This document shows, one piece after another, positions 1 through 17,569 of a DNA stretch of 17,569 bases. Within the stretch, counting starts at the first letter, position 1. The number at the start of each line of letters is the position of its first letter. Both the position numbers and the translations under genes were made by a program. The DNA is from an uncultured ANME-1 euryarchaeote (GTDB lineage Archaea; Halobacteriota; Syntropharchaeia; Alkanophagales; Methanospirareceae): contig CBDAFQ010000013.1 of the NCBI GenBank assembly GCA_965195275.1, positions 1 to 17,569 of the forward strand, given 5' to 3'. The notes under the pieces are model-generated. The model was given only the letters and a program-made list of their open reading frames with translations. It ran no database searches and was not told the origin of the DNA.

Positions 1-138
1 ATAGAGCGTATCAAACGCTAAAGTCGATTTGCCACTACCGGAAAGACCAGTTATCACTATAAACTTATCTCTCGGCAGCGCAAGATTAACATTTTGCAGA
101 TTATGTTCCCGGGCGCCTTTGATGATTATTCGTTTCAT
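1..138 (-). CDS. uvrA: Excinuclease ABC subunit UvrA, N-terminal 46 codons; the gene continues beyond the window start
   Basis: The reverse complement of 1-138 translates to [46 protein letters not shown], which is the canonical UvrA N-terminus with the Walker A motif GLSGSGKS. The ATG is at 136-138 on the minus strand. It is absent from the ORF track because it has no stop inside the window. Confidence 0.8.
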
Positions 139-214
139 CACCGTCTAACTGTATAGGTTATTGGACTTGTTGCTAAAGGCTCAATTCCAACCCACAAAAA
201 AAATATTGGCCGTA

Positions 215-262
215 TATTACCTATAAAATAAATATATCCGGTGACTCTTATATATGGGGGTA
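215..262 (+). promoter_or_regulatory. AT-rich putative archaeal promoter for the SPFH gene, with TATA-like boxes (TATAAAAT, CTTATATATG) 10-45 nt upstream of the ATG at 270
   Basis: I read TTTAWATA-like boxes by eye. The short spacing suggests a leaderless or short-leader mRNA. Confidence 0.35.
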
Positions 263-269
263 AAAAAAA

Positions 270-1073
270 ATGGATTCTATACTGATATTTGCAGGAATAG
301 TATTTGTAGCATTGATCATTCTGGCGTCTTCGGTAAAGGTAGTGAAGGAATATGAGCGCGGTGTAATCTTCAGACTTGGTCGGTTAGTGGGTGCAAGGGG
401 GCCAGGGCTGTTCTTAATCATACCCATCTTCGAGACAATGGTGAAGATCGACTTACGGGTATCTGTTTTCGACGTTACGCCGCAAGAGGTTATAACCAAG
501 GATAACGTCACTGCGAGAGTGAATGCAGTCGTCTATTACCGCGTACTTGACCCGGAGAAGGCAGTGACCGAAGTGGAGCGATACGAATATGCAACCGCTC
601 AAATCGCGCTGACCACGATAAGAGGTGTGATAGGACAGGCGGAACTGGATGAATTGCTCTCTGGACGAGACAAAATAAACAAACGCTTGCAGACTATAAT
701 AGACGAAGCGACAGACCCGTGGGGTATAAAGGTATCCTCAGTAGAGATAAAGGATGTTGAGTTGCCAAAAGAGATGCAACGTGCTATGGCTGCACAGGCT
801 GAGGCAGAGCGGAACAGAAGAGCACGTATTATTTCCGCAGATGCTGAGTTTCAGGCGTCGAAGAAGGTTGCAGAAGCTGCAAACGTCCTAGAAAAAGAAA
901 AAGGCGGGATGTACATTCGAACTTTGCAAACGATAAAAGAGGCAACAGAGGAAAAAGCTACTACTGTCATCATACCATTCCCGATAGAGATGCTCGAAGC
1001 TTTTGGATTTCGGGGCGTTAGAAGCACAAAACAAAAAGAAGAAGAAACTTCGGATGATATAGCAGAGGAATAA
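270..1073 (+). CDS. SPFH/band-7 (stomatin/prohibitin-like) membrane protein
   Basis: The protein has an N-terminal TM helix followed by a PHB-domain signature: KEYERGVIFRLGR, VTKDNV, then a charged alpha-helical tail AEAERNRRA. Confidence 0.85.
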   Translation: MDSILIFAGIVFVALIILASSVKVVKEYERGVIFRLGRLVGARGPGLFLIIPIFETMVKIDLRVSVFDVTPQEVITKDNVTARVNAVVYYRVLDPEKAVTEVERYEYATAQIALTTIRGVIGQAELDELLSGRDKINKRLQTIIDEATDPWGIKVSSVEIKDVELPKEMQRAMAAQAEAERNRRARIISADAEFQASKKVAEAANVLEKEKGGMYIRTLQTIKEATEEKATTVIIPFPIEMLEAFGFRGVRSTKQKEEETSDDIAEE

Positions 1074-1076
1074 TTT

Positions 1077-1135
1077 TGTTGGATTTTCTCGGAAGCTACA
1101 GTACACAAATCCAACTTTTTATTTTTTCTTTTTAT
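1077..1135 (+). terminator. Hairpin (GTTGGATTT ... AAATCCAAC, 9-bp stem) followed by a long oligo-T tract. Likely terminator of the SPFH gene.
   Basis: The inverted repeat is at 1077-1085 and 1107-1115, followed by TTTTTATTTTTTCTTTTTATTTTT. Archaeal RNAP terminates at oligo-T. Confidence 0.45.
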
Positions 1136-1167
1136 TTTTAATTTCTTTTTCCTTTTAAGAAACTGTT

Positions 1168-2442
1168 ATGGGGAAGCAATTCTTAGAAATCGTTGAGAAA
1201 GAGAAGGTAGAAGAAATAGTTGCCGAGCTCAGTGCGAAACTTGCAAAGCAGACAGAGAAGGAAAAAGCGGGTATCGACGAAGCGCTCGGTAGAATTGCAG
1301 CTACAGACATCTTTTCAGTTCTCAATATCCCCCCTTTTGACCGAGCAACTATGGACGGCTACGCAGTGGTTGCCGCTGATACATTCTATGCAGACGAAAA
1401 CAATCCCGCCTCGTTGATTATAAGAGGATATGTCCCTGCGGGCGAGTTACCTTCACAAGATGTAGAAAGCGGCTATTGCTTGGGCATATCTACCGGCGCA
1501 CCTATCCCGAAAGGTGCAAATGCTGTTGTCAAAATCGAAAACACATTTCTTGATGATGCCGAAATAAAAAAGGTGAAGATATACAAACCAGTCGCTCCTA
1601 ACGAGAACATCATGCTCGCAGGCACGGATATAAAGCGAGGCGAGCGGATAGTAAAGGGGGGGACCATGCTAACGCCACGTGAGACCGGTGTTCTGGCTGC
1701 ATGTGGGCTAAACGAAGTCTCTGTACGTAAAAGACCGAAAGTTGCAATCATATCCACGGGCAATGAGATACTCGTGCCTGGCGAAGACCTCAAACCGGGA
1801 AAGATATACGATGTTAATGCGCAGGCAATCAGCGATTCAGTTAGAGACTGCGGCTGTGTCCCTTTAGCTCTTGGAATTGCACGCGATAACGTCAACGAGA
1901 TTTCTGGAAGCTTAAAAGAGGCATTAAAAAGGGATGTTGATGTTATAATCGCCTCGGGCGGTACCTCGGCAGGCGTTGGTGACCTATTGCCAAATGTGAT
2001 AGAAGAGCTTGGCGAGATTATCGTGCATGGCGTTGATATAAAACCAGGAAAACCGCTCATCTTCGGCTTGATCAGGGGAAAACCGGTGTTTGGATTGCCT
2101 GGCAATCCTACTTCTGCGTTAATTACCTTTAACCTTTTCGCAGCCCCTCTGCTACGCACAATAGCCGGTATCCGCTCGCTCGAAGAAGGCGAAAGGCGAA
2201 GTGCAAAAGCTGCAATTAGGATCTTCTCCGAGCGAGGGCGAAATGAATACGTACTTGTAAATCTCATGCCCCTAAACGATGAATTACTTGCATATCCTAT
2301 TCTCTCCGGCTCCGGTGCTATTACAACCCTATCAAAAGCGGATGGCTATTTGTACATGGCGAAAGGGAAGGAGATACTGGAAGAAGGGGAAATGGTGGAA
2401 GTTAAATTATTGACGAACCGAAATCAGCTCAAAAATCGGTGA
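1168..2442 (+). CDS. moeA: Molybdopterin molybdenumtransferase MoeA (gephyrin E-domain family)
   Basis: MoeA motifs are present: PPFDRATMDGYAV, GGTSAG, GLPGNPTSALITF. The 424-aa length is typical. Confidence 0.85.
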   Translation: MGKQFLEIVEKEKVEEIVAELSAKLAKQTEKEKAGIDEALGRIAATDIFSVLNIPPFDRATMDGYAVVAADTFYADENNPASLIIRGYVPAGELPSQDVESGYCLGISTGAPIPKGANAVVKIENTFLDDAEIKKVKIYKPVAPNENIMLAGTDIKRGERIVKGGTMLTPRETGVLAACGLNEVSVRKRPKVAIISTGNEILVPGEDLKPGKIYDVNAQAISDSVRDCGCVPLALGIARDNVNEISGSLKEALKRDVDVIIASGGTSAGVGDLLPNVIEELGEIIVHGVDIKPGKPLIFGLIRGKPVFGLPGNPTSALITFNLFAAPLLRTIAGIRSLEEGERRSAKAAIRIFSERGRNEYVLVNLMPLNDELLAYPILSGSGAITTLSKADGYLYMAKGKEILEEGEMVEVKLLTNRNQLKNR

Positions 2443-2488
2443 TTTTTGAGCTGACAATGCAAAATGGAAAGTGCAAAAGTCAAAGTTC
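2425..2488 (+). repeat. Copy 1 of a recurrent gene-3'-end element. A perfect 12-bp-stem hairpin CAGCTCAAAAAT-cggtg-ATTTTTGAGCTG straddles the moeA TGA stop, followed by the conserved tail GACAATGCAAAATGGAAAGTGCAAAAGTCAAAGTTC.
   Basis: The palindrome can be read directly. The tail is nearly identical to the reverse complement of 5346-5384 and similar to 5256-5286 and 10176-10210. Confidence 0.7.
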
Positions 2489-2509
2489 AATAAAAAGCGA
2501 TACACTCAC

Positions 2510-2530
2510 GTAATTATTTATATTCTAAGT
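2510..2530 (+). promoter_or_regulatory. TATA box (ATTTATAT) about 30 nt upstream of the tRNA 5' end
   Basis: This is a classic archaeal TATA. Its spacing fits a TSS just upstream of 2556. Confidence 0.45.
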
Positions 2531-2555
2531 TCCATATCTAATATCTAAAGGCATA

Positions 2556-2676
2556 CCCGCCTTAACTCAGTTTGGAAGAGTGCGCGGCTGTAGTGTGGCG
2601 TTAGATCACCTCCCAAAAGATCTTATAACCGCGCGCGGACACCGTGCTGTCCCCGGTTCAAATCCGGGAGGCGGGA
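2556..2676 (+). tRNA. Intron-containing tRNA, most parsimoniously tRNA-Tyr(GUA). The exons are 2556-2593 and 2641-2676, with a roughly 47-nt intron at 2594-2640 placed 3' of position 37.
   Basis: The acceptor stem is CCCGCCT/AGGCGGG with a C1-G72 pair (an archaeal/eukaryal Tyr identity element) and discriminator A. The D stem is ACTC/GAGT. The anticodon stem CGCGG/CCGTG contains one G-U pair, and the loop is CT-GTA-G|A. The variable loop is 5 nt. The T arm is CCCGG-TTCAAAT-CCGGG. The intron contains the hairpin AGATC-N11-GATCT and a CCGCGCGCGG segment able to pair with the exon to form a BHB-like splice structure. A T6 run follows at 2677-2682. Confidence 0.7.
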
Positions 2677-2689
2677 TTTTTTAGTAAAA

Positions 2690-3736
2690 ATGACAGAAAT
2701 GAAGGAACTATTGAAGGAATTAGCTGAAGCACATGGCGTTTCCGGTCGCGAAGGCGAGATAAGGGCAATCGTGGAAGCAGAACTAACGCAATATGTGGAC
2801 GAGATAAAGACCGACAGGTTGGGTAATTTGATAGCAACGAAACGGGGTAAAAAACCGTCTGTTATGCTTGCTGCGCATCTCGATGAGATCGGGCTTATGG
2901 TGAAGCATATAGAAGACGATGGATTTATGAGATTCTCAACCATTGGTGGCTGGTTTGATCAGACACTGCTAAATCAAAGGGTGATTTTGCAGGTCGATAG
3001 TGGTGTTGTATATGGCGTTGTCGGTTCAAAACCACCACATAAAATGAAGAAGGAAGAGCGGGATAAGATGATCAAATGCGAAGATATGTTCATTGATGCA
3101 GGAGCTCGTAGCAAAGAGGAAGTAGCGCAAATGGGCATCTCTATTGGAACCCCGGTCACCATAGATAGGCACTTTGTAGAGCTCAAAAACGGTATTGTTA
3201 CCTGTAAAGCATTTGATAATCGAGCAGGTGTCGCGATAATGATAGAAGCACTAAAAAGGGTGAATACTGAATTTGAGGTATATGCAGTGGGAACGGTACA
3301 AGAGGAAGTAGGGCTGAAAGGAGCACGAACCGCAGCTTTTGGGCTCGACCCCGATGTGGCTATCGCAATAGATACCGATATAGCAGGTGGGCACCCGGGA
3401 ATAGAAAAGAAAGACACGACAGTAGAGATAGATAAAGGTCCGGTAATCACCGTTTCTGATGCCTCGGGCCGTGGTATAATAACGCCACTCTCTGTCTTGA
3501 AATGGCTTAAAGAGACTGCGTCCCACCACAAGATAGAATATCAACTCAGTGTATCGGAAGGCGGTATGACAGATGCAGCTATAATTCATCTCACAAGAAG
3601 CGGCATACCCACGGGTATTATCGGTGTGCCTACAAGATACATACATTCGCCTGTGGAGCTGATAGGCATGAAGGACATCGATAAATGCGCTGAGCTCATT
3701 GCACGGGCTGTCGAGCATGTGGGTGATTACTTCTGA
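2690..3736 (+). CDS. M42-family metallopeptidase (TET aminopeptidase / FrvX-like)
   Basis: The 348-aa protein shows M42 signatures: AAHLDEIG, GGW, CKAFDNRAGVA and VQEEVGLKGA at the metal-binding region. Confidence 0.8.
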   Translation: MTEMKELLKELAEAHGVSGREGEIRAIVEAELTQYVDEIKTDRLGNLIATKRGKKPSVMLAAHLDEIGLMVKHIEDDGFMRFSTIGGWFDQTLLNQRVILQVDSGVVYGVVGSKPPHKMKKEERDKMIKCEDMFIDAGARSKEEVAQMGISIGTPVTIDRHFVELKNGIVTCKAFDNRAGVAIMIEALKRVNTEFEVYAVGTVQEEVGLKGARTAAFGLDPDVAIAIDTDIAGGHPGIEKKDTTVEIDKGPVITVSDASGRGIITPLSVLKWLKETASHHKIEYQLSVSEGGMTDAAIIHLTRSGIPTGIIGVPTRYIHSPVELIGMKDIDKCAELIARAVEHVGDYF

Positions 3737-3766
3737 GTATGCTCAAAAGAAGAGGATGTGTTCAGC

Positions 3767-3865
3767 ATGGAGGAGTTGAAGGAACTCGCAGCACTTGCTT
3801 ACGTTCATCTGAATGATGTCCGAATCCGAACCCGGGACGGTGGCGAAGAAGTGATTTATAGGTGA
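3767..3865 (+). CDS. 32-aa ORF (MEELKELAALAYVHLNDVRIRTRDGGEEVIYR) ending in TGA. It is in the same frame as the next ORF and only 2 codons upstream of it.
   Basis: I read it by eye. It is either an upstream small ORF or the N-terminal part of a gene interrupted by an in-frame stop. Confidence 0.2.
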   Translation: MEELKELAALAYVHLNDVRIRTRDGGEEVIYR

Positions 3866-3871
3866 CATGCC

Positions 3872-4207
3872 ATGGTAAGCTTTTTTCTTGAGGCTGTGCC
3901 CGCAAATGTGCTTATTGCAAGGGCTATTTGCAGCGATAACGTGGCTAACAATGCTAGTTACATCAGCTTCGGGGCATTGATAAGGATAAGAGGTGATAAC
4001 AGACTCGTTTTGAAGCGAGCAATCGTTGAACAGGCAATTGGTAGGGTGTTGACTGAGAACGAATGGCAGAGTGTTACCTGGAATCACATCGGCGCCATTT
4101 CCAAATCCGGCCGAACCGAGATTGTATTCGAGGATTCCGAAGAATCAAGAGTACTTGATGAGTTCTGGGATAAACGGTTAGAGAATGTGAAAAAGAATAA
4201 AAGTTAA
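3872..4207 (+). CDS. Hypothetical protein, 111 aa
   Basis: It is an ORF of reasonable length and codon composition. I recognised no family. Confidence 0.4.
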   Translation: MVSFFLEAVPANVLIARAICSDNVANNASYISFGALIRIRGDNRLVLKRAIVEQAIGRVLTENEWQSVTWNHIGAISKSGRTEIVFEDSEESRVLDEFWDKRLENVKKNKS

Positions 4208-4234
4208 AAAGTGCTTATTGTATATTCAAGTAAA

Positions 4235-4681
4235 ATGGCAAAAATAGAACTCGTTTGCTGGAAGGATAAAATCGGTGGCGAAATAGAGAGACAGGTAACA
4301 GATGCGTTCAGCTATGGCTTTACCATTGGTTCGCATGGCGAATGGGAGATGGCAATAGCGAAGGAGGATAAAGAAGTTTCGAAAAACGAACTCGTGAACA
4401 TAACGATAGAAGATATAGAGTTGCCGCCAAAGGCGATAGTCTTGCCTTGTAACATAATGCGACATGCACTTGGCATTGTTTCTTCGTTCGCGGCTGTGGG
4501 ACAGCCAAAGAGTGTAGAGGAAAAGAGAGTGCTTAATGAAGCTATTTTTCACCCCCTGTTTGATGGTAAGGTAAGTAAAGGCGAATTACTCTCTGTTGTG
4601 AATATATTTTATGCTGCGGTAGAGCGAAGGCTTGCGAGAGGTGCTGCGGAGAAGTGGCTGCGCGAGCGATACAAGTATTAG
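4235..4681 (+). CDS. Hypothetical protein. The track ORF begins at GTG 4211, and the first ATG is at 4235.
   Basis: The 148-156-aa ORF overlaps the downstream kinase gene by 28 nt, which suggests a co-transcribed unit. I recognised no family. Confidence 0.45.
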   Translation: MAKIELVCWKDKIGGEIERQVTDAFSYGFTIGSHGEWEMAIAKEDKEVSKNELVNITIEDIELPPKAIVLPCNIMRHALGIVSSFAAVGQPKSVEEKRVLNEAIFHPLFDGKVSKGELLSVVNIFYAAVERRLARGAAEKWLRERYKY

Positions 4682-5253
4682 CTTTCGTCGGTGCGCCCGC
4701 GGCCGGGAAGACAGAAGCGGCATCGGTAGCTAAGACGCTTGGCATTCCGATCATAACCATGGGTGACGTGATAAGGGCGGAGCTAAGAAGGCGAGGTCTT
4801 CCGTTAAGCGACGAAAATGCGGGCAGAATTGCATCGGAGCTGCGAGCGCGAGAAGGAATGGATGCGATTGCAAAACGGTGCATCCCACATATAAAAGCGA
4901 TAGCTGGTAAAAAAGCGGTTATCGTAATAGATGGTATAAGGGGCATCTCCGAAGTGGAAACGTTTAAAAAAGAATTTGGCACTGATTTTACGCTTGTGAG
5001 AGTGGATGCCCCTCTCAATCTCAGATATGAGCGGATAAAGACCCGTGGCAGAGGTGATGACTCGCTTAGTATCGAGGAATTTAAGGCACGAGAAGAGAGG
5101 GAGAAAGGGTGGGGAATGGGAGAAGCAATGAAAAATGCTGATAATGTTATAACGAACACGGGTTCTCGAGAACACTTTAAAGAACAGATAGAAGAGATTT
5201 TAGCTTCTTCGATACCGGAATATGGTAATTGCTCAAAATCTTGTGGATTTTGA
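4654..5253 (+). CDS. P-loop nucleotide kinase of the archaeal UPF0200 / CoaE-like family. The track start is GTG; an alternative start is the ATG at codon 36.
   Basis: The N-terminal Walker A motif is VLAFVGAPAAGKTEAA. The 199-aa length and overall pattern resemble archaeal UPF0200 proteins. Confidence 0.6.
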   Translation: MAARAIQVLAFVGAPAAGKTEAASVAKTLGIPIITMGDVIRAELRRRGLPLSDENAGRIASELRAREGMDAIAKRCIPHIKAIAGKKAVIVIDGIRGISEVETFKKEFGTDFTLVRVDAPLNLRYERIKTRGRGDDSLSIEEFKAREEREKGWGMGEAMKNADNVITNTGSREHFKEQIEEILASSIPEYGNCSKSCGF

Positions 5254-5286
5254 GCAATTAATTTCAAAATGCAAATTGCAAAATAT
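5231..5286 (+). repeat. Copy 2 of the 3'-end element. The hairpin GCTCAAAAT-cttgtgg-ATTTTGAGC straddles the TGA stop of the UPF0200 gene, followed by AATTAATTTCAAAATGCAAATTGCAAAATAT.
   Basis: It has the same hairpin arms (GCTCAAAA / TTTTGAGC) and the same ATGCAAAAT..TGCAAAA tail as copy 1. Confidence 0.65.
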
Positions 5287-5345
5287 AAAACGGTAAAATG
5301 GGCTCTTTTAACTTTAAAGCAGCCATTAACACCATCTGTTGAACT

Positions 5346-5413
5346 TTGACTTTTGCACTTTGCATTTTAAATTTTGCATTATCAGCTCAAAAAAAACAAA
5401 GGTTTTTTGAGCA
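5346..5413 (-). repeat. Copy 3 of the 3'-end element in minus orientation, downstream of the minus-strand gene 5442-5876. The hairpin is GCTCAAAAAA-aacaaagg-TTTTTTGAGC at 5385-5412.
   Basis: The reverse complement reads GCTCAAAAAACCTTTGTTTTTTTTGAGCTGATAATGCAAAATTTAAAATGCAAAGTGCAAAAGTCAAAGTTC, which matches 2427-2488 nearly position for position. Confidence 0.7.
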
Positions 5414-5441
5414 GATACGGAACATGTATAGAACCACGAGA

Positions 5442-5876
5442 TTATACAACGGCGCTTGCTACATCTCTGCTTTCTGTGGCGGCCAACCTGTATTGTCTCT
5501 TTGCCCTACTTCCTTTTCTCATCAAAATACCAGTAGAATGGAAGTTCCCTAAATATGTAGATATTGTAGTAAGTCCCACTTTCTCATCATACACGTCTTC
5601 ATATATACACCTTACCTCTGAAGAAGTGAACCAATCCTTTGGTGCCTTTTCATCAAAGCGCAAAAAGGATGCCAATCGCTCCTTTATCGTAAGTTCTTCG
5701 CCTTCATAATAATCATCAACTGCCGGCGAAGAAAGGTGCGTCTCCAAAAACTTTGTCACGTCATTTATAGTCATCTGTCGGAGCAGCTGGATTTGTAAAT
5801 CGCCCTCCTTCTCCAGGGTTGTTTTTGTACCTTCTTCATCCGTTACCTCTACCCGCACCTTTAGCATCGCTTTCAC
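5442..5876 (-). CDS. Hypothetical protein with a probable C-terminal winged helix-turn-helix DNA-binding domain; candidate transcription regulator
   Basis: The C-terminal segment SSEVRCIYEDVYDEKVGLTTISTYLGNFHSTGILMRKGSRAKRQYRL has a helix-turn-helix-plus-wing pattern. The gene is divergent from dnaJ. Confidence 0.5.
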   Translation of the reverse strand: MKAMLKVRVEVTDEEGTKTTLEKEGDLQIQLLRQMTINDVTKFLETHLSSPAVDDYYEGEELTIKERLASFLRFDEKAPKDWFTSSEVRCIYEDVYDEKVGLTTISTYLGNFHSTGILMRKGSRAKRQYRLAATESRDVASAVV

Positions 5877-5914
5877 CTGTTCACATATTCAGTGAACAAG
5901 TGAAGGTAAGGAAG

Positions 5915-5930
5915 AGGTTATATATAAAGG
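5915..5930 (-). promoter_or_regulatory. Strong TATA box (TTATATATAAA) preceded by a purine-rich BRE-like stretch, about 40 nt upstream of the minus-strand ATG at 5876
   Basis: It is a canonical archaeal TATA read directly from the sequence. The box is near-palindromic, so its orientation is inferred from the gene spacing. Confidence 0.45.
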
Positions 5931-6099
5931 TATTGCTGTAAATGTACAAAATCTCATTAGCGTCACTTGCTGATTTTTGACGTTTACCCCTTTTTATTTT
6001 ACACCTTACACGTTTAATTCTATGCTCAACCGCAGCCAAACTTTTGAGTTGACACCTCTGTTTCCTGTGGAGTGAGGTAGTGAACAGTGAACCTTGCTA

Positions 6100-6112
6100 A
6101 AACTTTATAGCA
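6100..6112 (+). promoter_or_regulatory. TATA-like box (AACTTTATAGC) about 45 nt upstream of the dnaJ start, with a GTGAACAGTGAACC motif immediately 5' of it
   Basis: I read it by eye. The spacing is compatible with a short 5' UTR. Confidence 0.35.
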
Positions 6113-6152
6113 TGAAAGACAAAATTATTAAGTAGTAGAAGGTAATGCAAAA

Positions 6153-7349
6153 TTGACAGAGAAGAAAGAGTACTACAAAACCTTAGGTGTAGATCGCGGA
6201 TCATCGCAGGACGAAATAAAGCGTGCTTATCGGAGATTAGCAAAAAAATATCATCCTGACCTCAACAAGGAGAACCACAAGGAATCCGAGGAGAAGTTTA
6301 AAGAGGTATCCGAGGCTTATGAGGTGTTATCGGATTCACAGAAGAGGGCGAATTATGATAGATTTGGGAGTGCAGGCGTTGATTTCGGTCGTGGTGGATT
6401 TGAGTGGTCTAATTTCACACGGTTTAGCGATGTAGAGGATATATTTGGAGGCTTATTCAAGGACCTTTTTGGCGGTAATTTCGGTAGATCTCAAGGCGGC
6501 AGCTCCATGTTCGATGACCTCTTCGGCCGGGGACAGACAGGGGCAGATGCAGGATACCGGCCAGAGAGAGGAAGCGACATCAGGTATGATCTTGAAATAG
6601 ACCTTGAAGATGCTGCGATGGGGATGGAAGAAGAGATAAGCATTGCTAGACGGGATTTCTGTCCCAATTGTAGCGGAACGGGCGCGAGTGCAGGCGGATT
6701 GGAAACCTGTGCTACTTGCGGAGGAACGGGACAGGTAAAAAGAGTGCAAAGGCAGGGCTTTGCACAATTCATTTCTATCGGTTCCTGCCCTCGATGCCGA
6801 GGAACGGGAAAAGAGATAAAAGATCCATGTGAGAATTGTAACGGAAACGGTAAAATCAAAGTGAATAAGAAGATATTAGTGAAGATGCCTGCGGGCGTAG
6901 ATACCGGAAGCAGATTAAGGATTGCAGGAGAAGGGAACGCAGGCGAGAGAGGAGGTCCACCGGGCGATTTGTATGTGATGATACATGTAAGGGAGCATGA
7001 ATTCTTCAAAAGAGGGGGCAACAACCTGTTTTGTGATGCTCCTGTTCACTTCGCGCAGGCGGTGTTTGGCGATGAGATAGAGCTAATGACGATAGAAGGC
7101 GGCACGGTAAGACTAAAAATGCCTGCTGGCACGCAATCGGGCACGGTCTTCCGACTGAAGAACAAAGGAATGCCCGATTTAAGGGGCTATGGGAAAGGTA
7201 ACATGCTAGCGAAAGTGCAGGTTATAACACCGTCAAAACTGAGTAAAAGGCAAAAGGAACTGTTACGTGAATTTGATGAGGGAGAAGAAGCAGGGGATAC
7301 GCAAAAGAAAAGTGCCTTTTGGAAAAACAAAAAAAAACAAAGTAAGTAA
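6153..7349 (+). CDS. dnaJ: Chaperone DnaJ (type I Hsp40) with a probable TTG start
   Basis: The J domain (YYKTLGV ... KKYHPDLN) is followed by a Gly/Phe-rich region and four CxxCxGxG zinc-finger repeats ([32 protein letters not shown]), then the C-terminal substrate-binding domains. Confidence 0.9.
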
Positions 7350-7369
7350 GTAGATAAAAAAAAACAAAG

Positions 7370-9130
7370 GTGAAAGGTATGAAGCAAGAGATACGAACGC
7401 CCATACTCTCGGTACTTGGACATATAGATCATGGTAAGACCTCACTACTTGATTCGATACGGGGCACAGCAATCACAGCAAAGGAAGCAGGTCGTGTGAC
7501 GCAGCATATAGGTGCGACAGAAATCCCTATTGATACAATAAAAAAGATTTGTAAACCACTAAAAAGGGATTGGACAGGAATAGAAATACCTGGTTTGCTT
7601 TTCATTGACACTCCAGGGCATCATGCCTTCGCATCATTGAGGAAACGCGGAAGTGCTTTAGCTGATGTCGCGGTCCTTGTAGTGGATGTGATGGAGGGTT
7701 TTCAACCGCAGACATACGAATCGTTAAACATTTTAAGGCTATTAAAAACGCCTTTTGTTGTTGCATTGAACAAAATAGACCGGGTAAGTGGCTGGAATTC
7801 GACGAATAAACCTTTCATTATCAATTATAAAGATCAGCCGGATTATGCGCGGAATGAACTGGACGCGCGGATATATGATATGGTAGGAGACCTTTACGAT
7901 AAAGGCTTCTCGGCTGACAAGTATGACCAGATAAGAGATTTCGCAAAGACTGTGGGTATTGTGCCGCTGAGTGCACAGACCGGAGAAGGGATTGCTGATT
8001 TACTCCTTGTGCTCATAGGATTATCGCAGAAGTTCTTTGAGATGACTCTGCGTCTACATTTAGAAAAAGCGGGTGTTGGCACGATATTAGAGAAGAAGGA
8101 GGAAAGAGGGCTCGGAACTACGATTGATGTGATATTATATGATGGTAAGATCAGCGTGGGCGATACAATCGTGGGTGGTGGCACTGATGAGGAACCAATA
8201 GTTACAAAGGTGAAGGCATTGCTGAAACCAAGAGCACTGCAAGAGATACGGGTAGAGCAACGGTTTGAGCGGGTAAAAACGGTGAATGCCGCTTCTGGTG
8301 TGAAGATAGTAGCACCGAATATAGAAACTGCGCTCCCGGGTGCACAGGTGAGAGTGGTTGGAGAAGGAGATGTACTTGAGAACGTGGTGAAATTGGTTAA
8401 GAGCGAGATAGAGGAGATGAGGATGGAGACATCACCAGAAGGGCTAATAATAAAGGCAGATACCATGGGCTCACTGGAAGCGCTTGCTTCTGAGCTGCGA
8501 GATGAAGAGATAGAGGAGATAAAAAAGGCAGAGGTTGGGAATATATCTAAAAGGGATGTGATAGATGCGGGTACGGTTAAGAACCGTTATTCCGGTGTTA
8601 TTTTGGGCTTTAATGTTGACCTCCTCCCGGATGCAAAAGAGATGGTTAGGGAGAATGGAATACCAGTATTTATAAGCGATGTCATTTACCGGTTGATAGG
8701 AGAGTATAAGGACTGGATGAAGGGAGAGAAGGAGAAAGAGAAGCGTGAGATTATCGAACGGCTGCCCACACCTGCTAAGATTAAGATCCTGCCTGGGTGT
8801 GTGTTCAGGCAAAGCAAGCCCGCCATCGTAGGTGTGGAAGTTCTTGGTGGGAAGATACAAACAGGTGTGGACCTGATAAAAGCGGATGGTACCAACATAG
8901 GCACGATAAATGAGATACAAGATAAAGCAGAGAGCATAAAAAGTGCGGGACTGGGGATGCAAGTCGCTATTTCAATGAAGAAACCGACTGTGGGGCGGCA
9001 AATAAATGAGAAAGATCTATTATATGTGGATATTAGCAAAGAAGAAGCGAAAGCACTATCTGGTTTGTTGTCCGCTGATGAAGAGGATGTGTTAGAGGAG
9101 TTGATGAAACTAAAAAGCCGGCATTTGTAA
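7370..9130 (+). CDS. infB: Translation initiation factor aIF5B (archaeal IF-2 homolog)
   Basis: The G-domain motifs are GHIDHGKTSLLD (G1), DTPGH (G3) and NKID (G4). The 586-aa length is typical of aIF5B. The gene starts 20 nt after the dnaJ stop and has a GGTGAAAGGT ribosome-binding site. Confidence 0.9.
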   Translation: MKGMKQEIRTPILSVLGHIDHGKTSLLDSIRGTAITAKEAGRVTQHIGATEIPIDTIKKICKPLKRDWTGIEIPGLLFIDTPGHHAFASLRKRGSALADVAVLVVDVMEGFQPQTYESLNILRLLKTPFVVALNKIDRVSGWNSTNKPFIINYKDQPDYARNELDARIYDMVGDLYDKGFSADKYDQIRDFAKTVGIVPLSAQTGEGIADLLLVLIGLSQKFFEMTLRLHLEKAGVGTILEKKEERGLGTTIDVILYDGKISVGDTIVGGGTDEEPIVTKVKALLKPRALQEIRVEQRFERVKTVNAASGVKIVAPNIETALPGAQVRVVGEGDVLENVVKLVKSEIEEMRMETSPEGLIIKADTMGSLEALASELRDEEIEEIKKAEVGNISKRDVIDAGTVKNRYSGVILGFNVDLLPDAKEMVRENGIPVFISDVIYRLIGEYKDWMKGEKEKEKREIIERLPTPAKIKILPGCVFRQSKPAIVGVEVLGGKIQTGVDLIKADGTNIGTINEIQDKAESIKSAGLGMQVAISMKKPTVGRQINEKDLLYVDISKEEAKALSGLLSADEEDVLEELMKLKSRHL

Positions 9131-9282
9131 CCACAAGATTACACAGATTTCCACGAGAGAAATTGTGAAGATGCAAGAAAATAAATTATTGACACAGATT
9201 AACGCAGATTGACACAGAAGAAATCAAATCAGTGTAAATCTACGTCTTAAATATGTAGAAGTTATACTTTAGATACAACAAG
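9128..9282 (+). repeat. Copy A of a roughly 160-bp interspersed intergenic repeat (TAACCACAAGATTAYACA ... ATTATTGACACAGATTAAC ... CAGAAGAAAT.AAATC.GTGTAAATCT ... GAAGTTATACT ... ATACAACRAG). It begins at the infB stop codon.
   Basis: It shows block-wise identity with 13964-14128 in the same orientation. The internal short direct repeats are CACAGATTAAC / GCAGATTGAC / CACAGAAG. Confidence 0.7.
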
Positions 9283-9302
9283 ATACAAGTCAAACTTGTA
9301 TC
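9282..9302. terminator. Hairpin GATACAAG-tcaaa-CTTGTATC between convergent gene ends (infB plus strand, HEPN gene minus strand)
   Basis: It is a perfect 8-bp inverted repeat. A related hairpin built from the same GATACA/TGTATC arms lies at 10228-10255. Confidence 0.4.
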
Positions 9303-9317
9303 CTGCATCTGACATTA

Positions 9318-9699
9318 TTACAAAACCCACTTAAGCGTCAGCACAAGTTCCTTTACGGCTTCTGCGTGATCCATTACCGTTTCCGGTGGTAACCAGTCCT
9401 CATAGAAGTTCTGATGTAAGGTACTTGCGAGACTAAATAACCGTACGAGCTCCGGCTCTTCAAGTTCCGTACCCATTTTTTGATACGAATGTATACAATT
9501 CGGCATGCGATTTTATTACAATGCCTCGCCGTGCTGCTATCGCCTTGACGATTTCAGCAGCAGCGCCCCGGAGCTTCTCAGATGCCTGAACAAAGTCCTC
9601 CTTCGCTATCAGCGCATACGCGTCCATCGGATATTTATCGTTCAATTTGAGATACTGTTTGTTCTGCTTTTTGCGCATATGCTTCACTGCTCGTAGCAT
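9318..9699 (-). pseudogene. HEPN-domain protein of the PaREP1-like family, disrupted by a frameshift in an A6 homopolymer (plus-strand T6 at 9476-9481)
   Basis: Two overlapping minus-strand ORFs (9460-9699 and 9318-9506) together give ...DFVQASEKLRGAAAEIVKAIAARRGIVIKSHAELYTFVSK / MGTELEEPELVRLFSLASTLHQNFYEDWLPPETVMDHAEAVKELV. Removing one A from the A6 run fuses them into one continuous HEPN-like protein of about 125 aa. Confidence 0.6.
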
Positions 9700-9779
9700 A
9701 GTCCTAACTTACTCGTAATATTATAAAAAGAATTAAAAGAGTTATTAGAAGAGGATTATATAATATAAAGGAGAAGAAA
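9700..9779. promoter_or_regulatory. AT-rich divergent promoter region with several TATA-like boxes (ATTATAAAAAG, GATTATATAATATAAAGG) and a GGAG Shine-Dalgarno sequence upstream of rps6e
   Basis: I read it by eye. It lies between the HEPN gene start at 9699 (minus strand) and the rps6e start at 9780 (plus strand). Confidence 0.4.
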
Positions 9780-10172
9780 ATGCAAGTAGTGATAAGCGAC
9801 CCGAAGACCGGGAAGGCGTACAAGGTGGAAGGTAAGGATACGGAAGCTCATGCTTTATTCATTGGCAAACGAATAGATGACGTTGTGGATGCGGATATTA
9901 TCGGCTTGGGCGGTTATGTATTGGAGATAACCGGCGGCTCGGATAAAGAAGGCATGCCGATGCGGAAAGATGTATCAGGAACCGCGCGAAGGCAGATTCT
10001 TATCACCTCCCCACCGGGCTACAGACCAACGGAGAATGGTAAAAGGAGACGGAAATCGGTCCGAGGTAACGAGATCTCAACTGAGATTTCGCAGATCAAC
10101 GTGAAGATAAAGGAGTATGGCTCGAAGCCGTTAGAGGGGCTATTTGGGGCAAGTGAAGAGAGGGGATCGTGA
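9780..10172 (+). CDS. rps6e: 30S ribosomal protein S6e
   Basis: The protein reads MQVVISDPKTGKAYKVE ... GGYVLEITGGSDKEGMPMRKDVSG ... RRRKSVRGN, which is the S6e signature. The 130-aa length fits. Confidence 0.9.
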   Translation: MQVVISDPKTGKAYKVEGKDTEAHALFIGKRIDDVVDADIIGLGGYVLEITGGSDKEGMPMRKDVSGTARRQILITSPPGYRPTENGKRRRKSVRGNEISTEISQINVKIKEYGSKPLEGLFGASEERGS

Positions 10173-10210
10173 TTGTGGATGCGAAACAAAATGGAAAGTG
10201 CAAAATAAGT
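10170..10210 (+). repeat. Copy 4 (truncated) of the 3'-end element, reading GATTGTGGATGCGAAACAAAATGGAAAGTGCAAAATAAGTAAA. It begins at the rps6e TGA stop.
   Basis: The core CAAAATGGAAAGTGCAAAA is identical to the core in 2461-2479. Confidence 0.6.
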
Positions 10211-10227
10211 AAATATTAAAGATGCTT

Positions 10228-10297
10228 GATACAAGATGCAGGTCAAACGTGTATCATGTATCCGGCATCCGGTATCAGACATCGTTTTCTTGTTTTA
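10228..10297. terminator. Hairpin-like inverted repeat (GATACAAGATGCAGGTCAAACGTGTATC) followed by the T-runs TTTTCTTGTTTT, between convergent genes rps6e (plus) and the HD hydrolase gene (minus)
   Basis: It shares the GATACAAG/TGTATC arms and the CTGCATC motif with 9282-9310. The oligo-T tract is at 10285-10296. Confidence 0.4.
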
Positions 10298-11500
10298 ACG
10301 CCATAAGACCAACTCCGCCGCTTTCTTTACCTCTACCCGATATTTTTCAAGTGTGTAGACCCCCACTTTATAATTTTCCTGGAATGCTTGACTGAGCATA
10401 GACACGAGCGATGAAACTTCCCGTAAGCTTCTTAAGTCATTACCAACCGCGACTTTCGCAGCACTTTCTTTTACGTCTTCGCCTTTTTCTCCTTGAATAT
10501 CCAAAATGACATAGTTCATATCTACACCAGCTCGCTTACTTATCTCTTCTTCTAATTCCTTTCTTCGCTTTTCCGTTCTTAATTCCTCTGCTACACACAG
10601 GTCATTTATGCTTGTATATACCGCACGTTTGAATAATCGTCTCTCGTTTATCCGCACCATCATCTCCCTTGGATAACCTTTTGCATTCCTCAACGCAATA
10701 TCTAGTTCGGAATCATCCATTTGTCGCAATGCCAACGCGTCAGATCGCGATTCTATGCGATACTCAAGTGCTTTCAAGAGCATCAACTGCGCTATCCTAG
10801 CCGTGTGGTGTTTATAAACTGTAGGCGACATTAAGAATCGAGAGAAGAGTAAATATTCCGCTGGTAGTATCCCTTTTTCTGTTATGACAAGGCGGCCATT
10901 GAAGAACTCCAGGCCTTGTATGAGCCTTATATTGTCAACAACGCCGTATGCAACGCCAGTATAGTAGGCATCGCGAACCAAATAATCCATCTTATCCACG
11001 TCTATTTCTCCGTTTAAAAATCTCGAAAAATCGTGGTCGTCGTCATCGTCCCCCCCTACCCCTTTTATATAGCGCATTACCTTTCTCTTATCCACGCAAT
11101 GTTCTTCTAAGACGTCAGCAATAGTTTTAGAGTGTTCTGCGTCTTGTTTAAAGATTATATCCTCAATATCCTCATGACTTTTTCCCGTGATTTTTTTTAG
11201 CAGTGGTTCCGTCACGTGCGAGTAAGGACCATGACCGATGTCATGAATCAAGGAAGCGACAAGAAGCTCTTTCTCTTCCGCTTTTGATACTTCCAGTGTG
11301 TCAAGCAAGACGTTCGTCAAGTGATAAGTTCCAAGAGAATGTTCAAACCTCGTGTGATTTGCTCCCGGATAAACCAAATAAGCGAACCCAAGCTGTTTTA
11401 TTCGTCGCAACCTCTGCATCGCCGCGGTGTCGATTATCGCGATTGCAAGCGCATCTAGTTCTATATACCCGTGTATTGGATCTCTTATTACCGTTTGCAT
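10295..11500 (-). CDS. HD-domain phosphohydrolase (dGTPase / SAMHD1-like dNTP triphosphohydrolase family). The start is placed at the MQTVIRDPIHGY methionine, not at the upstream track ATG.
   Basis: DPIHGYIEL is the characteristic N-terminus. The HD motif is IHDIGHGPYSH. The TATA box TTTATATAGTAATTC (reverse complement of 11534-11548) sits at the right distance upstream of ATG 11500. Confidence 0.8.
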   Translation of the reverse strand: MQTVIRDPIHGYIELDALAIAIIDTAAMQRLRRIKQLGFAYLVYPGANHTRFEHSLGTYHLTNVLLDTLEVSKAEEKELLVASLIHDIGHGPYSHVTEPLLKKITGKSHEDIEDIIFKQDAEHSKTIADVLEEHCVDKRKVMRYIKGVGGDDDDDHDFSRFLNGEIDVDKMDYLVRDAYYTGVAYGVVDNIRLIQGLEFFNGRLVITEKGILPAEYLLFSRFLMSPTVYKHHTARIAQLMLLKALEYRIESRSDALALRQMDDSELDIALRNAKGYPREMMVRINERRLFKRAVYTSINDLCVAEELRTEKRRKELEEEISKRAGVDMNYVILDIQGEKGEDVKESAAKVAVGNDLRSLREVSSLVSMLSQAFQENYKVGVYTLEKYRVEVKKAAELVLWR

Positions 11501-11600
11501 CAAATTAAAAGAGAAAGGTTTGTTAAAGAAAAGAATTACTATATAAATTTGAGAGGGCAACTAAAAAAATATTTTCCCCCCTCCCACTCTCTCTTTTGCT

Positions 11601-13073
11601 TTACGCTATTTTTCGTCTCCGTACTGAATATGCAACTGCGAACAGAGACGCAATAGCGAAACCAACTTCAAAACCGGGTGGTGTCGGCGTTGGAGTCTCA
11701 GCAACAGTCGACTCTGGAGTTTCTACCACAGTTGGCGTTGGAGTCTCAGCAACAGTCGGCGTTGGGGTTTCAACAACCGTAGGCGTTGGTGTTTCTGCCA
11801 CTGTTGGCTTTGGCGATGGTGTCGACGGTACGATTGGACCCTTCAGCTCGAGTGGGTTCCCATATACAACACGTCCATTGTCGGTAATAGTCCATTCACA
11901 GAAACACCCCATCACATCACCGTGCTCATCAAACGTGATTTCGCCAGAAGCACCCAGATAGTTTATGGAATAAAAACCTTTTCGGATAGTATCTAATGCT
12001 TCACCGATGTCAGAAACGTCTTTATTTCCTGGCGGATTTGCAACATCTCGTAAACTGTCACGGATAGCCGTTCCGGAAGTGTCACCCGCTTTTTCTATCG
12101 CAAGTGCTACCACAGCCACTGCATCATAGCTGTTAGCGCAGTAGGCTTCAGGCTCCTTCCCGTACTCGGCCAGATATTTCTGCCGGAATGTTTCGTATGC
12201 GGGACCTCGCGAGTCAGGCGTTGTCCCTTTTAATCCCGCTATAATATAGTTACCCGCCTCGTCCTTGCCCACCATATCTGCCAAATTGTCACTCTTGAGC
12301 CCCTCAGAAAGTAGCCAAGCTATATTATCCATATAGCCGTTCTTGTATGCCGCTTTCAGCATACCACTGCCGGTCTCCGGATATGCACACAGCATAACGC
12401 AATCAGGATTCACGGCTGCTACTTGCTCTACTTCCGAATTGAATGTGGTTGTGTCAGGGTCGTATTTCACGGATTCCAATACCCTTCCGCCGAGCGTTTT
12501 GAATTCCTTCGTGAATGCCTTCTCGAATCCTACTCCGTATGGGTTCCAAACTACCAGCGTGCTCGCTGTCTTATAGCCCTGTTGGATAGCAAGCCTTCCC
12601 ATCGCTATTCCTTGCAATGCGTCAGAAGGGCATGTTCTAAAAAAGAGATCGTTGTCCGGATAGGTTGTAAATTCCACGCCTGTAACAGAAGGTGAAATCT
12701 GAAGAACGCCGTTACTCGTGGTATAACCAATGATTGCCTTGCAGGTTTCGCTGCCCGCTGTTCCGATTATTACCGAGACAGGGTACCAATCAAGGAGTTC
12801 ATGTGCCTTCACAACGGCTTCATCTTCTGACGTTTCGGTATCCTTGATTATAAGCTTAAGTCTTCCGCCGAGTACACCGCCGTTTTCGTTTACCTCTTTC
12901 ACTGCCAGATTCATCGCATCTGTCTCAGGTTTTCCGTACGCGCCTAAGTCCCCGGAAAATGGATAAAGAACTCCTATAGTCACATCTTCAGCACCCACCG
13001 TGCCCACGGATAGAACGGCTGCCAGAACAAAAGTTGCAATAACTAAACCCTCTGTTAAACCTTTTGTATTCAT
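11601..13073 (-). CDS. ABC-transporter-type solute-binding protein (periplasmic binding protein type 1, Liv-like) with an N-terminal signal peptide, a Thr/Pro-rich linker and a C-terminal PGF-CTERM archaeosortase sorting signal
   Basis: The N-terminus MNTKGLTEGLVIATFVLAAVLSVG is a signal peptide. The body resembles branched-chain amino-acid binding proteins. The C-terminus carries repeats of PTVAETPTPTVVETPT followed by PPGFEVGFAIASLFAVAYSVRRRKIA, that is PGF, a TM helix and a basic tail. An AAGGAGG ribosome-binding site lies just upstream of the ATG on the minus strand. Confidence 0.8.
   Translation of the reverse strand: MNTKGLTEGLVIATFVLAAVLSVGTVGAEDVTIGVLYPFSGDLGAYGKPETDAMNLAVKEVNENGGVLGGRLKLIIKDTETSEDEAVVKAHELLDWYPVSVIIGTAGSETCKAIIGYTTSNGVLQISPSVTGVEFTTYPDNDLFFRTCPSDALQGIAMGRLAIQQGYKTASTLVVWNPYGVGFEKAFTKEFKTLGGRVLESVKYDPDTTTFNSEVEQVAAVNPDCVMLCAYPETGSGMLKAAYKNGYMDNIAWLLSEGLKSDNLADMVGKDEAGNYIIAGLKGTTPDSRGPAYETFRQKYLAEYGKEPEAYCANSYDAVAVVALAIEKAGDTSGTAIRDSLRDVANPPGNKDVSDIGEALDTIRKGFYSINYLGASGEITFDEHGDVMGCFCEWTITDNGRVVYGNPLELKGPIVPSTPSPKPTVAETPTPTVVETPTPTVAETPTPTVVETPESTVAETPTPTPPGFEVGFAIASLFAVAYSVRRRKIA
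11686..11832. repeat. Tandem 24-nt direct repeats (about 6 units of GTTGGAGTCTCAGCAACAGTCGGC-like sequence) encoding the TPTPTV(A/V)E linker of the binding protein
   Basis: The periodicity can be read directly. It gives rise to the spurious antisense ORF 11596-11961. Confidence 0.7.
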
Positions 13074-13140
13074 AATTTCCTCCTTTTTAATTTAAAGGGT
13101 GTTTATGTGCTTAAAAAGATTGTGGTGCATATAAGGATAT

Positions 13141-13899
13141 TCACAACTCCAGCAACTCCTCTTTCTTCAGTCTGTCCACAATCTCCTTAACACAGTCTCT
13201 TAAATTCCGTCTGTTATCATATCCATCAAAAAGAGCAGCTAAATTAGCTTTACCGTTCTTCTTCTCTTTAATTATAGCTATGAGGTTTCCCATTGCCCTT
13301 TCTATATCATCCACAATGCTCACGGTCGCAAACCGGGAAGTTCTGGATAGCGGATTCAGATCAACTGTTATCACCTTCTTCCCCATCTTTATGAGCGCTT
13401 CACATCGGTCACCGTCTTCCAAAGGTGCAAGAACCACATCAGCGCTGTAAATACCTTCGTGATCTACCTTTGCACGTGCATGCGCTATTCCGGGTATTCT
13501 CGCATCGGCTTTATCGCCAAGCACGTTAGCAGCCCCTTGCTCCTCTAATCGCGCTTTTATTCGTCTCGCCCGCTCTTCGGTTCTATAAAATATATTCACC
13601 TCTAAAGGTGCGTTTATCAATTTGCTCAACTCAATTATCTCCTTTGTGACTAATGCAGCAGCATTACCATTCACAGAAATAACTGGCTTCTGCGCAATAA
13701 GTAACAAAGCAGCAGCAGCTTCTGTCGCTTTCCGCGCCGAATTTAACGTTCTTTCACCGATTAAATAATCAAATGCTTCGCCCCTACCATGTGCTATCAA
13801 GCCTTGCTTGCCAGTTATCCCCACTTCTAAGCCAGCAACGAGTTTCTCACGCTTCTTTAATGATTCATAGCGTGGATGTGTTTTTGGAATCATCGTCAT
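13141..13899 (-). CDS. Probable phosphopantothenate synthetase (4-phosphopantoate--beta-alanine ligase) of the archaeal CoA pathway. The start codon is uncertain (M1 or M3).
   Basis: IPKTHPRYESLKKREKLVAGLEVGITGKQGLIAHGRGEAFDYLIGE matches my memory of the archaeal PPS (DUF137/COG1701) N-terminal signature. No search was run. Confidence 0.5.
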   Translation of the reverse strand: MTMIPKTHPRYESLKKREKLVAGLEVGITGKQGLIAHGRGEAFDYLIGERTLNSARKATEAAAALLLIAQKPVISVNGNAAALVTKEIIELSKLINAPLEVNIFYRTEERARRIKARLEEQGAANVLGDKADARIPGIAHARAKVDHEGIYSADVVLAPLEDGDRCEALIKMGKKVITVDLNPLSRTSRFATVSIVDDIERAMGNLIAIIKEKKNGKANLAALFDGYDNRRNLRDCVKEIVDRLKKEELLEL

Positions 13900-13963
13900 C
13901 TGATTATCTATATATACACCTTCATAGATTTAAATCAGTGAATTATAGTTGATTCCGAAGTTA

Positions 13964-14128
13964 TAACCACAAGATTATACACATTTTTTACAAGAAAGCA
14001 TAATATCCAACTAAAATTGATTATTGACACAGATTAACACTGATTAACGCAGAAGAAATTAAATCCGTGTAAATCCGTGTAAATCTGCATCTTGAATGGA
14101 TGGAAGTTATACTGGTATATACAACGAG
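13964..14128 (+). repeat. Copy B of the roughly 160-bp interspersed repeat, with an internal tandem duplication AATCCGTGTA x2
   Basis: It aligns block-wise with 9128-9282 in the same orientation. It lies in a 400-bp intergenic region between two minus-strand genes. Confidence 0.7.
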
Positions 14129-14297
14129 AGAACAATAACAGGAATCCATTTTCTGTCTTTCATCTTTGATTTTATCCCATATCAAGCACTACTTCTTGTG
14201 TTAATCTCGTGAAATCTCGTGGTTTATTAATTGCAATTTATTACGGGAATGGGCCATATACCACCTGGGGGTACTCATAGATCTAAAGTGGTTTGCT

Positions 14298-15509
14298 CTA
14301 TTCTTCTTTCCGCGCTAAAAGATTACTCCAGCGCCGGTAATCACGCAATTTCCATGCACCCGCCTTCTTCAGGTCTAAAACACCACACACCGGCTTTTTA
14401 TCCAAAAAGTGGCAGTTCAAACAATTACCGTTACAGCCCTTAACCGGCTCAAACCTCTTACCATCCCCTTCTCTTACATAAATTGGTATATCCATACCCT
14501 CACAATTATTAGAACTCATAAACTCTTTGTTTAATCCTCTAACCTTCTTCCCGTCAAGTGACTCAAACTCCATACAGAGTCCCAGCGTCACCTTATTTCT
14601 ATCGCAAATCGCACGCATCGTTCTGAACAACTTTTTACGGTATTCTATCTTTGCATGAAAACGACCGCTCAGCACCTCTGTATACAACTGGTCCATCTTC
14701 CTTCTTGGTATTTTAAACCTTGCCTCAAGCTTGTCGTATAGCTCATACTTCAACGCTCGCGGAATATCCATACAACTTGCTATTATGTGCCCCGCACCAG
14801 CATCAACCACTTTCTGCACCAACGCATCTAAACCTTCTTCATCATCGGTCACATAAGGGATTATCGGGTCAATTCGGCACACTGCGAATATACCTGCATC
14901 GGAAAGCCGTTCTATATTTCGCACCAGTTCGTCTGTTGCTGCACCACCAGCCATCAGCCGTTCCCGCTTATCTTCCGCCATAGTGAGAATAGAGACCTCG
15001 CCAAACGAATGCTCTTGTTTTTTTATTGTTTTCAGTGCACGTTCGCTTATTCTTCCTTTTGTTGTGAACTGCACGGGGATATTGCGGTCAACAAACGCTC
15101 TTAATATCTTCTCACTCAATTCATATTTCGCATTTATTCGCTGGAACGGGTCCGTAACAGGCGAGAGATAGCCGCAGCTTGCAACATTTAGACCGTCCAA
15201 TTGCCTCGCAATTATTTTATCAAAATCATTGAATACCGCAAGAACTCCCCTCTCCCGAAAAATGCTGAAATAGCCGCCTAACGCATGTGAATAGCAAAAC
15301 ATGCAATTATGGCTACAGCCGTTATAAGGGTTTATCAATAGCTTTTCCGCGGTGCATTCCCGGTTCCCATAAGGTTCTATACCATTCCACCATCCGTGTA
15401 GCTCTTTATTCGATTCGACTAAGATATGCGGTATAGGAGATTTAATAACTTCAAATTGCTTGGTCGTTCTGCCAAATTCAACGCTTATCATAGATGATTT
15501 ATTATCCAT
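14298..15509 (-). CDS. Radical SAM protein of the SPL-like / COG1533 (SplB, so-called DNA repair photolyase) type
   Basis: NPYNGCSHNCMFCYSHALG contains the CX3CX2C radical-SAM cluster motif in the context typical of the SPL family. An additional C-terminal cysteine cluster is CNGNCLNCHFLDKKPVCG. Confidence 0.7.
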   Translation of the reverse strand: MDNKSSMISVEFGRTTKQFEVIKSPIPHILVESNKELHGWWNGIEPYGNRECTAEKLLINPYNGCSHNCMFCYSHALGGYFSIFRERGVLAVFNDFDKIIARQLDGLNVASCGYLSPVTDPFQRINAKYELSEKILRAFVDRNIPVQFTTKGRISERALKTIKKQEHSFGEVSILTMAEDKRERLMAGGAATDELVRNIERLSDAGIFAVCRIDPIIPYVTDDEEGLDALVQKVVDAGAGHIIASCMDIPRALKYELYDKLEARFKIPRRKMDQLYTEVLSGRFHAKIEYRKKLFRTMRAICDRNKVTLGLCMEFESLDGKKVRGLNKEFMSSNNCEGMDIPIYVREGDGKRFEPVKGCNGNCLNCHFLDKKPVCGVLDLKKAGAWKLRDYRRWSNLLARKEE

Positions 15510-15622
15510 AATATTTCTTTGGTAAATATATTGTTTCCGAGATTTGGTAAAGCTTTTAAAACTTTTTGAAAGAAAGGTTTTTGATAAATGATTTTATATC
15601 TTTTAATGATAAAGTAAGAATC

Positions 15623-16771
15623 ATGCCAAAAGTATCGGTCGTAATGCCATCATTGGATGAAGAAGGTACGGTTGGTCTTTGTATAGAAAAGATAAGGGGT
15701 GTATTTGATGAGAAACAGATAGATGGCGAGATAATTTTAGCTGATAATTCGACAGATAAAACACCGGAAATAGCACGAGCTCTTGGTGCAAAGGTCATAA
15801 CGCCAAAGAAGAGGGGATACGGCAATGCATACCTTGCTGGTCTTTCGCACGCAAAAGGTGATTTTATCGTTATTGCCGATGCCGATGGAACGTATGATTT
15901 ATCAGAGATGTGGCAATTTTTAGAGCCGTTGATAAATGGTGAAGCTGACTTTGTCATGGGTGACCGATTAGGTGGTAAAATCGAAAAAGGTGCGATGCCG
16001 AAGCTACATCAGTATATCGGCAATCCGCTTTTAACTGCGATTCTGAATCGGCTATTCAAAATTAGAATTTCTGATACACATTGCGGGATGCGTTCGTTCA
16101 CTAAGGCGGCATATGAGAAGCTGGATTTGAAAACGGGTGGGATGGAGTTTGCATCGGAGATGATTGTGGAGGCTGCACGTAAAAATATGCGGATCAAAGA
16201 GGTTACTATAAACTATTACCCAAGAAGCGCACCTTCTAAACTACACTCGTTTAGTGATGGCTGGCGGCATTTACGGTTCATGATGCTCTATAAGCCCGTG
16301 CCATTCCTATTCGTGCCGGGTACGCTGGTATTTCTGCTTGGCTTGTTATTAAGTCTTACGATTCTGCTGTGGGGCGATTCGGGAACGTCGCGTATGCATT
16401 CAGTCATCTTTAGCAGCATACTCGTTATTATCGGTGTTCAGACTATTGCCACAGGCATATACATAAAGGCATACGCTGCTGTTCAGGGCTTATGCGAAAA
16501 GGAAGGGTTCATCAAGAAGCTGTTGGACTACCACTCGCTGGAGAAGGAGCTTATCCTTGGTATTGCGCTGCTTTTGGTTGGATTGGCAATAGGTGTGAAA
16601 GTGGTGCTTACGTGGATGAGCGTGGGATTTGGCTCGCTATCAGAAGTTAACAATGCAGTTATGGCAATGGTACTCGCAGCGATCGGCATACAGTTGATAT
16701 TCACAGCGATATTTTTAAGTGTGTTATTGCTTGAGACGGGAGAGACAGAAAGCCAGGATGTTATCACGTAA
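15623..16771 (+). CDS. Family-2 glycosyltransferase (Dpm1/GtrB-like) with C-terminal transmembrane helices. The start is placed at MPKVSVVMP, not at the upstream track ATG at 15566.
   Basis: VSVVMPSLDEE ... ILADNSTD ... VIADADGTYD carries the GT2 DxD motif. The C-terminal approximately 150 aa are hydrophobic and consistent with TM helices. Confidence 0.8.
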   Translation: MPKVSVVMPSLDEEGTVGLCIEKIRGVFDEKQIDGEIILADNSTDKTPEIARALGAKVITPKKRGYGNAYLAGLSHAKGDFIVIADADGTYDLSEMWQFLEPLINGEADFVMGDRLGGKIEKGAMPKLHQYIGNPLLTAILNRLFKIRISDTHCGMRSFTKAAYEKLDLKTGGMEFASEMIVEAARKNMRIKEVTINYYPRSAPSKLHSFSDGWRHLRFMMLYKPVPFLFVPGTLVFLLGLLLSLTILLWGDSGTSRMHSVIFSSILVIIGVQTIATGIYIKAYAAVQGLCEKEGFIKKLLDYHSLEKELILGIALLLVGLAIGVKVVLTWMSVGFGSLSEVNNAVMAMVLAAIGIQLIFTAIFLSVLLLETGETESQDVIT

Positions 16772-17569
16772 ATCCGCCCTTATCGTAGCCGTTAATATTC
16801 TTTCCGCCTTTATTGGTTGGATTGGATTAGTTGTTATAGCACGTTTATGGGGCGGTTTTGCTCCAACAGCGATAGGAGTTATTGGTTTTGGTATGGCTTT
16901 TGTAGGTATGTTCAATGTTATAGCGGACTTAGGTTTTTCTGCGGCACACGTGAAAAGGATCTCCGAGGGCAATGATCTTGGCGAGTGCATTGGAACGTAT
17001 GCTACAATCAAGATATTGCTTACCTGCATAATGGCTGCTCTGGTTATTGGCGGGATAGCGATATGGAAATATGTCTTGCATAACGAATTTTTTGATGCAT
17101 CAAAAGAATCAGTTATCTATGTATTCATTCTTTACTACATCTTTACAAATCTCGCGTTTATCGCGCTGCAAACCTTTGTAGGTAGGAAAGAGATAGCAAA
17201 GAGAGAAGTTTCAAGGGCTTTTGAAGCTTTGGTTAGAGTGCCATTAATGATTTTGGTAGCTTTTGCTGGAGTAACCGGTATAGCAATGATAGCACCGGAA
17301 TTGGGCATTGATGAAATCAGTCCCTTGACATGGCCTGCTTTTCTCTCGCCAATACAAACTTTTATCGCTGCTCATGCTGTTGGCGCATTAGCTATGTGTT
17401 ATGCAATAGGTTTTGGTGCGGTTTTCCTCGTTGCTACATGGTTACTGAGAAGATATCCAATTAAACGGTATAATAAAGAATTGGCAAAGAGTTATCTCGT
17501 TTTTGCACTGCCGGTCATGTTCCTCTCGGTGACGAGCGTCATCTCTCTAAATGTAGATAAAGTAATGCT
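16758..17569 (+). CDS. Polytopic membrane protein, probably a Wzx/MATE-like oligosaccharide flippase (polysaccharide biosynthesis protein). It is 5' partial and runs off the window end.
   Basis: The ATG at 16758 overlaps the GT2 stop by 14 nt. The translation MLSRKSALIVAVNILSAFIGWIGLVVIARLWGGFAPTAIGVIGFGMAFVGMFNVIADLGFSAAHVKRISEG... is multi-TM with a flippase-like N-terminus. It is absent from the ORF track because it has no stop inside the window. Confidence 0.55.
   Translation, partial: MLSRKSALIVAVNILSAFIGWIGLVVIARLWGGFAPTAIGVIGFGMAFVGMFNVIADLGFSAAHVKRISEGNDLGECIGTYATIKILLTCIMAALVIGGIAIWKYVLHNEFFDASKESVIYVFILYYIFTNLAFIALQTFVGRKEIAKREVSRAFEALVRVPLMILVAFAGVTGIAMIAPELGIDEISPLTWPAFLSPIQTFIAAHAVGALAMCYAIGFGAVFLVATWLLRRYPIKRYNKELAKSYLVFALPVMFLSVTSVISLNVDKVM

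Follow-up and report, generated by a model that had tools for sequence, protein, structure and literature searches.

The window, the 17,569-nucleotide stretch of ANME-1 DNA analyzed here, carries four copies or remnants of one repeated element in its 17.6 kb, as found by profile search. They lie at the 3′ end of moeA, between two convergent genes, in a divergent intergenic region upstream of dnaJ, and behind the S6e gene. The pattern GCTCAAAA-N3-14-TTTTGAGC occurs three times (2427-2451, 5231-5255, and 5385-5412) versus 0.01 occurrences expected from shuffles, with an A-rich (NTGCAAA)n tail behind each hairpin. The 21-mer AAAGTGCAAAAGTCAAAGTTC was found exactly at 2468-2488 (+) and again at 5341-5361 (-), with 0 expected. 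An Rfam scan of the whole window at E ≤ 1 gave nothing relevant to the copies, the sole match being a sub-threshold RsaOG hit (5870-6009, E = 0.76) that overlaps a decayed copy, and a tRNA scan of the window detected none.

The hairpin and tail described in the sequence-only reading at the end of moeA are present and belong to a one-ended (A-end) copy at 2421-2504 (+), detected with the full-element profile (nhmmer E = 7e-16, model positions 11-95). The 12-nt arms CAGCTCAAAAAT and ATTTTTGAGCTG extend to a 14-bp stem (2424-2454) with the loop GGT, and the TGA stop codon of moeA (2440-2442) indeed lies inside the hairpin, in the loop region. The heptamer tail runs from 2457 to about 2490 and is followed by a short piece of the element center up to ~2504; the predicted RNA fold has an energy of -21.7 kcal/mol (z = -4.1). 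The copy is missing from three contigs (L159 to L161; L numbers denote the contigs used for comparison), whose MoeA is 89% identical, and the blastn alignment breaks at 2409/2505 of the window and 4242/4261 of L159. The native moeA stop is the counterpart of the TAA at 2511-2513. At moeA, deletion has left a one-ended derivative of the element, whose insertion cut off the native C terminus and which now encodes the final residues and the stop. Only a single end is recognizable, and there is no clear target duplication. All eight close relatives sampled have retained the copy, and the orthologous hairpins are decaying without compensation (TTTTT to TTCTT, TCTTT, TTATT, or TTAAT). In exact-protein searches, no record was found for either MoeA or the PPS protein.

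A complete element between convergent genes

The two motifs at 5231-5286 and 5346-5413, previously counted as separate copies, proved to be both ends of one complete 194-bp element (5225-5418, minus strand in the consensus orientation with the A end first; nhmmer E = 1e-59) that occupies the space between two convergent genes, 4654-5253 (+) and 5442-5876 (-). Its borders carry an 8-bp target-site duplication, GGAATATG at 5217-5224 on the left, within the last codons of gene 4654-5253, and GGAACATG at 5419-5426 on the right; the two match at 7 of 8 positions, at shift 0 only. The orthologous site is empty in L066, L085, and L094, from ANME-1 relatives that are 95-96% identical elsewhere, and contains a single GGAATAT(A/G). 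The blastn break falls at 5212/5435 of the window and 4064/4095 of L066. The B-end hairpin, TAATTGCTCAAAATCT-tgt-GGATTTTGAGCAATTA (5226-5260, +), is followed by the B tail (5261-5290) and supplies the final 10 codons of the AAA-kinase-like gene 4654-5253 along with its TGA stop (5251-5253); in L094, the native protein ends in LEYT*. The A-end hairpin, TATCTGCTCAAAAAA...TTTTTTGAGCTGATA (5380-5417, -; A tail at 5341-5379, -), lies 24 nt past the stop of gene 5442-5876 (-). The complete element is predicted to fold into two terminal hairpins and a stem formed between the tails (-58.7 kcal/mol, z = -5.9).

The third copy is an old, decayed A half with a degenerate hairpin and tail (5947-6056, -; nhmmer E = 0.0017). 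It occupies the divergent intergenic region between gene 5442-5876 (-) and dnaJ, which starts at 6153 (+), and is conserved in L066, L085, and L094. At 10170-10210, where another copy had been proposed, only the tail could be recovered; the hairpin is lacking, and the full-element profile gave E = 0.81. This tail-only remnant (10179-10205, +) lies directly 3′ of the S6e stop codon (10170-10172), and its positions 10187-10205 are identical at 19/19 nucleotides to 2460-2478 of the moeA copy. Next to it is an unrelated repeat module (10209-10262) that also occurs inside variants of the element in other contigs, in L141 and L142 within a complete one. In an S6e look-up, related strains were found to diverge in the 3′ flank, within the tail remnant, and no clean empty site was recovered among them. 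The generalization that every copy lies immediately 3′ of a gene was broken both by the copy at 5947-6056, between divergent genes, and by a copy in L099 located 17 nt upstream of a gene start, the same site being empty in the window near position 150.

Anatomy and distribution of the family

Ten copies from different loci and samples could be aligned over their full length; the A end differs from the B end, and each is conserved among the copies. The full unit measures 129-215 bp (consensus, ~205 bp), begins with G, and ends with C. Each copy comprises two imperfect terminal inverted repeats of ~70 nt of the same architecture: an outermost palindrome with a 14-16-bp stem, followed by 2 to 7 tandem heptamers in the order NTGCAAA and then AAAGTGC-AAAAGTC-AAAGTTC. 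The palindrome is GTATCTGCTCAAAAA-N8-TTTTTGAGCAGATA at the A end and GTAATTGCTCAAAAT-N-ATTTTGAGCAATTA at the B end, and at each terminus it is formed by the terminal 14-mer occurring twice, in inverted orientation. The A terminus reads GTATCTGCTCA and the B terminus GTAATTGCTCA, with the common form GTA(T/A)(C/T)TGCTCAAAA. The hairpin stem covaries: of its 14 pairs, 92% paired overall, 7 are changed on both sides, a score reached in 0/500 shuffles. The A and B tails pair with each other in the predicted fold. Complete copies are AT rich and repetitive, contain no open reading frame, and have no coding capacity.

At least 40 profile matches with E < 1e-10 were obtained in ~300 kb of ANME-1-type contigs. 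The family is present in at least seven Methanophagales/ANME-1 metagenome-assembled genomes (MAGs), and an exact 18-mer was found at a minimum of 4 to 8 loci in each of several MAGs. A scan of viral contigs for the A-end hairpin gave 0 matches, and none was returned when the full element was compared by blastn with annotated plasmids and phages.

In seven independent insertions, the 8 bp directly abutting the G...C termini are duplicated, with 7 or 8 of 8 positions identical and at shift 0 only: 8/8 in L018 (identical to L134), L055 (identical to L147), L144, and L099 and 7/8 in the window, L112, and L138. One complete copy, in L124, has no duplication (2/8). Three filled/empty pairs document presence/absence polymorphism, and their blastn break points agree. 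[quoted passage not shown] The polymorphism, the 8-bp duplications, and the inverted termini bear out in essence the third option of the sequence-only reading, a small insertion element. The strong preference for gene ends that it attached to this option is doubtful as a strict target preference, since no motif is common to the duplicated 8-mers and some of the insertions are found in 5′ regions.

Possible relationship to the IS66 family

Both the terminal sequences and the 8-bp length of the target duplication suggest a link with the ISBst12 group, in the IS66 family. Insertion of IS66-family elements generates direct repeats of 8 bp, and their inverted repeats start with GTAAGCG (PMC11946415). 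The MITE likewise has an 8-bp direct repeat at its insertion sites, and its termini, which begin GTA(A/T)CT(G/A)(C/T)TCA, agree with inverted repeats starting 5′-GTAA... as in the ISBst12 group. ISDge4 of Deinococcus geothermalis, with the ends GTAACTGCTCAGCA / GTGACTACTCAGCA and an 8-bp direct repeat (PMC12898284), is identical to the MITE (terminal pair, GTATCTGCTCAAAA / GTAATTGCTCAAAA) at 11-12 of 14 terminal bases. The IS66-like element on Geobacillus kaustophilus plasmid pHTA426, whose transposase matches PF03050, has the ends GTATCTATTCAGCCC / GTAACTATTCAGCCC; comparison of its inverted-repeat starts, GTAACTATTCAG / GTATCTATTCAG, showed 9-10 of the first 12 terminal bases to be identical to those of the MITE. 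The IS66-type elements encountered here, such as those in L164 and L165 with GTAAC(C/T)ACTCAC ends, have only ~9 of the first 11 terminal bases in common with the MITE. The IS66-type ends examined contain neither palindrome nor heptamers, in contrast to the GTAWYTGCTCAAAA ends of the MITE, which have both, and to our knowledge palindromic termini and heptamer arrays are no described feature of IS66-family ends.

The MITE itself lacks a transposase, and its parent was not found. L152, a contig with two MITE ends, also bears an IS66-type element with an internal deletion (right end, GTAACTACTCACCCC); the gene of this element was matched by the pHTA426 PF03050 transposase in tblastn at 46-50% identity. 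Homologues of this remnant in protein collections are nearly all fragments, and the ends in two contigs examined that carry such homologues are related to those of the MITE but different. The L152 remnant was the only hit of tblastn with the pHTA426 transposase in the fetched contigs, a motif search of these contigs for the IS66 transposase signature yielded nothing, and no intact DDE_Tnp_IS66 gene tied to an ANME-1 genome was found. In the ~300 kb of fetched contigs, we found neither an autonomous element that has the termini, hairpins, or heptamers of the MITE nor left-end/right-end MITE pairs 0.5-5 kb apart. We propose that a DDE-type transposase acting in trans, by cutting and staggered joining, mobilizes the MITE and in doing so duplicates 8 bp of target; the heptamers could serve as extra transposase-binding sites.

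Position at gene ends and alternative explanations

The argument that the sense orientation of the copies reveals a function proved to be mostly an artifact: because the element is symmetric and has a hairpin at either extremity, any neighboring gene meets the hairpin first and then the tail. A real residue of this bias is seen in tandem-gene contexts, where the hairpin is retained at the end adjoining the upstream stop codon, whereas the end facing the next start is decayed or deleted. By our own ORF calls, hairpin-bearing ends adjoin stops at ~20 independent loci versus 1 adjoining a start, and the distance of these ~20 termini from a same-strand stop ranges from -43 to +49 nt. Copies persist mainly in very short spacers at gene 3′ ends, often within the last few codons; such insertions are probably tolerated because, whatever the reading frame, translation into the terminus meets a stop within 9-29 codons, which would also be why the hairpins "straddle" stop codons. 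Passive tolerance alone may not fully account for the excess at stop codons, and given this excess the hairpin ends may have a secondary, terminator-like role.

The preferred explanation of the sequence-only reading went further and took the motif as a transcript-level stability or termination element of the 3′ UTR. As its primary nature this is not supported: the copies are insertions with target duplications and not conserved orthologous signals. A related view, that the host has selected a 3′-end module (a terminator or a 3′-UTR stability or protein-binding element) which is kept for its function, whatever its mobile origin, appears rather unlikely. It would account for the ~20 termini adjoining same-strand stops and the single one facing a start, for the loss of the hairpin at ends facing a downstream start (L007/L110, L144, and the B end of L099), and for the absence of the whole downstream half in moeA, L119, two copies in L121, L145, and L157. 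The hairpin 3′ arm contains a run of T5 to T9 and the opposite tail contributes T3 to T4 runs, and archaeal RNA polymerase terminates at oligo-T. A scan for promoters and bacterial-type hairpin-then-T-run terminators flagged no copy, with counts not above those of shuffles. Retention of the moeA copy in 8/8 close relatives sampled also fits selection; however, the hairpins of these orthologs decay uncompensated, and copies are found in divergent promoter regions as well. Covariation of the stem, which a host-selected module would predict, is equally expected from a transposase that binds a palindromic site. It is distinctly improbable that a MITE end has been co-opted as a gene-end module and, jointly, that its heptamers form a cross-domain module shared with Fibrobacteria, in which similar heptamers occur (see below). 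Under such co-option, the hairpin ends would be under selection, with the covarying stem as its sign, only beside stops and lost where they face starts, and the palindrome with its T run and the A-rich/T-rich heptamer arms might act as a compact bidirectional 3′-end or insulator signal. If true, the Fibrobacteria heptamers would become part of a cross-domain binding or termination module, horizontally related or convergent.

Movement as single-stranded DNA by an HUH tyrosine transposase (RAYT/TnpA), with the motif being a REP/REPIN-like or IS200/IS605-derived (PATE) palindrome, would suit short, extragenic palindromes at gene 3′ ends that sometimes form inverted pairs and have covarying stems; REPs and REPIN doublets resemble such paired palindromes. 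We consider this origin very improbable, as HUH-type transposition produces no target duplication and needs no inverted repeats, and seven insertions here have both. No Y1 transposase was seen adjoining any copy in a nonexhaustive look at copy neighborhoods. Membership among REP/REPIN elements was rejected on the 8-bp duplications and the lack of a conserved GTAG-type 5′ tetranucleotide, and a PATE assignment was rejected on the terminal position of the hairpins, the inverted termini, and the duplications. Independent origin in intergenic DNA as a plain AT-rich low-complexity repeat or heptamer microsatellite, the alternative by which the sequence-only reading was to be refuted, is hardly credible. 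The number of heptamers does vary (2 to 7 units, with an (ATGTAAA)5 expansion in L088/L157), and the same heptamers occur in unrelated bacteria. Against this, the copies have ~200 nt of ordered, nonrepetitive sequence in common, sharply bounded and with an A end distinct from the B end, and the chance expectation is ~0; the target duplications and the end-to-end alignment refute this origin for the ANME-1 family. Replication-strand (KOPS/Chi-like) orientation was rejected on opposite orientations only 100 nt apart, as were integron attC sites, the neighboring genes being housekeeping genes and the element having terminal inverted repeats and target-site duplications.

Discussion

The ANME-1 MITE is ordinary selfish DNA of a known kind and reveals neither a new regulatory RNA nor a new class of element. 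We found no earlier description for ANME-1; a full-text literature search combining ANME-1 with "miniature inverted-repeat" returned no paper. Knowledge of the methane-oxidizing ANME-1 archaea, which are uncultured, comes almost exclusively from MAGs. A high-copy element of ~200 bp explains odd lineage-specific C-terminal extensions of housekeeping proteins (MoeA, the AAA-type kinase, and others) and intergenic differences between strains, and it probably explains some contig breaks and misbinning, such as that of a copy-bearing contig filed under Patescibacteria. The insertions constitute strain-level markers and, if the assignment is correct, evidence of recent IS66-type transposition in the ANME-1 lineage. 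Filled and empty alleles offer a natural experiment on insertions and archaeal transcription termination.

Paired heptamer-array elements, themselves undescribed, were also observed in Fibrobacteria MAGs. There, AAAGTGC, AAAAGTC, and AAAGTTC form inverted arrays around a 30-90-nt center, and the elements fill intergenic spacers, often from a few nucleotides past a stop codon. They differ from the ANME-1 MITE by having no terminal hairpin, by GAGAG-like outer ends, and by a GC-rich bacterial host, and an 8-bp target duplication was not evident on quick inspection. The similarity of the heptamers could reflect either homology or convergence.

REP/REPIN elements resemble the MITE as extragenic 3′-end palindromes with inverted doublets and maintained stems, but they have no target duplication and no DDE-type termini, in contrast to the 8-bp duplication of the ANME-1 MITE. 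Correia elements of Neisseria are similarly small, noncoding, bounded by terminal inverted repeats, and present in many copies. Both they and the ANME-1 MITE insert in or next to gene ends, fold into hairpins predicted to be stable in transcripts, and alter C termini; Correia elements can supply termination or processing signals, as the ANME-1 MITE may. Correia elements differ in that they duplicate TA, have 26-bp inverted repeats, and belong to a different host domain and transposase family; their transcript-level effects have been shown experimentally, whereas those of the ANME-1 MITE would be predictions from its sequence. Archaeal MITEs, SM1-SM4 of Sulfolobus and others, have been reviewed (PMC10969869) and surveyed (PMC11602168). 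They share with the ANME-1 family the nature of nonautonomous IS derivatives in archaeal intergenic DNA and differ from it in deriving from other IS families and residing in other hosts.

The hairpin-plus-tail repeat is an end of a MITE

The hairpin-plus-tail repeat is real and nonrandom. The 17.6-kb window contained three occurrences of the pattern GCTCAAAA-N3-14-TTTTGAGC, where 0.01 was expected, in agreement with the recurrence reported in the sequence-only reading, and the 21-mer AAAGTGCAAAAGTCAAAGTTC was found twice against 0 expected. An Rfam search gave no match to the element. When the region of the convergent genes 4654-5253 (+) and 5442-5876 (-) was aligned with its counterpart in three relatives, the copies at 5231-5286 and 5346-5413, previously taken as separate elements, proved to belong to one insertion of ∼194 bp (5225-5418) that is missing from these relatives. 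The filled site in the window reads CCGGAATATG-[G TAATTGCTC ... GAGCAGATA C]-GGAACATGTATAG and the empty site in the relatives reads TTGGAATAT(A/G)CATAG, with blastn break points at 5212/5435 in the window versus 4064/4095 in contig L066. Through the insertion, the kinase-like protein lost its native C terminus (...LEYT* in contig L094), and the B-end hairpin supplied a new one (...EYGNCSKSCGF*). The single-strand fold of this copy (-58.7 kcal/mol; z, -5.9) comprised two terminal hairpins and a tail-to-tail stem. At the position orthologous to window 5430, which is empty in L094 and L066, contig L085 (∼3245-3290) carries a 30-nt remnant with ATTGAGCAGATA, a piece of the A-end arm. The remnant suggests either a separate insertion here that was later deleted or a footprint left by excision.

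Ten copies, taken from separate loci, could be aligned over their full length. The A end, GTATCTGCTCAAAAA-loop-TTTTTGAGCAGATA, is followed inward by the heptamers ATGCAAA.., AAAGTGC, AAAAGTC, and AAAGTTC, a centre of ∼60 nt with its own small inverted repeat, T-rich heptamers, and the B end, which finishes ...TTTTGAGCAATTAC; the number of heptamers ranged from 2 to 7 among the copies. Each terminus is thus a palindrome built from the terminal 14-mer. The stem of 14 pairs was 92% paired over 24 distinct termini, with both-side changes in 7 pairs, and its covariation score was reached by 0 of 500 shuffles. Loops occur in both orientations; recombination or template switching that involves the two palindrome arms would be expected to cause such flipping, and inversion was seen even between orthologous or near-identical copies (L007 6188-6221 versus L110 7509-7542; L014 versus L138; CCTATGGA versus TCCATAGG). 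One copy (L056 4290-4445/L158 158-291) lacks the A-end hairpin, its A side beginning right after a tRNA-like 3′ end (...GGTCGCGGGTCCGAACCCCGCCCCCGGCA), and has the covarying stem variant AAATAGCCCAAAAT/ATTTTGGGCTATTT at its B end.

For all complete copies, the octamer just outside the terminal G was compared with that just outside the terminal C. Matches of 8/8 were obtained for the insertions in L018 (= L134), L055 (= L147), L144, and L099 and of 7/8 for those in the window, L112, and L138, while L124 matched at 2/8; other shifts gave only 0 to 5 of 8. Seven independent insertions thus carry an 8-bp duplication, and the duplicated 8-mers have no motif in common. The empty site of L099 is the window itself, with a single TGTATAGG near position 150. 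The B hairpin is precisely deleted in both L144 (∼390-400) and L099 (∼5262-5272), from one GCAATTA copy to the other, so that ...TTGCAATTAC directly abuts the target duplication. This identical deletion indicates that the palindrome is lost recurrently and in the same way.

The host is archaeal, as the window encodes S6e, aIF5B, DUF22, and phosphopantothenate synthetase; it was 95 to 96% identical over ∼7.5 kb to ANME-1/Methanophagales contigs (e.g., single-cell genome AG-394-G06). When species-representative genomes were scanned for the 18-mer AAAGTGCAAAAGTCAAAG, the full hairpin-plus-tail was recovered in at least seven Methanophagales/ANME-1 assemblies, and a metagenome scan yielded ∼24 further copies. 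In contig L101 (JAYEFY01, labelled Patescibacteria), the ANME-1 MITE lies beside the gene that also flanks it in Methanophagales contigs L143, L146, and L149; L101 is probably a mis-binned ANME-1 contig. The hairpin-plus-tail is the end of a MITE family, a kind of element already known; no description of this ANME-1 family was found in the literature within reach of our search.

The moeA copy and other repeats

The moeA open reading frame (ORF) (1168-2442; MoeA_N, MoCF_biosynth, and MoeA_C domains) ends, as had been noticed, within a hairpin: the TGA stop lies at 2440-2442, and the A-rich tail comes next. The arms CAGCTCAAAAAT/ATTTTTGAGCTG could be extended to a 14-bp stem (2424-2454). The copy is present in 8/8 close relatives, with hairpin decay without compensation in several, and absent from a more distant relative (L159-L161; MoeA 89% identical), whose MoeA ends ...KLISSSFPLR* at a TAA equivalent to window 2511-2513 (blastn break points, window 2409/2505 versus L159 4242/4261). 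A whole-element profile matched window 2423-2499 at model positions 11-95 only (E = 7e-16). The copy is thus an A half truncated within the element's centre, in which neither a second end nor a duplication is recognisable. At another locus, orthologous copies in L146, L153, and L120 differ in how much of the inner part remains, which agrees with deletion derivatives and not with a separately mobile half-unit. In the consensus, all frames of the terminus stop within 9 to 29 codons, which explains why ORFs extend a few codons into it. In other ANME-1 lineages (L162 4310-4350; MoeA protein P0018 and relatives P0031, P0044, P0048, and P0054), MoeA ends ...LLTNLFASKKLYQKIP and the L162 ORF enters a different palindrome, CTTTTTGC-AA-GCAAAAAG; the moeA 3′ end has thus apparently undergone repeated remodelling.

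The proposed fourth copy, after the S6e gene (10170-10210), did not hold up as a two-part element, since it consists of a 19-nt tail without a hairpin. A decayed MITE copy lies at 5947-6056 between divergent genes. Another intergenic repeat family, also dispersed, with units of ∼110 to 150 nt (window 9125-9268 and 13961-14113 [+], ∼85% alike; also L121, L062, L153, L157, and L135), with the core ATTGACACAGATTAACRCAGATTAACGCAGAAGAAATTAAATCCGTGTAAATC(CGTGTAAATC)TGCGTC, often adjoins or interrupts MITE copies. The inverted repeat 9282-9321/10209-10262 flanks a pair of small PaREP1-like ORFs together with the S6e gene, and its ∼60-nt module is found inside MITE variants in L141 and L142. Five tandem 24-nt repeats (11683-11837) encode a Pro/Thr-rich linker (ETPTPTVV/AETPTPTV...) preceding the PGF-CTERM-like tail of a 490-aa periplasmic-binding-type protein on the - strand.

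Position relative to genes

Gene context was taken from our own codon-usage-scored ORF calls, which recovered the obvious window genes. Some 20 hairpin-bearing termini at independent loci are situated -43 to +49 nt from the stop of a same-strand gene, and in 7 of them the ORF ends inside the element. The earlier claim that every copy lies 3′ of a gene in its sense orientation holds for these termini but not throughout: a single hairpin-bearing terminus (L099) faces a start, and the 5947-6056 copy separates divergent genes. Moreover, the sense orientation of complete elements is automatic, because the hairpins are their outer ends. What is left is an asymmetry: the hairpin is kept on stop-codon sides, and start-facing ends mostly lack it (L007/L110, L144, and the B end of L099). 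Tolerance at gene 3′ ends could account for this retention, as could counterselection against a T-run-bearing palindrome ahead of genes or positive selection for terminator activity. The MITE end may have a secondary role at transcript 3′ ends.

Comparison with known elements

The 18-mer is also abundant in Fibrobacteria metagenome-assembled genomes, within another type of element. Among the matches listed, 37 paired elements of 86 to 186 bp were found (L009-L118; DATENA01, JBDSWM01, and JBDSIO01), of the form GAGAG-(AAAGTGC/AAAAGTC/AAAGTTC)n-variable centre-(T-rich heptamers)-CTCTC, i.e., inverted arrays (e.g., L031 3080-3215). They occupy intergenic spacers of a GC-rich bacterial genome, often starting a few nucleotides past a stop; quick inspection revealed no evident target duplication. 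Their heptamers are those of the ANME-1 tail, whereas their outer ends are GAGAG-like and lack a terminal hairpin; the common heptamers may reflect homology or convergence. Similar heptamer tracts were seen in Terriglobia, Bacteroidales, and WOR-3 contigs.

IS66 elements produce 8-bp direct repeats and have inverted repeats beginning GTAAGCG (PMC11946415); ISDge4 of Deinococcus geothermalis (ISBst12 group) has the termini GTAACTGCTCAGCA/GTGACTACTCAGCA and an 8-bp repeat (PMC12898284). The IS66-like element of Geobacillus plasmid pHTA426, whose transposase matches PF03050, ends in GTATCTATTCAGCCC/GTAACTATTCAGCCC, and the MITE ends in GTATCTGCTCAAAA/GTAATTGCTCAAAA. The 8-bp duplication and GTA-starting termini thus indicate the IS66 family. 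With the pHTA426 transposase as a query, tblastn matched contig L152, which bears two MITE ends; the match (11500-12180) is an internally deleted IS66-type element with the right end GTAACTACTCACCCC, and its best 120 protein relatives are nearly all fragments (95 to 290 aa). Two relatives examined (L164 3401-4673; L165 3389 onward) are IS66/ISBst12 type with ends GTAAC(C/T)ACTCACCCG; the form GTAAC(C/T)ACTCACCC was noted across L152, L164, and L165. These ends are related but not identical to those of the MITE and lack both palindrome and heptamers. Since they differ in this way, and the direct parent is not among the elements examined, we regard IS66 as the candidate family of the MITE, a well-supported lead drawn from terminus and duplication likeness.

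Follow-up and report, generated by a model that had tools for sequence, protein, structure and literature searches.

A probable MITE dispersed in ANME-1 archaea and its insertion into the last codon of a UPF0200-type kinase gene

Results

Identification of the element

Positions 5225–5418 of the 17,569-nucleotide stretch of DNA analyzed in this study (the window) are very probably occupied by a single non-autonomous DNA transposon (MITE), which belongs to a family of approximately 195–215 bp dispersed in the genomes of ANME-1 (Methanophagales) archaea. The segment is short and non-coding, has terminal inverted repeats, is bordered by a duplication of fixed length, and recurs as dispersed copies for which both filled and empty sites were found. 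An earlier note, made from the sequence of the window, had described two inverted copies of a gene-end element facing each other between convergent genes, and had considered that the whole might resemble a MITE with the element itself as its terminal inverted repeats. The latter idea is borne out by the recurrence of the whole unit at other loci, by the duplications and by the empty sites described below.

The source of the DNA is an ANME-1/Methanophagales archaeon; its UPF0200-type protein and its MoeA both have closest homologues whose source labels are ANME-1 or Methanophagales. Besides the genes listed in Table 1, the window encodes aIF5B, ribosomal protein S6e, an archaeal phosphopantothenate synthetase and a PGF-CTERM protein. 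Exact-protein look-ups with the window MoeA and with P0031 returned no identical record.

Table 1. Features of the element, its target site and its neighborhood in the window, together with derivatives at other loci
Feature	Position or locus	Strand	Remarks
moeA	1168–2442	+	last six codons and TGA lie inside an element relic
Decayed 5′ half-element	2423–2502	+	nhmmer model positions 3–90, E = 1e-14; hairpin 2427–2451, T5 2443–2447
UPF0200-type (dephospho-CoA-kinase-like) gene	4654–5253	+	ORF ending EYGNCSKSCGF-stop
Left 8-bp target-site duplication, GGAATATG	5217–5224		differs from the target by one C-to-T change
New C-terminal codons, GGT AAT TGC TCA AAA TCT TGT GGA TTT plus TGA	5224–5253	+	all but the first base derived from the element
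Full-length 194-bp MITE (very probable)	5225–5418	−	nhmmer profile and recurrence at other loci
Element 3′ end, ...GAGCAATTAC	5225	−	end as defined in this analysis
Terminal palindrome, 3′ end	5226–5260		holds inverted repeat GTAATTGCTCAAAA and hairpin 5231–5255
Element interior	5262–5379		inverted subterminal TGCAAA(A/G)-type repeats (~5262–5285, ~5349–5379) around a ~60-bp core
Terminal palindrome, 5′ end	5380–5417		holds GTATCTGCTCAAAA and hairpin 5385–5412; minus-strand T8, plus-strand T6
Element 5′ end, GTATCTGCTC...	5418	−	end as defined in this analysis
Right 8-bp target-site duplication, GGAACATG	5419–5426		single GGAACATG in the L170 empty site
Stranded remnant of the old gene end, GGAACATGTATAG (E H V stop)	5419–5431	+	identical to the end of the L170 191-aa orthologue
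144-aa gene, convergent with the UPF0200-type gene	5442–5876	−	stop 23 bp away from the near end of the element
Strongly degenerate 5′-half relic	5949–6052	−	between the 144-aa gene and dnaJ; nhmmer E = 1.6e-4
Internally deleted derivatives	L009, L045, L021		
Derivative without terminal hairpin, between CAATTA repeats	L093		
Solo 37–38-bp hairpins	L013, L014, L028, L094, L113, L132		

Structure of the element

The inverted, palindromic organization proposed for this region was confirmed: the arms at 5260–5283 and 5351–5374, one beside each of the hairpins at 5231 and 5385, repeat one another in inverted orientation with 88% complementarity. The two halves are nevertheless not two independent copies, since the unit moves as a whole. 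Its boundaries also lie outside those given in the earlier note (5231–5413), and the supposedly unique spacer between the halves (5287–5345) is part of the element, in which a core of approximately 60 bp is conserved from copy to copy.

The terminal inverted repeats, GTATCTGCTCAAAA at the 5′ end and GTAATTGCTCAAAA at the 3′ end, agree at 12 of 14 positions, and the likeness between the two ends extends over approximately 40 bp; the ends are kept across 35 distinct examples. Each terminus is a palindrome with a 16-bp stem that includes the inverted repeat and reaches the second base of the element. The corresponding hairpin pattern (GCTCAAAA-N(4–20)-TTTTGAGC) occurs three times in the window (2427–2451, 5231–5255 and 5385–5412), with none expected on the basis of 200 shuffles.

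An nhmmer profile built from six full copies matched the window copy over model positions 1–210 (E = 2e-56), and the same region was also matched on the opposite strand (E = 6e-15). The window copy is 194 bp long and other copies measure 195–257 bp. The element has no coding capacity: every ORF listed across it has its beginning or its end outside the element, and a segment of 194 bp is too short to encode a transposase.

Filled and empty sites at the UPF0200-type kinase gene

Comparison of the window with orthologous loci revealed both states of the insertion site. The syntenic loci L004, L005, L006, L170 and L172 are empty: the kinase gene ends with CCGGAACATGTATAG (or CAGATATAG) and the neighboring gene follows directly. 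These loci have ...TCGAGACCGGAACATGTATAG AACCACGAGATTACACAAGATTATACAACGG..., with a single copy of the target, and their convergent genes are separated by 20 bp, a distance which has grown to 188 bp in the filled allele. Locus L173 (97% identical) is filled in the same way as the window, with 194 bp inserted and the GGAACATG target on both sides. The earlier note had advised looking for target-site duplications next to the module, and such a duplication is indeed present, with 7 of 8 positions identical between the two window copies (Table 1). A longer duplication of 13–14 bp, GATACCGGAATATG / GATAC-GGAACATG (5211–5224 / 5414–5426), was considered and rejected; the right-hand GATAC is the terminus of the element itself, and other copies fix the length at 8 bp.

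To the right of the insertion the ancestral end of the gene, GAA CAT GTA TAG (EHV-stop; 5420–5431), is still legible. This remnant, together with the presence of the target on both sides, places the insertion inside the last (Val) codon. An ancestor of the present genome received the element in GGAACATG, five bases short of the UPF0200-type stop codon, with duplication of those 8 bp. The Val codon was split by this event, and V-stop was replaced by G-NCSKSCGF-stop read from the end of the element.

Two classes can be told apart among the relatives of the kinase: (i) proteins of 199 aa ending with GNCSKSCGF or variants of it, and (ii) proteins of 191 aa ending with PEHV, PEQI, LEYA and similar. 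The close relatives in the 191-aa class are 91–94% identical. Filled alleles have the tail PEYGNCSKSCGF followed by the stop codon, and orthologues that lack the element end in PEHV-stop (encoded by the exact empty site CCGGAACATGTATAG), PEQI-stop or LEYA-stop. In the window, the tail of the kinase has become PE(H>Y)-G-NCSKSCGF-stop, read from the terminus of the element, and its TGA (5251–5253) lies within the 3′ arm of the first hairpin. The observation that this hairpin straddles the stop codon and encodes CSKSCGF was therefore correct. As had been anticipated, C-termini differ where the element is absent; both the new C-terminus and the stop codon were therefore supplied by the element. 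The tail has drifted among relatives (GNSSKSCGF, GNCSNSCGF, GNCSKTTRF), which suggests that it is under no constraint. At locus L169 (protein P0059, tail RNYSKSYLL), only 18 nt resemble the element's end.

A third allelic state was found in loci L001–L003, L012 and L171, which contain only the kinase-overlapping half of the element, joined directly to AGATTATACAAC, without the right-hand duplication and the ancestral spacer. The junction is common to L001 and L171; that of L012 is similar, not identical. We rejected the possibility that the window arose when another element entered the half-element state found in L001, L171 and L012: on either side of the full element lie the duplication and unbroken ancestral sequence, and the half-element alleles must therefore derive by deletion from the state seen in the window.

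All filled alleles share the position and orientation of the element and the C-to-T change in the left duplication. When 560 nt of the kinase gene are compared, the window and L173 (filled alleles) are nearer to the empty alleles (L170, L004–L006; 94–97%) than to the half-element alleles (87–92%), and the half-element allele of L171 is nearest to the empty allele of L172. Since filled and empty alleles are interleaved on the similarity matrix, a single insertion also requires precise excisions or recombination between populations.

Copies at other loci and mobility of the family

A counterpart to the kinase site is provided by locus L004, in which the whole element, including the ~60-bp core, is inserted between uvrA and the band-7 gene with AGTATAGG on both sides. 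This site is empty, with one AGTATAGG, in the sister locus L005 and in the window itself (approximately positions 140–170). The window and L004 therefore show reciprocal presence and absence of the element at two sites.

Further copies were identified at unrelated loci (L007, L010, L017, L020, L134 and others). Perfect 8-bp duplications border five independent copies, in L004 (AGTATAGG), L007 (GTCTTGGC), L010 (GCCAAATC), L017 (TACGGATC) and L134 (CCCAAGTC); four of the ten full-length copies (L008, L020, L126 and L087) have no duplication. We demonstrate cut-and-insert events in which the target was cleaved with an 8-bp stagger, and dispersal of the element within the lineage.

An exact 25-mer of one terminal hairpin was present in 11 contigs of a species-representative genome set, four of them from one MAG. 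Ten of the 11 come from archaeal MAGs labeled Methanophagales or similar, and the eleventh, from a Clostridium MAG, does not contain the element. Among metagenome contigs, more than 30 further loci match the six-copy profile, with approximately 35 element-bearing loci among the matches listed. The pattern scan of metagenomes returned at least 120 loci, mostly chance matches, including tandem satellite arrays of ~133–143 bp (L031, L072, L077, L079, L106 and L133). All 31 matches in a scan of viral contigs were due to chance, and the element was found in none of these contigs.

Older copies in the window

The earlier note had proposed that the element supplied new C-termini and stop codons to two proteins, the kinase and MoeA. 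This holds for the kinase; the case of moeA is weaker. The half-element at the end of moeA does supply the TGA of this gene and the six codons before it (NQLKNR). It is kept in L004–L006 and L170 and absent from L001 and L174. In other ANME-1 archaea MoeA is conserved up to VEVxLL(T), followed by unrelated tails, and proteins without the relic end with KLISSSFPLR-stop (L174) or EVNIHSGKYLYLNFHI and a stop (L001). Neither L174 nor L001 is a clean empty site, and no duplication can therefore be defined at this position. The moeA-end copy represents an earlier insertion of this MITE family, half of which has been lost.

The relic located between the 144-aa gene and dnaJ (Table 1) gave a clearer match at the orthologous positions of L001, L003, L005 and L006. 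A presumed fourth copy, after the S6e gene (10180–10205), was rejected, as its match was not significant (nhmmer, E = 1.4).

Gene ends and transcription termination

Sixteen of 21 loci have a copy that overlaps a stop codon or lies within approximately 23 bp of one, and in four tandem-gene contexts the copy was always found at the end of the upstream gene. The copies occur in either orientation relative to the neighboring genes, and those of L004 and L017 are located in divergent promoter regions. The bias towards gene ends may reflect either survivorship, as promoters are spared, or targeting. Copies probably accumulate beside stop codons because insertions are tolerated at such places.

The distribution of copies bears on the possibility that the module is a bidirectional terminator or 3′-UTR element evolved by the host, composed of two functional gene-end hairpins placed back to back. 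Archaeal transcription termination uses oligo-T. The element, situated between convergent genes, carries such runs on its two strands: a minus-strand T8 (5389–5396), 46 nt past the 144-aa gene's stop codon, and a plus-strand T6 (5403–5408), preceded on the plus strand, from the UPF0200 stop codon onwards, only by T4 runs. The T5 of the moeA relic directly follows the moeA stop codon. In sequence, all three runs agree with what an archaeal oligo-T terminator requires, five or more T on the sense strand a short way beyond the gene. Clusters of T runs also follow native gene ends in the window, e.g. at 1116–1150 (after the band-7 gene) and 2677–2682, as expected of archaeal oligo-T terminators, and the proximity of copies to stop codons at 16 of the 21 loci fits the same explanation.

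A host-evolved origin of the module is nonetheless very unlikely. Close relatives, in which the convergent genes are 20 bp apart, lack the element at this site, and the element is bordered by an 8-bp duplication and recurs with other duplications at unrelated sites that include divergent promoters. Moreover, a scan of 5100–5550 for a bacterial-type hairpin plus T-tail revealed no terminator-like site, and the T runs of the element are located inside A/T-rich stems, not after a G+C-rich stem. Any terminator activity could be only a secondary consequence of the mobile element.

Such a side-effect is plausible, given that the ancestral 20-bp spacer of the empty site has no T run of this kind and that the element brings T6 and T8 with it; it cannot be what gave rise to the module. 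Transcription arriving from either gene may now be stopped by these runs within the terminal palindromes. The likeness to archaeal oligo-T terminators lies in the presence of these runs on two strands just downstream of two convergent genes, and the difference in their location inside the stems of a mobile element and their absence from the ancestral spacer.

A more far-reaching idea is that the element, more than a passive MITE, recognizes or is directed to the 3′ ends of genes and has been retained by ANME-1 as a portable bidirectional oligo-T terminator and donor of C-terminal tails. A hint in the direction of such targeting is given by the self-complementary termini kept by compensatory change, the occurrence of the loops in both orientations, and the distance of 0–23 bp from stop codons at 16 of 21 loci. 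We consider this idea rather improbable as a whole.

Palindromic termini and folding

In an alignment of the terminal palindromes of 35 distinct ends, 90.7% of the cells were paired, with 35 double changes at three pairs, and when the registers were shifted by 1–3 columns only 30–50% were paired. The double changes trace to few events, namely the divergence between 5′-type and 3′-type ends and between two subfamilies. The loops of the terminal hairpins were found in both orientations.

Two inverted palindromic units that form a larger hairpin in intergenic DNA, in numerous copies and with loops in both orientations, are reminiscent of REPINs, i.e. doublets of REP palindromes spread by a single-strand transposase of the RAYT/IS200-IS605 type. 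REPINs depend on RAYT and lack target-site duplications, whereas the ANME-1 element has made six independent insertions with 8-bp duplications; HUH single-strand transposases (IS200/IS605) are not known to make such duplications. Furthermore, the ends of the element are true terminal inverted repeats and no RAYT-like gene was seen, and we therefore regard an origin of this kind as having hardly any likelihood.

An equally slight chance attaches to a structured non-coding RNA gene or conserved 3′-UTR RNA of which the spacer is a part: the 194-nt element does fold far more stably than its shuffled versions (z = −6.4 and −7.4 on the two strands), shows compensatory changes in its terminal helices and has a "spacer" conserved from copy to copy, but both strands fold equally well, with three hairpins on either strand, as DNA inverted repeats would, the double changes trace to the few events named above, the element is polymorphic for presence and absence with target duplications and stands in either orientation relative to neighboring genes, and no Rfam family was matched (no match in the whole window at the gathering threshold; only sub-threshold chance matches in an E-value run over 5150–5500). 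ARAGORN found nothing in the window.

Discussion

Mobilization and family affiliation

The MITE described here would have been mobilized in trans, by a DDE transposase making 8-bp staggered cuts. In approximately 0.9 Mb of sequence examined, we found no transposase with these ends and no autonomous partner, i.e. no inverted ends 1–3.5 kb apart enclosing an ORF, and there was no IS66-type gene near any copy. The only pair of inverted ends at this spacing, in L104 (117 and 1283), was discarded, as the contig is AT-rich and one end has two mismatches, which is consistent with chance.

The mobilizing enzyme may belong to the IS66/ISBst12 group. Members of the IS66 family have inverted repeats starting with GTAAGCG and generate 8-bp direct repeats (PMC11946415), and GTAACTGCTCAGCA is the inverted repeat of ISDge4 (ISBst12 group, Deinococcus geothermalis), whose direct repeat is 8 bp long (PMC12898284). 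The 8-bp repeats are common to both systems, and the 3′ end of our element starts with GTAATTGCTC, i.e. with GTAA. The inverted repeat GTAATTGCTCAAAA agrees with GTAACTGCTCAGCA at 11 of 14 positions, although a match over 14 bp with one published example denotes resemblance, not membership. The 5′ end of the element (GTATCTGCTC) differs in starting with GTAT. As neither an autonomous partner nor a transposase was found in the DNA surveyed, the assignment to IS66/ISBst12 is only a lead.

Significance

ANME-1 archaea are uncultured key players in the anaerobic oxidation of methane, and their mobile DNA is poorly described. The MITE family reported here is previously undescribed, and the kind of element is ordinary. 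A full-text literature search for ANME-1 together with miniature inverted repeats gave no match, and neither ANME nor Methanophagales is mentioned in two surveys devoted to insertion sequences and MITEs of archaea. The family provides a sequence-defined marker of recent genome change, in that populations with 94–97% identity differ reciprocally in which sites are filled and which are empty.

The kinase gene offers a clean natural example of a transposon rewriting the C-terminus and the stop codon of a protein; the replacement of a tail by a MITE is an event of an ordinary kind, which is unusually well documented in this case. The family also explains the short hairpin-plus-TGCAAAA motifs that recur at gene ends in these genomes, and annotators should not read such motifs as dedicated regulatory elements or as genuine conserved protein tails. 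If the T runs do terminate transcription, the family would be an example of terminators spread by transposition in archaea.

Comparison with known elements

The ANME-1 element resembles other prokaryotic MITEs, such as SM1–SM4 of Sulfolobus, the Correia elements of Neisseria and MITEAba12, in its size (~200 bp), lack of coding capacity, terminal inverted repeats and fixed-length duplications, as well as in its many dispersed, mostly intergenic copies and the filled/empty differences between close relatives. It differs from them in its ANME-1 host and in that each terminus is itself a palindrome with a 16-bp stem that includes the inverted repeat. A further parallel is found in the palindromic elements of Rickettsia and in in-frame MITEs, in which a palindromic mobile element likewise gives codons to a host protein; in the present case these are nine C-terminal residues and the stop codon. 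In contrast to those systems, the ANME-1 element replaces only the last residue of the protein and lengthens its tail, outside any domain.

Allelic variation at the kinase-gene site

When the UPF0200-type kinase genes were compared in an identity matrix (L171, L172, L001, L012, L170 and L004-6 versus window positions 4654-5213), the alleles containing the full MITE, the half-element or no insertion were found to be mixed. This interleaving implies that the MITE would have undergone precise excision, or that recombination would have occurred between ANME-1 populations.

A kinase homologue with 75% identity, P0031, has a C-terminal end (...RYPLSNCSISCGLKS) which, judging by the protein sequence, resembles the terminus of this element, translated in the frame used in the window. 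Its position appears slightly shifted, and the terminus may therefore have been captured independently.

A second repeat family

The motif AACCACRAGATTWYAC marks a second family of repeats, with 4 matches observed in the window versus 0.09 expected. Approximately 150 nt of similarity is shared by two stretches of this family (9125-9270 and 13961-14113), and inverted copies of the motif form both boundaries of the region 13965-14224, a layout suggestive of a second MITE. The motif lies immediately next to two stop codons, that of aIF5B and that of the ancestral kinase gene; in two other loci (L052 and L118) it is located beside truncated copies of the first element.

Neighbouring genes

The ORF encoding 144 aa (5442-5876, minus strand) is kept in all relatives and is located between a degenerate element relic upstream (5949-6052) and the full element downstream. 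No Pfam match was obtained for its product, the C-terminal part of which, read by eye, is putatively winged-helix-like. At the place of the two short overlapping ORFs of the window, L004 carries a 119-aa gene of the PaREP1 family and L005 a 52-aa fragment; the window ORFs may represent a disrupted gene. The 24-nt tandem repeat falls within the C-terminal part of the gene for the PGF-CTERM solute-binding protein (11601-13073, minus strand).

The tRNA-Tyr gene, undetected in the window by ARAGORN and by the Rfam gathering run, exceeded the cut-off of 29 bits when the region was searched alone. It is directly followed by T6, and relatives carry a tRNA-Tyr (GUA) of identical sequence.

Features identified in the window and in the compared loci
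Feature	Sequence	Position	Strand	Remarks
tRNA-Tyr gene	window	2556-2676	+	anticodon GUA; intron ~50 nt; score 44.5 bits
AACCACRAGATTWYAC motif	window	5432-5447, 9129-9144, 13965-13980	+	
AACCACRAGATTWYAC motif	window	14209-14224	-	
Two short overlapping ORFs	window	9318-9699	-	62 and 79 aa
Tandem repeat	window	11683-11837		24 nt, 5 units; within PGF-CTERM solute-binding protein gene
Copies showing loop orientations	L134	364-578		
	L087	6906-7162		
	L060	4549-4614		
Solo palindromes	L013	3348-3384		
	L014	4751-4786		
	L028	1421-1458		
	L094	1293-1330		
	L113	2569-2606		
	L132	7058-7095		

Terminal hairpins of the first element

Six loci contain solo terminal palindromes (37-38 bp) without the remainder of the first element; one of these (L113) lies on a contig of 53% G+C. 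The hairpins of L013 and L014 combine a left arm of the 5′-type with a right arm of the 3′-type, as would be expected of a deletion between the two hairpins of the element. The loops of the terminal hairpins were found both ways round (CTTGTGG or CCACAAG; CCACAG or C(A/G)GTGG), which resembles a flip/flop of the palindrome.

Follow-up and report, generated by a model that had tools for sequence, protein, structure and literature searches.

The two repeats that we call copy A and copy B, located in the 17,569-nt stretch of ANME-1 DNA analysed here (the window), belong to a high-copy, modular family of intergenic elements, which we interpret with moderate confidence as a mobile or recombination-exchanged, Correia-like promoter/operator cassette of an order-level ANME-1/Methanophagales lineage. 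These cassettes make up a large and apparently undescribed family across ANME-1, the searchable literature having returned nothing relevant on ANME-1 repeats, MITEs or promoters. In each cassette, two to three left 10-bp iterons (CnGATTAAC) are separated by an exchangeable centre from one to three right iterons in inverted orientation (GTGTAAATC), beyond which an AT-rich right arm (consensus TAAATAGGTAGAAGTTATACTTTATATACAAT) carries a TATA-like box and ends at a sharp limit of conservation (...TATATACAAT).

According to the proposed mechanism, the right arm would act as an outward-facing archaeal promoter, whose TATA-like box is positioned ~23 nt ahead of the sharp right boundary, such that transcription would start at this boundary, this being expected to yield leaderless or short-leader mRNAs for whichever gene adjoins. 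The phased iterons located upstream would then serve as operator sites for a multimeric, sequence-specific DNA-binding protein, which could be a regulator or else the enzyme (transposase/recombinase) responsible for moving the cassette. We infer the existence of a binding protein and of a mobilising enzyme, as well as the site at which transcription starts, while the assignment of the right arm as a putative promoter, together with its start and its regulation, is drawn from position and sequence.

Copies A and B and the family to which they belong

The preliminary description of this DNA had quoted five sequence blocks as being shared by the two copies, and all five were found in both, in identical order and orientation. 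The sequence TAACCACAAGATTA begins at 9128 in copy A and at 13964 in copy B, the 19-mer ATTATTGACACAGATTAAC is present at 9185-9203 and 14020-14038, respectively, and pairwise alignment gives ~80% identity with a single indel of one 10-bp unit, copy B possessing an additional right iteron. Chance can be dismissed as the origin of this likeness because the 17-mer left end is present three times in the window, where 0.05 occurrences would be expected, copy A is linked to copy B by repeat families D2, D5 and D14, TRF reports arrays with a 10-bp period at 9188-9218 (3.1 copies), 14023-14053 and 14060-14085 (100% matches), and the family profile matches both copy A (9129-9279, E=8e-27) and copy B (13965-14125, E=2e-33; placed by nhmmer at 13992-14125 with E=2e-33). 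Copy A indeed starts at the infB stop codon (TAA at 9128-9130, with AACCAC from 9129), the gene located 5' to it specifying an archaeal aIF5B/IF-2-type GTPase (Pfam), and the AACCAC junction at this stop codon, be it TAA or TAG, recurs in two metagenomic relatives, L119 and L120. The right ends, previously placed at 9282 and 14128, had to be moved inwards by a few bases to the conserved boundary at 9279 and 14125. The parts of copy A and its surroundings are as follows.

9129..9161, + strand: 'A-type' end AACCACAAGATTACACAGATTTCCACGAGAGAA, overlapping the aIF5B stop codon
9176..9224, + strand: left arm, comprising an AT-rich box AAGAAAATAAATTATT, the 19-mer (9185-9203) and three phased 10-bp iterons, CACAGATTAAC, GCAGATTGAC and ACAGAAGAAAT
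9225..9246, + strand: centre CAAATCA, a single right iteron GTGTAAATC, then TACGTC (from the family alignment)
9247..9279, + strand: right arm, the most conserved block of the family, at the end of which conservation stops
9247-9254, + strand: TATA-like TTAAATAT of the right arm
9255-9267, + strand: invariant block GTAGAAGTTATAC of the right arm
9268-9275, + strand: TTTAGATA of the right arm, followed by CAAC
9282..9302, no strand assigned: hairpin GATACAAGT-CAA-ACTTGTATC with a perfect 9-bp stem (inverted pair I2)

The single right iteron of copy A is inverted with respect to its left iterons (inverted pairs I1 and I4), and the promoter-module profile matches its right arm with E=3e-10, the predicted transcription start being near 9277-9279. 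Copy A is an orphan because no ORF is present downstream of this arm, which faces the hairpin as well as a broken PaREP1 gene in antisense. The hairpin itself, which separates copy A from the 3' end of the minus-strand PaREP1 fragment, is conserved in sequence in both L119 and L120 and does not belong to the family consensus. The corresponding features of copy B, together with a solitary end found elsewhere in the window, are given below.

13945..13989, + strand: outer flank module ATAGTTGATTCCGAAGTTAT and degenerate A-type end AACCACAAGATTATACACATTTTTT of copy B
13990..14059, + strand: left arm with module ACAAGAAAGCATAATATCCAACTAAAATTG, the 19-mer (14020-14038) and iterons CACAGATTAAC, ACTGATTAAC and GCAGAAGAAAT
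14060..14091, + strand: centre TAAATCC, two right iterons, then TGCATC (from TRF and the family alignment)
14067-14075 and 14077-14085, + strand: the two right iterons GTGTAAATC
14092..14125, + strand: right arm with a degenerate TATA-like TTGAATGG, then ATGGAAGTTATAC, TGGTATATA and CAAC
14193..14224, - strand: 'G-type' end AACCACGAGATTTCACGAGATTAACACAAGAA, inverted with respect to the end at 13965
5432..5448, + strand: solitary end AACCACGAGATTATACA with one mismatch (repeat families D6 and D7)

The right arm of copy B, matched by the promoter-module profile with E=2e-4, points at the 3' end of an opposite-strand radical-SAM gene, no co-oriented ORF being present downstream, and copy B, like copy A, is an orphan. 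The absence of terminal inverted repeats, as stated in the preliminary description, does not hold for copy B, which is bracketed by inverted AACCAC[A/G]AGATT ends (13965 on the + strand and 14224 on the - strand). It extends to the inverted AACCACGAGATT... end at 14193-14224, and the ends at 13965 and 14224 close a 260-bp composite, located between the radical-SAM gene and a phosphopantothenate synthetase gene and flanked by a 13-nt direct repeat (12 of 13 positions identical; 13922-13934 and 14275-14287), while copy A possesses the left end only. The flank type ATAGTCATTCCGAAAATTAT-AACCACAAG seen at copy B recurs in five related loci (L041, L052, L056, L057 and L058). The PPS upstream region (13900-13945) was considered as a reverse promoter module and discarded, the profile match not being significant. 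The solitary end, which overlaps an unannotated minus-strand 144-aa ORF, is accompanied by a weak right-arm-like TAAATATGTAGA at 5549-5560, spaced as in copy A; because the core profile gave no significant match at this site, it may at most be regarded as a possible remnant of a family element.

That these are copies of an interspersed repeat family was borne out well beyond the window, as the 19-mer was retrieved from >114 contig stretches in 26 archaeal assemblies, mostly ANME-1/Methanophagales (14 of the 26 being explicitly named as such). The ~142-nt consensus profile yielded 251 matches, 178 of which are non-redundant, in 732 kb of related loci, a sample that was seeded by the exact 19-mer and that holds extra copies besides the seeded ones. 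The 12-mer AACCAC[G/A]AGATT is present 92 times in the same 732 kb against ~3 expected. The density of the family is ~1 copy per 10-15 kb, with two copies in the 17.6-kb window. With a core of ~142 nt and a copy-B composite of 260 bp, the family is small, non-coding, dispersed and high-copy, as is characteristic of MITEs, and its two core arms form an imperfect palindrome or inverted repeat over ~45-60 nt, as read from the sequence. Copies are 85.4% alike between genomes versus 87% within one genome, the adjacent genes being only ~75-77% identical between species. A local two-copy duplication without function, named in the preliminary description as the refuting outcome, is refuted by the hundreds of copies in 26 assemblies; as nothing speaks for it other than the presence of both copies in one window, we give it practically no credence.

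Position relative to genes and the candidate promoter arm

Based on a crude calling of ORFs in the related loci, 168 of the 178 copies (94%) are intergenic, though ~80% of the DNA is ORF. The right-hand neighbour is co-oriented with the copy in 49 of 70 cases, the other 21 copies facing the 3' end of a gene, and 34 of the 70 are situated between co-directional genes. Downstream ATG-ORFs start at -4 to +33 nt relative to the right boundary, 42 out of 49 at ≤30 nt from it, such an ORF being found at 25% of positions in a random control, and several copies exhibit a Shine-Dalgarno-like GGAGG or GGTGA between boundary and ATG. Eight divergent intergenic regions (134-208 bp) consist for the most part, and in three cases entirely, of the element; some divergent spacers keep 31-74 bp of non-element DNA, which could hold a promoter, in which case the element would be a 5' UTR. 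The genes located 3' to the copies are unrelated housekeeping genes, including those for an ABC-2 permease, a PurQ-like amidotransferase, a DRG GTPase, HMG-CoA reductase, isopropylmalate dehydrogenase, a GatA-like amidase, an Lrp regulator and a response regulator.

The TATA-like 8-mer, present in the aligned copies as TTAAATAG, ATTTATAG or TTAAATAT, is located at a fixed distance of 25 nt from the right boundary (last box base to last base of CAAT); ordinary genes of these genomes have 35-55 nt between TATA and ATG. Assignment of the box is ambiguous because the arm contains a second TATA-like box (TTTATATA), the two being 25 nt apart. A better conservation of the promoter arm in gene-proximal copies than in orphans was considered and not found, right-arm mismatches being 2.5 in orphans versus 2.9 in gene-proximal copies (p=0.82), and this equality is not predicted by selection for driving the next gene. 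It would fit a purely selfish MITE-like repeat without a promoter role, in which arm and iterons serve only for recognition by a transposase, and in which proximity to start codons results either from preferential insertion into AT-rich promoter DNA or from insertions being tolerated at such sites. We hold this to be unlikely, since copies are found 0-30 nt upstream of essential housekeeping genes, the fully filled divergent spacers leave no other site for a promoter, and the orientation bias is strong (49 to 21).

An element acting at the level of RNA, be it a 5'-UTR leader, a REP/BIME- or BOX-like operon spacer, or a small RNA family with a palindrome hairpin, could explain the copies placed between co-directional genes (34 of 70), the ability of the palindrome to fold, a sense strand that is rich in purine and A and thereby resembles the coding strands of this genome, and the positioning of similar arrays in viral contigs 10-35 nt ahead of start codons. 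It is quite improbable in view of the folding results. The search for conserved structure with compensatory changes, advocated in the preliminary description, revealed none: RNAalifold on 40 copies gave a consensus fold of -0.57 kcal/mol with 9 predicted pairs, none of them compensatory, and 27 of 66 variable iteron positions pair versus 28.3 expected if independent. Single-sequence folds of copies A and B have weak z-scores (-0.9 and -1.9), an Rfam search of the whole window at a permissive E-value produced no match at the element and a chance RsaOG match elsewhere, and the A-A mismatch conserved in every iteron pair, together with the unequal iteron numbers, speaks against a selected stem. 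A structured non-coding or cis-regulatory RNA is not supported, given the lack of compensatory pairs, excess pairing and an Rfam family, and among the three options originally offered the regulatory cassette fits best, while the non-coding RNA gene finds no support. The internal short direct repeats, earlier likened to iterated protein-binding sites, proved to be family-wide 10-bp iterons, whose helical phasing and conservation without covariation are suggestive of such sites at the level of DNA.

The layout of the cassette is also reminiscent of archaeal ORB/DUE origins and plasmid centromeres, in which inverted phased iteron arrays surround an AT-rich centre. Chromosome-level binding sites (origin-like, partition or nucleoid-organising) acting in place of transcription would be compatible with orphans that are as conserved as other copies, yet we consider them highly improbable, given a density of ~1 per 10-15 kb, the absence of an adjacent orc1/cdc6 gene in the window, and an orientation and tight start-codon spacing that would be left unexplained. 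A replication origin does not fit, given two copies in 17.6 kb, hundreds in relatives and no Orc1/Cdc6 domain among the window ORFs, and neither does a CRISPR leader, as TRF detected in the window only the 10-bp iterons and one coding 24-nt repeat.

Exchange between cassettes, probable mobility and viral contigs

Cassettes and AACCAC-ended MITEs insert into, and recombine with, each other. In related genomes the ends seen at copy B delimit MITEs of 114-126 bp (a typical length being 125 bp) with terminal inverted repeats and 8-bp target-site duplications; among related AACCAC MITEs of 114-141 bp such duplications are clean (AGATTAAC in L004, CTTTCTTT in L043, ATATAATC in L061 and AAATTGCT in L022), and one of these MITEs was found inserted into a core centre and another into a promoter arm. 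Inverted pairing of ends as at copy B delimits elements of 114-358 bp at 18 other places, and the centre cassette is swapped between L113 and L080, the flanks of which are 99% identical. This mosaic of nested insertions with 8-bp duplications, the inverted arrays on both sides of the centre, which resemble multi-site transposon ends, and the MuA-like transposase genes adjoining iteron arrays in viral contigs would likewise suit a selfish repeat, against which it must be set that the core copies have no recognisable target-site duplication and that no cognate transposase was found in the ANME-1 loci. Neither an autonomous element nor a transposase with matching ends was detected in the 732 kb, being a limited sample of the genomes; distant inverted iteron arrays and distant GTATTTGTATAGC pairs were both unconvincing as autonomous elements, with no kb-scale end pairs, and tblastn with a viral MuA-like protein gave no match in ANME-1 loci. 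An empty/filled site pair sought via the PBP-HD gene junction (window versus L065) was unusable because synteny breaks there.

The cassette might alternatively be an operator-promoter that is fixed in place and serves a very large host regulon, being inherited vertically and kept alike by selection for the binding of one global regulator. The 19-mer, exact across 26 assemblies, the near equality of identity between and within genomes, and the persistence of copies at orthologous positions in three species (L007, L045 and L069) agree with this, but we regard it as rather unlikely because the downstream genes share no function, ~30% of copies are orphans facing gene ends, the evolution of orthologous copies outpaces that of their flanks and cassettes are exchanged between 99%-identical loci. 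Identity is 83-93%, with 13-85 gap columns, for orthologous element regions versus 92-99% for coding flanks. Core presence also varies among close relatives, the copy-A core being missing after infB in L119 and L120, that is, at aIF5B identities of 94% and 90%; L116 has no element after infB, and a relative with 79% aIF5B identity has a plain 190-bp spacer at this position.

Similar iteron modules were encountered in uncultivated viral contigs, in three of which (L124, L137 and L148) the arrays are adjoined by MuA-like transposase genes. IMG/VR contained no match to the 19-mer or to the AACCAC end pattern, the GenBank phage and PLSDB plasmid collections no match to the element, and a short viral array query yielded only two marginal matches among phages. 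The major capsid protein of contig L115 had no match among named phages and the MuA-like protein of L124 was matched by bacterial Mu-like phages only (23-28% identity); Pfam revealed no recognisable small DNA-binding protein among the ORFs that surround the array-rich part of L124. A speculative extension, whose correctness we rate as unlikely, is that one trans-acting protein common to ANME-1 and viruses reads the iterons and wires many transcription units, housekeeping ones included. A DDE/Mu-type transposase that has become domesticated, or a small repressor, would be conceivable as this protein, the cassette centre would be exchanged by site-specific recombination, and head-tailed and Mu-like transposable viruses would carry the module to join the circuit or would have been its source. 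Should ANME-1 be the host of these viruses, they would also represent Mu-like transposable viruses of archaea, of which to our knowledge none have been described.

Comparison with known elements and significance

A close comparison is with the Correia elements (CREE) of Neisseria, which are ~100-160 bp, non-coding, high-copy and mostly intergenic MITEs with outward promoters, a site for a DNA-binding protein and subtypes, located mainly immediately upstream of genes (PMC10969869). The ANME-1 family resembles them in size, copy number, intergenic location upstream of genes and subtypes, promoter and binding site being putative here. Correia elements belong to bacteria, where they are conserved within one genus, and possess sigma-70 promoters together with an IHF site and terminal inverted repeats of 26 bp, whereas the ANME-1 family is archaeal, has a TATA-like box, 10-bp iteron arrays, a swappable centre and no core target-site duplication found, and is conserved across a whole order. 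The putative mobile promoters of Matus-Garcia, Nijveen and van Passel (2012) are similar upstream regions before non-homologous genes (PMC3488235), and in both cases highly similar upstream regions precede non-homologous genes within and between genomes. That survey grouped sequences by similarity alone, described no iteron architecture and predates ANME-1 genomes, and the copy number and cross-species breadth of the present family are much larger than those of a typical mobile-promoter group.

Archaeal MITEs listed to date include SM1-4 of Sulfolobus, those of Halobacterium and the palindrome-associated elements of Haloquadratum (PMC10969869). They share with the present family the character of small, non-autonomous intergenic repeats, the AACCAC relatives behaving as classical MITEs with terminal inverted repeats and 8-bp duplications, and differ from it in that no parent insertion sequence was identified here. 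No report of ANME-1 MITEs was present in the searchable literature, and we know of no archaeal MITE with a promoter arm and phased iteron arrays. Repeats spaced by helical turns, in direct and inverted arrays that abut promoters or element ends or overlap with them, are a feature of the operators of omega of pSM19035 and parC of plasmid R1 (ribbon-helix-helix/ParR-type) and of the ends of Mu and Tn7. The likeness of the ANME-1 iterons to these is conceptual only, as the sequence of the iterons is another one and no protein of this kind has been linked to the ANME-1 elements, and Mu generates 5-bp duplications in contrast to the 8-bp ones of the related ANME-1 MITEs. Pneumococcal BOX elements and enterobacterial BIMEs are comparable as intergenic mosaics of a few recurring modules in variable number and order; they act, as far as is known, as RNA stem-loops, while no structural covariation was found in the ANME-1 family.

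ANME-1 archaea consume much of the methane in marine sediments and are uncultured, with almost nothing known of their transcription and its regulation. The cassette, present in every sampled ANME-1 genome and directly upstream of many unrelated housekeeping genes, represents a candidate promoter/operator for reporter and DNA-binding experiments and a candidate global cis-regulatory code, by means of which the binding protein could be fished out. The iteron modules in viral contigs offer a new lead, based on sequence, by which viruses may be connected with their hosts. Finally, cores, centre cassettes and AACCAC MITEs constitute mobile markers for strain-level evolution, which could also improve fragmented MAG assemblies, as these probably break at such repeats.

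Two copies in the window and the site of copy A

The repeat proposed in the preliminary description is real: the blocks reported as shared between 9128-9282 and 13964-14128 (TAACCACAAGATTA, the 19-mer ATTATTGACACAGATTAAC, CAGAAGAAAT, GTGTAAATCT and GAAGTTATACT..ATACAAC) are present in both segments, here named copies A and B, in the same order and orientation. The two copies are approximately 80% identical, the chief difference being one additional 10-bp unit in B, and are connected by families D2, D5 and D14 of a repeat finder run on the window, where three occurrences of the 17-nt left end compare with 0.05 expected from shuffling. Each copy begins with the motif AACCAC[G/A]AGATT.

Features of the window (strand where assigned)
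2425-2490 (+), 5339-5416 (-), 5260-5283, 10187-10205: second interspersed family, AATGCAAAATGGAAAGTGCAAAAGTCAAAGTTCAA
2556-2676 (+): predicted intron-containing tRNA with a long variable arm
5442-5876 (-): putative 144-aa ORF without Pfam hit, its 3' end overlapping a solitary AACCACGAGATTATACA end
9128-9130: TAA stop codon of infB
9129-9279: copy A
9188-9218: 10-bp-period array of copy A (Tandem Repeats Finder)
9282-9310 and 10234-10262: 29-nt inverted pair (GATACAAGTCAAACTTGTATCCTGCATCT and its partner) enclosing the PaREP1-S6e segment
9318-9699 (-): PaREP1, in two overlapping ORFs (9318-9506, 9460-9699)
11683-11837 (-): 24-nt tandem repeat, about five copies, within the PGF-CTERM periplasmic-binding-protein gene
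13922-13934 and 14275-14287: 13-nt direct repeat TCATAGAT[T/C]TAAA, 12/13 identical, bracketing a composite of about 340 bp that contains copy B
13965-14125: copy B
14023-14053 and 14060-14085: 10-bp-period arrays of copy B (Tandem Repeats Finder)

As described previously, copy A starts at the infB stop, with AACCAC running from 9129; the upstream gene encodes an archaeal aIF5B/IF-2-type GTPase. This copy has a left end only, and its right arm faces a 9-bp-stem hairpin (9282-9302) followed by the antisense strand of the PaREP1 gene, which is probably split by a frameshift. Copy B is flanked by inverted AACCAC-type ends at 13965 (+) and 14224 (-), spanning 260 bp, so that the earlier statement that terminal inverted repeats are lacking does not apply to it, and its outer flank modules are found again in L041, L056 and others. 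The right arm of copy B, in which the TATA-like box is degenerate (TTGAATGG), is directed at the 3' end of an opposite-strand radical-SAM gene. No protein-coding ORF was found beyond the right arm of either copy, and both are therefore orphans. The 13-nt direct repeat around copy B could have arisen as a long target duplication or as a recombination scar, or be due to chance.

The window is archaeal; it also encodes ribosomal protein S6e and a phosphopantothenate synthetase, besides PaREP1 and the PGF-CTERM protein, and its genes show 75-77% DNA identity to Methanophagales MAG contigs. The second interspersed family adjoins a terminator-like hairpin (TCAGCTCAAAAATCGGTGATTTTTGAGCTGA) at the 3' ends of genes and recurs in the ANME-1 loci L091 (86.6% over 153 nt), L029 and L068. 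The tRNA was detected only by ARAGORN with introns allowed, being missed by default ARAGORN and by Rfam. The 24-nt tandem repeat encodes a Thr/Pro/Glu-rich linker ahead of the C-terminal anchor, and the first arm of the 29-nt inverted pair holds a perfect 9-bp-stem hairpin.

Metagenomic relatives of the copy A site were retrieved via aIF5B. Two of these, L119 (94% identity) and L120 (90%), retain AACCACAAGATTACAC at the stop codon and the downstream AGTCAAACTTGTATCCTGCATC, and carry between them other content without the iteron-plus-promoter core, while in L116 (79%) the infB-S6e spacer is a plain 190 bp and contains neither element nor PaREP1 gene. The copy A core is accordingly a lineage-specific acquisition; since PaREP1 is missing from the spacer of the more distant L116, it was probably inserted along with the repeats.

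Consensus, range and placement of the family

The canonical consensus of approximately 142 nt reads ACAAGAAAGCATAATATCCAACTAAAATTA-ATTATTGACACAGATTAAC-GCTGATTAAC-GCAGAAGAAATCAAATC-CGTGTAAATC-TGTGTAAATC-TGCGTCC-TAAATTAAATAGGTAGAAGTTATACTTTATATACAAT, and in canonical copies conservation collapses directly past the final CAAT (the right boundary). Its left side contains two or three 10-bp units, or iterons, mostly ACAGATTAAC, GCAGATTAAC or ACTGATTAAC. Inverted iterons, from one to three, occupy the right side and follow the pattern GTAAATC-n-G; the spacing is 10 bp throughout on both sides. The iteron type is fixed by side, the left always being TTAAC and the right always TAAAT, and each unit of any hairpin would therefore contain an A-A mismatch. 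Between the arrays the centre varies, the short GCAGAAGAAATCAAATC being replaced by at least three recurrent longer modules. In the right arm, an AT-rich stretch of varying length leads from the iterons to a TATA-like 8-mer (TTAAATAG, ATTTATAG or TTAAATAT), whose distance to the invariant GTAGAAGTTATAC-TTTATATA-CAAT is fixed.

An exact scan with the 19-mer, using one genome per species, returned at least 114 stretches among matches listed from 28 assemblies; among these, 26 assemblies are archaeal, 14 of them explicitly named ANME-1, Methanophagales or Methanophagaceae and the other archaeal ones bearing coarse MAG names. One listed match lies in a Deltaproteobacteria bin, and a Halobacillus match, without any further family feature, was dismissed as chance. 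An nhmmer profile of the core gave 251 hits (178 non-redundant) in the 732 kb of fetched loci, and recovered copy B (E=2e-33) and copy A (E=8e-27) in the window. Approximately 57 of the 178 copies lie beyond the seeded ones, which suggests a density, in a rough and biased estimate, of about one copy per 10-15 kb. The element has no match in Rfam, among GenBank phages or among PLSDB plasmids, and such repeats are not mentioned in two ANME-1 genomics papers or in a large MITE survey.

Crude greedy ORF calls account for 80% of the DNA; by these calls, 168 of the 178 copies are intergenic. Where both neighbours were called (70 copies), the gene past the right arm runs in the same direction as the element in 49.

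Orientation of left neighbour, element and right neighbour
-> -> ->: 34 of 70
<- -> ->: 15 of 70
-> -> <-: 11 of 70
<- -> <-: 10 of 70

An ATG-ORF of 60 aa or more starts at -8 to +80 nt of the boundary in 49 of the 87 copies whose right end is intact, compared to 25% at random positions, establishing a placement bias; 42 of these ORFs begin within 30 nt, and in several copies a ribosome-binding sequence of the GGAGG or GGTGA type lies between boundary and ATG. Divergent spacers of 134-208 bp (n=8) are mostly filled by the element, wholly so in three (L018, L050 and L098), while others, such as L094, leave 31-74 bp of non-element DNA. The downstream genes are functionally unrelated (among them those for an ABC-2 permease, PurQ-like amidotransferase, response regulator, inositol monophosphatase, DRG GTPase, Lrp/AsnC regulator, HMG-CoA reductase, isopropylmalate dehydrogenase and GatA-like amidase), which a fixed regulon operator, as a rival explanation, would have to accommodate.

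In these genomes, the TATA-like boxes of ordinary genes lie 35-55 nt ahead of the ATG, and GGAGG is found at -20 to -11. The fixed 8-mer may act as a TATA box, in which case transcription would start at the ...ACAAT boundary; such a start would account for the sharp stop of conservation, would render leaderless the seven ORFs that share their ATG with CAATG, and would give the remaining downstream ORFs short leaders. A possible alternative TATA box is the perfect TTTATATA that precedes the boundary by 12 nt. These transcriptional assignments, throughout the family, derive from position and sequence. The right arm is equally well conserved in orphans and in gene-proximal copies, which cuts against a simple promoter story; a chromosome-organising site is one of the rival explanations.

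DNA-level constraint, turnover and associated MITEs

The conserved fold with compensatory changes for which the preliminary description proposed a search, as an RNA-level element, a further rival reading, might display, was not recovered: RNAalifold on 40 copies gave -0.57 kcal/mol without a compensatory pair, variable iteron positions showed no excess pairing (27/66 observed versus 28.3 expected if independent), and single-sequence folds had z-scores of -0.9 and -1.9. Together these results argue for constraint acting on the DNA sequence and not on a stem.

Turnover is evident between related genomes. L113 and L080, whose flanks are 99% identical, differ by the exchange of a 26-nt centre for a module of approximately 100 nt, and a centre replacement of like kind separates L007 and L069. 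In orthologous pairs, element-bearing spacers are 83-93% identical versus 92-99% for coding flanks and contain 13-85 gap columns, some being replaced altogether. Copies are 85.4% identical between genomes, about equal to the 87% within one genome, while neighbouring genes are only about 75-77% identical between species, which we read as ongoing turnover or homogenisation about a consensus under constraint, and not as ancient insertions decaying slowly.

The motif AACCAC[G/A]AGATT occurs 92 times in the loci versus about three expected. It forms inverted pairs 114-126 bp apart whose outer ends are the inverted repeats GTATTTGTATAGC and GTAATTGTTTAGC, delimiting small elements of approximately 160 bp from outer end to outer end.

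Small AACCAC-ended elements
L004: 3606-3766 and 7152-7313
L043: 1046-1206
L061: 160-336
L022: 3320-3482
L068: 6523-6685

Clean 8-bp target-site duplications (AGATTAAC, CTTTCTTT, ATATAATC, AAATTGCT) accompany most of these elements, of which one sits in a core centre (duplication AGATTAAC) and another in a promoter arm; they are genuine MITEs. They share the building unit CAC-R-(A)GATT with the iterons. A purely selfish MITE is a rival reading of the core itself; for the cores, no target-site duplication was found, nor an autonomous partner in the 732 kb.

Viral iteron arrays and the nature of the cassette

Neither the 19-mer nor the AACCAC end pattern has a match in IMG/VR. That collection contains generic iteron arrays (GTGTWAATC-n-GTGTWAATC) in 33 stretches versus roughly seven expected by our own estimate, with several contigs having 3-6 intergenic arrays each. 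The viral arrays terminate in CGTGTCTAA or in CGTGGTTAA, which matches the host AACCAC end when reverse-complemented. L129 has complete palindromic modules (1038-1121, 2520-2605), each made up of left iterons, an AT-rich centre and right iterons and showing the TTAAC/TAAAT asymmetry of the ANME-1 core. In L115, a head-tailed virus with HK97-type capsid protein, protease and adaptor, arrays (5782, 8720-8738, 11461-11479) lie 10-35 nt upstream of structural genes. Three further contigs encode a MuA-like DDE transposase.

MuA-like transposase genes (Pfam DDE_2, rve, HTH_Tnp_Mu_2, Mu-transpos_C)
L124: 309-2156 (-)
L137: 3-671 (-)
L148: 3-305 (-)

In all three an iteron array (AACCACGGATTAACACAGATTAACAC; 2128-2146 in L124) is located at the very 5' end of the gene, and L124 has dense array clusters nearby (4514-6823). 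A relationship between these arrays and the ANME-1 family is a possible lead, not a result.

Within the sequence sampled, the family is confined to ANME-1/Methanophagales-type archaea. Its members are iteron-bearing intergenic cassettes that span an order-level lineage, and the family appears not to have been described before; its best-supported reading, which we favour with moderate confidence, is a mobile, Correia-like promoter/operator cassette, which would combine promoter function with recognition by a binding protein and movement by a mobilising enzyme.
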